Below are positions 1 to 47,034 of a DNA stretch of 47,034 nucleotides, piece by piece. The position numbers and the translations under genes were made by a program. Every line of letters begins with the position of its first letter. Position 1 is the stretch's first letter. The notes below the pieces were generated by a model. It searched no databases. It was not told where the DNA came from and was given only the letters and a program-made list of their open reading frames with translations. The stretch lies in NCBI GenBank assembly GCA_008501575.1, contig QQUO01000294.1, forward strand, positions 1 through 47,034, read 5' to 3'. Source of the stretch: Pseudomonadota bacterium. Its GTDB lineage: Bacteria; Pseudomonadota; Gammaproteobacteria; Xanthomonadales; Marinicellaceae.

Positions 1-761
1 GTTGATTGATATTCGGCGGCGGGTATTTGTTCGATTTTCTGGACGTCGAACTCACTGCGCATCCAAGTTAGAAACCCGAACCGGTTTAAATCATATTCGT
101 CGATCAGGCTGTTAATCTTTTTCACCTGGTCTTTTGAGATTGTTCGGCCAGTCGGTCTCTTTTCGTTGATTTGTGTGGACATGTGGCCGGTCATGGCGGT
201 GCCATCGGTGTCGTCGTCCATCGGCGCCATGCCCAGAACTGCAAGTAACGTGTAACGTTCGAGAAGGGTGTTTGTGGCGGCCACGGCTCGTGACATGTTA
301 AGTCCGCCTGAATCATCCGGGTAGCCTTTAAGCGTGGTCGATTCGCTATGACCGTCGATATGGGTTAATACACAGGTTACATATAGACAGCCGGCGTCGT
401 CCTGGTCCTGGTACCATCGAAAGGTTAAACCATGCTTTGCAAGGGATGGTTTTAAGGTTTTTGTTAAATGGCCCAAGGTCGCATGGTAGTAGGTACCGTC
501 TTCTGATATCTGGTCTTTTTCTATTTCCGGACAGTTGGCTGAAAAATCAGTGAATGCTTTTTGAAACTGTTGTTTTTCGTAATCAATTTTCTCTCTTATT
601 GAGTGATTAATTAATAACTCAAGCTTTGATTGATCGCTTTCATGCGTTAGGTTTTTTGACAGCAGTTCGATGATGTCAAAGTTTTGTTTTTTAGGTGCCG
701 GCGTTGGTTTTCCGGTGGTTTTACGTGTTGTTTTTTTACGGGTGGTTTTTTTCTTGGTCAT
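1..761 (-). CDS. ERF-family ssDNA annealing protein (3' end runs off the window; absent from the ORF track)
   Basis: Hand translation from ATG 761: MTKKKTTRKKTTRKTTGKP...TCVLTHIDGHSESTTL...AVAATNTLLERYTLLAVLGMAPMDDDTDG. This has the ERF-like RY.L...LG....DD.DG motif, is open to base 1 and has a TAATG overlap with the upstream gene. Confidence 0.85.
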   Translation of the reverse strand, partial: MTKKKTTRKKTTRKTTGKPTPAPKKQNFDIIELLSKNLTHESDQSKLELLINHSIREKIDYEKQQFQKAFTDFSANCPEIEKDQISEDGTYYHATLGHLTKTLKPSLAKHGLTFRWYQDQDDAGCLYVTCVLTHIDGHSESTTLKGYPDDSGGLNMSRAVAATNTLLERYTLLAVLGMAPMDDDTDGTAMTGHMSTQINEKRPTGRTISKDQVKKINSLIDEYDLNRFGFLTWMRSEFDVQKIEQIPAAEYQS

Positions 762-1165
762 TAGATGATCTCCTGGATGGTTTCGTAGCCTTTCGGCACT
801 TTGAGGTTTTTAATGTCGCGGGTTCTGAAGTAGTCGGCGCGACCGGGGCAGGCGTTGTATAGATGGGCCAATAGTGCGACGTTGTCGTTATTTATCTTAA
901 ATTCGCAATTAAGTTCGCGTTTAAGGGTTTTCCATCTGAGAAATTCACAGATAAAACGCTGTCCGGTCTTACGGCCTTTTAGGTTTTCATCGTCGGCCAT
1001 AGCAAAGAACTGATCAACAATCATCTGATTGTCCATAACCCATGCCATGTGTCCGATTTTAAATACTGACCTGTTTTCAGGTTCCATCATCACGTCGTAA
1101 CAAAGCGAGACGATGGTGGACTGAAACGGTGGGATGTAATAAGTGGTGGGTTTAAGCTTTAGCAT
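761..1165 (-). CDS. Phage hypothetical protein
   Basis: ORF track 761..1198. ATG 1165 with an AAGAGGA RBS is the more plausible start. Confidence 0.7.
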   Translation of the reverse strand: MLKLKPTTYYIPPFQSTIVSLCYDVMMEPENRSVFKIGHMAWVMDNQMIVDQFFAMADDENLKGRKTGQRFICEFLRWKTLKRELNCEFKINNDNVALLAHLYNACPGRADYFRTRDIKNLKVPKGYETIQEII

Positions 1166-1239
1166 TACCAGTCCTCTTTTAATAACTGAATAAGGCACAA
1201 TGCGGCGGCGACGATGGAAAGCAGGGCGATGGCGCTCAT
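1165..1239 (-). CDS. 24-aa hydrophobic peptide MSAIALLSIVAAALCLIQLLKEDW
   Basis: Exactly fills the gap, with an ATGA overlap upstream and a TAATG overlap downstream. Confidence 0.55.
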   Translation of the reverse strand: MSAIALLSIVAAALCLIQLLKEDW

Positions 1240-1442
1240 TTGTCAGCCCTCGTATCTAAATCAAACTCGATGTCGTCAATCCATATTACCGGTGAATCAC
1301 CGCCTAACTCTTCGGCGGCTTCCATTTGGCCGCCCTGGTGAATGCAAATAGGTCCAATTTCTTTATGCTGGCATCGCACCATCTTTTCGACGTAATCAAC
1401 GACAGCGGTTTTTAATTCGTTTTGGGTTAAATATAGGTTCAT
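1236..1442 (-). CDS. Phage hypothetical protein, first gene of the PL operon
   Basis: 68-aa ORF directly downstream of the predicted PL. Confidence 0.65.
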   Translation of the reverse strand: MNLYLTQNELKTAVVDYVEKMVRCQHKEIGPICIHQGGQMEAAEELGGDSPVIWIDDIEFDLDTRADK

Positions 1443-1472
1443 TGTTGCTCAGGTTTGTTTGTGAATGAGCAT

Positions 1473-1538
1473 ACTGTAAACGTTGTGTTTACATAATGTC
1501 AACAAAATAATTACATTTTGGTACACTTAATGTTTACA
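1473..1538 (-). promoter_or_regulatory. PL promoter with three repressor operators (OL)
   Basis: Palindromes of type TGTAAAC-N5-GTTTACA at 1475-1493 (perfect), 1497-1515 and 1520-1538. Minus-strand TTGACA-18-TACAGT. Confidence 0.8.
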
Positions 1539-1573
1539 CAATCTCAATATTTAATATTAAATTCAGTGACTTA

Positions 1574-1602
1574 TTGACAATCCAAAACTTACAAAATATA
1601 TT
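1574..1602 (+). promoter_or_regulatory. Sigma70-type promoter for the exonuclease-BRCT gene
   Basis: TTGACA-17 nt-TATATT, lying outside the operator boxes. Confidence 0.7.
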
Positions 1603-1631
1603 AATTCTTTTGGTTCTGAGCGGAGGTTGTT

Positions 1632-2492
1632 GTGGATTTTGTTTGTTTGGATGTTGAAACCGCCAATGCCGATTTTGCTTCTATCTGTCAAATAGGGATT
1701 GCAAAGTATCGAAACGGTGCTGTTGTGGATGAGTATGTGGAGTTTGTAAATCCCGATGATTATTTTGATGAGATGAATGTTTACATCCATGGGATAACGG
1801 AAAGGACTGTTAAAAACAGTAAACGGTTTAATCAGCTGGTTGGTGATGTTTTAGATTTTATTGGTGATGACTTTTGTTTTACTCACACTGGTTTTGATAG
1901 AGTTTCGGTTAATAGAGCCTGTTTAAAATATCAATTACCAGAAACAGATGTTGAATGGCGTGATTCATCTATGGTCGCAAGGCGTACTTGGGATGATTTC
2001 AAATATAAGGGCTATGGACTTGATAATGTTTGTTCGTTTCTTGGATATGAGTTTAAACATCACGATGCTCTTGAGGACGCAAAAGCGGCCGGCCATGTCA
2101 TTATGTCTGCTTTGGAGAAATACCCTGGTGGTTTCGATGAACTAATCGAAAGGCTTGGTAAGCCATTGTCGCCGCATGTTTATGAGAAAGTGGCAAGGGA
2201 GGGCAATCAGGAAGGTATATTTTATGGCCAAAGTTTAGTGTTTACAGGTGCATTGACTATTGTTAGGCGTGAGGCGGCAGATTATGCTTCTCAATTGGGG
2301 TTTTCTGTCAAAAGCAGTGTTTCTAAAAAGACAGATATTCTGGTTGTTGGGGACCAAGACATTGAAAAATTAGCGGGGCATTCCAAGAGTTCAAAGCACA
2401 GAAAAGCTGATGAATTAAACAGAAATGGTGCCGGAATTAAAATCATAAAAGAAAGCGATTTTGTGGCACTTCATAAATCCGAAGAATTATAG
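1632..2492 (+). CDS. DEDDh 3'-5' exonuclease (Pol III epsilon-like) with C-terminal BRCT domain
   Basis: LDVETAN, H..FD and HHDALEDA exonuclease motifs; VFTGAL...SSVSKKTDILVVG...IIKESDF BRCT motif; GGAGG RBS. Confidence 0.9.
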   Translation: MDFVCLDVETANADFASICQIGIAKYRNGAVVDEYVEFVNPDDYFDEMNVYIHGITERTVKNSKRFNQLVGDVLDFIGDDFCFTHTGFDRVSVNRACLKYQLPETDVEWRDSSMVARRTWDDFKYKGYGLDNVCSFLGYEFKHHDALEDAKAAGHVIMSALEKYPGGFDELIERLGKPLSPHVYEKVAREGNQEGIFYGQSLVFTGALTIVRREAADYASQLGFSVKSSVSKKTDILVVGDQDIEKLAGHSKSSKHRKADELNRNGAGIKIIKESDFVALHKSEEL

Positions 2493-3215
2493 TCCGCTAC
2501 TACCTGACCTATGAACAATCCTGCCAATTATTTTAATGTTATCCATTTCCTCATCGGCAAGATGGATGTCATGCATATATCTTGGGTCATGGTCATTATC
2601 TGAATGAATTGAAATAATATTTTTTCGATAATAAGACAGTCTTTTTACTTGTACATCGGATGTTTCATTATTTACAAAAGCATAAACCTGGCCGTTTTTA
2701 ATTTCGTTTTGTGAAAGGTCAATGATAGCTGTATCACCATCCATAAGGGTGGGATGCATACTGTCGCCGTTAATAGTTATTGCAAGCAAGTTAAAGGACA
2801 TTGCTTTTGATTTTTTAATCCAATCTACTCTAAAAGCCAGCTCATTCTTAAGAGTCGGCCAGTCATTCTGGAATCCATCGCCTGCCGCCGCTTTAACATC
2901 AAGTTTTTTAATCATCAAAAATTCACCATCCGGCAAATCGCTATGATGATCCCATAACAAAACTTTATTTGCGCTGTATGTTTCAGCTTCGCTTTCAATA
3001 CGATTGTCTGGATTTTTATCGGTTCCAAACTGCAACCATTCGGGATCACACTTTAAAATTGATGCGACATTGAATATGCTGTTTGCCGGAATAGAACCTC
3101 TGCTGAGCCAGTTTGAAAATCTTTGCCTATCTATGGATAAGATTTTTGCAACTTCAGTTTGCGTCATATCGAGCTTGTTAAGCCTTGTTAATACTCTGTC
3201 TTTTAATGTTTCCAT
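2487..3215 (-). CDS. cI: CI-like repressor (HTH + S24 peptidase)
   Basis: N-terminal HTH (MTQTEVAKIL...FSNW), AAAG autocleavage site, GDSMHPTL serine and VKRL lysine; divergent from cro. Confidence 0.92.
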   Translation of the reverse strand: METLKDRVLTRLNKLDMTQTEVAKILSIDRQRFSNWLSRGSIPANSIFNVASILKCDPEWLQFGTDKNPDNRIESEAETYSANKVLLWDHHSDLPDGEFLMIKKLDVKAAAGDGFQNDWPTLKNELAFRVDWIKKSKAMSFNLLAITINGDSMHPTLMDGDTAIIDLSQNEIKNGQVYAFVNNETSDVQVKRLSYYRKNIISIHSDNDHDPRYMHDIHLADEEMDNIKIIGRIVHRSGSSGL

Positions 3216-3291
3216 AAACAAATAGTTTACACTTTATCCAAACTTATGAAAGCAACAATATGTTGACATAACGCAACGTTATGTTTACACT
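3213..3291 (+). promoter_or_regulatory. OR operators and PR promoter
   Basis: Operator copies at 3213-3231, 3250-3268 and 3271-3289 match the OL consensus. TTGACA(3263)-17-TACACT(3286). Confidence 0.82.
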
Positions 3292-3299
3292 TTGCTCCC

Positions 3300-3584
3300 A
3301 TGAATGAATTATTAAATAAAATTATTGACCATTTTGGGTCCCAGGCGAATTTGGCACGTACTTTAAAAATCAAGTCAATGGCAATTACTAATTGGCGAAA
3401 AAGAAAGTCTATTCCTGCAATTAGAGCTTACCAAATTCAAAAAATAACAAAGGGTAAATTTAAGGCTTCCAATATTATCGAATTATGCGACTCTGACGAT
3501 ACAGTGATTGTCGATTCGGTATGTAGTAAATCACGACATCCTGTAGGAAAAAGTCGATTATCTAATCGGAAGAGGGTGGGGTGA
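3300..3584 (+). CDS. cro: Cro-like (YdaS-type) HTH regulator
   Basis: IIDHFGSQANLARTL.I...AITNW...IPA.RA..IQ..T.G motif; divergent from cI. Confidence 0.85.
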   Translation: MNELLNKIIDHFGSQANLARTLKIKSMAITNWRKRKSIPAIRAYQIQKITKGKFKASNIIELCDSDDTVIVDSVCSKSRHPVGKSRLSNRKRVG

Positions 3585-3590
3585 TGGGTT

Positions 3591-3797
3591 GTGAATAAAT
3601 CAAACTTAAATAAAGTGTTAGATTTGTTTGGCTTTCTTGTTATTGGCTTTATTGTTTTTTTAATGGGGGCATTGTTCCATTCTTGTCTTGATCATCTAAG
3701 GAATCATCACCACCGGATTCGCACGCTTCAATTCCAAGTATGCAGTCTGACAGATTACGAATCTCCGGAATGTAAGAACTTGCGAGAGCTCCAATGA
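3591..3797 (+). CDS. Small membrane protein
   Basis: Follows cro by 6 nt, G-rich RBS, one TM segment; overlaps the 3' end of an antisense gene. Confidence 0.5.
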   Translation: MNKSNLNKVLDLFGFLVIGFIVFLMGALFHSCLDHLRNHHHRIRTLQFQVCSLTDYESPECKNLRELQ

Positions 3798-4212
3798 ATG
3801 CCACAAGCAAAGCGCCTAAAAACCATAGAACAGACCTAATGGACCAGTGCAATGTTTTGGGTTTGGACTCATTAGCTCGTATATCTGACAGAATTTCTTT
3901 TATTACATCTTTTGTCGTTTTTCGTACATACATTCCTTTATACCCTGATAATAAGCATTGTCTAAGTTTTACATCCTTTATTACATCAAAATCATCTTTA
4001 AGTAGATTTTGTAAGTCTATTTTTTCCAATGTCAAAAGTATATCTGTGCTTATATCGAAATACCTGGGCAGATTATGTTCAGGTATTTTTAAGGGTTCAG
4101 GTTCTACATATTCAAATAAAGATTTATTCGGCGGATTCCTTGAAGTAATTAATTTCAATAAAGATTTTTTATCATTTTTATCTTCGTCGTCATCAAAAAA
4201 ATCGTCAAGCAT
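3649..4212 (-). CDS. AT-rich moron, hypothetical protein with C-terminal TM helix
   Basis: ATG 4212 with an AGGA RBS, protein-like composition, TM segment SVLWFLGALLVAFIGALAS; antisense to the PR operon. Confidence 0.7.
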   Translation of the reverse strand: MLDDFFDDDEDKNDKKSLLKLITSRNPPNKSLFEYVEPEPLKIPEHNLPRYFDISTDILLTLEKIDLQNLLKDDFDVIKDVKLRQCLLSGYKGMYVRKTTKDVIKEILSDIRANESKPKTLHWSIRSVLWFLGALLVAFIGALASSYIPEIRNLSDCILGIEACESGGDDSLDDQDKNGTMPPLKKQ

Positions 4213-4266
4213 AAAAATTCCTGTGATAAATGTTATGTCGCAAGCTAAGTTTACCACAGGATTAAA

Positions 4267-4520
4267 AAACGGCGCCCGGGGTGATTCCCCCGCTCAGGGC
4301 TCCGGTGCCGTTTCCCGCTTTGCGGGTTTTATTCGGGCTTTGGTCGTTGGCCTTTCTGAAAACGACTATCGGCGCGAATTTTCCTCCCGGTTCAGCGCCT
4401 TGTCTTGGCCCTGGTTTGTCATCTATCCCCGGGCCTTTTTTACACTATGCGCAAAGCCCTTCACCCACACACCCACGTTGCGCGACGGTTGGTGGTTATC
4501 CGTTACCTCTGAAAACCACC
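4267..4520 (+). ncRNA. Putative structured RNA: tandem array of 7 hairpins with pyrimidine-rich loops
   Basis: Stems at 4267-4313, 4314-4326, 4341-4368, 4371-4399, 4407-4435, 4449-4483 and 4491-4520. G-U pairs form only on the + strand. Confidence 0.65.
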
Positions 4521-4539
4521 TTTATTTTGGTAATTCACA

Positions 4540-5331
4540 ATGAGCGATTTAATCCCTAATTCATTTCAGGTTCCTAATGCGTTTGTGGACGTTATTATGT
4601 CTGATATTTCTGGTAATGCCGTGAAGTGCTATCTTTTAATTGTGCGCAAAACGGTCGGGTGGGGTAAAGAAAAAGACCGTATTTCAGTCAGTCAGTTTAG
4701 AAAATATACCGGTATATCTAAGGATGGAACGATCACGAAAATCACAAAAGAACTTGAAGATTTTGGACTAATAACAAGGCACAAAGAACTGGGTAAAATC
4801 ACGGAATTCAGCCTTAGACTACCCCCTAAAAACCACCCCCCTTTAGAGGGGGTACCCCCCATTAAGGGTACCACCCCTGAGAGGGGGGACACCACCCCCC
4901 CTGAGAGGGGGTCTACAAAACCCACTAATACAAAACCCAATAAAAAGAAAAACAAACAAAAAGAAATCGACACGTCAAAAGGTTTTGAAAAGTGGTGGTC
5001 GATATATCCAAAAAAAGTCGGTAAGAAAACAGCATTGAAGATTTGGGAAAAATCAAAGCTGTTTAATCAATCCGATGAATTAATCCAAAAGCTATCTGAG
5101 CAGGTCGAGCGATGCGAGAGCATGAACCGGTCTGATAAATCCCTTATCGCTCACCCGAGCACATATCTGAATCAAGAACGTTGGGATGATGAAATCATTC
5201 CTATTCCGGAGAAATCAAATGCAATCAGCAAGACAAATAATCAATCAGAATCCTATGCCGATAAACTCAACCGAGAATGTGAAGAGTTCGAGCGATCAAT
5301 GCAACAGGCAACAGGAACACGATTCGGTTAA
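4540..5331 (+). CDS. Phage replication initiator (O-like)
   Basis: PNSFQVPNAFVD...LLIVRKT.GW.K..DRIS.SQF N-terminus; FE.WW..YPKKVGK...HPSTYLNQERW.D C-terminus; internal iterons. Confidence 0.88.
   Translation: MSDLIPNSFQVPNAFVDVIMSDISGNAVKCYLLIVRKTVGWGKEKDRISVSQFRKYTGISKDGTITKITKELEDFGLITRHKELGKITEFSLRLPPKNHPPLEGVPPIKGTTPERGDTTPPERGSTKPTNTKPNKKKNKQKEIDTSKGFEKWWSIYPKKVGKKTALKIWEKSKLFNQSDELIQKLSEQVERCESMNRSDKSLIAHPSTYLNQERWDDEIIPIPEKSNAISKTNNQSESYADKLNRECEEFERSMQQATGTRFG
4832..4965. repeat. Phage replication origin: iterons plus A-rich tract within O
   Basis: About 4 copies of ACC(A)CCCC(C)..GAGGGGG(T) at 4832, 4854, 4870 and 4891, followed by an A-rich run, as in lambda ori. Confidence 0.75.
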
Positions 5332-5995
5332 TCGGGCCAACTGGTTATGGTTGCGGATGCGAAAAGAATATAAGCAGCTGTGGGATAACCAGTATGGATC
5401 TAATCCGGTTAAGGATGACCGGCTAACCTCTGTCGCTCAGAACTGGGTTAATACGCTGGGTAAGCTGGACGCCGGTTTAATTCGGCTTGGGCTTGATAAT
5501 CTTCATGTTCGTTCAAATCCGGGCTTTCCACCTAATCCATCTGAGTTCGTGGCGCTGTGTTACGAAATGTCATTTGAACCGGTGATTGATGAAATATTTG
5601 ATTACATCAATCGCAAGTCAGATGATTTCGAATGGACATCACAGCTTGCATATAACGTTTTTATCAAGATGCAATATGACAAACTGAAAGGTGAGAGTTC
5701 AGGTGTTTTGTATAAACGCGCCGAACGCATTCACCGGGCCATTGACCGGTCAGATTTGGTGCCGGTGCCGGATCCTGTTAAGCAAATCGAGCAAAAGCCA
5801 CTTTCCGACGTCGAGCGTAAGTTAAATGAATTTCGGTTGAAGATCAATTGCCAGTTTATGAAGAGCAAGGTGGCCACCGGTGTTATCGGTGACCGCATTG
5901 ATAACCACGAACTAAAGCAGTGGATGGTGGAATGGTATGAGCAGGGGCGGCCGAATATTGGTGATTTTTTAAAAGGTAAAGGGGTTAAATTATGA
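5219..5995 (+). CDS. Replication protein P-like (helicase loader)
   Basis: Follows O; GGAG RBS with ATG 5219; W...L......I..G......FPPNPSEF..LC motif. Confidence 0.7.
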   Translation: MQSARQIINQNPMPINSTENVKSSSDQCNRQQEHDSVNRANWLWLRMRKEYKQLWDNQYGSNPVKDDRLTSVAQNWVNTLGKLDAGLIRLGLDNLHVRSNPGFPPNPSEFVALCYEMSFEPVIDEIFDYINRKSDDFEWTSQLAYNVFIKMQYDKLKGESSGVLYKRAERIHRAIDRSDLVPVPDPVKQIEQKPLSDVERKLNEFRLKINCQFMKSKVATGVIGDRIDNHELKQWMVEWYEQGRPNIGDFLKGKGVKL

Positions 5996-6192
5996 TTAAG
6001 TTAATATTTATTTTAGTGGTCCGATTTGCGAGCAGTGAACCATTGACAATAGAGCCACATGAGATCTGTGTCCAGGCATTCGCCAACTACCCGACAAATC
6101 AAACATATTACGATTTGGCGACCGGCATTAATTGTATTCCACCCGGTGCCGAGTTCCGTGATTTTATTTATCGGGATGGGTTTGATGATTAA
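5992..6192 (+). CDS. Small exported protein ending in DFIYRDGFDD
   Basis: ATGA coupling to the upstream gene, hydrophobic N-terminus, two Cys. Confidence 0.6.
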   Translation: MIKLIFILVVRFASSEPLTIEPHEICVQAFANYPTNQTYYDLATGINCIPPGAEFRDFIYRDGFDD

Positions 6193-7402
6193 CTTCATGT
6201 CGCTTTTCGCTGGCATCGGCGGCTTCGATTTAGGGTTTGAGAGGGCCGGCATGACACCGGTTGCACAATGTGAAATAGACCCATGGTGCCAAAAGGTATT
6301 AAAAAAACACTGGCCTGATGTGCCACTTTATGATGATGTGACTGAGCTCACATGGGAGCAACTAAAAAATGACGGAATCGAATCAATTGAACTTGTTTGC
6401 GGAGGATTCCCTTGCCAGCCATTCTCACTTGCCGGGAGGCGAAATGGCACAAAAGATGACAGACATCTCTGGCCAGCAATGCTCAGGATTATCGACGAAG
6501 TCAGGCCGGCTTGGGTTGTTGGTGAAAATGTTGCTGGAATCGCCAGTATGGAACAGTTCGAAGTGTTATTTAAAATGGAAAGCAAAACCCATCGCTTCAA
6601 AGGTTCATACGATGACTTTGAAGCGGTATATCTACGAGAAACAGAAATGTTACTCGACGGTATCATTAAAGACCTTGAAAAAATCGGTTACTCAGTCCAA
6701 TCATTTACTATTCCAGCTTGTGCCGTCGATGCCCAACACAGACGGGATAGATTGTGGATTGTGGCTCACACCGAGAAGTCAGGAAACTTACGAGGATCCG
6801 GTGAAATTTCAAACAAGGATGAAAAAATACAACAACGGTTCAAAATGTCCGAATTTATCAACTCAAGTAAAGCATACACACCTGTTCAGAACGCCGGATG
6901 CGCACTGCGGCCGAGGGGCAAAATCCGAAAAAACATTAAAAAGGAAAATAAAAGAAGGGATGCCAATAAATCTGAACGACCAGGTAGCGCATCCGCACCT
7001 ATTTTGGGCAACACCAGCAGCAACAGCCACAGAAACGAGCTCAGGCCAAAAAGCTTATTGGACCGGGACATGTTGGGTTCGTCCGGACGGAACGAAAAGA
7101 CAAACAAATCTACAGGACCAAGTGAAGATGTATCCGACACCACTTGCCCGAGACCACCGATTCAGGATGGATTTAAAAACAGTTGCGAAAAGAGCAAATC
7201 ATTCAAGAGGCGTGAATCTTTCCGAATATGTTCAAAGGATAGACCAATCAAATGGCCAGCTGAACCCAGAGTGGGTCGAGTGGCTAATGGGATACCCCGC
7301 CGGGTGGACAGACTTAGAGGATTAGGTAATGCCGTCGTGCCACAGATTCCTGAAATTATTGGCCGTGCGATTATGGCTATTGAGAATGGGGAAATCGTAT
7401 GA
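6185..7402 (+). CDS. C5 cytosine DNA methyltransferase, alpha polypeptide (motifs I-VIII and X)
   Basis: SLFAGIGG (I), GGFPCQPFS (IV), ENV (VI), HRRDR (VIII), LGNAVVP (X). Start reassigned to ATG 6185. Confidence 0.92.
   Translation: MINFMSLFAGIGGFDLGFERAGMTPVAQCEIDPWCQKVLKKHWPDVPLYDDVTELTWEQLKNDGIESIELVCGGFPCQPFSLAGRRNGTKDDRHLWPAMLRIIDEVRPAWVVGENVAGIASMEQFEVLFKMESKTHRFKGSYDDFEAVYLRETEMLLDGIIKDLEKIGYSVQSFTIPACAVDAQHRRDRLWIVAHTEKSGNLRGSGEISNKDEKIQQRFKMSEFINSSKAYTPVQNAGCALRPRGKIRKNIKKENKRRDANKSERPGSASAPILGNTSSNSHRNELRPKSLLDRDMLGSSGRNEKTNKSTGPSEDVSDTTCPRPPIQDGFKNSCEKSKSFKRRESFRICSKDRPIKWPAEPRVGRVANGIPRRVDRLRGLGNAVVPQIPEIIGRAIMAIENGEIV
6369..7325 (+). CDS. Nested out-of-frame MTase beta polypeptide (repeats + motif IX)
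   Basis: 318-aa ORF inside the MTase gene with a GGGAG RBS. It ends in LNPEWVEWLMGYPAGWT (motif IX-like, missing from alpha) and has four TP...NL..QV repeats. Confidence 0.8.
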   Translation: MTESNQLNLFAEDSLASHSHLPGGEMAQKMTDISGQQCSGLSTKSGRLGLLVKMLLESPVWNSSKCYLKWKAKPIASKVHTMTLKRYIYEKQKCYSTVSLKTLKKSVTQSNHLLFQLVPSMPNTDGIDCGLWLTPRSQETYEDPVKFQTRMKKYNNGSKCPNLSTQVKHTHLFRTPDAHCGRGAKSEKTLKRKIKEGMPINLNDQVAHPHLFWATPAATATETSSGQKAYWTGTCWVRPDGTKRQTNLQDQVKMYPTPLARDHRFRMDLKTVAKRANHSRGVNLSEYVQRIDQSNGQLNPEWVEWLMGYPAGWTDLED

Positions 7403-7605
7403 TTAAACCACCTGACACACATGGCCGGCCGCAGAGTGAGGTTACTCAAGAAGTTATTGTGCATTTTTACAGGCATGGAAAGCTTACCAGACGTGAGCTT
7501 TTAGATTTTGTTGGCGAAGGTCAAAAGACTGACAACGTATTGAGGTACCTTAAAGGCCATGGGTTTATCCGCAATGTTCGCCGTGGCGTGTGGGAGTTAG
7601 CATGA
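7399..7605 (+). CDS. Small putative winged-helix protein
   Basis: ATGA coupling; LTRRELL...VLRYLKGHGFIRNVRRGVWEL. Confidence 0.6.
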   Translation: MIKPPDTHGRPQSEVTQEVIVHFYRHGKLTRRELLDFVGEGQKTDNVLRYLKGHGFIRNVRRGVWELA

Positions 7606-7608
7606 ACC

Positions 7609-7797
7609 ATGGGCGAGCGTATCAATATGGGCGTTATCCAAGGTGCTGTAACACCGATGACCAAGTCGGAGTTAATCGAATATGTCGGCACTATGGATTT
7701 AACCGACGTGCAAAAGCAGCGGGTCTGGAATCACTGGGTAACTGTTCAGAAAATCAGGATGGCCATGGTAGCCAGGGAGCGTTCGGGTGATTCGTAG
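7609..7797 (+). CDS. Phage hypothetical protein
   Basis: Fills the operon gap. The alternative frame 7602..7790 cannot be excluded. Confidence 0.45.
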   Translation: MGERINMGVIQGAVTPMTKSELIEYVGTMDLTDVQKQRVWNHWVTVQKIRMAMVARERSGDS

Positions 7798-8311
7798 AAC
7801 TTTTATAATTGAAACAGTTAACGATCATCGGCAAGCCGTTAATGCTGTAGACGAATGCTACAAACTGGCTTCCATTGAGCAAAGCCCGCATTTGTTGGAG
7901 ATAAAGCCTTTTGAGGGTGACCGGTCGCTGGCTCAGAATCGATTGCAGTTTCACTGGTTTAATCAGTTAGAGCGTCAGTCGTTTTCGCTTGAACCAGGCA
8001 AGGCAGCCGAATCTATCGGTGGATGGACAATCGATATGATCAGGGCTTATTGTAAGTTTGAGTTCGGGGTGCCAATTATGTCGGAGGATAGCGAATTCAT
8101 TTACACCTGGTCACTGGCGATGCGTGGCATCCATGAACGAGAAGATAAGCTGTTAATCGCTAAGGAATGGCCGGTCACCAGTCTGATGAATACTGAGCAA
8201 TTCACTCGGTACCTGAACAACATCTATTATCACTTTACACCGCAAGGTGCGATTCTCACCACTAACAGCGACCTTTATTACGAGGCCATGGGATTACGTC
8301 GTGAACGTTAA
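7787..8311 (+). CDS. NinB/Orf-like recombination protein
   Basis: RSLAQNRL..HW motif and TSLMNTEQF..YL motif; nin-region position. Confidence 0.65.
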   Translation: MIRRTFIIETVNDHRQAVNAVDECYKLASIEQSPHLLEIKPFEGDRSLAQNRLQFHWFNQLERQSFSLEPGKAAESIGGWTIDMIRAYCKFEFGVPIMSEDSEFIYTWSLAMRGIHEREDKLLIAKEWPVTSLMNTEQFTRYLNNIYYHFTPQGAILTTNSDLYYEAMGLRRER

Positions 8312-8564
8312 GCAATACAAAAACAAAGTGGCATCACTGGGGTGTCTTATTTGTCGCCGCCCGCCGGAATTGCACCATCCGCGATTTGTGGCCGGTGCCA
8401 GTCAGCGGGCATCAGACTGGATGGTTATTCCTTTATGCCCTGAACATCACCGGACCGGTGGCCATGGCGTGGCGCTTCATGCAGGGCAAACAACTTTTGA
8501 ACGGATCTATGGCACGGAAGCCGATTTATTAGCACAGACTATTAGTGAGGTAATGCAGTTATGA
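8301..8564 (+). CDS. Ref/DUF968-like HNH-type zinc nuclease
   Basis: VASLGCLIC...ELHH...IPLCPEHHR.G....H.G...FE..YGTE..LL; probable GTG start at 8301. Confidence 0.8.
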   Translation: MNVKQYKNKVASLGCLICRRPPELHHPRFVAGASQRASDWMVIPLCPEHHRTGGHGVALHAGQTTFERIYGTEADLLAQTISEVMQL

Positions 8565-8845
8565 CTATTATAATTTTGTGGGGTTTGGCCGTGGCCGGTT
8601 ACTTCGGTTATCGGATGATGTGTTATCGGGCCCGGTGCCGTCGTGCTGATCAGTTAAAGTCGGCCGGGTACTTATGCGGCAAGGTGCCGTTAACCAACAT
8701 AGACCGGCTTGAACAGTGGGCGGTTAAGTACGCGCCCAAGAAGATAATGGATAGGGGGTTTGAGTTCGACAACTCGAAGATTTATGAACGGTGCCGGCAG
8801 AAACGTTCGGCTAATGTTATTCCGATGAAGGTGGCTAAGCGATGA
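8561..8845 (+). CDS. Hypothetical protein with N-terminal TM segment
   Basis: ATGA coupling at both ends, GAGG RBS. Confidence 0.7.
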   Translation: MTIIILWGLAVAGYFGYRMMCYRARCRRADQLKSAGYLCGKVPLTNIDRLEQWAVKYAPKKIMDRGFEFDNSKIYERCRQKRSANVIPMKVAKR

Positions 8846-9375
8846 ATTTAGAAGAATTAATAACCGGTTTATCCGAGCGGTCTACCAGCTTACATGATTC
8901 ATTCGGTAAGGGCGGCCGTGGCGGTGTATCAACTATAACATTCAAGGACATTATAAAATCATCTGTTGGGTTGCTTGATTCTAAGTTTGACCAGGAATTT
9001 GTTTTATTCGTTTATATTGACCAGGGCGATAAAGAGTTCATTCATAGACAGCTACTAAATATGATTTATTCTGAGGTGCCGGACATGGAAGGTCTTGTGG
9101 CCAAGGTTGACCGGTTAAAGCGGACGTCTAACTATCCTGCGTTTTTTAAAGGAACCCGGGCCCTTGATGATATGCTTCGAGCGTGTGCATATTTAGCTGT
9201 CGATTCAGCTGTACAGAAACGCCGGTTTAGTAGTCGTGATGCGGCGGCACGGATAGGATGCAGTAAAGACACTTACATCACACACTACCGCGATGCTGTG
9301 ATGACAATCGCACAGAACCTATCAGATAGATTGGTCAATGCAGAGCGTAAGATTCGGGCGGTGGTTTATGATTAA
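8842..9375 (+). CDS. Probable late antiterminator Q-like protein
   Basis: C-terminal HTH-like segment (SSRDAAARIGCSKDTY); end of the early operon, upstream of a pR'/tR' unit. Confidence 0.62.
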   Translation: MNLEELITGLSERSTSLHDSFGKGGRGGVSTITFKDIIKSSVGLLDSKFDQEFVLFVYIDQGDKEFIHRQLLNMIYSEVPDMEGLVAKVDRLKRTSNYPAFFKGTRALDDMLRACAYLAVDSAVQKRRFSSRDAAARIGCSKDTYITHYRDAVMTIAQNLSDRLVNAERKIRAVVYD

Positions 9376-9583
9376 GTTGTTCTTAAAATACGCAGGATTT
9401 ATTCTGTTTGTTTCTGGAATATTGATATCAATTCACATTTTCTACTTAATAACGATAAATAACCAGCTGAACATCTACAACGCATACTTTGTATTTTATG
9501 CAGAGAAAAGTTTTATATCTGTATTGTTACAGGTGGTTGGTGTTTTTATGATGATTAACGGCTTTGACGAAGGTGACTTATGA
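9368..9583 (+). CDS. Small two-TM membrane protein
   Basis: Two hydrophobic segments, AT-rich, coupled to the next gene. Confidence 0.6.
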   Translation: MIKLFLKYAGFILFVSGILISIHIFYLITINNQLNIYNAYFVFYAEKSFISVLLQVVGVFMMINGFDEGDL

Positions 9584-9819
9584 GTGACAAAATTCTTACA
9601 AGAAAAGAAAAAATAAAAAGCATTATTGGTTTTGTTAATGAGATTGAGAAATACGAGAGTTTGGGGATGGCATCTGATGATATGATTGATTATATCTATG
9701 ATGCGTTGCAGTCGGCATCTTATGAGTTTTGTATATCTCTATTTATGAATTTTTTTAGCATGAGCCGTGAAGATGCAATGATTGGCATTAAGGATGCTGC
9801 TGAAAATATTAATCAATAA
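9580..9819 (+). CDS. Hypothetical protein
   Basis: 79-aa ORF, ATGA coupling, AAGGTG RBS. Confidence 0.65.
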   Translation: MSDKILTRKEKIKSIIGFVNEIEKYESLGMASDDMIDYIYDALQSASYEFCISLFMNFFSMSREDAMIGIKDAAENINQ

Positions 9820-9854
9820 TAAGTAGGGTTGTGGTTGAAGCAAGCGTTAAAAAT

Positions 9855-9883
9855 TTGCATTTAGACAGTTTTTAGGGTATATT
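9855..9883 (+). promoter_or_regulatory. Late promoter pR'-like
   Basis: TTGCAT-17-TATATT upstream of a short hairpin leader and terminator. Confidence 0.65.
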
Positions 9884-9939
9884 TCCCATTGTGCGGTGTT
9901 GTGGATGAATCACAATTAACCGCGAATCCAAACAGATAT

Positions 9940-9975
9940 AAAGCCTGACGGTCACCAAACCGCCGGGCTTTTTTT
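9940..9975 (+). terminator. tR'-like intrinsic terminator
   Basis: AAAGCCTGACGGT...ACCGCCGGGCTTTTTTT hairpin with U-tract, before the late genes. Confidence 0.8.
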
Positions 9976-9989
9976 ATGCCTGAATCACA

Positions 9990-10358
9990 ATGCCATCAAA
10001 GCCAAAGACTCACAGAATCAGTAAAGGTAAATCCCATAAGGATGAACTGCGCCGTAAACGTGACATCAAGCAGGCAAAGATAAGGCAAAGCAAACGGATG
10101 TACAACACCGGATCAAAGGCATGGCAATCAATCAGAAACAGTCAGCTGTCACAGTATCCATTATGTGCTGATTGTTTGGACAAAGGACTTACCAGGTCAG
10201 CTAATGTTGTCGATCACATCGATGGTAACAGCTGGAATAATGACCCGAGTAACCTGCAATCCTTATGCAGTACCTGTCACAACAGGAAAACAGCACTGTA
10301 TGACGGTGGTTTCGGCCGTAAAACAAGTAAAACACACACAGATACACGTAACAAATGA
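9990..10358 (+). CDS. Packaging-associated HNH endonuclease (HK97 gp74-like)
   Basis: PLCADC...VVDHID...NLQSLCSTCHNRKT; directly upstream of terS. Confidence 0.92.
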   Translation: MPSKPKTHRISKGKSHKDELRRKRDIKQAKIRQSKRMYNTGSKAWQSIRNSQLSQYPLCADCLDKGLTRSANVVDHIDGNSWNNDPSNLQSLCSTCHNRKTALYDGGFGRKTSKTHTDTRNK

Positions 10359-10465
10359 CACCGGGGGGGGTGGGTTAAATCATAAATAGGTTTAACCATA
10401 GTTCGTTTGCCCAAGGGATTTTTTTATTTCCACAAATAAAACATTTCAATTATTTTAAATGCGCA
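10359..10465. other. Probable cos region
   Basis: Non-coding gap between HNH and terS with a G-run (CCGGGGGGGGTGGG), typical of HK97-like cos phages. The exact cut site cannot be determined. Confidence 0.45.
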
Positions 10466-10843
10466 ATGGCCAAGAAAAAACCAACAGCGATTTTAGAGCT
10501 GAATAATGCTTTTAAAAAAAATCCGGACCGCGCACGCCCAAACGAACCTAAAACAGAATTATTAGGAAAGCCGCCAACTTACTTTAAGGCGAAGCAAAAG
10601 AAAATCTGGAATGAAATAAAATCAAATTGTGCTGAAGGCGTATTGCAGCAGTCAGATGCTTTGGCTGTTGAGGCTCTTGTTCATTTGCTGGAAGAGTTCA
10701 GAGATTGCCCTCGAGTTTTTCAGGCTTCAAAAATGACACAAATGCAGGGGATTCTTAAACAGCTTGGCATGACGCCATGTGCCAGGGCTTCGGTGGTGGT
10801 ACCAAAAAAAGAGGATAAAAAGTCCAAGTTTAAGGATATGTAA
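10466..10843 (+). CDS. terS: Terminase small subunit (P27-like)
   Basis: KPTA..EL....KNP.R...EP, PP.Y......W and LGMTP.ARA motifs. Confidence 0.88.
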   Translation: MAKKKPTAILELNNAFKKNPDRARPNEPKTELLGKPPTYFKAKQKKIWNEIKSNCAEGVLQQSDALAVEALVHLLEEFRDCPRVFQASKMTQMQGILKQLGMTPCARASVVVPKKEDKKSKFKDM

Positions 10844-10845
10844 CC

Positions 10846-12564
10846 TTGGCGCGTAAAAAGTTATCATCGTACTTCAAGGACACGGAGTACGAGCACTGTT
10901 ATCGTGCGACAAAATATGCTGAGGACGTTGTATCGAAAAAGATACCGGCCGGTAAATATACAATTCTGGCATGCAAACGTCAGCTTGATGATCTAAGGAA
11001 TCAAACAAAATATTCATTTGACCCGAGAAAGGCTGAAAGGATTTGTCGGTTTATTGAATCAATGCCACACACCAAAGGCGAATGGGCGGCCAAAGGCGAA
11101 ACGGTCAAATTAGAACCATGGCAATCGTTTACCCTAACTTGCATCTTTGGCTGGGTTGATGAAAAAGGAATCAGGCGATTTACCGATGTTTACGAGGAAA
11201 TACCGCGCAAAAACGGAAAGTCCATTAAAGCCGCCGGTGTAGGTAACTACATGCTTGCTATGGACGGCGAACACGGCGCTGAAGTTTATTCTGGTGCTAC
11301 ATCAGAAAAGCAAGCTTGGGAAGTCTTTAGACCAGCAAAGATCATGACTGAAAAAAGCCCGGATTTTAAAGAAGAGTTCGGTATTCAGATAAACGCAAAA
11401 TCAATGGTAATCCCATGGAACGGGTCAAAGTTCGAGCCGGTTATCGGTAAGCCTGGCGATGGTGCCAGTCCGAGCTGTTGGATTCTTGATGAGTATCACG
11501 AAGCACCGGACTCAAGTCAGCGAGATACGGCCAAAACTGGCATGGGTGCAAGAAAGCAGCCATTATTGTTTATCATCACAACCGCTGGATTTGATCAGTA
11601 CAGCGCCTGTTATGACGCAAGGATTGAATTAACCAAAGTGCTTGAGGGGACGGTGGTCAATGACCGTATGTTTGGCATCATTTATCATTTTGATGAAAAA
11701 GACGATTGGTCAGACCCGAAAGTATTAGCCAAAGCGAACCCAAATATGGGGGTTAGTGTCAGTGAACAGTTCTTACTTGATCAACAACAGGACGCTATCA
11801 ACAACCCGGCCAAACAAAACGCATTTAGAACAAAGCACGGTAACCAATGGGTAGGTGCAAAAACAGCCTACTTCAATATGGAACGCTGGCAGAAATGCGG
11901 TGACGATAAACTAACCATTGACCAGGTCATTGATAAGCAGGCGCATTTAGGTGCCGACTTATCAAGCCATGTTGACTTTACATCGATTATCCACCTGTTT
12001 ACCGAAGTAATTGACGGAAAACGCCATTATTGGGTGTTTACCGAAAACTACCTGCCACAGTCGGCAATTGAAAATGAAAAGACCGGAAACTACCGACTAT
12101 GGCAAGAACAAGGATACATAAACGTTGCTGATGGTGAAGAAATCGACTTCCAGAAAGTCGAAGATGACATCACCGAAGCATGGGATAAATACCCGAACAT
12201 TCAGGACGTGGCCTATGACAAACACAAGGCCCAACAGTTAAGCCAAAGGCTCCGAGATACCGGCGTTGAGATGATTGAGTACCCACAGCAAGTGCTCACC
12301 ATGTCGCCGGCGATGAAAGAACTTGAATCAGCTATAAACAGCGGTCGACTACATCACAACAATGACCCGGTGTTAACTTGGATGATGTCAAACGTCATAG
12401 CCAAAGAAGACCGTAAAGGAAACGTTTACCCTAACAAAGAACGCAAAGAAAACAAAATCGATGGCGCAGTATCGCTGATTATGGCCATCGGCAGGGCATC
12501 GTTTAATGATGATGACGATGATACCGAAGATTTTAACGCATTTACGAAAAACCCGATTGTATGA
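10846..12564 (+). CDS. terL: Terminase large subunit
   Basis: LEPWQ, IPRKNGKS (Walker A), ILDEYH (Walker B), ITTAG, KIDGAVSLIMA. Confidence 0.97.
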   Translation: MARKKLSSYFKDTEYEHCYRATKYAEDVVSKKIPAGKYTILACKRQLDDLRNQTKYSFDPRKAERICRFIESMPHTKGEWAAKGETVKLEPWQSFTLTCIFGWVDEKGIRRFTDVYEEIPRKNGKSIKAAGVGNYMLAMDGEHGAEVYSGATSEKQAWEVFRPAKIMTEKSPDFKEEFGIQINAKSMVIPWNGSKFEPVIGKPGDGASPSCWILDEYHEAPDSSQRDTAKTGMGARKQPLLFIITTAGFDQYSACYDARIELTKVLEGTVVNDRMFGIIYHFDEKDDWSDPKVLAKANPNMGVSVSEQFLLDQQQDAINNPAKQNAFRTKHGNQWVGAKTAYFNMERWQKCGDDKLTIDQVIDKQAHLGADLSSHVDFTSIIHLFTEVIDGKRHYWVFTENYLPQSAIENEKTGNYRLWQEQGYINVADGEEIDFQKVEDDITEAWDKYPNIQDVAYDKHKAQQLSQRLRDTGVEMIEYPQQVLTMSPAMKELESAINSGRLHHNNDPVLTWMMSNVIAKEDRKGNVYPNKERKENKIDGAVSLIMAIGRASFNDDDDDTEDFNAFTKNPIV

Positions 12565-13763
12565 AATTAAATCCTTTTACCTGGTTCAAAAAAAGCAATG
12601 AATTGACATTGCGAGACCCTGAACTATACAAAATATCGGGCGGATATGATTCATACACGCATAAAATAATTACTGCTGATACTTTGCTTTATGCGTCTGC
12701 CATGTGGTCGGGTATAAGGCTTATATCTGAGACCATTGGCACTTTGCCACTTAATCTGTATAAACGTACTGAAAACGGGCGAATTAAAGACCGTGATAAC
12801 CCGCTTTTTTATCGCTTTGCGACAATGCCGAACAAGTACGAAAGCGACATTGAGTGGAAAGAACAAATAGCTATGAGCATGGTCATATATGGTACCGGCT
12901 ACTCGACTAAGCAAATGTTTGGTAATCGTGGGATATTTGAGTATATCTTTAACGATAATTTGGAATTAAAAACCGATGAAGATGAGCCCTACTACATAAA
13001 GTATAAAAAAACAGGTCAAAAGCGGCTTGAATTTGATGAAGTTATCCGCGTTAAGGGTTTTGGCGGACTTGGAAGCCTTGAGGGCTCACGCTTACAGAAA
13101 TACAGTAAACACGCCGTTGCTTTAGCATTGGCCGCTGATGAATATGGTGGCCGATTCTTTGGTCAGGGTGGTAGGCCGTCTGGTGTACTTCAGATTGATC
13201 GTATATTGACACCAGAACAGCGCAAGGATTTGAGAGAAGCATATGAACCACTTCTTAATCCGTCAATGGAGCGCCAAGGCCGTCTTGCAATCACAGAAGC
13301 TGGCATGAAATATTCACAAGTCAGCGGTAAAAATAACGAAAGCCAGTTTATTGAGACCCGGAAGTATCAGACGGCCGAAGCCGCCCGATTCCTGCGTATC
13401 CCGCTATGGATGATGATGGAACCAGACGGCTCTAAATTTAACAATAATGAGCAAGGAAACCAGCATTTTCTACAATTCACCTTGCGACCCTATTTAGTCA
13501 GAATTGAAAAGGCACTCAATACTCAGGTATTAAGTCGAGCGATGCAAAGCACCCATTATTTTGAGTTTGATACCGCGCCATTGTTACGACCTGACACTCA
13601 AACCAGATTTGATGTATATGGCAAGGCCAGAACCGCGGCCATTTTGACAACAAACGAAATCAGAGCGATGGAAAACAAACCGCCGATTAAAGGTGGTGAT
13701 GAGATTTACGCGCCACTGAATTCAAACTCAACTACACCCACAGGTGAACAAAATGAGAATTAA
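12561..13763 (+). CDS. HK97-family portal protein
   Basis: I..ISETIGTLPL, FF.QGGRPSGVL, QF.ETRK......AR..R.P and T.NE.R..EN.PP..GGD motifs. Confidence 0.95.
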   Translation: MKLNPFTWFKKSNELTLRDPELYKISGGYDSYTHKIITADTLLYASAMWSGIRLISETIGTLPLNLYKRTENGRIKDRDNPLFYRFATMPNKYESDIEWKEQIAMSMVIYGTGYSTKQMFGNRGIFEYIFNDNLELKTDEDEPYYIKYKKTGQKRLEFDEVIRVKGFGGLGSLEGSRLQKYSKHAVALALAADEYGGRFFGQGGRPSGVLQIDRILTPEQRKDLREAYEPLLNPSMERQGRLAITEAGMKYSQVSGKNNESQFIETRKYQTAEAARFLRIPLWMMMEPDGSKFNNNEQGNQHFLQFTLRPYLVRIEKALNTQVLSRAMQSTHYFEFDTAPLLRPDTQTRFDVYGKARTAAILTTNEIRAMENKPPIKGGDEIYAPLNSNSTTPTGEQNEN

Positions 13764-14415
13764 TGCCCCATTTGAACTAAAAGATGCCGACAATAAAGGT
13801 AAATTCTTTGGTTATGTATCTGTCTTTGACAATGTTGACCTTGGAAACGATGTTATTGAACAAGGTGCATTCAAAAAGTTTAAGACTACTAAAGATGGAT
13901 ATGTCCGAATGCTTTTTAATCACAACATGGATTTGCTTGCTGGTAAAGCCAAAATCACTCAAGACGAAAAAGGATTGCACGTCGATGGTCAGCTTAATTT
14001 AAAAGTTGGCTATGTTCGGGATAAATACGAATTTATGAAAGACGGAACGCTTGATGGGATGTCAGTCGGCTTTGATATTTTGCCCGGTGGTTCCGAATGG
14101 ATTGAAAAGGACGATGAATATATCCGCATCATTAAAGCCGCCGAACTATGGGAGGGTTCTATTGTTCCGTTTGGAATGAACCCGGAAGCCACCATCGAAA
14201 CGGTCAAAACATACAATTTACAAGACATTCGAGAACTTGAGCATATAGCCAAGAAAAACGGATGTTCTAAATCTGAAGCGGTGGCCATAGCGTCACTATT
14301 CAAAAAACACTTGAGTGATTCAGGTGCATTTAACCCTCATGGTGATCATGGGGTACCTGATAACGCGATGTTATCAGACCTTAAATCATTTATTAATCAA
14401 CACATGAGGAATTAA
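13753..14415 (+). CDS. HK97-family prohead protease
   Basis: F.GY.SVF.NVD...DVI..GAF, MLFNH, GMSVGF, L.E.S.V.F..N..A. Confidence 0.95.
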   Translation: MRINAPFELKDADNKGKFFGYVSVFDNVDLGNDVIEQGAFKKFKTTKDGYVRMLFNHNMDLLAGKAKITQDEKGLHVDGQLNLKVGYVRDKYEFMKDGTLDGMSVGFDILPGGSEWIEKDDEYIRIIKAAELWEGSIVPFGMNPEATIETVKTYNLQDIRELEHIAKKNGCSKSEAVAIASLFKKHLSDSGAFNPHGDHGVPDNAMLSDLKSFINQHMRN

Positions 14416-14417
14416 TT

Positions 14418-15638
14418 ATGTCAGACGGTATTCAAGAAATTAAAGACGCCCTTTCTCAGGGCTTAAAAGACATCAAAGAGAAACAAGGCTCTTTGGAAGT
14501 TAAATACAAAGAGATTGACGACCACGTTAAAACCATCGAATCTGAAATCGAATCTAAAGGCAAAGAATCAGAAGATGCCAAAGGCCATTTTCAGAAATTG
14601 GTAGCCCAGGTTTCAGAGGTTGAAAAATCTTTGGATGACTTAATCGAAAAACACAGCACCCGCGATAAAGCGGCCAGCGTGTCTAAATCAATCGGTCAAT
14701 TCGCCGCTGAATGTGAGAAGTTAAGCGAATATTCAGGCGGTAATATGACCTTGACTAAGCAGAATATGTCTTTATTTAAGAAAGACATCACAAATGCTTC
14801 AGGTTCTGGCGCTGATTTGATTGTTCCGGATTACCGACCAACGGTTGACGGAAAAAGACTTCCTGTCTCGATTCGCGACCTTTTGACTGTTGTTAGCACA
14901 AGTTCAGAAACCATTGTATTTGCACGAGAAAGTTCATTTACGAACAATGCCGGTCCACAAGGTACTGGTTCAAATGCTGGCGTTCAAGGACAACCAAAAC
15001 CTAAGTCAGACATGACATGGGAAAAAGTGACCGTACCTGTCGAGCTAATATCTCATTGGTTTGCCGCTTCACGTCAGATTTTGAATGATGTCAATGGTTT
15101 GCGTGACAAAATCAACACGACAGGTTTATACGGCGTCCGATTTAAAGAAGATGCGCAATTGCTTAAAGGTGATGGCACTTCTGGAAACCTGTCGGGCTTG
15201 ATTACCAATGCCACCGCATATGATACTGGTTTGAATGTTTCCGGCGATACTTCAATTGATAAAATCCGCCGTGCAATTTATCAAGCCGGATTATCAGGCA
15301 TGCCGGCGACCGGTGTTGTGTTAAATCCTGAAGATTGGATGAACATCGAGCTGACCAAAACAGACGACAATGCATATTTGTTTGCTAACCCAATGAATCA
15401 GACTGAAACACGTCTTTGGGGTCGTCGAGTAGTTGAATCTTATAATCAAGATTCTGGTGACTTCTTAGTTGGTTCATTTGCATTGGCCGCAACTCTTTAC
15501 GACCGAGAGCAAGCTACTGTCCGAATCTCTGAATCACATGGTGACTTTTTCATTGAAAACATGATTGCCATTTTGATTGAAGAGCGATTGGCGTTAGCTG
15601 TTGAACGTGAAGATGCGTTTATCGAAGGTAGTCTGTAA
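14418..15638 (+). CDS. Major capsid protein (HK97 fold, N-terminal delta domain)
   Basis: Coiled-coil N-terminus; ED.Q.L.GDG.S.NL.G and LWG..VV...EERLAL.V motifs. Confidence 0.96.
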   Translation: MSDGIQEIKDALSQGLKDIKEKQGSLEVKYKEIDDHVKTIESEIESKGKESEDAKGHFQKLVAQVSEVEKSLDDLIEKHSTRDKAASVSKSIGQFAAECEKLSEYSGGNMTLTKQNMSLFKKDITNASGSGADLIVPDYRPTVDGKRLPVSIRDLLTVVSTSSETIVFARESSFTNNAGPQGTGSNAGVQGQPKPKSDMTWEKVTVPVELISHWFAASRQILNDVNGLRDKINTTGLYGVRFKEDAQLLKGDGTSGNLSGLITNATAYDTGLNVSGDTSIDKIRRAIYQAGLSGMPATGVVLNPEDWMNIELTKTDDNAYLFANPMNQTETRLWGRRVVESYNQDSGDFLVGSFALAATLYDREQATVRISESHGDFFIENMIAILIEERLALAVEREDAFIEGSL

Positions 15639-15649
15639 CCTTTAAACCT

Positions 15650-15678
15650 AAAAAGGGGCTTTAATTAGCCCCTTTTTT
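15650..15678 (+). terminator. Intrinsic terminator after the capsid gene
   Basis: AAAAAGGGGCT-ttaatt-AGCCCCTTTTTT. Confidence 0.85.
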
Positions 15679-15691
15679 ATTGGAGTTAATT

Positions 15692-15880
15692 ATGAAAGCA
15701 AATAAACCATTTATTGATTCGCACGGCAATGAAATTAAACGTGGTGACACGCTAAAAGAGTCCGATTACCGAAAAGAGGTGGTCTCAAAATATGAGAAGT
15801 TAGGGCTTGTTACAAAACAGGCAAAAAGCCCTGAAAACAAACAAGCCAAACCAAAATCGAATAAAGGTAAGAAAAAATGA
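15692..15880 (+). CDS. Small basic head-associated protein
   Basis: GGAG RBS with ATG 15692; Lys-rich tail. Confidence 0.75.
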   Translation: MKANKPFIDSHGNEIKRGDTLKESDYRKEVVSKYEKLGLVTKQAKSPENKQAKPKSNKGKKK

Positions 15881-16035
15881 AAGCACTAAAACGATTTAGC
15901 GTGGGTAAATTCCACGCTCGTGTAGGCGACCCTATTAACCAAAGCGATTTGCCTAAATCAGTGATTCGACGCCTGATTAAATCAGGGCATATAACCGCGC
16001 CTGAAAAGAAAGAAGAGCCAAAATCTAAAAAATGA
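15877..16035 (+). CDS. Small basic protein, 52 aa (absent from the ORF track)
   Basis: MKALKRFSVGKFHARVGDPINQSDLPKSVIRRLIKSGHITAPEKKEEPKSKK; ATGA overlaps at both ends. Confidence 0.75.
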   Translation: MKALKRFSVGKFHARVGDPINQSDLPKSVIRRLIKSGHITAPEKKEEPKSKK

Positions 16036-16574
16036 ACGTCATTGAGCGCCTGGGCGACCAGATAGTCACATTAGCCGAAGCAAAGGCAAACAGCCGTGTC
16101 ACATCGACTGCTGAAGATACTTTGTTTCAGCATTGGATTGATGTTGCGCACGACGATGTTGAAGGTGATGCAGGATTAGTCTTACAGCGCGCCAAATGCA
16201 CTCAGGTTGATCGCGAGTGTGAGTATATCGACCTATCGGCCCCGGTACGCGGAATTGTTAGCGTAAAAGACGGCTCAGGTGATGATGTTGATTATGAGAT
16301 AGTAGAGACATCGAAATATGGCGCAAGATTGACATTCACAAAGCAATCACAAGTCAAAGTGACCTATATTGCCGGCTTTGGCGAATATATAGTCACTGGA
16401 GCCGAAACAGCGGTTAATGAGGGTGATATTGCGCCTTATCCACTTGCTAAAGCGGCCGTATTGGTCCTGACAAATCATTATTACGAAAACAGGGGTGTCG
16501 TGACTGACTTTAGCACTTACCCGGTGCCGGTCGGGTTTGACCGCATTATTCAATTGATAACCAAGTACAGATAA
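16032..16574 (+). CDS. Head-tail connector (gp6-like adaptor)
   Basis: VTLAEAK...RV....ED, V.Y.AGFG and AVL.L..HYYENR motifs. Confidence 0.9.
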   Translation: MNVIERLGDQIVTLAEAKANSRVTSTAEDTLFQHWIDVAHDDVEGDAGLVLQRAKCTQVDRECEYIDLSAPVRGIVSVKDGSGDDVDYEIVETSKYGARLTFTKQSQVKVTYIAGFGEYIVTGAETAVNEGDIAPYPLAKAAVLVLTNHYYENRGVVTDFSTYPVPVGFDRIIQLITKYR

Positions 16575-17053
16575 TGCACGTTACAGCCTTTGAGAACGCG
16601 AAAAAGTTCGCTCATAAGTACAACGCCACGGATAAAAAGGTTCTGGACGTCGGTTCATACGACGTAAATGGAACCCTAAAACCATTATTCCGTGACTATA
16701 CCGGCATGGACATCGAAAAGGGCCCTAACGTGGATGTGGTGGCTAAATTAGGTCAGCCATTTCCGTTTGATGACCAGTCGGTCGATGTGATTGTGTCATC
16801 ATCATGCCTTGAGCATGACCCGTCATTCTGGGTCACTGTAAAAGAAATGATGCGCGTGGCCGGTGAACTGATTTACATAAACGTGCCATCAGCGCAGTTT
16901 TACCACGCTTATCCGATTGACTGCTGGCGGTTTTTGGCTGATTCGATGGCCGCACTGGCTGAATTATCTGATGATTGGGAATTGGTCGAAACATACATCG
17001 ACGACCGAGATCCTTGGTGCGATTGCGTAGGGATTTTTAAGCGTGTCAAATAA
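16574..17053 (+). CDS. Class I SAM-dependent methyltransferase (small-molecule/glycan type)
   Basis: VLDVGS.DVNG, G.D...GPNVD.V, PF.D.S.D..VSSS.LEH, YH.YP.DCWRF. Confidence 0.88.
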   Translation: MHVTAFENAKKFAHKYNATDKKVLDVGSYDVNGTLKPLFRDYTGMDIEKGPNVDVVAKLGQPFPFDDQSVDVIVSSSCLEHDPSFWVTVKEMMRVAGELIYINVPSAQFYHAYPIDCWRFLADSMAALAELSDDWELVETYIDDRDPWCDCVGIFKRVK

Positions 17054-17690
17054 AATAATCACGCCCACCGGTGGTCGGCCGGAAGCCATAGCCAATTTAA
17101 ACGATTATTTGACCCGTCAGACATTTCAGGACTTTGAATGGATTATCCTGGATGACGTCGAGCCACACGGCCACGCTCCGAGCCGATGCGACCACTACAT
17201 CGTCGCTGATTGGGTCTGGAACGGTGAAAACACACAATCTAAGGCCGTGGCCAGGCTATTACAAGAAGTCATCGACAGTGACAAGGTGCTGATTTGTGAA
17301 GATGACGACTGGTACAGCCCACACTATGTTGAAAAAATGATTAAAGCATTGAATAATGCTGATATCGTTGGTGAGAAAAATGCCATTTATTACAACGTCA
17401 ACAATTACACATACAGGCACTGCGGAAATACAAAGCATGCAAGCTTATGCTCGACAGGTGTTACAAAGACAGGCATAGAGAGATTACGAAAATCAACTAA
17501 CAACAAATGGATTGACATGGAATTGTGGAAGTCTGGCGGTCAATTATTAAGCACACGGGACAGTTTAGGGATAAAAGGAATGCCAGGTCGTGTTGGTATT
17601 GGTGTTGGTCATGACATGGTGGCAACACCAGACCCTAACCATGAATTTTTAAAGTCAATTATTGGTGATGACGCCCGGCGTTATGTTTGA
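17043..17690 (+). CDS. GT-A fold (GT2-like) glycosyltransferase
   Basis: ITPT..RP, QT..DFEWIILDD, and EDDDWY (DxD) motifs. Confidence 0.85.
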   Translation: MSNKIITPTGGRPEAIANLNDYLTRQTFQDFEWIILDDVEPHGHAPSRCDHYIVADWVWNGENTQSKAVARLLQEVIDSDKVLICEDDDWYSPHYVEKMIKALNNADIVGEKNAIYYNVNNYTYRHCGNTKHASLCSTGVTKTGIERLRKSTNNKWIDMELWKSGGQLLSTRDSLGIKGMPGRVGIGVGHDMVATPDPNHEFLKSIIGDDARRYV

Positions 17691-17692
17691 TT

Positions 17693-18229
17693 ATGTCAAC
17701 GTTTATTATTTGCGCATCCGGTCAATCGCTGACACAAGACGACGTCGATTACTGCCGCGGCAAAGGTACGGTCATCGTCACTAATAATACCTATGAGTTG
17801 GCACCATGGGCTGATGTTCTATGGGGTTGCGATGAGGTATGGTGGGAAAAATACCCGGAAGCCATGGACTTTAAAGGCCGTAAAATATCAGTCCAATATT
17901 CCGAAGTCGAACAGATACAGACCCTTGACCGCCCCGGACTTGGATTAGAACAGGTACACACCGGCGGGAACGGTGGTTATCAGGCGATAAACTGGGCTTA
18001 TTTGCAAGGTGCGACAAAGATTGTCATGCTTGGCTTTGATATGCATGGAACGCACTGGCACGGAAAACACAAAAGAGGATTGGGTAATGTACACAATTTC
18101 AAAGCATGGATTCCAGCCTTTGGCCGATTGGCAAAAGATTTAGAAAGACAAGGTGTCGATGTGATTAACTGCACCCCGGGCACCGCCTTACACTGCTTTA
18201 AAAAACAGGACTTACGAGAAACGATATGA
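17693..18229 (+). CDS. Maf/GT42-like (sialyltransferase-fold) putative glycosyltransferase
   Basis: IICASGQSL (compare IIAGNGPSL), V.N, and NGG..AI..A...GA..I..LGFD (compare CstII SG...A..LG...I.L.G.D). Confidence 0.65.
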   Translation: MSTFIICASGQSLTQDDVDYCRGKGTVIVTNNTYELAPWADVLWGCDEVWWEKYPEAMDFKGRKISVQYSEVEQIQTLDRPGLGLEQVHTGGNGGYQAINWAYLQGATKIVMLGFDMHGTHWHGKHKRGLGNVHNFKAWIPAFGRLAKDLERQGVDVINCTPGTALHCFKKQDLRETI

Positions 18230-18474
18230 TTAAAATTATAGGCAAAGCAAATTACGGACATCCTGTTTTATCAAAGGACATCAAGTTCTTATCTGATGAC
18301 GGCAAAAAAATAAAAAACATATATAAATGCGAAATATCAATTGACCCGGGCGACATAGCCAGAGCGACACTGACTATTGGCGTTGAAGACCTGAATCTTG
18401 AATGTGATGAAACCATGATTTATACCGATGGCAAAGGGAATAGATTTAAAAAATTAACGCCAAAAGAAAAATGA
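18226..18474 (+). CDS. Hypothetical protein
   Basis: ATGA coupling at both ends. Confidence 0.7.
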   Translation: MIKIIGKANYGHPVLSKDIKFLSDDGKKIKNIYKCEISIDPGDIARATLTIGVEDLNLECDETMIYTDGKGNRFKKLTPKEK

Positions 18475-18776
18475 ACGCCGGAAAACTCGATAAACTGATT
18501 AAAATAATGCGTCCAAGTAGCGACACTGATTCATACGGCGCACCCGACCCGACATTGACTGAGATTGCCGAAGTTTGGGCGCAAAGGGTCAACAAATCAG
18601 CCAAAGAATCCCAGACAGGCGCAGATTACCAGATAGACCACAAATTATGGCGCATGTGGCCAACAGACATTACCCATAACGATGAAATACACTTTGATGG
18701 GATTGTCTATCGTGTCAATTCGGTTGTGGCCGATACAAACGATCACATCATGGTAAAAACAACGGCGGCACTATGA
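18471..18776 (+). CDS. Head closure / head-tail adaptor
   Basis: MNAGKL...I.I......D.YG.......A.VWA motif. Confidence 0.88.
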   Translation: MNAGKLDKLIKIMRPSSDTDSYGAPDPTLTEIAEVWAQRVNKSAKESQTGADYQIDHKLWRMWPTDITHNDEIHFDGIVYRVNSVVADTNDHIMVKTTAAL

Positions 18777-19297
18777 CGGTTAAGCGAGATGAAGTTCAAA
18801 TTCACGGACTGGAAGAGCTAACAAGAACTTTAAAGGCGCTGCCGAATGAGTTAACCGCATCGAGCCGAGGTGGAATATTGGCGTTGGCACTGCGAGACAT
18901 CGCGAACATGGTTAAAAAGGATATTATCGCAGATGCGCCGGTCGGAACCGGTGAGGAATATGTCAGCTTTAAAGGCCAAAAAATTAAAGTCGAACACGGC
19001 CGATTAAAACGAGCCGTCAGGGTCAGACGTGATAAAAACCCGCATCTCGTCGGCATGACTGAAAACATCCAGATAAAAATGTACAAAGGGCGCTCAAGAC
19101 TGGATAAAAACGCCGCCTGGTTTTGGTTTATGGTCAATTTTGGAACTGAAAAACAGGCACCACAACCATTTTTTACCGGCGCATTCGATAAGAACCAAAC
19201 GCAAATGATACCGACTTTTGAAAAGGGCATGGATAAGCGCCTTAAAACCGCGATCAGAAAAGCGAAAAAACACGGCTTCGAGTTGAACTATGAATGA
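18773..19297 (+). CDS. HK97 gp10-like tail completion protein
   Basis: I.GL.EL...L..LP, APV.TG, and W..V.FGT.K..PQPF...AF motifs. Confidence 0.9.
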   Translation: MTVKRDEVQIHGLEELTRTLKALPNELTASSRGGILALALRDIANMVKKDIIADAPVGTGEEYVSFKGQKIKVEHGRLKRAVRVRRDKNPHLVGMTENIQIKMYKGRSRLDKNAAWFWFMVNFGTEKQAPQPFFTGAFDKNQTQMIPTFEKGMDKRLKTAIRKAKKHGFELNYE

Positions 19298-19634
19298 AAT
19301 ACAGGTGCGCGATAAGTTGATAGCTGATGGCGTGGCCGGTGGTCGCATTTACCGAACCCTTGCACCTGATAATGTGCAATATCCTTATGTGCGATTCACT
19401 GTACAAAAAACACCGCTTGTTCAAGACATGATATCTAACGATGGATGGCGAAATACATTCATGTTTCAGATTTATGGTTCTACATTTGAACAAGCGAAAT
19501 TAGCACAAATCGAATTACAGCAGTCGATGAAACTAATCGGCCGCGAAATAACATACACAGATGACGAATATCCCGACCCTGAAACAGGGTCTTACAGAAT
19601 TATCAATGATTGGTTTGTGAATGAACTGAATTAA
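19290..19634 (+). CDS. Tail terminator (DUF3168-like)
   Basis: GRIY...AP.....PYV.F and FQI motifs; synteny. Confidence 0.8.
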   Translation: MNEIQVRDKLIADGVAGGRIYRTLAPDNVQYPYVRFTVQKTPLVQDMISNDGWRNTFMFQIYGSTFEQAKLAQIELQQSMKLIGREITYTDDEYPDPETGSYRIINDWFVNELN

Positions 19635-19655
19635 CAATCATTCACAAGTTTTTAT

Positions 19656-19679
19656 AGCCCGCATAAAGCGGGTTTTTTT
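19656..19679 (+). terminator. Terminator-like hairpin before the tail tube gene
   Basis: AGCCCGC-ataaa-GCGGGTTTTTTT. Confidence 0.7.
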
Positions 19680-19721
19680 ATGCCCGCAATTCGTGGGCTT
19701 ATTTTTAGAAAGGTGAAAAAA

Positions 19722-20156
19722 ATGGCTAACGAACTTGGCACAATTGGCAATCAATTACAGGTCGGAGACGGCGCAAGCCCAGAAGTGTTCACTATCATCG
19801 GTGGAACCCAAGGCGTTCCGTCTGTTGGCGGTGGCTCCGGAGAACAAATCGACATCACATCGATGGAAGATTTGCAGCGGGTATATCTCAAAGGATATAA
19901 AACCCCTCCCAACTTAACCGTGACCATTAACATACGTAAAGGCGACACAGAGCAGGCGCAGCTCGAAGCTGATGACGCATCTGCATCAAAGGTAGTGCGC
20001 AACTACCGTGTAACAGAGCCTAATGGCACTGACGTCATTATGTCCTTTGCGGCATATGTTAATAACTTCAGTGTATCCAGCACAGCAGGTGATGCGGTAC
20101 GCGGTGAAGTTGAATTTATCCTTGAAGGTCGTCCGACTTTCGATTGTTTGGCATAA
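19722..20156 (+). CDS. Major tail tube protein
   Basis: L.VGDGA.PEVF..I and ID.TS.ED....Y..G motifs; AAGGTG RBS with ATG 19722. Confidence 0.88.
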   Translation: MANELGTIGNQLQVGDGASPEVFTIIGGTQGVPSVGGGSGEQIDITSMEDLQRVYLKGYKTPPNLTVTINIRKGDTEQAQLEADDASASKVVRNYRVTEPNGTDVIMSFAAYVNNFSVSSTAGDAVRGEVEFILEGRPTFDCLA

Positions 20157-20166
20157 GGAGATATCT

Positions 20167-20532
20167 ATGACAAACCACATTAACTCACTTGATGACCTGT
20201 TGCAGATTGATGACCGAGAGGTGATTGAGTTTGAAGTACCGGCTTGGAACAGCAAGTCGGTATATCTCAAGCCATTGTCATCTGAAGAGGCTGAAACTGT
20301 CAGCGTTGATTTTTCCGGCATTTCAGAAGATAAATCGAAAATGGTTGGAATGCGCACTGGATTAGTCCGTAAATGTCTCGTTGATTCGGCCGGTAACTTG
20401 CTTATTAAGACAAACGAGCAAGCAAAACAGCTTGGCGATAAATCCAGCGCCGCACTTAAACAAATCTTTGATAAGTGCATGGACATGAACGGCTTTAACG
20501 TCAAAGTTGAGGACGCTGAAAAAAACTCATAG
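20167..20532 (+). CDS. Tail assembly chaperone (G-like)
   Basis: AAGGAG RBS with ATG 20167; V.VP.W...V....LS motif; ends at the slippery site AEKNS. Confidence 0.85.
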   Translation: MTNHINSLDDLLQIDDREVIEFEVPAWNSKSVYLKPLSSEEAETVSVDFSGISEDKSKMVGMRTGLVRKCLVDSAGNLLIKTNEQAKQLGDKSSAALKQIFDKCMDMNGFNVKVEDAEKNS

Positions 20533-20855
20533 AGAACCCCACGGAGTACCTGTGGCATGAATTGGCGCTCCGTTTGGGTTCGACTATTCGCGACCTGAAA
20601 AAACGAATGTCGCACCGGGAATTTGTGTCCTGGTGCGCATTTAATAAATTATCGCCTGTTGGTGATATCCGCCATGATTATTACATGGCACAAATCGCCG
20701 CAGAATTCCGCAGAACAATCGTTAAAGAACCTGAAAAATTAAAAATCAATGATTTCATGTTCTTTGAGCGCATGACAAAAGAAAAACTCAAGTTTAAGAA
20801 CCTGTCACCCGGCGCTAAAGAATTTATTGCACCCCTATTGGATAAATATAACTAA
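20520..20855 (+). CDS. Tail assembly chaperone T-part, made by -1 frameshift (G-T fusion)
   Basis: A AAA AAC at 20520-20526. The -1 frame is open: KLIENPTEYLWHELALRLGSTIRDL..RMS..EF..W. Confidence 0.85.
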   Translation, partial: KKLIENPTEYLWHELALRLGSTIRDLKKRMSHREFVSWCAFNKLSPVGDIRHDYYMAQIAAEFRRTIVKEPEKLKINDFMFFERMTKEKLKFKNLSPGAKEFIAPLLDKYN

Positions 20856-23800
20856 TGTCTGTACGAGCACTCACCCTTGACTTTGGCGTTAATCTCGCCG
20901 GCTTCACGTCCGATATGGACAGAGCCGCGCGCATCGCTAAACAAAGAAGCGAAAAGATAAAGCGCCAGATTGAGGGTGCCTTAAAAGTCGTTGCCAGTGG
21001 TGCTGTGGCCGCCGGTGCCGGCCTTGGTGCATTGACAAAGCAATACGCGAACACCGCAGACAGTATCCAGAAAATGTCACAAAGACTTGGTATATCTACC
21101 GAGTTCCTTTCCCAAATGCGACTTGGCCTTGGCCTGACCGATAACACCCTGGACGGTTTCAGCACATCAGTGTCGAAAATGTCCAAAACCATTAACGACG
21201 GCGTGAACGGTTTAAGCACGGCGACCCGGGCATTTGACGCCCTTGGAATTACCCTGGACCAGCTTAAATCACTTGATACAGAACAGCAGTTTTTATTAAT
21301 CGCAGACCGGTTATCTAAAGTAGAAGATCAGTCGGTTAAAACTGGCGCGGCCATGGACATATTTGGGCGTTCCGGAACAAAGCTGATTACTCTTTTTGAT
21401 GAGGGCGCGGAAGGGATAAAAGCCTACAACAAACAAGCTGATTCATTTGGCAAGACAATCTCACAAGATTCAGCTGATGCCGCCGCAAAATTCAATGACC
21501 AATTAACTGTGCTGAATGCCCGTGTAACAGGGCTCAAAGAATCGATTGGACGTGACTTATTGCCGGTGTTCAGCCAGATGATTACCAACTTTAACGATGG
21601 CGGTATATCAAATGCAGCTGGCAAATTTGAAACTATAAATACAACTGTCATTGGCGTTTATAAGTCTGCTTTATATCTCAATGGCGCATTTGCTGCCGTT
21701 GGTAAAACAGTTGGAACTCTAACTGGAATGGTCGTTGAGTCTTTTAAGATTATGGCCGGTTATGTTGATGTTTTTGTTGACCGCTTAAAATTGGGCGCAG
21801 TCACAATTGGTGAAATTTTCACAAAAGACATACAGGAAAAAGCAAACAAGATAGGTGCTGGTTGGATGGTTCCAGAATCATTTAAGGAGTTAACAGAATC
21901 AGCAGAAGAATTAAGTCAAAAAATAACTGAAAACGAAGAAAAGCTACTTAGGTCAAGAGAAAACCTCGCCAACAACATTGCAAGTGACAAAACATTCAGC
22001 GAAATAGATGGTATTTACAAGAACATCGAAAGCAATATACAAAAAGTTGAAAAAGCCGCAAAGGATGCAAAAAAACCAATTGAAGATGGAATAACTAAAC
22101 CATCGGAAAAAGCCGCAACAGCCATGGCCGGCTTAGGCAAATCAGCCGAAGAAACAGAAAAAGCCATGCAAAAACTGGTCGATGATGCGTTTAACGAAGC
22201 AAACGAACTATTAAACGACTTCACCGGCATTGTTCAATCCCTCGAAACACCGATGGAAACGCTGAACCGCACCACAGATGAGCAGGTTCAAATCATTGGT
22301 CGCTATATTCTCGCTAACCAGGGCAATGAAAAAGCCATTAATGACGCACTGGAAGCTCTTAAACGCCTCGATGCACAATACAAAGACAGCGAAGCCGAGA
22401 TTAAAGCGGCGGCCGATGCAACGGATGAATTCAGGGTCGCACTTGAACAATTAGGCGTACCGTCTCATGTATTGCAACAGTTGCAACAAGTTGCCGCCTT
22501 AATGGGTTCAATTACCGGTTCGGGTGGATTTAGCGGAATATTTACAGGTGACTTTGCATCGTCATTAACCGGAATATTTGACGAGTTGCCTAAAATATTA
22601 CAACAAGCGATTGAAAAAGCGGACATTGAAGTTAGTCCAAGCAGTGATTTTACACGCATGTTTGAGGGCTTATTTGCAGGTGGGCAGGAATCATTCAGAA
22701 GTGCGGCCGACATGGCATCTTTGGCGCAATTTGCATTTGACGCTTGGAATCGAACAGAGGGTCAGGATGACGCGGGAAGAGTCGCAAGCACCGCCGCTGA
22801 TTTAGCCGCCACAGGGGCGTTTGGCCCCATAGCCCAAGCAATCGGGCAGATTGCTCAATCACTTAATGCGATAACAGGTGGTCGATTATTTGGCACGGCG
22901 TACGAGTTGACAGGTAGTGGCTTTAGCGGTGGTGTTGGTTTAGGTGGTGTTTCAGGTTCGCAATACACCGAATCACAGCGCGAACGTTCATTTTTCCGTG
23001 GCACACAAACCAGAATTGATACAAGCGAACTTGATGCTCAAATTCGTGAAGTATTGCAAAAAATACAAGATGCCGCTGAACAAATCGCAGAAGCATCAGC
23101 GCAGGCATTGGGTGTGGACGTGCCGAACCTGGTCAGCGGAAGCATAGAACAAGAATTTGATGCCGATGGCAATCTGGTTAGTTCAATCAGCACTGTTCTT
23201 GGTCGCACATTCAATGAAGGCATTGAAGAATTTGGGATGCGTGTCAGTGCCGAGAACATAATTGCGTCATTAAATCAGGCGTTTGACCCGATTATTGTTC
23301 AATATGACCAGGTCGTTCAATTATTCGATGATTATGGCCGTGCCATCGGTTCATTTACTCAAACCGCTAACGCGCTTGTGAACGAAGCTGATTACATCGC
23401 TAACCGGTGGCGCATGGATGCTGAATTATTCCTTGACGGTGCTCAAATGTTACTTGCGGCCGGAACTGACATTGTTAATGGCGTTGGCTTATTCGACACG
23501 CTAACAGAAGTCGCCGACAGCATCGAATCGATGAAAAAACCAAGCGAAACACTGCTTGATGCGTACAGTCGCATATCAGAAGCCACAAGTCAGCTTACTG
23601 ATGCGCTTGATATCATGGATATTTCGCTTGATACATCGCGCATGGCATTTGTTCAATTTGCCGCTGACATATCCGAAGCCGCGGGCGGTGTTGAGCGGTC
23701 ACAAGCACTGTGGCAAGCCTACTTTGACACATTCTATTCAGCCGAGGAACTGGCACAAAACGCGCTTGATAATGCAGTAACAAACCGTGACAGCGAATTA

Positions 23801-25372
23801 GCAGATATTGGCCTTGATTCAGGTATATCGAACGAAGCCTTCAGGGAATTGTTTGAAAGCATATTGCCGACATTATCAGCCGAAATGGTTGTTGAGTGGT
23901 TAGAAGCCGCCGAAGCTATTGGTGTTGTTATTGATGCAGAAGCTCAACTGGCGCAGATTCGCGGTCAGAACGCCGATGAATTAGCCGAGATGATGGCAGA
24001 AATCGGAAGCGATCTTGAAGACATGGACTTGTCACCATTCGCAAAGCGGCTTAAAGACATTAAAAACGCATTTAACGAACAAATCGCCACAGCTAAGGAA
24101 TTAGGTGCAACAGAGCGCGAATTGGCGATGATACAGACCTATGCCAGCCGCCAGATTCAGCAAGCTATTGCAATGCTTGAAAACGACATCCGGGGCGCAC
24201 TGACTGACCTATACGGCACCGAATTAGACCAAATCAATGAGCAAATAGCCTTACTTGAGCAACAAGGCTCAATGATTCAGCAGGTCGGACAGGCTAACCA
24301 GAATCGTTATCAGGATGAATTGCGCGCCATCCAGAATATACAAGGCTATTTAGACAGCTTATTGCTTAACGATACACTGTCAACGCTGAACCCGATGGAA
24401 CAGCTACAAGAAGCGCAGGCGCAGTTTGATGAAATGCTGGCACTGGCTCAAATGGGTGATATTCACGCGCTGAACGCATTGCCGGGGCTTGCAAATGTGC
24501 TGTTAGGTCTTGGACGCGATGTTTGGGCATCTGGCGAACAATATACAGACTTGTTCGATATGGTTACAGGCGCATTGGCTGGTTTGGGCGTGACCAGTAG
24601 CCCAGGTGGCGATAACACCGGCACTGTCATGATCGGGCAAAATGCAGAGCTGATAGCATTGCAACAGCGAGCAAATGAGTTGATGGAGCAACAAGCGGCG
24701 AGCCAGAACTTTGACGCCGCATGGGCAATCGCTGAACAAATCGGCCAGTTATCAAGTGTCACAAATGACAGCTTCGCCGAATTAGCCGAGCGGTTAGGTT
24801 TGCCGGTTGAGCAGTTTTTGACTGACTTGGGTGTTGATTTAGAAAATATCACAGTTGAGACAAGCACCGCGTTAGCGAATGTGGCCGCAACGATGGGCGT
24901 TGAAATAACCGAATTAGCTGACGCCGTAGGTATCTCTTTGGGTAACTTGGCTGATGACCAAAGCCTATTAAATGATGCGCTTGAAGCAACTATCATGGGC
25001 TTACCGCAGGGCATTGCTGAAGATTTGGACGCCATGTTGACCGCCATCGAGAAGTCGACAAATCCGGAAGCACGCGAAGCGATGCTGGCGGCAATGGAAG
25101 AATATATTTCAACTTTACCAGCCGACCAAGCGAACCAATTAGCCCCTTTCTTTGAAAATATCGACCCAACAACAAACGCAAGTCAACAGCTCAGCCAGAT
25201 GACACAGCTTAATGACACAAACCAGTCAATTGATGCTGAAATTAAAGCCATGCGCACCGAATCACAACAAGCGAATCAAGAAGCTGATAGCGACAGAAAC
25301 AAGCAAATACAATGGTTACAATCTGTCGATGACAAGCTTGGGCGTTTCTTAGATTCGCAGGGAGTGGCATAA
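20855..25372 (+). CDS. Tape measure protein (1505 aa)
   Basis: Length, Ala/Gln/Glu-rich helical composition, LT.D...N..GF...M.RA N-terminus, position after the chaperones. Confidence 0.95.
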   Translation: MSVRALTLDFGVNLAGFTSDMDRAARIAKQRSEKIKRQIEGALKVVASGAVAAGAGLGALTKQYANTADSIQKMSQRLGISTEFLSQMRLGLGLTDNTLDGFSTSVSKMSKTINDGVNGLSTATRAFDALGITLDQLKSLDTEQQFLLIADRLSKVEDQSVKTGAAMDIFGRSGTKLITLFDEGAEGIKAYNKQADSFGKTISQDSADAAAKFNDQLTVLNARVTGLKESIGRDLLPVFSQMITNFNDGGISNAAGKFETINTTVIGVYKSALYLNGAFAAVGKTVGTLTGMVVESFKIMAGYVDVFVDRLKLGAVTIGEIFTKDIQEKANKIGAGWMVPESFKELTESAEELSQKITENEEKLLRSRENLANNIASDKTFSEIDGIYKNIESNIQKVEKAAKDAKKPIEDGITKPSEKAATAMAGLGKSAEETEKAMQKLVDDAFNEANELLNDFTGIVQSLETPMETLNRTTDEQVQIIGRYILANQGNEKAINDALEALKRLDAQYKDSEAEIKAAADATDEFRVALEQLGVPSHVLQQLQQVAALMGSITGSGGFSGIFTGDFASSLTGIFDELPKILQQAIEKADIEVSPSSDFTRMFEGLFAGGQESFRSAADMASLAQFAFDAWNRTEGQDDAGRVASTAADLAATGAFGPIAQAIGQIAQSLNAITGGRLFGTAYELTGSGFSGGVGLGGVSGSQYTESQRERSFFRGTQTRIDTSELDAQIREVLQKIQDAAEQIAEASAQALGVDVPNLVSGSIEQEFDADGNLVSSISTVLGRTFNEGIEEFGMRVSAENIIASLNQAFDPIIVQYDQVVQLFDDYGRAIGSFTQTANALVNEADYIANRWRMDAELFLDGAQMLLAAGTDIVNGVGLFDTLTEVADSIESMKKPSETLLDAYSRISEATSQLTDALDIMDISLDTSRMAFVQFAADISEAAGGVERSQALWQAYFDTFYSAEELAQNALDNAVTNRDSELADIGLDSGISNEAFRELFESILPTLSAEMVVEWLEAAEAIGVVIDAEAQLAQIRGQNADELAEMMAEIGSDLEDMDLSPFAKRLKDIKNAFNEQIATAKELGATERELAMIQTYASRQIQQAIAMLENDIRGALTDLYGTELDQINEQIALLEQQGSMIQQVGQANQNRYQDELRAIQNIQGYLDSLLLNDTLSTLNPMEQLQEAQAQFDEMLALAQMGDIHALNALPGLANVLLGLGRDVWASGEQYTDLFDMVTGALAGLGVTSSPGGDNTGTVMIGQNAELIALQQRANELMEQQAASQNFDAAWAIAEQIGQLSSVTNDSFAELAERLGLPVEQFLTDLGVDLENITVETSTALANVAATMGVEITELADAVGISLGNLADDQSLLNDALEATIMGLPQGIAEDLDAMLTAIEKSTNPEAREAMLAAMEEYISTLPADQANQLAPFFENIDPTTNASQQLSQMTQLNDTNQSIDAEIKAMRTESQQANQEADSDRNKQIQWLQSVDDKLGRFLDSQGVA

Positions 25373-26790
25373 TGACCATACTTGTTGAGCTTAATTACGC
25401 ATCAAGCGTCAGCTCACCAACTCAATCTGTTTATTTTGGGATTAACAGCTTTAATGTAACTGGCTCGACATGGGCTGATGGTCGATTAATGTCACCATTT
25501 AAGCACAAGACATCAATCAAATCATGGGTTCAGTCCGACACGTCACAGACGACGATCGGTGACGTTAAACTCGCAAATGGCGATGGCGAACTTGATTATT
25601 TGCTTAATAAAATCGGGTTTATCCGTGTTTTTAGATGGCCGGGAAGTGGCGGCCTTGGCGATGAGATAGCTTATGCAAAAGTGGATAAAATTGTTGCAGA
25701 CGGTGAAAAACACATTTTAATCAAATTAAAAAACCCGCTCGATGAATTAGATGTGCCATTACAAACAAATGTTTTTCCGGCAAGCGAACCATCCGAGGGG
25801 TCAGGATTATCGCCGGCACCGACAAATTATTATTATGGAATGGAGGGTCAGACACGGCCACTTGCTTTAGGCTTATGCTACAACATACAACCATTTTTAG
25901 CCAACAGGGCATTCAACGAATATCAATGTCATGACAGTGAAGTATTCTTGGTTCAGAATGTATATGACAACGGAATATCAGTTTCATTTACTGGACATAC
26001 TAAAGGGTTTACTTTAGCCACTGACCCTAACGGAACTGTTGTTGCGAAAGTTATTGGCGGACTTAATGCGGGAACCAACACCCAAAGGGTTCAATACCTC
26101 ATACCCGAAGTTATGAGCCGTGCGGGGTTTAGTAGCTACAACTCTACCGACTTAACCGACCTTGATACAGGCTATGGTTATAGATATGGTTATTATCAGC
26201 CAGCTGGAACCAATCAGACCGCTTTGTATGTCGTTAAGTGGGTTTTAGATTCATCACTTTTCTATATGTACGCCGAACCTGATGGCGAGATTAGATTCAA
26301 AGCATGGGAAAAACCAAAAATCACCGCTGATGATGAAATGGATGTCCGTAATGTGGTTGGAGGCATCAATATATTTTCAGATGAAGCACCCAATCTAACA
26401 TTAAGTATTGGCGCATCAAAAAACTGGTATGTTTATAATCAAGATGATATTGCTTTTGGCGCAACTGCACAGAATAAGATTGATATGGCAGCCAGTCATC
26501 TTTCTGTGTGGAAATCATCAACACCAATTGCTTATGACACGTCAAAAGATGTTTATGATAGTTTATTAAGACCATCTGTTGATGCTTTGGCGGTATCAGA
26601 TAGACTTGCAGACATATACAGCGTCCGCCGAAACTTCTACGCCTTTGACAGCACAAAGGACGCCAGCATCGGCGACACAATCGAACTCACATACCCGCGC
26701 TTTGGACTTGAAACAGGTAAAAACCTTGTCGTCGTCGGGCGTGAGATTGACTTTATTAACAACACTTACCGACTCACTCTCTGGGGATAA
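25372..26790 (+). CDS. Tail tip / hub-like structural protein
   Basis: Follows the TMP; P..LG.C.NI.P motif and C-terminal IGD.I.L.YPRFGL..GK...VVG. Confidence 0.7.
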   Translation: MTILVELNYASSVSSPTQSVYFGINSFNVTGSTWADGRLMSPFKHKTSIKSWVQSDTSQTTIGDVKLANGDGELDYLLNKIGFIRVFRWPGSGGLGDEIAYAKVDKIVADGEKHILIKLKNPLDELDVPLQTNVFPASEPSEGSGLSPAPTNYYYGMEGQTRPLALGLCYNIQPFLANRAFNEYQCHDSEVFLVQNVYDNGISVSFTGHTKGFTLATDPNGTVVAKVIGGLNAGTNTQRVQYLIPEVMSRAGFSSYNSTDLTDLDTGYGYRYGYYQPAGTNQTALYVVKWVLDSSLFYMYAEPDGEIRFKAWEKPKITADDEMDVRNVVGGINIFSDEAPNLTLSIGASKNWYVYNQDDIAFGATAQNKIDMAASHLSVWKSSTPIAYDTSKDVYDSLLRPSVDALAVSDRLADIYSVRRNFYAFDSTKDASIGDTIELTYPRFGLETGKNLVVVGREIDFINNTYRLTLWG

Positions 26791-26791
26791 T

Positions 26792-27649
26792 ATGCCATCG
26801 ATATTAGCTTACTATAATTCAGTTGAAGACCATTATAAAACATTTTCACACACCGGAAGCATATCGGGAGCATCTAACATTGACAATCTGGCTGTGCGTT
26901 CGCCGTCGGAATATTATCAGTTTACACAAGGTTCATCAACAACGTCCACACTTGTTGCCGATGCCACAGGTTTAGGTTCAAGACCGGCCAAACTGGTCGC
27001 GATTTTAGGTGCCGTAAATCTACAATTGCACGAAATAACGAGAATAAGAGCGTTAATAGGTGCATCAGTGACATATGATTCTGATTCGAGCCCTTTTACG
27101 GCAATACAAAGAATTAGACTTGATGGTTATTCGCTAAAAAACTATGATTTTTTCTTTATCCTGCCGTCTGAGGTTGCCGCATATAAATTTGAGATAACAA
27201 TCAAAAGACTAACAGTGTCCTCAGGACATGAAGATGTGAAATTAGGAACGCTCTACATTTCAGAGACAATCGAAGCCAGCTCACAGCTTGATAATTTCGA
27301 CATAGGAGGCGTGGATTTATCTGTTAAGACAGTGAGCGACGGTGGACAAGTTTACAGCGATAAAAAATCAGTGCTTGATAAGATGTCATTTAGTGTGATT
27401 ACAAATGAAAAAAATACATGGGGCAGCACTTTTCCGAATGCCTGCATAAACCACATGCGCAAAACCGCCGGCACGGTCAGATCAGTTATTTACATGTATT
27501 ACAGAGACGGATCGGCTTACACGAACAAATCAATATACGGCACCCTTGACAAAATCGGGACCACAAGATTGCTTAAGGCGCTTGACCGGGCAGATTTTGT
27601 TAAAGGGCATTGGTGGACAACCCAAATCAACATAACTGAAGAACTATGA
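26792..27649 (+). CDS. Minor tail protein
   Basis: GGGG RBS with ATG 26792; beta-rich; D.S....SDGGQ.Y segment. Confidence 0.65.
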   Translation: MPSILAYYNSVEDHYKTFSHTGSISGASNIDNLAVRSPSEYYQFTQGSSTTSTLVADATGLGSRPAKLVAILGAVNLQLHEITRIRALIGASVTYDSDSSPFTAIQRIRLDGYSLKNYDFFFILPSEVAAYKFEITIKRLTVSSGHEDVKLGTLYISETIEASSQLDNFDIGGVDLSVKTVSDGGQVYSDKKSVLDKMSFSVITNEKNTWGSTFPNACINHMRKTAGTVRSVIYMYYRDGSAYTNKSIYGTLDKIGTTRLLKALDRADFVKGHWWTTQINITEEL

Positions 27650-28017
27650 CCGACCAAATTCACGAATTACAAAATCGCCAAAACAAACTTGAAGCCGAAC
27701 TCAGTCAGGTTGTCAGTGCAGTTGGCGACTTAACTCAGACAGTCACTGCGATTAATACAAATGTAACACACATCGATCAAAGCATGACTGGAATGTTTAA
27801 GCGTATCGATGAGTTGCGGACGCAAAAAACGCCATGGGGTACACTCATTTCGTTTGCTTCGTTTGTTTTGATCGTCTGGTCGGCGTATATGTTTCCGATG
27901 CACTTCAGGCTGTCGAAAAATGAAGCTGAAATCACCCGGCACAATGAGAAAATAATCGAACAAGCTGAAATCAACGGCTATGAAAAAGCCCTTCACGAGA
28001 TACTTTTAAGAAAATGA
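27646..28017 (+). CDS. Coiled-coil + single-TM protein (holin/antiholin-like)
   Basis: N-terminal heptads, TM segment WGTLISFASFVLIVWSAYMF; start of the lysis module. Confidence 0.6.
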   Translation: MTDQIHELQNRQNKLEAELSQVVSAVGDLTQTVTAINTNVTHIDQSMTGMFKRIDELRTQKTPWGTLISFASFVLIVWSAYMFPMHFRLSKNEAEITRHNEKIIEQAEINGYEKALHEILLRK

Positions 28018-28247
28018 GCACTCTATTAATTATTGCAATGATTCCACTTTGGCTTATGGGACTGTTTCTGTTTTATTATCTGTTTTTTCACAATTGCCCC
28101 GAAAGCATTGAAAAATAAACCGGATATGACATCAGTAACAGAATAAATCGGGTTAAGGACTTGTGGGTTAATTTAAGGAAACCCTGGTTGAAACTCGATA
28201 ATGATTATGACTGGTCTTGGTTGACCAAGGACGAGTTTGAAAAATGA
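28014..28247 (+). pseudogene. Membrane protein gene interrupted by in-frame TAA (28116-28118)
   Basis: One frame with ATGA overlaps at both ends. MSTLLIIAMIPLWLMGLFLFYYLFFHNCPESIEK* is followed by 42 more sense codons. Confidence 0.45.
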
Positions 28248-28699
28248 ACCCATTTCTAAAAATGCTGGAAATCCTTAAATCAGACGAAGGATACAGCTCG
28301 ACACCGTACCTGGACACAAAAGGCAACTGGACAATAGGATACGGCAGCACAATACTTTACACGCGCGGAAACCAACGCGTAACAGCATCGACAAAAGAAG
28401 TTTCAAAATCTGAAGCCATTAAAAACCTATTTTGTGGCATATCTTCAGCCATTGACAAGGCCAGAGGGTTTATCAAAAACTTCGAAGAGCTCACAGCCGT
28501 TAGACAGTGTGTACTGGTTATGATGGCATACCAGCTTGGCTTTAATCTTTACTCATTTAAAAACACCAAATTCTTTATTGAATCCGGGGCGCACAGACAA
28601 GCGGCCATAGAAATGCTGGACAGCAAATGGGCCCAAAAAGACTCACCATCCCGGGCTAAAAGAATGAGCAAAATGTACTTACAGAATAAATTCGTATGA
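28244..28699 (+). CDS. Endolysin, GH24/T4-type lysozyme
   Basis: DEG....PYLDT.G.WTIGYG (E-8-D-5-T triad), M.YQLG, EML.S.WA. Confidence 0.93.
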   Translation: MNPFLKMLEILKSDEGYSSTPYLDTKGNWTIGYGSTILYTRGNQRVTASTKEVSKSEAIKNLFCGISSAIDKARGFIKNFEELTAVRQCVLVMMAYQLGFNLYSFKNTKFFIESGAHRQAAIEMLDSKWAQKDSPSRAKRMSKMYLQNKFV

Positions 28700-28932
28700 C
28701 AGAACTGAAAAACAAAACAAAAGCCGCTGCCTCTCGTGCCGCATGCCTCGCAAGCGAAGCCCGCTGGTGGCTGGTAACAATTTGGGCAATGGTGCTTATC
28801 ACAGTTATCACAATTGCAATCACAAAGCCCGGCGTAATCGAAAAAGTAGCCGTGCCATTGGTGACCGGACTGGGCGTTATTTTTTCGGCGGTGGCCATGA
28901 TTTTAAAATCAAAGTTCATCGATAAAAAATGA
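28696..28932 (+). CDS. Putative holin (two TM)
   Basis: Two TM segments and a basic C-terminus, between endolysin and spanins. Confidence 0.6.
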   Translation: MTELKNKTKAAASRAACLASEARWWLVTIWAMVLITVITIAITKPGVIEKVAVPLVTGLGVIFSAVAMILKSKFIDKK

Positions 28933-29348
28933 GCTGGATTAAATCACTTCTAACTCCAAAAAGCGCAATCTTCGCCGCGGGAATTGCGCTGGCCGGACTG
29001 TTGGCGGTACAGTCTTACCGCCTTTCATTGTTGCGGACTGACTATGCGCAACTGGAAACCAGTCTTGAAAAAACTAAAGGGTCCCTGGCCGGTGCATTAT
29101 CAGCGAACGATTCGAATCTAATTACAATCGAAGCCTACAAAAAAGCCAACAAAGCACTGCTTGAACACAACGCCCAAAACACCAAACAATCAAAAGCCGC
29201 TGCCGCTAAACACCAGGCGAATTTAGAAGAGATTAAAAAACGATATGAACAAGCGAAGCAAGTACCCATTGCCGGCCGCTGTGCTAATTTTACTATCAGC
29301 GATGATGTTGACAAACTGCTCAAACAACAAGCCCGAAGTGGTCATTAA
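28929..29348 (+). CDS. i-spanin (Rz-like)
   Basis: N-terminal TM, coiled coil, C-terminal Cys. Confidence 0.8.
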   Translation: MSWIKSLLTPKSAIFAAGIALAGLLAVQSYRLSLLRTDYAQLETSLEKTKGSLAGALSANDSNLITIEAYKKANKALLEHNAQNTKQSKAAAAKHQANLEEIKKRYEQAKQVPIAGRCANFTISDDVDKLLKQQARSGH

Positions 29349-29547
29349 AACAGTACCCCAAGAAGTCTACATCCCCCAAGCATGCCAAATTGACTATTCA
29401 CAAATCAAATGCAACCACCCCACAGTCACCGGCATGTCCTATAAAGACGGCCTACTCACATTCGCCGAAGCCATCGACACCTGCCTATCATCCATCCACG
29501 CCATAATCCAAACCTGCACCCGCCCAGAACACATATGGCGCCAATAA
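29245..29547 (+). CDS. o-spanin (Rz1-like lipoprotein)
   Basis: Signal peptide with lipobox-like LTNC; overlaps the i-spanin 3' end; Pro/Cys-rich. Confidence 0.78.
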   Translation: MNKRSKYPLPAAVLILLSAMMLTNCSNNKPEVVIKTVPQEVYIPQACQIDYSQIKCNHPTVTGMSYKDGLLTFAEAIDTCLSSIHAIIQTCTRPEHIWRQ

Positions 29548-29548
29548 C

Positions 29549-29570
29549 TTGGCAACATATTTGGCAACAT
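29549..29570. repeat. Putative integrase arm-type sites
   Basis: Direct repeat TTGGCAACAT at 29549 and 29561, about 90 bp from the att core. Confidence 0.6.
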
Positions 29571-29655
29571 CTGAGCCAAATATCCCCAATTCAGCAATAC
29601 CCACCAAACGCAAACATAGCTATACCGCGCTGTTTGTTTCTCAGTAATTCCCCAA

Positions 29656-29683
29656 GCGGGTTCGATTCCCGCCGCCTCCACCA
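29656..29683 (+). other. ssrA: attR: displaced 3' end of tmRNA (T-arm, acceptor strand, CCA)
   Basis: GCGGGTTCGATTCCCGCCGCCTCCACCA, with an Ala-type acceptor (CTCCACCA). Upstream is phage DNA with no matching 5' half, so this is a fragment. Confidence 0.8.
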
Positions 29684-29690
29684 ATAAAAC

Positions 29691-29719
29691 GGGTCGCCCC
29701 TTAAAAGGCGGCCTTTTTT
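29691..29719 (+). terminator. Terminator after the ssrA 3' end
   Basis: GGGTCGCC-ccttaaaa-GGCGGCCTTTTTT. Confidence 0.7.
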
Positions 29720-30285
29720 ATTGGTGGAGGCGGCGGAAATGAGTAAGAACCCTACGAAGTGGGTTCGACTAATTTGGCAGGATAGCCAAATTGAACGCAC
29801 GAAGTGCGGCCCGAAGGGGAAAATTACATGGATGTAATTTTATCATCCCGCCGCTAAGTTTCAGGTTAAGTAAGATATTCAAAAGAACCTATAACGGGTG
29901 GCCTTTTTTATTTGGTGGAGGCGCGGTAACGAACCCTTCGCAAGGGGTTCGACTAATTTTGCAGGACAGCAAAATTGAACGCACGAAGTGCGGCCCGAAG
30001 GGGTAAATTACATGGATGTAATTTTATCATCCCGCCGCTAAGTTTCAGGTTAAGTAAGATATTCAAAAGAACCTATAACGGGTGGCCTTTTTTATTTGGT
30101 GGAGGCGGCAATTCTGAATCGAACCCTTACGTAGTGGGTTCGACTGAGGGCTTTCCGATTCGACTTAAACAAACAAGTCTGGCTTTCCACCCAATCTGGC
30201 TGCGCCCTCGTGCTTATCCTTAACACGCCAGGAAATAAACCCTGCCATCTCAACGATAAACACAATGGCTTTATCATCCCGCCGC
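29710..30285. repeat. Tandem ~184-bp structured repeat (two near-identical units and one diverged)
   Basis: GGGTTCGACT at 29761, 29945 and 30136; GGCCTTTTTTA(T)TTGGTGGAGGCG at 29710, 29900 and 30084; TTTATCATCCCGCCGCTA occurs three times. Confidence 0.9.
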
Positions 30286-30481
30286 TATTAAATTCCAGCA
30301 TAGAACATTCTCCAACTCCGACTTACTCGGTCGAAGACCCGGGGATCCAACCTCTATCGAATCCAATCTAGCGTGATACACCTACATCCATGTAGACGAG
30401 TATGCAAAGCATACAAAGCGCAGCTTTATTTAAAGGTATTTGAAATTCAATATCGACCTGTAAAACGTTTATAATGCTTTT

Positions 30482-30649
30482 ATGGACAATAAATTATTTA
30501 ACGAATTATTAGAAAGCACCAAGCAAATGGGTGAAATCATGCATGATAAATGTAAGCCTGCGCGTGTTTTTTATTTTCAGGATATTGAAATAATAAAACT
30601 TCGGAAAGAAGTCGATTCATCAGAGACTGATTTTACTTTGCTAAAATAG
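30482..30649 (+). pseudogene. Truncated NadS/HigA-like HTH antitoxin remnant
   Basis: MDNKLFNELLESTKQM.EI......PARVF......I..LR.....S..DF..L stops inside the expected HTH. Confidence 0.55.
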
Positions 30650-30659
30650 TAACTATAAC

Positions 30660-31496
30660 ATGACTAAAAAGAATCAAAAAATTGATGTTCAGGGGACACA
30701 GGTTACAGTTACCCGAAAAGATCAATTGGAACACATCAGCCTGACAGATATTGCGAAACACAAAGATTCTGAGCGCACTGATTATATTATCCAAAACTGG
30801 CTGCGAAACAAGAATACGATTGAATTTTTGGGAATTTGGGAAAAGCTAAATAATTCCGATTTTAATCCCATCGAATTCGAGGGGTTTAGAAACCGAGCAG
30901 GACTAAACAGCTTTGTACTCACCACCAAACAATGGGTTGAAAAAACCAATGCCATAGGACTTGTTTCCAAAGCAGGACGATATGGTGGTACATTTGCCCA
31001 TAAAGACATCGCTTTTGAATTTGCTTCTTGGATTTCAGTAGAATTCAAGCTCTATCTTATTAAAGAGTTTCAGCGTTTACAGGAAAAGCAACAAAAATCT
31101 CTCGACTGGAATGTAAAACGAAGCCTAACGAAAATCAATTATCGAATTCATACAGATGCTGTCAGGTCTCATTTAATTCCAGCCCATTTAAGTAAACAAC
31201 AAATCAATCTGGTTTATGCCAATGAAGCTGATGTGCTGAATATGGCGTTGTTCAGCCAATCAGCTAAACAATGGCGTGAAGAAAATCCAGACAAAGATGG
31301 CAATATGCGCGACTACGCCAATGTCAGTCAACTTGTTTGTCTGGCCAACCTGGAAAACCTCAATGCTGTATGGATTGATGAGGGTTTAGCACAATCAGAC
31401 CGTCTGGTAAGACTCAATCAAGTCGCCATACAACAAATGCGGTTATTGACGCAAGATGGTTCGGCTAATCGATTAGAAGATAAGAAAGGTGAGTGA
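30660..31496 (+). CDS. KilA-N domain DNA-binding protein
   Basis: ISLTDIAK, IQNWLR.KNTIEFLG.WE, GRYGGTFAHKDIAFEFASWIS.EFKLYLIKEFQRL. Confidence 0.92.
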   Translation: MTKKNQKIDVQGTQVTVTRKDQLEHISLTDIAKHKDSERTDYIIQNWLRNKNTIEFLGIWEKLNNSDFNPIEFEGFRNRAGLNSFVLTTKQWVEKTNAIGLVSKAGRYGGTFAHKDIAFEFASWISVEFKLYLIKEFQRLQEKQQKSLDWNVKRSLTKINYRIHTDAVRSHLIPAHLSKQQINLVYANEADVLNMALFSQSAKQWREENPDKDGNMRDYANVSQLVCLANLENLNAVWIDEGLAQSDRLVRLNQVAIQQMRLLTQDGSANRLEDKKGE

Positions 31497-31542
31497 ATAG
31501 AAGTTTTTACCAAATTGCTAAAATTTAACTAAAATAGCCAAA

Positions 31543-31616
31543 TAGGTTAGGCCCCGCCCATCACAATCGTCGGTCTAAGAATTACCCTTATTTTTGATGG
31601 GCAGAGCCCATCCTAC
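31543..31616. repeat. Degenerate REPIN (GTAG-family REP pair)
   Basis: TAGGTTAGGCCCCGCCCATCA ... TGATGGGCAGAGCCCATCCTAC. Confidence 0.7.
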
Positions 31617-31852
31617 GATACTTAACTAAACAAGTCTTGCTTTCCCAAACACATGTCAAAATTTGTCCATAACTCAGCCAATCTTGACCCAGCGCAAACT
31701 AAAGGTCATATTAGGTCGTGTAGAATCATTATTTTAAATTAATAGATTGCAAAAACACCCGTTATTGGGCAAAGTGACTATGACATTAAACACAGTAGAT
31801 TTGAAGCTGTTGTTTGATTTTTATAGTACAAACATAAATCAAAAAACAGCAT

Positions 31853-31938
31853 GTCATTCCGACTAAGCGAAGCGTAAGGACGCCGCCAGGGATGGCGGTG
31901 TTAGAATCGAGACGGGATCAGAGATCGAGTAATCTCCT
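31853..31938. repeat. Palindromic intergenic repeat (shorter copy at 33622-33658)
   Basis: GTCAT..CGACTAAGCGAAGCG.A.GGA...ATCTCC is shared. This copy has an extra CCGCCAGGGATGGCGG hairpin. Confidence 0.6.
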
Positions 31939-31996
31939 TAAATTTCGCACTAATTAAAGTCTATTAAGTTACTAACAAAAAAGGAACAAGGACTCA

Positions 31997-33580
31997 ATGA
32001 CCGAAGACCAAAAGAAAAACCTTGAAACCCAGCTTTGGGGGATTGCCAATTTATTGCGGGGGAAAATTTCTGCCGATGATTATCGTGATTACATTCTGGG
32101 CTTTATCTTCTTTAAATACCTCTCGGAAAAACAATACCTGTACGCCAATGAGCTGCTGATGGGCGAAGCCGTGACTGAATACACCGAAGTCACCGATGCC
32201 GAAACCCTGAAAGCCATTGAAGAAGAATCGGTGCTTAAACTCGGTTATTATCTGGCACCCACGGATCTGTTTCGGGAATTGGTGGCAAAGGGACAAGGTA
32301 AGGCTGCAGCGAATCAGGACGGCGATGAATCCAATTACATCCTTGAAGACCTGCAGGCGGTGCTGAATCACATCGAAGACAGCACCCGGAACACCGAATC
32401 CGAAGACGATTTTAATGCCTTATTCGAAGACTTGGATTTACAGTCCAGTAAACTCGGCCGCACGGTGAAAGCCCGCAATGACATTGTGGTCGAAATTCTC
32501 GGCTTTTTAAGTAAGATTGATTTTAAACTCGATCAAATCGATTCCGATGTCCTCGGTGATGCCTATGAATACCTGATTGCGAAATTCGCCGCCGGGGCAG
32601 GTAAGTCAGCCGGTGAATTTTATACCCCGCAAAAGGTCTCGAAGATACTGGCGAAAATCGTCACCACCGGTAAAGACCGATTGCGTTCAGTGTATGATCC
32701 CACTTGTGGTTCCGGTTCCTTGCTGTTGCGGGTGCAAAAGGAAGCCGAGGTGGCTGAGTTTTATGGTCAGGAATTAAACCGCACCACCTATAACCTGGCG
32801 CGCATGAACATGATTATGCACGATGTCCATTACCGGGATTTCGATATCCGTCAGGATGACACCTTAGAAAACCCAGCGCATATTGATATGCGCTTCGAAG
32901 CCGTGGTCGCCAATCCGCCATTCTCGGCGCATTGGAAATCAAGCGGCAATCCCTTAAACAATAACGACGAACGCTTCAGCCCCTACGGCCGACTGGCCCC
33001 GAAAACCAAAGCCGATTACGCCTTCCTGACCCACATGCTCTATCAGCTCGATGATAACGGCATTATGGCCTCAGTCTTTCCCCACGGCGTCTTATTCCGT
33101 GGTGCCGCCGAAGGTGTGATTCGTGAATACATTATCCGCGAAATGAACGCCCTCGATGCCGTTATCGGCTTACCCGCCAATATCTTCTACGGTACCAGCA
33201 TTCCCACCTGTATTCTGGTGCTCAGAAAAGACCGCAAGCCTGATGACAAGGTGGTCTTTATCGACGCCAGTGGCGACGGGCATTTCATCAAAGAAGGCAA
33301 CCAGAACGTCCTGCGCGACGAAGATGTGGATTTAATCGTCGAAACATATAGAAAGCGCGAAGCCAAAGACAAATTCAGCCACATCGCCAGCTTAGCCGAA
33401 ATCGCCGAAAACGATTACAACCTGAATATCCCCCGGTATGTGGATACTTTTGAGGAGGAAGAGCCGGTGGATCTCAAAGCCGTCTCAATGGAACTGAAAC
33501 AACTGGATAAGGAACTGGCAGAAACCAACAAAGACATTCAAAAGTATTGTGATGAACTTGGGATTGAGACGCCGTTTTGA
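31997..33580 (+). CDS. hsdM: Type I restriction-modification methyltransferase subunit
   Basis: LW.IAN.LRG, GEFYTP, YDPTCGSGSLL, NPPF, PHGVLFRG, YNLNIPRYVD. Confidence 0.97.
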   Translation: MTEDQKKNLETQLWGIANLLRGKISADDYRDYILGFIFFKYLSEKQYLYANELLMGEAVTEYTEVTDAETLKAIEEESVLKLGYYLAPTDLFRELVAKGQGKAAANQDGDESNYILEDLQAVLNHIEDSTRNTESEDDFNALFEDLDLQSSKLGRTVKARNDIVVEILGFLSKIDFKLDQIDSDVLGDAYEYLIAKFAAGAGKSAGEFYTPQKVSKILAKIVTTGKDRLRSVYDPTCGSGSLLLRVQKEAEVAEFYGQELNRTTYNLARMNMIMHDVHYRDFDIRQDDTLENPAHIDMRFEAVVANPPFSAHWKSSGNPLNNNDERFSPYGRLAPKTKADYAFLTHMLYQLDDNGIMASVFPHGVLFRGAAEGVIREYIIREMNALDAVIGLPANIFYGTSIPTCILVLRKDRKPDDKVVFIDASGDGHFIKEGNQNVLRDEDVDLIVETYRKREAKDKFSHIASLAEIAENDYNLNIPRYVDTFEEEEPVDLKAVSMELKQLDKELAETNKDIQKYCDELGIETPF

Positions 33581-33703
33581 GCAATGGAGAATGGAAAAGT
33601 GATAATGGAAAATAAGAACTCGTCATATCGACTAAGCGAAGCGCATGGAGATATCTCCAAAACCCTTCGTCTTGTTTCTTACGAAGGGAGGACACAGGTT
33701 TAA

Positions 33704-34903
33704 ATGGATAATGGACAATTAATACCTGAGTTGAGATTTTCTCAATTTGAAGGAGGTTGGAGTTCAAATAAATTCGGTGATATTGCTAGTTTTAGCAGAG
33801 GTAAAGGAATATCCAAATCCGATATTGATGAAAGTGGTCATTTAGAATGTATTCGATATGGTGAGTTATATACTCATTATAACGAGGTCATTGATGATGT
33901 AATATCTCGAACTAACGTACACAAAACAAAGTTAATTCTTTCAGAAGCTGATGATGTCATCATTCCTGCATCAGGCGAAACGCAGATTGATATTGCGACA
34001 GCATCATGTGTTAAAAAGTCAGGGGTGGCATTAAGTGGTGACTTGAACATCATTAAATCCAAACTTAATGGTGTGTTTCTAGCCTACTATTTAAACAATA
34101 AAAAGAAGCTTGATATTGCTCGATTATCTCAAGGGATTTCAGTTGTACATTTGTACAGTAGCCAACTCAAAAGTTTGATTCTCAATTTTCCTGACGATGT
34201 AGAACAACAAAAAATCGCCAACTTCCTTACCGCCATCGACCAACGCATTACCTTACTCAAAGAAAAAAAAGCCGCCCTCGAACAATACAAAAAAGGCCTG
34301 ATGCAGAAAATTTTTAGTCAGGAGGTTCGGTTTACAGATGATGAGGGGAATGGTTTTCCGGATTGGGAGGAAGGTAAATAAAATTCATTATGTAAAGTAA
34401 ATCCGAAATCCGACGATTTGCCTAAAACATTTATTTATATTGATTTAGAAAGTGTAAAAGATGGTCAATTGCAACTTGAGAACAGGGTACAAAAAGAAGA
34501 TGCACCATCAAGAGCACAGAGGTTGCTTGAAAAAGGTGACATTCTCTACCAAATGGTTAGGCCATACCAAAAAAACAATTTGTATTTTAATAAAAATGAC
34601 GAGTATGTTGCATCAACCGGTTATGCCCAGTTAAGAGCAAAACAAAATAATGAGTTTTTATATTATTTGATTCATACGGAATCTTTTGTGAATTCGATTT
34701 TGCGTTTATGTACAGGATCCAATTATCCAGCAATTAACTCAACAGATTTAGCAACTGTGAAAATCAGTTATCCATGTAAAGAAGAACAACAAAGAATCGC
34801 CAATTTTCTGTCCGCCATCGATCAAAAAATCAATACTATAGATAAGCAAATTGACGATTCGGAATTGTTTAAAAAGGGCTTATTGCAGCGGATGTTTGTT
34901 TGA
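33704..34903 (+). pseudogene. hsdS: Type I R-M specificity subunit with a single in-frame TAA at 34379-34381
   Basis: PELRF..F, two EQ..IANFL.AIDQ.I conserved regions, KKGL.Q..F. The two track ORFs are in the same frame, separated only by one stop. Confidence 0.9.
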
Positions 34904-34915
34904 GAAGAGAAATAT

Positions 34916-37063
34916 ATGATTAATAGAGAGAAAACAATAGAACTATATAAAAAATATGGGTTTAAACATAGAAAAAGCTCATCAGGTAATTATTTTTTAG
35001 GGTTTACATATAAAACTGGATTTTTCAATAATGCAGAACTTGTTTCCTTAATAGGTGAAGACAAAGAAAAAGTTGAGTTAGAAATGAATGATAAAGCTAA
35101 TGAACTTGAAAAATTAGGCTTTTCAACAAAAAAAACATTTTACTCTTCATTTAATGAAATAGAAACTCAGTTATTCAAGGGTTTTTTTAATGTAAGTCAA
35201 TGGAAGAAGAATATTAAACACGAATATGAAAGTTTCATCAATAATATTTTGAAATCACTTCCAGATAATTCTTGCAAATATAAATATATAAATTCGCCTT
35301 ACATTAAAAATAGCAAAAAAGGTGAATCAAAAATTGTAGAAGAAGTTTGTAATGGGCTAAATGAGAAAGGTGCAGAACTAACAATAATTGAAGCTCCGGC
35401 AGGGTTTGGGAAAACTAGTACTTCTTATGAAATTTTAAATTGGTTACTTGAAAATACAGATTATCCAATACCTTTTTTTACAGAGTTCTCTAGAGATAGG
35501 CAAGCTCAAGTCTTTAGTCATATATTAATTCGAGAAGTAGACAGATCATTTACTTCAGTAAATTCTGATTTGGTTATAGAGCAAGTTAAAAAGGGACGAA
35601 TAATTATAGTTTTAGATGGTTTTGATGAACTTCTTCATGAAAGTGCTAATGATGATAAAAATAATCAAAAAGAAAACTTTGAAAGTACTGAACCAATGCT
35701 TGAAACAATTAGTGAATTATTAACAGATAATTCAAAAGTTATTTTGACATCACGTAGATCAGCTATTTTTGATGGCGAGTTATTTAATGAATGGGTAGAT
35801 AAATACGCAGATACTTTCAGAATTAACAGATATCGAATTGAATCACCAAATATAACAGATTGGCTGGATGATGAAAAAATAAAGAAACTAAAAAAAGTGA
35901 ATATTCAAATAGAGGATTTGGCTAATCCAGTTCTTTTAACATTTTTAAGAAGTATAAATATTAGAAAACTTAAAAAACTTTGCGAAACCCCTAAGCTAAT
36001 TGTAGAACATTACTTTGAATCTATGCTTGAGAGAGAAATTGATAGGCAAAACTTAAGAATGAGTGTCGATCAGCAAAATAAATTATTTAAGTTAATTGCT
36101 CAGGATATGTCTAGTAATGATTATACAACTATTTCAAAAGAAGCTTTAATATCCTTTATTAAAGAGAAGGCAAAAGATATATTGCAAAAAGTTAGAGAAT
36201 CATACTCAGCTCAAAATAGGCCAACTATTGATAAGCTCTCCAACACACTATCAAATCATGCTTTTTTTGATAAAAGTAGCTATGGCGAAAATAATATAGA
36301 ATTTATAAATGAGTTTGTTTTCGGTAATTATATTGGTCTTAATATTTTAGAGTTTGATGGGAATTGGATAGCAAGTGATGAAAGGTTTGTTGAACCAGCA
36401 GTTAATTCTTATATTGCAAGAGATTGGGACACTAGAAAGCGTCTATGGAAAAAGCTAGAAAGTATAAATGAGTTTTTAGAGCCTTCAATAAGACATAAAT
36501 TCGAAGCTCAACTTACACGTGTTGTTAATGATAATAGTTATGATGGCGTAGATATTTCATCGTTAAATTTAAAAAATATAAAATTTTTTAAAAAAGGATC
36601 AATCAATAAAAGTATTTACCATAATTGTACTTTCACAAATTGTATATTCTATCTTGAAAATTTTAATGATGTTACATTTTTAAATTGTACCTTTTGGAAT
36701 TGTTTATTTGAATTTCATGAGATTAGTGAGCAATCCATACAATTTTACAACTGTAAAGACAATACTAATGTAATCCAATCATATGAGGAATCATTTCAAG
36801 ATGATGAACAAACTGAAAAACCAGACGTGCAAAAATATATACTTACAAAAATATGGCCCTTAAGTCAGCCTTCATTAAGAAGAATTCATTACTTTTTATC
36901 TAATTTGTTTCAAACAGATGAATTTACTAAAAAAGAATTAATAAAGGGTATTAAAGAACTAAAATCGAAAGAGATATTGATTGATGCCCATGATTCAAAT
37001 TTTATTCAAATAAATAAACATAAAATCAACGAATTTAAAAAGATTCAAGGAAGAAGCGAATGA
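34916..37063 (+). CDS. NACHT/STAND-like P-loop NTPase with pentapeptide-like repeats
   Basis: EAPAGFGKTS (Walker A), IIIVLDGFDEL (Walker B), VILTSR, NPVLL; NCTFTNCIF...NCTFWNCLF repeats. Confidence 0.85.
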   Translation: MINREKTIELYKKYGFKHRKSSSGNYFLGFTYKTGFFNNAELVSLIGEDKEKVELEMNDKANELEKLGFSTKKTFYSSFNEIETQLFKGFFNVSQWKKNIKHEYESFINNILKSLPDNSCKYKYINSPYIKNSKKGESKIVEEVCNGLNEKGAELTIIEAPAGFGKTSTSYEILNWLLENTDYPIPFFTEFSRDRQAQVFSHILIREVDRSFTSVNSDLVIEQVKKGRIIIVLDGFDELLHESANDDKNNQKENFESTEPMLETISELLTDNSKVILTSRRSAIFDGELFNEWVDKYADTFRINRYRIESPNITDWLDDEKIKKLKKVNIQIEDLANPVLLTFLRSINIRKLKKLCETPKLIVEHYFESMLEREIDRQNLRMSVDQQNKLFKLIAQDMSSNDYTTISKEALISFIKEKAKDILQKVRESYSAQNRPTIDKLSNTLSNHAFFDKSSYGENNIEFINEFVFGNYIGLNILEFDGNWIASDERFVEPAVNSYIARDWDTRKRLWKKLESINEFLEPSIRHKFEAQLTRVVNDNSYDGVDISSLNLKNIKFFKKGSINKSIYHNCTFTNCIFYLENFNDVTFLNCTFWNCLFEFHEISEQSIQFYNCKDNTNVIQSYEESFQDDEQTEKPDVQKYILTKIWPLSQPSLRRIHYFLSNLFQTDEFTKKELIKGIKELKSKEILIDAHDSNFIQINKHKINEFKKIQGRSE

Positions 37064-37926
37064 TTGATCACTTAAATACGAAATTTATTGAACGGGAAAT
37101 TGTAAGAGAGATTAGTGAAATACTTAACAGTGTTGGAATTATGTTTAGGATTTTTTCAAGATCAAAATCAAGTAGATCTGTCAGTAAAAAAATAGAATCT
37201 GATCAAGAATATGGCAAATCAAAAAAGATTCAAGATTTGTTAGGCATAAGAATAGTACTGTATTTTAATGATGATATAGAAACTGTCCGAAATATCATAT
37301 CAAGGAGTTACTCTGAAAGTTCTAATGATGTAAGTATTGATGCAGTTAATAGTGAACAGTTTAAAGCATTACGATATAACATTATTTATAAATTACCTTC
37401 AAATCATAAAGAGGATTTAAAGTTAGAAGATTTATCAAATTTATTTGATTATACTTTTGAGCTTCAAATTAGAACTATTTTTTCAGAGGGTTGGCATGAA
37501 GTAGAGCACGATCTAAGGTACAAATGTAAATCCGATTGGAAGAGTTATGAGTTACAAAGTAGATTACTAAATGGTGTCTATGCATCTTTAGAAACAAATG
37601 AATGGACTATGATAAAAATTTTTGATGAACTTTCATATAACCATTATTTGAATAAAGAATGGGAAGCAATGTTTAGACAAAAATTTAGAATGAGATTTTT
37701 AGAGGATAAAATAAGTTCTGATATAAATACAATTTTTCAAAATAATTCAATAGCTAAAAAATTTTTCAGAATTGAAAGAAACAAACTTATTGAAGAAATG
37801 AATCTTAGAGGGTTTTATTTCCCAATAACTATAGATAATATCATTTATTTTGGTAATTTGGTTTTTGTTAAAAATAGTGAGATAAAAAGAATAACTCCAA
37901 ATATAATGATAAATGACATGACTTAA
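37060..37926 (+). CDS. RelA/SpoT-domain nucleotidyltransferase (small alarmone synthetase-like)
   Basis: R.KS..S...KI, QDLLGIRIV, FELQIRT...EGWHEVEHDLRYK; ATGA-coupled to the NTPase. Confidence 0.88.
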   Translation: MIDHLNTKFIEREIVREISEILNSVGIMFRIFSRSKSSRSVSKKIESDQEYGKSKKIQDLLGIRIVLYFNDDIETVRNIISRSYSESSNDVSIDAVNSEQFKALRYNIIYKLPSNHKEDLKLEDLSNLFDYTFELQIRTIFSEGWHEVEHDLRYKCKSDWKSYELQSRLLNGVYASLETNEWTMIKIFDELSYNHYLNKEWEAMFRQKFRMRFLEDKISSDINTIFQNNSIAKKFFRIERNKLIEEMNLRGFYFPITIDNIIYFGNLVFVKNSEIKRITPNIMINDMT

Positions 37927-38080
37927 ATGCAGAAGTTTAAGTGGTCAATTATTTTTTAAAAACTTGGACCTCCGGGTGGCTTACAGGAAGTAAGTCTGCA
38001 ACGATAGCAATGGACGCGATAGTCGTCACCAAGAGTAGGGCCTTTAAGGCAGCCCGAAGGTGTCGCGGTTTGTTGGAAGA

Positions 38081-38103
38081 TTGATGGGCGGAGCCCATCC
38101 TAC
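38081..38103. repeat. Single REP
   Basis: TTGATGGGCGGAGCCCATCCTAC. Confidence 0.75.
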
Positions 38104-38292
38104 GCTTTCTATCATCACGCATAATGTCCTAAGTCCCGGGACGTGGGACAAGCTCTATTGACAAGGACAATTATTAGATAAATCAGGATTTTTTTAAGTA
38201 AAGAGATTAATACCCAATAATATTAAATATTTGGTAAATATGTTAAAAAGTGGTCGTTAAAGATTTATGAATGCACGTTATGAACTAAGTAT

Positions 38293-38943
38293 ATGATTAT
38301 TTTCTTGGATGAATCTGGTGACTTGGGTTTTGATTTTGAAAATAAGAGTCCATCGAGCTATTTTGTGATTACATTACTCGTTTGTGATGGTAAACCAGCC
38401 ACAGATTCTTTTAAAGTGGCAGTAAAGCGTGCTTTGAAAAATAAACTTAACCACAAGAAATCCAGAAGAAAAGTACAGGAACTGCATGCGACTCAATTAA
38501 GCTTTTCGATAAAAAAATATTTTTACAAGCAAATTAAATGTTTCGATTGGCAGATTTACACAATCGGATTAAATAAAAGAAATGTGTTTGAATACCTGAC
38601 GAATAAGGTGGGTCGCAAAAAACTGTATAATTATTTAGCCAACTACATCATTGAAAAAGTTAATTTTAAACGCGCCACTTCGGCGGTGACTTTAGTGGTG
38701 GATAAATGTAAGAATAAAGCTGAGATAGAGGACTTTAATCAGTATTTAGAGAATCAGTTAGAAGGGGAATTGCCATTGGAAACTTCCCTAAATGTGTACC
38801 ATGCAGATTCAATGAATAGTTTTGGTTTACAGGCGGTTGATTTATTTTGTTGGGGTGTGTTTCGAAAATACGAACGACAAGATTTGCAATGGTATGATAT
38901 TTATAAAAAACAGATTAAGTTCGAAACGGAATATTTGAAATGA
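38293..38943 (+). CDS. DUF3800 family protein
   Basis: IFLDESGDLG, ELH, and C-terminal S....GLQAVD motifs. Confidence 0.88.
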   Translation: MIIFLDESGDLGFDFENKSPSSYFVITLLVCDGKPATDSFKVAVKRALKNKLNHKKSRRKVQELHATQLSFSIKKYFYKQIKCFDWQIYTIGLNKRNVFEYLTNKVGRKKLYNYLANYIIEKVNFKRATSAVTLVVDKCKNKAEIEDFNQYLENQLEGELPLETSLNVYHADSMNSFGLQAVDLFCWGVFRKYERQDLQWYDIYKKQIKFETEYLK

Positions 38944-38951
38944 AAATCAGG

Positions 38952-39048
38952 CAAAAAAAAGACGGCCCCTGTTATGTCGATAATCTTCAAACTCTTGCCA
39001 ACCGATGGAAGGGAACATTTGAAGCACATAAGAGGATTTACCCGTCTG
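38952..39048 (-). ncRNA. DUF3800-associated ncRNA (~95 nt), convergent with the gene
   Basis: Nested stems AGACGG/CCGTCT, TTATGT/ACATAA and CTTCAAA/TTTGAAG. It has its own minus-strand promoter and a U8 tail. Confidence 0.75.
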
Positions 39049-39053
39049 TTTCA

Positions 39054-39082
39054 ATTATGGCGCCGGGGAATAACAATTTCAA
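39054..39082 (-). promoter_or_regulatory. Promoter for the DUF3800 ncRNA
   Basis: Minus strand TTGAAA-17-CATAAT, placing +1 at the first base of the closing stem. Confidence 0.7.
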
Positions 39083-39117
39083 GTATTTAATGATTAAACA
39101 GGCCTATATTGACTAAA

Positions 39118-41970
39118 ATGACCACCCAATCCGAACAAACCCTCGAAAACAGCCTGATTAAACAACTCACCGAACTGGGTTACTCGCGTGTTCATGTCAG
39201 TAATGACAAGGAACTGGTAGCTAACTTTAAAATCCAGCTGGAGCGTTTTAACGATGTTTCGTTAAGTGACCATGAGTTTAAGCAAATCCTCAATAGCATC
39301 AATAAGGGCAGTGTGTTTAATCGGGCGGGGATTTTACGGGATCGGGTGACGTATATGGATGGTGCGGGTGAGACCCGGACGGTACAGTTATTGGATGTCT
39401 TTAATTTAGATAAGAATACCTTTCAGGTGACGCAGCAGGTAAGGATGGAGGGGCGTTATCAGAATAGATATGATGTGACGATTTTGATTAATGGCTTGCC
39501 CTTGGTGCAGATTGAATTAAAGCGTCGCGGTTTGGAGCTGAAAGAGGCGTTTAATCAGATTAACCGTTATGAAAAACATTCCTATTGGTCGGGGCATGGT
39601 TTATTTCAGTTTGTGCAGTTGTTTGTGATTAGTAATGGCGTGAATACCAAGTACTTCGCTAACAATGCCATTGCCTCTCGTTCCTTTAAGCAGACCTTTT
39701 ACTGGAGCACCGAGGACAATAAGCAGGTGACGGATTTAAGCGCGTTCGCTGCGGCTTTTTTGTATCCGGGTCATCTGGCGAAAATGATTGCGCAGTATAT
39801 TGTTTTAAATGAAACTGAGAAGATGCTGATGGTGCTCAGGCCTTATCAGTATTACGCCACCGAGGCGATTGTCGAGCGGGTGAAAACGTCAAGCGATTAC
39901 GGTTATATCTGGCACACCACCGGTTCCGGTAAAACCTTGACCTCGTTTAAAACCGCACAAATTCTCACGGCTTTACCGGCGGTGCATAAGGTGGTGTTTG
40001 TGGTGGACCGCAAAGACCTCGATTATCAGACCAGTAAGGAATTTAATAAATTCGCCAAAGGCAGTATTGATGCCACGGAGAACACCGATGCGCTGGTGGA
40101 TCAGTTAACCGATGATACCGGCTTAGTGGTGACCACCATTCAAAAGCTCAATAATGCCATCAGTAAACAAAAATACCTGCAGAAGCTGGCGCATTTACAG
40201 GATAAAAAAGTAGTGTTTATTTTTGATGAATGTCACCGCAGTCAATTCGGTGATACCCATGGTCGGATTAAGGAGTTCTTTCAGGCCTGTCAGATGTTCG
40301 GTTTCACCGGCACGCCGATCTTTGTTGAAAATGCCATTAAGAATGACCTGGGTAAACGCACCACCGCCATGTTATTCGGCGACTGCCTGCATAAATATGT
40401 GATTACCGATGCCATCCGTGATGGCAATGTCTTAAAGTTCTCCATTGAGTACATTAATACCTTTAAACAAAAAAGTACCATTGATGACATTAAAGTCGAA
40501 GACATCAATGAGGACGAGGTCTTTAATGCCCCGGAACGCCTGAACTTAGTCACCGATTACATCATTCAGAACCACGCCAGGAAAACCCATAATAAGTCCT
40601 TCACGGCGATATTCTGCGTCTCAAGCATTGAAACCCTGATTCAGTATTATCAGCTGTTCCTCGATAAGAAAGCCCAAGGTGAGCATAATTTAAAGCTGGC
40701 CACCATTTTTTCCTACCAGGCCAATGAAGAAGATCAGGACGCCCAAGGTTTAGGCGCCACCGATGTTGACTATCAGATGTTACAAGCGGCCGAGAAGGGC
40801 GGGGCTTATTCAAGCCACAGCCGTGATCACCTGGAACATTTTATCGGCGAATACAACCAACAATTCGGCAGTAATTACACCACCAAAGATTCCAAATCCT
40901 TTTATAATTACTACACCGATATCGCCAAGCGGGTTAAAGCCAAACAAATCGATATTCTACTGGTGGTGAATATGTTCCTCACCGGTTTCGACAGTAAGCC
41001 CCTAAATACTTTGTACGTGGATAAAAACCTGAAATTCCACGGTCTGATTCAAGCCTTTTCCAGAACCAACCGAATTTACAATGAGCTGAAATCACAGGGC
41101 AATATTGTCTGTTTCCGTAACCTCAAAGACGCCACCGATGATGCCATCCGCTTATTCTCCAGCCTGGATAATAAAGATGACATCATTATTCCGCCCTATG
41201 AAGATTATCTGGAGAAATTCGGCCTCGCCTATGCGCTGTTATTGAGCTTAGCGCCGACGGTGGATAGTGTTAATGACCTACAAACGGAAGAAGATGAGTT
41301 CGCCTTCGTGAAAGCCTTTCGGGAGCTAATGCGCATTAAAAACGTCCTCACCAGCTTCACTGATTTTAGTTTCGATGACTTGGACATGGATGCCCAGGAA
41401 TTTGAAGATTACAAAAGCAAATACCTGGATTTATACGATAAAGTCCACCGCCACACTGAAAAAGAAAAAGTCTCAATTCTCGATGACCTTGACTTCGAAC
41501 TGGAACTGATTCACCGCGATGAAATTAACGTGGTCTATATCGTTAATTTACTGAAAGGCCTGAAAGATGTGCCGGAAGCGGAACAGAAAAAACAAAAAGA
41601 CCAGATTATCAACGCCATGATGAGCGAAGTCGAACTGCGCAGTAAACGCGAACTGATTGAAAAATTCATCAATAAACACCTGCCACTGATTGCCGACGCC
41701 GAATCAGTCCCCGACGCCTTTGACGCCTTCTGGGAAGCCGAAAAACAACGCGCCATCAAACTATTCTCAGAAACCGAACAACTCGACCCCGAGAAACTCG
41801 AATCCGTCATCGGCGACTTTCTTTACACCAAACGCGAACCCATGCGCGAAGACGTCATCAGCATGATGAAAACCCGCCCCAAACTCAAAGAACGCGCCAC
41901 CACCGCCGAACGCCTCATCCAAAAAGTCACCCATTACGTGGATACTTTTGTCAGTGGGATGGGTGGGTGA
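39118..41970 (+). CDS. hsdR: Type I restriction endonuclease subunit R
   Basis: RYDVTILINGLPLVQIELK, WHTTGSGKT, FDECHRSQFG, GFTGTP, QAFSRTNR. Confidence 0.97.
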   Translation: MTTQSEQTLENSLIKQLTELGYSRVHVSNDKELVANFKIQLERFNDVSLSDHEFKQILNSINKGSVFNRAGILRDRVTYMDGAGETRTVQLLDVFNLDKNTFQVTQQVRMEGRYQNRYDVTILINGLPLVQIELKRRGLELKEAFNQINRYEKHSYWSGHGLFQFVQLFVISNGVNTKYFANNAIASRSFKQTFYWSTEDNKQVTDLSAFAAAFLYPGHLAKMIAQYIVLNETEKMLMVLRPYQYYATEAIVERVKTSSDYGYIWHTTGSGKTLTSFKTAQILTALPAVHKVVFVVDRKDLDYQTSKEFNKFAKGSIDATENTDALVDQLTDDTGLVVTTIQKLNNAISKQKYLQKLAHLQDKKVVFIFDECHRSQFGDTHGRIKEFFQACQMFGFTGTPIFVENAIKNDLGKRTTAMLFGDCLHKYVITDAIRDGNVLKFSIEYINTFKQKSTIDDIKVEDINEDEVFNAPERLNLVTDYIIQNHARKTHNKSFTAIFCVSSIETLIQYYQLFLDKKAQGEHNLKLATIFSYQANEEDQDAQGLGATDVDYQMLQAAEKGGAYSSHSRDHLEHFIGEYNQQFGSNYTTKDSKSFYNYYTDIAKRVKAKQIDILLVVNMFLTGFDSKPLNTLYVDKNLKFHGLIQAFSRTNRIYNELKSQGNIVCFRNLKDATDDAIRLFSSLDNKDDIIIPPYEDYLEKFGLAYALLLSLAPTVDSVNDLQTEEDEFAFVKAFRELMRIKNVLTSFTDFSFDDLDMDAQEFEDYKSKYLDLYDKVHRHTEKEKVSILDDLDFELELIHRDEINVVYIVNLLKGLKDVPEAEQKKQKDQIINAMMSEVELRSKRELIEKFINKHLPLIADAESVPDAFDAFWEAEKQRAIKLFSETEQLDPEKLESVIGDFLYTKREPMREDVISMMKTRPKLKERATTAERLIQKVTHYVDTFVSGMGG

Positions 41971-41984
41971 TGTGCTTGTGAATG

Positions 41985-42062
41985 GTAGGATGGGCTCCGC
42001 CCATCAAATGATTACAGTGGTTTGCCAAAACTGGGCAGTTTGATGGGCTGAGCCCATCCTAC
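41985..42062. repeat. REPIN (inverted GTAG-REP doublet)
   Basis: GTAGGATGGGCTCCGCCCATCAAA ... TTTGATGGGCTGAGCCCATCCTAC, 78 bp. Confidence 0.88.
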
Positions 42063-42094
42063 AAATTTCAATGTTTATGCATAAGGATTAATTT

Positions 42095-42436
42095 ATGATG
42101 GAAATTTTATTGCCAATTTTTTATTCAGTACTGTTTTTTATTCTTTTATTTGGTGTACCGATTCAGCATTTAGTTACTTTATTGAGGCGGGATAACCGCA
42201 TTAAAGAGACCTATGAAAAGCCGCAAAACTATTATCGTCTGGCGCATATTCACGTGGTTAATTTAATATTTATATGGACGGTTCTTTTCTTGGCCTGGCT
42301 TTATTTTAGGGATGCAGGCTCAGGATCTTTTAATGGCATAATGCTAGCGCCATTCCTGCTGATTTATATTATGTTATGCGTGTTGATAGAAAAGAAGATT
42401 AATAAGCTTCCGCGTATTCAAAAGCCCAACCATTGA
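42095..42436 (+). CDS. Small three-TM membrane protein
   Basis: AAGGA RBS, three hydrophobic segments. Confidence 0.75.
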   Translation: MMEILLPIFYSVLFFILLFGVPIQHLVTLLRRDNRIKETYEKPQNYYRLAHIHVVNLIFIWTVLFLAWLYFRDAGSGSFNGIMLAPFLLIYIMLCVLIEKKINKLPRIQKPNH

Positions 42437-42472
42437 ATTGCATAACTTTTTTGTTATGAGCCAATTAGCCAT

Positions 42473-42550
42473 GTAGGATGGGCTCCGCCCATCAAATGAT
42501 TACGGTGGTTTGCTAAAACTGGGCAGTTTGATGGGCAGAGCCCATCCTAC
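42473..42550. repeat. REPIN, near-identical to 41985-42062
   Basis: Same 78-bp structure with a few substitutions. Confidence 0.88.
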
Positions 42551-42664
42551 GATTATTTGGTTACAATTCGTACGGCTTTCAGCTTTCATCAAAATTTTTA
42601 ATAAACATGTCTGTAGTTGGCTACAATAGATAATTGTCATTGGTTTAAATTAAGGAGCGCCACC

Positions 42665-43540
42665 TTGGAAAACAGTATTCTGACTGATGTCTTATTGCCG
42701 TTGTCGTTGTTTATTATTATGCTTGGCATGGGCATGTCTTTGGTAATCGATGATTTTAAAAACGTGGTGCTGTTTCCTAAAGCGGTGATTTTAGGTTTAG
42801 TGGGGCAGATTATTGTATTGCCGCTGATTGCTTTTACCTTAGTGAAATTATTTAATGCACCACCGATGATTGCTGTTGGAGTGATGTTGATTGCAGCCTG
42901 TCCGGGTGGCAGCACGTCGAATTTAATCAGTCATTTGGCCAAAGGCGATACCGCCTTGTCCATCAGTCTAACGGCCATCAGTAGTTTGATCACGGTGATC
43001 ACCATTCCATTTATCGTCGGCCTGAGCATGGTCTATTTTTTGGCGGCGGATCAAGCCATTCAATTGCCGGTCGGGAAGACCATCATTACCTTGATTGTTA
43101 TCACCTTGATACCGGTTAGTCTGGGTATGCTGGTGCGCAAAAAGTACCCAGGCTTTGCCATAAAGCAAGAAACAAAAGTGAATGTTTTTTCGGCCTTATT
43201 TTTGGCATTTTTGATAGCAGCTATTATATTTCAACAAACAGACGTGGTGAAGACCGGTATTGCAACCACCGGTTTGGTGGTCCTCAGTTTGAATGTATTC
43301 GCTATGATTTCCGGCTTTATTATCGCCAGAGTCTTTCAACTAAATGCCCGGCAAAGCACCACCATTAGTATTGAAATTGGCATTCAAAATGGTACGCTGG
43401 CGATTTTAGTCGCCACCACAATCCTGCACCAGCCGGCCATCGCCATTCCTGCGGCCATTTATTCGCTGATTATGTTTGTTAGTGGTGCTTTGCTGATAGT
43501 TTGGCGTAGGTATCAAACTAATTCATCAGCTAAAAGATGA
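42665..43540 (+). CDS. Bile acid:sodium symporter (BASS) family transporter
   Basis: IMLGMG.SL...DF, CPGGSTSN...HLA.GD.ALS, EIGIQNG.LA; TAAGGAG RBS with TTG 42665. Confidence 0.93.
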   Translation: MENSILTDVLLPLSLFIIMLGMGMSLVIDDFKNVVLFPKAVILGLVGQIIVLPLIAFTLVKLFNAPPMIAVGVMLIAACPGGSTSNLISHLAKGDTALSISLTAISSLITVITIPFIVGLSMVYFLAADQAIQLPVGKTIITLIVITLIPVSLGMLVRKKYPGFAIKQETKVNVFSALFLAFLIAAIIFQQTDVVKTGIATTGLVVLSLNVFAMISGFIIARVFQLNARQSTTISIEIGIQNGTLAILVATTILHQPAIAIPAAIYSLIMFVSGALLIVWRRYQTNSSAKR

Positions 43541-43725
43541 CTGACCCAGATCTGACATAATTACAAAAAAATAGCCATCAACTAAAGTTCAAAGCCAAAT
43601 CTATCCAGTCAAATATTACTTAAGAATTGTTATGTAATCAGATGAGTTATTATCTTAAAAAAAGTCAATTATTTTGAAATCTATTGAGATAATTTGCTTA
43701 ATTAAAACACCTTTATTTTATAGAT

Positions 43726-44622
43726 ATGAAAATATTGGTGGTAGTTATGAGTAATAAAATCATCGATTATAAAACCGAATTTGGTCGGTTTAAGCAAATG
43801 AATCGTTATTATCCTGAAATAATGCCCATTATCAGCGAAGGTGATTCTTGGTTTTCCTACCCTTTAACGGGAGCTAATTTGATGGATCAATTAGTCTTTA
43901 AATTTGAGGGCTGCATTAATTATCTCAGGTTAGAGAGTAGTGGTCATGAAGCGCAGCAAATATTCAAAAGCACAAGTTCTGGCCAATTAAAAGATCTCAT
44001 TAAACACATTGCTTTTTTTAAAGTGCCTATTGTTTTGCTTTCGGCAGGCGGGAATGATGTTGTCGGCAAGTCTAAAATAGATTTATATGAAATGGCTAAC
44101 CATGACAGGGATGTAGCCACATTAATTAATAGTGCAGGCCTACAGGCTGAACTGTTAGCTGTTAAAGATAGTTTTGAGAGAGCGATATTAGGTTTAATAG
44201 CTGCTAACCCAGATATAAGAATTATTACTCATTCATACGATTACCCCATAGTCAGCGGTAACGCAGCGCCAATTACGATTAATTCTTTAGGACTTATTGC
44301 ACCTGTTGTAAATGTTTTTAAACAAGTTGGGCCATGGATTTTTCCTATACTTAAAGAGAAAGGTTTAACCAACCAAGATGCACAACAAATGTTTGCTGAA
44401 CAATTGATTAATCAATTTCATGACTTTATTTTGTTGCCTTTGAAAAACCAGTACACAGATAATTTCGATTTTGTCGACTTAAGAGGCTCTTTAAATCAAA
44501 TTAATTACAACTGGAATGATGAAATTCATCCAAGTGCGGCAGGTTTTGAAATTCTAGCAAATAAATTTTGGCAGAAATTACGTCCTGAAATAATAAACGC
44601 TTACCGTAAGTGGCAGTCATAA
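43726..44622 (+). CDS. SGNH/GDSL hydrolase
   Basis: EGDSW, SAGGND and DEIHP blocks. The start may be 43747. Confidence 0.85.
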   Translation: MKILVVVMSNKIIDYKTEFGRFKQMNRYYPEIMPIISEGDSWFSYPLTGANLMDQLVFKFEGCINYLRLESSGHEAQQIFKSTSSGQLKDLIKHIAFFKVPIVLLSAGGNDVVGKSKIDLYEMANHDRDVATLINSAGLQAELLAVKDSFERAILGLIAANPDIRIITHSYDYPIVSGNAAPITINSLGLIAPVVNVFKQVGPWIFPILKEKGLTNQDAQQMFAEQLINQFHDFILLPLKNQYTDNFDFVDLRGSLNQINYNWNDEIHPSAAGFEILANKFWQKLRPEIINAYRKWQS

Positions 44623-44646
44623 ATATAACCAACATTAAGAGGATAT

Positions 44647-46065
44647 ATGTTTGATTTAATAATAGGTTTTTTTAATACATTAAACAGTCAGAATTTTTAC
44701 CAGAAGGGGATTATTCCTTACTTTGAATATTTTGCCAGTTTATATTTATTTATTTTTTTATTCGCTTTGTTTCTTCAGGGATTTTATAAACTGATTATCT
44801 TGTTTTGTTCTCATGATATTCCTAATTTGAGGCATGCCGATGAAATCAAAGATAAAGTAACTATATTGATACATGGAACATGCGCCAAAAATGCACCATG
44901 GATTAGATCTAATTCATATATGTCAAAATTCATAAGTGACTATCACGAGCACAAGAATGAGGTGCACGCTTTTAATTGGACTGGTATCAATTCATTTACA
45001 GCAAGGTTAACAGCCTCAAAAAAATTATGTAATCTGTTAAAAGTTATAAAAATGAAAAATCCTAATTGTCAGATTACCTTGGTAGGACATAGTCATGGGG
45101 GGTCAATCGCATTACATGCAGCCAATTCTATTTATTCTGATTTTGATGACATCAAAGTGGTTTGTTTAGGGGCTCCGGTTTTAACGCGGGTTAATCAACC
45201 GGGGCTTTTTGAAAGAATTGCTGATTTAATTCTTGCCAGCATATTATTGCTGCTACCTATCAGTTATTTTTTTTCATCCTATTGCAATAGTGTGAGCCCT
45301 GAAAACTTTTATGGGTATTTTTGTCAATTTAGTTTACCGTTGAAAAGTGGCTATCAGTTTAATATTTTCACTTTTATATTTGTGGTTGTTGCGTTGGTGG
45401 TTATCAGAACAAGAATTAGTAATAAATTTGATCTTGCTGTTGGTGAAATTAAACTTGAGAAAAAAAATATCTTACAGATGAGAACTGTTGGCGATGAGGC
45501 TTCTGTAGGGATTAACACCATGTATGGTTTGAACAGGTTCAGCCAGTTGTTAACGATATTTCCAGTCAGGTTCTTTACAAATTTGAGCGCCAATGTTTCA
45601 AAGGAGTATCAGAAGTTGATGAAGAACATAGTGATGATGCTCTTTCTAATGGTGCTTATTGCTTTCTCGTTCCTGTATTTTCTTGATATCCAGTTAATCA
45701 ATGAAACAGTAGTTAAAACCATACTGTTACTTTCATTTTCTTCATTGATTTCATTGGCACTCGTATTGCTTGTGTTTTCACTAAAATCATTTAGATTTGT
45801 GGCTTGGGGTGTGCTTTCAATTACTGTCAGGCTTGTGTTTTTCCCATTCATAATTTTATTGCATGCGATAACAGGGTTAATTTGTGGCCCAGAAACAGCC
45901 TTAATTGGCAGTTGGGTTCATTTTTCTGCTGAGAGCGTACCAGTAGGTGAATGGCAATTAAATGTATTTGAGCCTGAATTAAAGGATCGGTATGTATTAA
46001 GACACTCTGACTTATATTTAAGACCTCGCATTATTAATAAAATTAACCAGTTTATATGGAGTTAA
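44647..46065 (+). CDS. Membrane-bound alpha/beta hydrolase (lipase-like)
   Basis: LIHGT, F.W.G.NS, VGHSHGG nucleophile elbow, C-terminal H (RHSDLY), several TM segments. Confidence 0.82.
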   Translation: MFDLIIGFFNTLNSQNFYQKGIIPYFEYFASLYLFIFLFALFLQGFYKLIILFCSHDIPNLRHADEIKDKVTILIHGTCAKNAPWIRSNSYMSKFISDYHEHKNEVHAFNWTGINSFTARLTASKKLCNLLKVIKMKNPNCQITLVGHSHGGSIALHAANSIYSDFDDIKVVCLGAPVLTRVNQPGLFERIADLILASILLLLPISYFFSSYCNSVSPENFYGYFCQFSLPLKSGYQFNIFTFIFVVVALVVIRTRISNKFDLAVGEIKLEKKNILQMRTVGDEASVGINTMYGLNRFSQLLTIFPVRFFTNLSANVSKEYQKLMKNIVMMLFLMVLIAFSFLYFLDIQLINETVVKTILLLSFSSLISLALVLLVFSLKSFRFVAWGVLSITVRLVFFPFIILLHAITGLICGPETALIGSWVHFSAESVPVGEWQLNVFEPELKDRYVLRHSDLYLRPRIINKINQFIWS

Positions 46066-46068
46066 CTT

Positions 46069-46656
46069 ATGAAATTCCTAATCAGTATTGTTCTTATCAT
46101 CCTCACGAAACTGGTTCATTCAAACTGTATTGAAATCGTGACTTTTGATGATGTGAGTGAAGCTAGGAGTCAATATATAATCAGGCAGATTTCTCTGGAT
46201 GGGGAGTCAACAGCTGTTAATAAAGCCTACAACACAGAAGTTGATTCATATCATAAGTGTAAAAATGAGAAATGGCGATCAACTTCTGATGCCCAATCTT
46301 ACATGAATCAACTGCAATACTGGAACAGAAAGATTGATAAAATTGATACTGCTCTGCAAGACATTAGACTTAAGTTAATCAATGCTTTTAAGCACACTGA
46401 AGAACAAAGAAAACCCATGCAAAGGTTAAAAAAAGCAAATCAGTGGTATGTGATGGCTTACTGTGATTATGAAGTTAACGGGAAACAATTCCTCGATAAT
46501 AAAAACAAAAGGAATGATCTGGTTGAGGAAATCACCAATATATATCGTGAGTTTTCTAAAGGTTGTTATGGAAAGGTTGATAAAGATGGATTAATGAAAA
46601 TGTTTTCTGTAGCAGGTCAGCTATTTGGTGATTGGATGAACTCAGTTTTTGAATAA
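46069..46656 (+). CDS. Putative secreted helical protein
   Basis: GGAG RBS, signal-peptide-like N-terminus, 4 Cys. Confidence 0.7.
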   Translation: MKFLISIVLIILTKLVHSNCIEIVTFDDVSEARSQYIIRQISLDGESTAVNKAYNTEVDSYHKCKNEKWRSTSDAQSYMNQLQYWNRKIDKIDTALQDIRLKLINAFKHTEEQRKPMQRLKKANQWYVMAYCDYEVNGKQFLDNKNKRNDLVEEITNIYREFSKGCYGKVDKDGLMKMFSVAGQLFGDWMNSVFE

Positions 46657-46852
46657 CAGTTATTTATTGATATCAAAATAACTTTGAATCTAATGTTATT
46701 GATTTAGTCAGGCTGGAGGAGTTGAAGATTGTTTGATAATAATATTACAATAATACAGGACGGCTGAGCTGTACCCGATAACACAAACAACCATATAGGG
46801 GGACATAATATTCCAAGAGGTGTACTATAAACAACATTAGTCAATATAAATT

Positions 46853-46889
46853 AAACCAGCAGGTTTTTGCTTAAATTAACTGCTGGTTT
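46853..46889. terminator. Inverted repeat / possible terminator
   Basis: AAACCAGCAG ... CTGCTGGTTT. Confidence 0.45.
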
Positions 46890-47034
46890 GTTGCTAATGG
46901 GTTTATGAAGGCTGCCGCTTCATAACCAGTATAATCTGTATAATTAATAGAATAATCAAGATGATTAATAGTGTAATAATGATGTGACAACAATCATTAT
47001 TACTGTTGAGATGCTTATCATCACTATCTAAAAT

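Follow-up and report, generated by a model that had tools for sequence, protein, structure and literature searches.

The window, the whole 47,034-nucleotide stretch of DNA analysed here, begins inside a lambdoid prophage whose host genome (2.7 Mb, 43.7% GC) encodes Hfq. The early region of this prophage runs in the order cI, PR-like promoter, cro, 68-aa ORF, 187-aa reverse gene, hairpins, O-like initiator and P-like loader. The cI gene lies on the minus strand (2487-3221), and upstream of cro a putative PR-like sigma-70 promoter (3263-3291, plus strand) is recognized by consensus match only, at 10 of 12 positions. The plus-strand cro-like gene (3300-3584; P22_Cro, E 2e-16) has a TGA overlapping an ATG, and across its end lies a G-rich ribosome-binding site, here called the head site (3566-3593, plus strand), that is predicted to start a coupled chain of frames. 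The 68-aa ORF (3591-3797, plus strand) contains a hydrophobic stretch, and its stop overlaps, as ATGA, the start of a 249-codon plus-strand frame (3794-4543) that crosses the reverse gene and all hairpins before reaching the O-like replication initiator (4540-5331, plus strand) in a further ATGA overlap. The Shine-Dalgarno (SD) sequence of the initiator is weak, 75% of host genes having a stronger one.

The reverse gene (3649-4212, minus strand), with its C-terminal hydrophobic helix, has no family. It is an orphan, membrane-anchored, convergent with PR transcription and wholly overlapped by the plus-strand spanning frame, and is possibly an exclusion or defence gene. A related phage, G068, carries a 43% identical homologue in the same place, as well as an ORF similar to the 68-aa ORF in the same location. 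In the window the ATG at the cro stop opens only four codons and a GTG 7 nt later is used instead (3584-3598); in G068 the ATG overlapping the cro stop opens the 72-aa ORF. The end of cro also shares a 17-nt identity between window 3520-3545 and L003 1722-1740 despite differing Cro proteins. This stretch is possibly a nut-like or operator site, and a search with the 17-mer returned two chance matches besides G068. Elsewhere in the window, direct repeats within O (4830-4915) are likely origin iterons, and a DNA methyltransferase gene (6059-7402) holds a nested 318-codon gene in another plus-strand frame (6369-7325; phrog_363, phrog_1008), whose start at 6444 is the best own-phage match of hairpin H4. 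Methyltransferase-like and sialyltransferase-like genes amid the head-tail connector genes (16574-18229) possibly serve virion glycosylation. A type I restriction-modification locus (31997-41970) has its hsdS split over two ORFs and two inserted genes with weak matches to HalA and a GTP diphosphokinase, and is possibly a defence hotspot.

The hairpins occupy what the preliminary description had called a GC-rich gap. The interval is indeed richer in GC than the prophage (57% vs 43.5%), but it is no gap, since it sits within the open frame 3794-4543. All seven proposed hairpins fold on the plus strand: H1 (4267-4313; -23.9 kcal/mol), H2 (4314-4333 with its U tract; -7.0), H3 (4341-4368; -8.4), H4 and H5, which together form a suhB/MmgR-like unit (4364-4442; -10.9 each), H6 (4449-4483; -5.1), with a weak stem and a C-rich loop of 23 nt, and H7 (4491-4520; -10.2). 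H2 and H5 both resemble intrinsic terminators in having a stem plus U tract, and the terminator scan itself reports H2 alone. Global folding is marginal (z -1.7 on plus, -1.5 on minus); with pair spans of at most 50 nt, z reaches -3.3 on the plus strand (0/200 shuffles) and -2.1 on the minus. G-U pairs had been taken to indicate a plus-strand RNA, and they favor it in the window (7 vs 3) and in a further related phage, G069 (13 vs 7), whereas G068 shows the reverse (3 vs 5). Upstream of the array a 12-bp inverted repeat, H0 (4219-4261), has as its arms the reverse gene's SD and, on the minus strand at 4248-4258, an element resembling an extended -10; the same H0 design is present in G068. The inverted repeats at window 4219-4261 and L003 2358-2397 would fold only on read-through or plus-strand RNA, an arrangement resembling fold-back protection.

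Relatives of the array are few. G068, the one viral contig recovered with the O protein, has identical gene order. A pattern for H4 matched 21 viral loci: G068, a third lambdoid phage in two copies (G069 and G070), ten loci with a solitary hairpin downstream of a gene, and eight matches that are coding or due to chance. The comparison comprises three phages with DNA, two of which have much of the region in common, and G068 and G069 are 82% and 77% complete. In both, an array with strong local folding (z -4.7 and -5.5) lies between cro and a replication initiator, and the initiators behind the two arrays are non-identical. Unit order differs, with H3-H4-terminator in G069 and H7-type-H4-H5 in G068, where the hairpin homologous to H7 occupies the H3 position. 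Stems covary, at H3 pair 6 (T-A in the window, A-T in G069) and at H7 pair 2 (G-C vs A-T). A fourth, mosaic array, P0009, is known as protein only, from a protein search with the spanning frame of G069, and fuses window-type H1-H2-H3 to G069-type H4 and terminators. It matches the window's H1-H2-H3 peptide at a pairwise E of 6e-6 and the G069 H4-terminator peptide at 81% over 57 aa. The 3' arm of H1 recurs in it, and its codons imply that H3 pair 6 is G-C and that the H1 and H3 loops differ, as deduced from the protein. The proposed homology of H3 and H7 rests on these relatives, since their common 12-mer alone arises in 9.7% of shuffles. A structured plus-strand RNA with conserved stems, variable loops and apparent duplication of H3/H7-type units is thereby supported, and the array is real, conserved and modular.

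Beyond these phages the array was not encountered. A DNA search among 60 relatives gave one match only, a chance coding one, and an O protein search of 43 family genomes gave none. Among 20 regions found with the cI family there was one lambdoid prophage (G063), related at family level and with a regulator gene akin to that of these phages, in which the array is absent. No homologue was found among INPHARED phages, a metagenome scan recovered G068's contig alone, and a GTDB pattern scan (17 loci) included no cro-O interval among the matches listed. Across the order, the pattern occurs in 31/401 genomes and by eye is mostly coding. The host genome holds no other copy of the kind expected of a REP-like repeat (best BLAST E 0.22), five partial DNA datasets showed no variants, and two small RNA runs gave no aligned reads. 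One of the GTDB loci, in Oceanicella actignis (L051, about 2440-2620), has three consecutive, cuckoo-like anti-SD hairpins.

The H4-H5 unit has a wider distribution. It consists of an anti-SD loop, TTTTCCTCCC, a linker, a GGCC terminator hairpin and a U tract, and its order of parts is that of the Rfam consensus for suhB/MmgR (RF00519): UUUCCUCCC, a short linker, a GGCC terminator hairpin and a U tract. Two scans for motif plus terminator found 28 and 38 viral loci, or 39 distinct loci, G068 included, once near-duplicates and contig-edge cases were removed. The terminator folds in 36/39, the motif is unpaired in 32/39 and lies inside a stem of at least 5 pairs in 21/39, an ACT..GCC linker is present in 23/39, and an upstream stop lies within 90 nt in 28/39. 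More generally, units of the suhB/MmgR type that score under the Rfam cut-off occur commonly 3' of stop codons in diverse phages (the L013 group with 9 loci; L108-L135; L194-L231). A model of 12 other phage loci, R1, matches window 4364-4442 at 36.2 bits (E 1e-7), and its clear matches are three, the units of the window, G068 and G069; since its loci were chosen by a pattern derived from the window and G068, the selection is partly circular for those two. R1 matches the host genome at this one place only, and it has matches in 14/150 genomes of the order. RF00519 itself did not match the window up to E 10, against a gathering cut-off of 41 bits, and its five weak matches in the host genome do not include the array. 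Related phage units score 23-28 bits against RF00519, and 19 related loci gave no Rfam match at gathering score; the suggestion that the array has no named family thus agrees with Rfam at its cut-offs. Unlike suhB/MmgR, the unit forms part of an array and lies in a reading frame; its host presumably falls outside the alphaproteobacterial range. The suhB family is described as having its own promoter (PMC1273637, consulted in part), and a consensus scan gave no promoter-like site near H3/H4. The available text of a further source describes SuhB and Hfq as blocking an SD (10.64898/2025.12.09.693200), and suhB alignments in paper supplements might list phage copies.

Along with this unit and the terminators, the preliminary description overlooked the coupled frame across the array. 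In 3/3 phages with DNA, a plus-strand frame runs from the preceding gene's stop, crosses the terminators and ends where it overlaps the initiator by ATGA, and its upstream junctions are ATGA, TAA-2 nt-GTG and TGATG. Shuffles keep this frame open in about 1.2% of cases for the window (0.27 x 0.044), 0.3% for G068 (0.039 x 0.077) and 1.0% for G069 (0.010, array part only); the frame was noticed post hoc and one alternative coupling frame is possible, which calls for a correction by a factor of two or three. As a control, gene-free DNA upstream of host genes is open over 66 codons in 19/794 cases and over 108 codons in 1/415. The mosaic array of P0009 is also a single ORF, necessarily so because it was discovered as protein. 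The spanning-frame peptide has no PHROG or Pfam family and no relative but itself among 1.84 billion representatives, and the reading frame at the H4 motif varies between phages. With the peptide lacking family and relatives while its frame changes, openness, not product, appears to be selected. A conserved protein-coding frame had been named in advance as counting against an RNA; the frame is open in 3/3 phages, yet its peptide is not conserved. The SD of O is weak in the window and G069 and fair in G068 (19% of host genes stronger), and in each of the three phages the head SD ranks within the top 2%. Weak SDs precede the spanning frame's starts, both at 3794 and in G068, so translation from them likely depends on re-initiation. 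No antiterminator annotation was found among the 28 left-arm proteins scanned in G068 and G069, and since the left arm is truncated in the window, the prophage may have an N-like gene.

The loops had been proposed to be antisense guides, each directed at its own ribosome-binding site. All five claimed pairings are present in the DNA: 14/15 for H1 (3 G-U), 11/12 for H6, 12/12 for H3 (1 G-U), 11/11 for H5 and 9 bp for H7. The loops are, as described, C-rich and G-poor; measured as binding of six loops to host SD windows, only H3, H4 and H7 outbind their own mononucleotide shuffles, by 0.9-1.6 standard deviations. C-rich loops able to pair with ribosome-binding sites are therefore supported, and silencing of one target by one loop is only weakly so. 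With energies computed as duplex energy plus opening cost on the guide side only, no loop does better than shuffles that keep its core (p 0.07-0.65; Fisher 0.04 across six non-independent loops). Own starts under the host 5% cut number 3/46, 3/56 and 3/60 in the three phages, without enrichment (p 0.67 for the window); these sets omit O's start in the window and the reverse gene's in G068, and starts were hand-set in the window and auto-called in the others. The best own targets per loop, combined, give p 0.008-0.013 when 900 host starts serve as reference, 0.06 with a sample of 500 host genes and 0.50 in a low-power test against pooled phage starts; loop limits were fixed after the claims were known. 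H3:19722 and H4:6444 are better than every one of the 116 starts in the other two phages, the starts of H5:20167 and H7:8561 are unremarkable at host percentiles of 23% and 38%, and some host starts equal or exceed the best own target. In G068 and G069 the loops show no self-preference (Fisher 0.29 and 0.76), and the G069 homologue of H3, which no longer contains the CCTTTC core, lacks a target in its own phage. We discarded an apparent match of the first hairpin of G068 to its tail-tube site because the arm involved is simply antisense to the SD of the reverse gene itself.

The target that recurs is the head site, the best own-phage target of both H6 and H7. H7 4498-4509 pairs with 3578-3589 over 12 bp (4 G-U). 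Among own starts the head site ranks 1 of 46, 2 of 56 and 2 of 60, and the G068 start ranked above it looks by eye like a tRNA miscalled as an ORF. As a binding partner of H6, H7 and the H4 of G069, the head site of the respective phage outranks 99.9% of 700 host starts and 99% of 152 G-rich starts; with the best G068 loop it reaches the top 2% among host starts and the top 16% among G-rich starts. This pairing is not self-specific, as loops bind other phages' sites equally well or better (G068 H4 on the window site, -21.9 kcal/mol; window H7 on the G068 site, -18.4). The G-rich run of G069 may come from repeats ending its regulator gene, and an array-less homologue of that gene has a similar but weaker run. 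Because H6 and H7 lie downstream of H5, they are present only after read-through.

Intrinsic terminators are overridden when ribosomes trail behind, and ATGA overlaps let ribosomes re-initiate. From the structure, the covariation, the pairing potential and the terminator-like hairpins inside a coupled open frame that we observe, we propose, at slightly less than even confidence, that the array is a modular RNA cassette for translation-coupled attenuation of the replication genes with antisense feedback. Ribosomes loading at the strong G-rich site after cro would travel the coupled chain of the 3591 ORF, the 3794 ORF and O, suppressing the terminators and bringing ribosomes to the SD-poor O start. 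If the head site were untranslated, H2 or H5 would terminate transcription, and a suhB/MmgR-like RNA would be set free. By folding back onto the G-rich site, the C-rich loops, chiefly those of H6 and H7 in the window, would dampen the chain as negative feedback, perhaps extending to related phages that enter the cell; they would also cover host SDs broadly instead of one target each.

A simpler account, which we hold to be rather unlikely on balance yet the strongest competitor, would see a tR-type terminator region with a suhB/MmgR- or cuckoo-like RNA masking many host SDs, the frame merely coupling O and no feedback acting on the phage's own site. The Hfq of the host, the host starts that score at least as well as the best own target and the occurrence of the H4-H5 unit at 39 distinct phage loci, with a stop codon no more than 90 nt upstream in 28, all fit this account, but it leaves unexplained the conserved strong head site, the very high rank of H6 and H7 on it, and the position of these two hairpins past the terminator. 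The guide model of the preliminary description, in which every loop has one particular gene of the phage, its host or a competitor as its target (1632, 19722, 6444, 20167, 3591), is doubtful: its five pairings are real, the combined p of 0.008-0.013 against 900 host starts and the superiority of H3:19722 and H4:6444 over 116 foreign phage starts favor it, and loops vary while stems covary, yet no single loop passes the core-kept shuffles, no set is enriched, the 82% and 77% complete relatives show no self-preference, two of the pairings are ordinary and the loop limits were set after the claims were seen.

Lambda OOP is an antisense RNA, and hairpins acting on the minus strand or as DNA might similarly provide an OOP-like antisense RNA, a terminator shield for the reverse gene's promoter, or GGA-loop protein decoys. 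The minus strand does fold (z -2.1), six U follow H1 on it, and H0 links the reverse gene's promoter with its SD; this is nevertheless very improbable given that U tracts follow H2 and H5, motif orientation is conserved, local z is lower on the plus strand in all three phages and the G069 interval has no called reverse gene. Least probable of all, to the point of near dismissal, is a functional protein from the spanning frame with incidental hairpins. The frame is open in every copy and annotated by gene callers, but it lacks family and relatives, differs between phages, and undergoes stem changes at second codon positions that keep the base pairs.

A more far-reaching, and in our judgment unlikely, extension is that the array is a recombining library of guide hairpins, duplicated, swapped and re-looped in a peptide-indifferent frame, which would gate replication without N and, once processed, silence several ribosome-binding sites, including the head site of related competitor phages. 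If true, this would be an RNA-only immunity system diversifying through module shuffling. The attenuation cassette with antisense feedback, if true, would mean a lambdoid early switch run by ribosome traffic via a throw-away frame, not by an N antiterminator, in which exchangeable anti-SD hairpins tune whether replication genes are made, and it would give a testable role to the suhB/MmgR-like units common at phage gene ends.

Several known systems share parts of this arrangement. In plasmid R1 tap-repA/CopA, a leader ORF is coupled to the replication initiator and leader translation is under antisense control, with CopA being a cis-encoded, fully complementary RNA. The array likewise couples a leader frame to a replication initiator; unlike with CopA, its pairing is partial and comes from downstream loops of the same transcript, and its leader passes through terminators. 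In P4, kil translation has a role in this kind of control. According to the available text of PMC4825925, an RNA cut from the phage early transcript acts back on that transcript in Gifsy-1 IsrK-orf45-anrP and P4 CI, where expression of the downstream gene depends on terminator read-through and on translational coupling via an ORF that spans structured RNA. By analogy, the array may work like P4 CI and IsrK/orf45, which we judge nearly as probable as not: an ORF over structured RNA is predicted, from the open frame and overlaps, to be coupled to the downstream gene. The loops are predicted to pair strongly with the head site of their own transcript, without self-specificity. The P4 CI, IsrK and C4 immunity Rfam families do not match (isrK E 1.5, 15.8 bits vs a cut-off of 50), and the array differs from these systems in lying in a lambdoid cro-O interval and in its modular, variable unit order.

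The Cuckoo/alpha-r14/CcsR RNAs and Xanthomonas sX13, as far as the portions consulted describe them, have adjacent hairpins with variable stems and C-rich loops pairing with SD or G-rich starts (PMC4615179, PMC7143759, PMC3771888). The array also has adjacent hairpins with C-rich loops, seven of them, beyond the 2-4 that characterize Cuckoo. In these portions the Cuckoo-type and sX13 loops repeat one motif (CCUCCUCCC, or 4C/5C), whereas the array's loops all differ and H4 alone has part of CCUCCUCCC. Cuckoo-type RNAs are, unlike the array, chromosomal and non-coding, and the word ‘phage’ is not used in the available text of PMC4615179; the sX13 family RF02232 scores 11.6 bits (E 3.2) on the array, below its 50-bit gathering score. 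A modular, shuffled cro-O cassette of anti-SD hairpins was not found in the literature searched, which left most subscription journals outside its scope. Anti-SD hairpins, leader-coupled initiators and self-acting phage RNAs are each already known, and, measured against the consulted portions of the sources, the array is composed of cuckoo-, sX13- and suhB-like parts while falling outside each of these groups (PMC4615179, PMC3771888, PMC1273637, PMC7143759).

What the first reader, a model, noticed from the sequence alone, without database searches (positions are those of the whole stretch)
34916..37926. NACHT/STAND NTPase plus RelA/SpoT-like enzyme embedded between hsdS and hsdR: candidate new two-gene anti-phage system
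Seen: a translationally coupled pair (ATGA overlap), much more AT-rich than hsdM and hsdR. The NTPase has Walker A/B, a NACHT-like TSR sensor, pentapeptide-like repeats and no recognisable N-terminal effector. The partner has synthetase motifs but a divergent FKALRYNII segment where GY.S.H is usual. Established: STAND NTPases (Avs, bacterial NACHT) sense phage; toxic small alarmone synthetases (toxSAS, CapRel) act as effectors; PrrC occupies this same hsdS-hsdR slot. Inference: a sensor plus nucleotide-signal or tRNA-pyrophosphorylating effector that backs up the R-M system.
Basis: partly seen in the sequence, partly recalled or inferred. Interest (0 to 1): 0.8.

Follow-up and report, generated by a model that had tools for sequence, protein, structure and literature searches.

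The report
NLR sensor docking an alarmone synthetase
Two overlapping genes that almost always travel together across many bacterial phyla encode an NLR-like immune receptor and a RelA/SpoT-type enzyme predicted to dock on the receptor's N-terminal domain, so they likely form an untested anti-phage system in which the receptor would switch on a growth-arresting nucleotide synthetase.

Summary
In detail: a 715-aa NACHT NTPase and a 288-aa RelA/SpoT small alarmone synthetase (SAS), ATGA-coupled, 26-27% GC. The N-terminus is not empty: it is Pfam NA-iREase2, an inactive nuclease fold. The genes are an obligate module: NACHT precedes SAS in 74 of 80 genome loci, SAS follows NACHT in 74 of 74 checkable metagenome loci, across many phyla, prophages and 67 of 5426 E. 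coli genomes. A complex model docks the SAS C-terminal helices on NA-iREase2, away from the active site (0.67; best control 0.02). E. coli strains keep wild-type SAS with a broken NACHT, so NACHT is likelier activator than antitoxin. The 'divergent' loop (F-x3-R-x-N) is invariant family-wide while catalytic residues stay intact; its Tyr-to-Phe change impairs other toxSAS, so the product is open. The hsdS-hsdR position is a cargo hotspot, not conserved. Closest: bacterial NACHTs and PANGU type I. No paper on the pair was found in ten searches; this scan noted it before on E. coli DNA (e1-018396). Defence is inferred, untested.

The parts
34916..37063 (+). NACHT-family STAND NTPase, 715 aa: NA-iREase2 - NACHT (NBD, HD1, WHD) - helical - pentapeptide repeat - C-terminal alpha/beta domain (likely winged helix)
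   Evidence: Pfam; AlphaFold model pLDDT 89.6; best structural matches NOD2/NLRP3 NACHT, Z 13, and Avs4
34937..35308 (+). NA-iREase2 domain (aa 8-131), inactive restriction-endonuclease fold; predicted docking site for the SAS (residues 17-69)
   Evidence: PF22723 E 7e-31; complex model; G68 kept in 94 of 97
35393..35416 (+). Walker A APAGFGKT (K166)
   Evidence: sequence; K166 in 97 of 97
35600..35629 (+). Walker B IIIVLDGFDE
   Evidence: sequence; D234, D237, E238 in 97 of 97
36536..37060 (+). C-terminal candidate sensor: pentapeptide repeat (aa ~541-618) and a small alpha/beta domain (aa ~619-715); the most variable part of the protein
   Evidence: mean column entropy 2.46 and 2.56 bits against 1.62 for the NTPase core; no Pfam hit for 619-715; winged-helix reading is inferred from secondary structure
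37060..37926 (+). RelA/SpoT small alarmone synthetase-like enzyme, 288 aa, with a family-specific C-terminal helical domain
   Evidence: PF04607; fold matches RelP/RelQ Z 14.2-14.8, Tas1 11.0, CapRel 9.7, FaRel2 6.0; R34, K36, K44, D59, R64, E134, Q136, R138, H150 in 75 of 75
37339..37380 (+). Rebuilt acceptor loop D94...F101-x3-R105-x-N107 in place of the usual G-loop GYxSxH (F101 aligns with the Tyr, N107 with the His, two-residue insertion)
   Evidence: D94, F101, R105, N107 in 75 of 75; profile alignment to RelP
37816..37917 (+). SAS docking surface (aa 253-260 and 280-286), remote in sequence from the active site
   Evidence: complex model; P255 in 69 of 69 and 62 of 67 NACHT-paired SAS
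31997..33580 (+). hsdM (context, not part of the module)
   Evidence: PADLOC MTase_I E 3e-159
33704..34903 (+). hsdS, interrupted by an in-frame TAA at 34379-34381 (context)
   Evidence: two Methylase_S ORFs in one frame; no other letter there in contigs of runs X4, X5, X8 that bridge the place (X4 and X5 may be the source)
38293..38943 (+). DUF3800 gene, separate cargo in the same slot
   Evidence: PF12686 E 7e-16; no homologue in the 80 genome loci
38956..39052 (-). DUF3800-V RNA motif
   Evidence: Rfam RF02964 53.4 bits, gathering 37.4
39109..41970 (+). hsdR (context)
   Evidence: PADLOC REase_I 1037 bits

Best explanation
The two genes form an obligate, horizontally mobile module in which an NLR-like NACHT receptor is predicted to carry a separately encoded alarmone-synthetase-type enzyme on its inactive-nuclease N-terminal domain and likely activates it during phage infection to arrest the cell. 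Steps: (1) shown: the genes are coupled and co-inherited; (2) predicted: SAS helices 253-286 bind NA-iREase2 residues 17-69, leaving the active site free, so the SAS takes the place of the fused N-terminal effector of other NLRs; (3) inferred from STAND/NLR biology: a phage protein or nucleic acid bound by the fast-evolving pentapeptide/C-terminal region triggers nucleotide exchange and oligomerisation; (4) inferred: clustering of the docked SAS subunits turns them on; (5) inferred: the SAS transfers pyrophosphate from ATP to a 3'-OH acceptor. My odds for the product, if active: (p)ppGpp-type 0.4, (p)ppApp-type 0.2, tRNA/RNA end 0.25, another acceptor 0.15.
For: Co-occurrence: NACHT directly upstream in 74 of 80 genome loci fetched with the SAS (best 80 of 220; one of the 6 others is at a contig edge); SAS directly downstream in 74 of 80 metagenome loci fetched with the NACHT, the other 6 ending within 89 bases of the contig end (best 80 of 99); 7 of 7 full-length NACHT hits in viral contigs have the SAS. 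Gaps -61 to +17 bases; tree distances correlate, r 0.73 on 68 pairs, shuffled maximum 0.10; pair poorer in GC than its flanks in 55 of 55 loci. Flanking genes are not conserved (largest other cluster 5 of 80 loci). Complex model: score 0.67, best of 3 controls 0.02; the mark was reached by 116 of 157 solved complexes and 2 of 215 mismatched pairs (roughly, own alignments); runs agree in at least 90% of contacts, partner pLDDT 80-82. Interface residues are better kept where NACHT is present: P255 69/69 and 62/67 against 2/6 in orphans and 64/118 in SAS fusion proteins; P280 62/69 and 46/68 against 4/6 and 13/112. All ATP/Mg-site residues and both Walker motifs invariant. SAS tolerated without intact NACHT: of 9 E. 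coli loci compared, 5 have a frameshifted, IS-split or N-terminally deleted NACHT with an unchanged SAS, one of them with the upstream 610 bases intact. Defence/mobile context: ssrA-integrated relaxase element in E. coli; neighbours with strong PADLOC hits (100 bits or more) 28 of 264 against 3 of 150 control genes, Fisher p 0.0008; the same hsdS-hsdR slot holds AbiEii/DUF6088 or a CAP12/Pycsar TIR gene in congeners. Precedent: PANGU type I SAS is non-toxic alone and activated by its sensor (10.64898/2026.04.06.716658, section 3 and passages); bacterial NACHTs are antiphage and alarmone synthetases are listed among their effectors (10.1101/2022.07.19.500537, sections 8 and 12).
Against: No experiment. 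The G-loop Tyr is Phe in all 75 + 69 + 118 sequences checked, and Tyr-to-Phe is the substitution used to impair FaRel2 (PMC11782079 passages); the following His is Asn. Defence enrichment is not significant at the threshold set first (44 of 264 against 15 of 150 at E<1e-8, p 0.079); the stricter cut was chosen after seeing the data, four AbiE neighbours are from related Bacteroidales and the control is one genome. Many loci lie among housekeeping genes. Tree congruence follows from co-transfer alone. In the E. coli deletions the promoter is lost too, frameshifts near codon 347 still encode the docking domain, and one frameshifted strain has a SAS substitution next to the RxK motif. N260 of the interface is kept in 6 of 6 orphans, and half of the fusion proteins keep P255. 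Five SAS loci have no NACHT, and none was found in their genomes.
Confidence: 0.62

Rival explanations
1. Toxin-antitoxin logic: the SAS is a constitutive toxSAS held inactive by the resting NACHT and released when the NACHT senses phage.
For: Bicistronic overlap typical of toxSAS modules (PMC7229694 passages); predicted tight complex; NACHT never seen without SAS; E. coli frameshift and IS cases still encode the N-terminal docking half.
Against: Predicted contacts avoid the donor and acceptor sites, whereas toxSAS antitoxins block one of them (PMC11782079 passages); three E. coli loci keep an unchanged SAS with the docking domain deleted or separated; orphan SAS keep all catalytic residues, 6 of 6.
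Confidence: 0.13
2. The SAS fold is a nucleotide-binding sensor or a weak, non-toxic signalling enzyme; defence, if any, comes from the NACHT acting on host targets, or the SAS guards the alarmone pool against phage interference.
For: Family-wide Tyr-to-Phe and His-to-Asn in the acceptor loop; Tyr-to-Phe impairs FaRel2; some NACHTs defend with no enzymatic effector (recalled for bNACHT01; notes the clade lacks effector fusions).
Against: Every donor-site and metal residue is invariant over 262 sequences bar single changes; the same SAS clade occurs fused to an HD hydrolase domain and to other C-terminal domains, as a modular effector would.
Confidence: 0.1
3. A back-up of the type I R-M system in the manner of PrrC: the pair monitors the Hsd complex and fires when a phage inhibits it.
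For: Position between hsdS and hsdR in this window; 2 of 80 loci abut a type I operon, one more has hsdR nearby.
Against: The slot is not conserved; most loci, including the E. coli element, have no R-M genes next to them; congeners have other cargo there; hsdS here is interrupted.
Confidence: 0.04
4. Not anti-phage: a stress-signalling or anti-plasmid/addiction module of mobile elements.
For: Weak defence enrichment at the loose threshold; frequent inactivation in E. coli; non-immune STAND clades exist (PMC13581612 section 5); seat on an integrative mobilisable element.
Against: Patchy spread over many phyla, low GC, variable C-terminus, absence from 23 of 23 congeners and defence neighbours fit immunity genes; loss of the NACHT is tolerated, which does not fit addiction.
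Confidence: 0.11

Closest known systems
Bacterial NLR-related NACHT proteins (bNACHT; Kibby et al., bioRxiv 10.1101/2022.07.19.500537; sections 7, 8, 12 and passages read, supplements closed)
   Same: NACHT module with Walker A/B and WHD His, C-terminal repeat sensor (pentapeptide repeats are named there), alarmone synthetases listed among effectors; Pfam already holds this protein's N-terminal family (NA-iREase2).
   Different: There the effectors are described as fused and the tested genes as rarely in operons; here the N-terminal domain is an inactive fold and the enzyme is a separate, obligately linked gene predicted to dock on it.
PANGU type I (YejK-like NAP + GRel toxSAS; bioRxiv 10.64898/2026.04.06.716658; section 3 and passages read)
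   Same: Two-gene anti-phage operon; SAS non-toxic alone, switched on by a partner that binds its C-terminal domain; makes pppGpp.
   Different: Sensor is a nucleoid protein, not a STAND NTPase; Pag1B keeps the G-loop Tyr and has an acidic DNA-mimic domain, whereas this SAS has Phe and a neutral helical C-terminus (10 K/R, 8 D/E).
toxSAS toxin-antitoxin modules and CapRel (FaRel, FaRel2, PhRel, PhRel2, CapRel; PMC7229694, PMC11782079, PMC11559606 passages)
   Same: SYNTH fold and donor-site residues; overlapping two-gene layout; link to phage defence.
   Different: Partner is a 715-aa NLR rather than a small antitoxin; predicted interface is off the active site; no long N-terminal tRNA-binding extension (first catalytic Arg at 34 against 64 in FaRel2); rebuilt G-loop.
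Avs (antiviral STAND) receptors (PMC13581612, section 5 and passages)
   Same: STAND core; Avs4 is among the fold matches.
   Different: Avs sensors are mostly long TPR arrays with fused effectors; RelA, alarmone and pentapeptide are not mentioned in the main text.
PrrC within EcoprrI (recalled, not checked in a paper)
   Same: Gene slot between hsdS and hsdR in this one locus.
   Different: No homology; slot not conserved in the family.

Membership tests
bNACHT / NLR-related proteins | NACHT NTPase with intact Walker A, Walker B and WHD histidine | tested here: met
   K166, D234, D237, E238, R280, H448 in 97 of 97; best folds NOD2/NLRP3; Pfam NACHT E 3e-5, slightly below cut-off
bNACHT / NLR-related proteins | C-terminal repeat or variable sensor region | tested here: met
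   pentapeptide repeat and highest entropy at the C-terminus
bNACHT / NLR-related proteins | N-terminal effector or adaptor in the same chain | tested here: met
   adaptor type: NA-iREase2, predicted to bind the SAS; no fused enzymatic effector, and no NACHT-SAS fusion among 120 longer SAS relatives
bNACHT / NLR-related proteins | Anti-phage activity dependent on NTP binding | not testable with these tools
   needs plaque assays
RelA/SpoT small alarmone synthetases | SYNTH fold with RxKxxxSxxxK, DxxGxR, ExQxR and EH motifs | tested here: met
RelA/SpoT small alarmone synthetases | G-loop tyrosine and following histidine (GYxSxH) | tested here: not met
   Phe and Asn in all sequences checked
toxSAS toxin-antitoxin systems | Neighbouring antitoxin needed to neutralise a constitutive toxin | tested here: inconclusive
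   unchanged SAS beside broken NACHT in 5 of 9 E. coli loci compared argues against, but expression there is unknown
toxSAS toxin-antitoxin systems | Toxicity through (pp)pApp, (pp)pGpp or tRNA-CCA pyrophosphorylation | not testable with these tools
   needs biochemistry
PANGU type I | YejK-like nucleoid-associated sensor | tested here: not met
   partner is a NACHT NTPase
PANGU type I | GRel SAS with G-loop Tyr and acidic DNA-mimic C-terminal domain | tested here: not met
   F101; C-terminal domain neutral. Subfamily in the Atkinson scheme could not be assigned (one search found none of six accessions)
Systems modelled in PADLOC-DB 2.0 | Full-length match to a system's protein models | tested here: not met
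   NACHT 0 families at E 0.01; SAS only a partial PDC-S33 hit of 23.5 bits. DefenseFinder could not be run
Hailong | HalA effector and HalB nucleotidyltransferase | tested here: not met
   only the pentapeptide stretch matches HalA, 30.6 bits against a cut-off of 250
PrrC-type R-M back-up | Conserved seat inside a type I hsd operon | tested here: not met

The most novel reading that the evidence does not exclude
A split bacterial inflammasome: the NLR oligomer uses a dead nuclease fold as a CARD/PYD-like adaptor to cluster and activate a separately encoded RelA/SpoT enzyme, and the family's rebuilt acceptor loop (D...F-x3-R-x-N, invariant across phyla and across fusions to other sensors) makes it pyrophosphorylate an acceptor other than GDP/GTP, giving an undescribed alarmone or RNA modification.
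Probability: 0.2. Interest if true: 0.88.

Novelty: new variant of a known kind. Interest (0 to 1): 0.68.

Why it matters
It would be a bacterial NLR that recruits its effector in trans through an adaptor domain, as animal inflammasomes do, would give a function to the Pfam NA-iREase2 domain, and would join NLR sensing to stringent-response chemistry. The SAS clade has a rebuilt acceptor loop, so it may make a new product. A native E. coli copy (WP_000944877.1 + WP_000282312.1) makes every step directly testable.

Tried and rejected
Single-protein scan of viral contigs with the SAS found nothing; alignments did. No match of the NACHT in 50,697 GenBank phage records. Search for a NACHT-SAS fusion among longer relatives: none of 120 hit the NACHT profile (weak evidence). 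The C-terminal part of the ~620-aa Clostridia SAS fusions got no Pfam, PDB-sequence or Atlas assignment; a START-like fold, as in 10.64898/2026.10.19.760177 section 34, is a lead only. Profile comparison with the genome's own RelA was too weak to place the G-loop. A first, cruder alignment overstated loss of the interface prolines in fusions; one search is the count used. HD fusion was considered as proof of a nucleotide product and rejected, since hydrolases also remove tRNA pyrophosphate (PMC11559606 passage). No RNA holder listed for the locus. Literature: ten searches gave no paper on this pair; accession or keyword searches in supplements of PMC13581612, PMC13069673, PMC13092281 and PMC7229694 were blank for it, but the large STAND tables of PMC13581612 could not be read, bioRxiv supplements are closed and the journal version of Kibby et al. 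is not held; these may list the family. PMC10853773 (passages) concerns another iREase. R-M back-up reading rejected as above.
Full report
Observation. The first protein is NA-iREase2 (PF22723, residues 8-131, E 7e-31) followed by a NACHT module, a pentapeptide repeat and a small C-terminal domain; its model matches NOD2, NLRP3 and Avs4. The second is a RelA/SpoT SYNTH protein closest in fold to RelP/RelQ (Z 14.2-14.8, rmsd 3.0-3.3 over 171-175 residues), then Tas1 (11.0), CapRel (9.7) and FaRel2 (6.0). PADLOC 2.0 has no model for the NACHT and only a weak partial PDC-S33 hit for the SAS.

The pair is a family. The SAS alignment found 220 relatives among one-per-species genomes; of the best 80, from Pseudomonadota, Bacteroidota, Bacillota, Campylobacterota, Cyanobacteria, Desulfobacterota and Myxococcota by record title, 74 have the NACHT immediately upstream. 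Of the other six, one is at a contig edge, one is a deletion remnant whose SAS is 94% identical to a paired copy, three form a Bacteroidales orphan clade among housekeeping genes and one stands alone; no NACHT was found in the five genomes searched. In reverse, 74 of the best 80 metagenome NACHT loci have the SAS downstream and the other six end at the contig edge. Seven viral contigs carry the pair, as do 67 of 5426 E. coli genomes, in the loci opened on an element with relaxase and integrase, next to ssrA, and a few plasmids carry the NACHT (6 records; the one opened has the SAS). It is absent from 23 of 23 congeners searched. Trees of the two proteins agree (r 0.73, 68 pairs; 29 of 33 supported SAS splits recur in the NACHT tree, 35 of 51 the other way), and the pair is poorer in GC than its flanks in 55 of 55 loci with long flanks. 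Congruence shows co-transfer, not binding.

Context. No flanking gene is conserved. The pair was not seen between hsdS and hsdR in any of the 80 loci; two abut type I operons. In the two congeners where hsdS and hsdR were both in view, the slot holds AbiEii plus DUF6088, or a CAP12/Pycsar TIR gene with transposases: a cargo hotspot, not a partnership. I scanned the two nearest ORFs of 100 aa or more on each side (264 of 1012 ORFs called) against PADLOC: 44 hit at E<1e-8 against 15 of 150 control ORFs from the window's genome (p 0.079); at 100 bits or more, 28 against 3 (p 0.0008) (hand counts; test). The second cut was set after seeing the data, kin are not independent and the control is one genome, so the enrichment is suggestive only.

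Enzyme. R34, K36, K44, D59, R64, E134, Q136, R138 and H150 are invariant in 75 aligned SAS and in 69 further metagenome copies. The segment flagged as divergent is a family signature: D94, F101, R105 and N107 in 75 of 75; profile alignment to RelP puts F101 on the G-loop Tyr and N107 on the His, with a two-residue insertion. This cuts both ways: it is under strong selection, but Tyr-to-Phe is the change used to impair FaRel2 (PMC11782079, passages). The protein lacks the long N-terminal extension that FaRel2 uses for tRNA (first catalytic Arg 34 against 64) and ranks with nucleotide synthetases in fold, so I lean to a nucleotide product. The same clade is fused to an HD domain in two proteins and, in 118 Clostridia-type proteins, to an unassigned C-terminal region with Lys at 105: it behaves as a modular effector.

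How they connect. One complex job with paired 68-row alignments (NACHT 3-713, whole SAS) scored 0.67 in three runs against a best control of 0.02; that mark was reached by 116 of 157 solved complexes and 2 of 215 mismatched pairs, roughly applicable here; runs agree in at least 90% of contacts and partner pLDDT is 80-82. The model supports binding and does not show it. Contacts join NA-iREase2 residues 17-69 to SAS 253-260 and 280-286, not the active site. P255 and P280 are better kept in NACHT-paired SAS than in orphans or fusions, though not cleanly. In E. coli, of nine loci compared (picked from the listing mostly for looking broken), five have a disrupted NACHT with an unchanged SAS, one has a disrupted NACHT with one SAS substitution beside the RxK motif, three are intact. 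That fits an activator better than an antitoxin, with the caveats that deletions remove the promoter region and frameshifts leave the docking half.

Mechanism. Most likely the resting NACHT carries a silent SAS on its N-terminus; a phage cue bound by the variable C-terminus (entropy 2.5 against 1.6 bits in the core) drives oligomerisation, which clusters and activates the SAS, and the product halts growth. Coupling and co-inheritance are shown, docking is predicted, trigger, activation, product and defence are inferred.

Known relatives and novelty. Kibby et al. (10.1101/2022.07.19.500537; sections 7, 8, 12 and passages) showed NACHT defence and list alarmone synthetases and adaptors among effectors, so the combination of kinds is anticipated; PANGU type I (10.64898/2026.04.06.716658; section 3 and passages) shows a sensor-activated, non-toxic-alone SAS. 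Neither describes this pair. Ten library searches and the readable supplements found no account of it; unreadable supplements (Kibby tables, STAND clade tables of PMC13581612) may list it. That the Pfam family derives from the Kibby work is recalled, not checked. An earlier agent of this scan reported the same system on E. coli DNA (e1-018396); that is a repeat, not support. New here are the predicted docking mode, the invariant rebuilt loop and the natural knock-outs. Verdict: real, a new variant of known kinds, credible but untested defence system; interest 0.68.

Noticed in passing
window 34379-34381: hsdS has an in-frame TAA after the first target-recognition half; contigs of three runs bridging it show the same letters. 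The R-M system is either disabled or runs on a half-size HsdS (half-size subunits recognising symmetric sites are recalled from EcoR124I/EcoDXXI work).
   Followed up: partly
window 761-29750: A lambdoid siphovirus prophage (repressor, O/P replication, terminase, portal, capsid, tape measure, endolysin) ending at a tmRNA 3' fragment near 29500-29683 with an inverted copy to about 29740 and a ~190-base tandem duplication at 29707-30145. Its head-tail region carries a SAM methyltransferase-like and an alpha-2,3-sialyltransferase-like gene (16574-18229).
   Followed up: no
window 38293-39052: DUF3800 gene followed by a DUF3800-V RNA on the opposite strand, a second cargo in the hsdS-hsdR slot.
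   Followed up: no
window 30660-31496: KilA-N protein matching PADLOC candidate PDC-S22 at 435 bits, upstream of hsdM.
   Followed up: no
window 37970-38110, 42000, 42480-42555: Short repeats shared with other contigs, including a GTAG-type REP-like hairpin; congeners have Y1 (RAYT-like) transposases in this locus.
   Followed up: no
L177:863-2794; proteins P0262-P0381: A sister clade of the SAS (about 600-700 aa, Lachnospiraceae/Clostridia by the few names given) fused to an unassigned ~330-aa C-terminal region, with the same rebuilt loop; single cases add adenosine deaminase (P0366) or AAA_28 plus CYTH (P0511). Possibly the START-Tox-RelA fusions of the ParA preprint.
   Followed up: partly
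L015:2395-3669; P0410: NACHT-paired SAS fused to a C-terminal HD (alarmone hydrolase-like) domain, a miniature bifunctional Rel.
   Followed up: partly
L066, L078, L080: Bacteroidales orphan SAS clade, catalytic residues intact, docking proline lost, two with the same downstream housekeeping genes: possible domestication.
   Followed up: partly
L190-L199: The E. coli copy is often broken by IS elements, frameshift or deletion, mostly in the NACHT gene, which hints at a fitness cost.
   Followed up: partly
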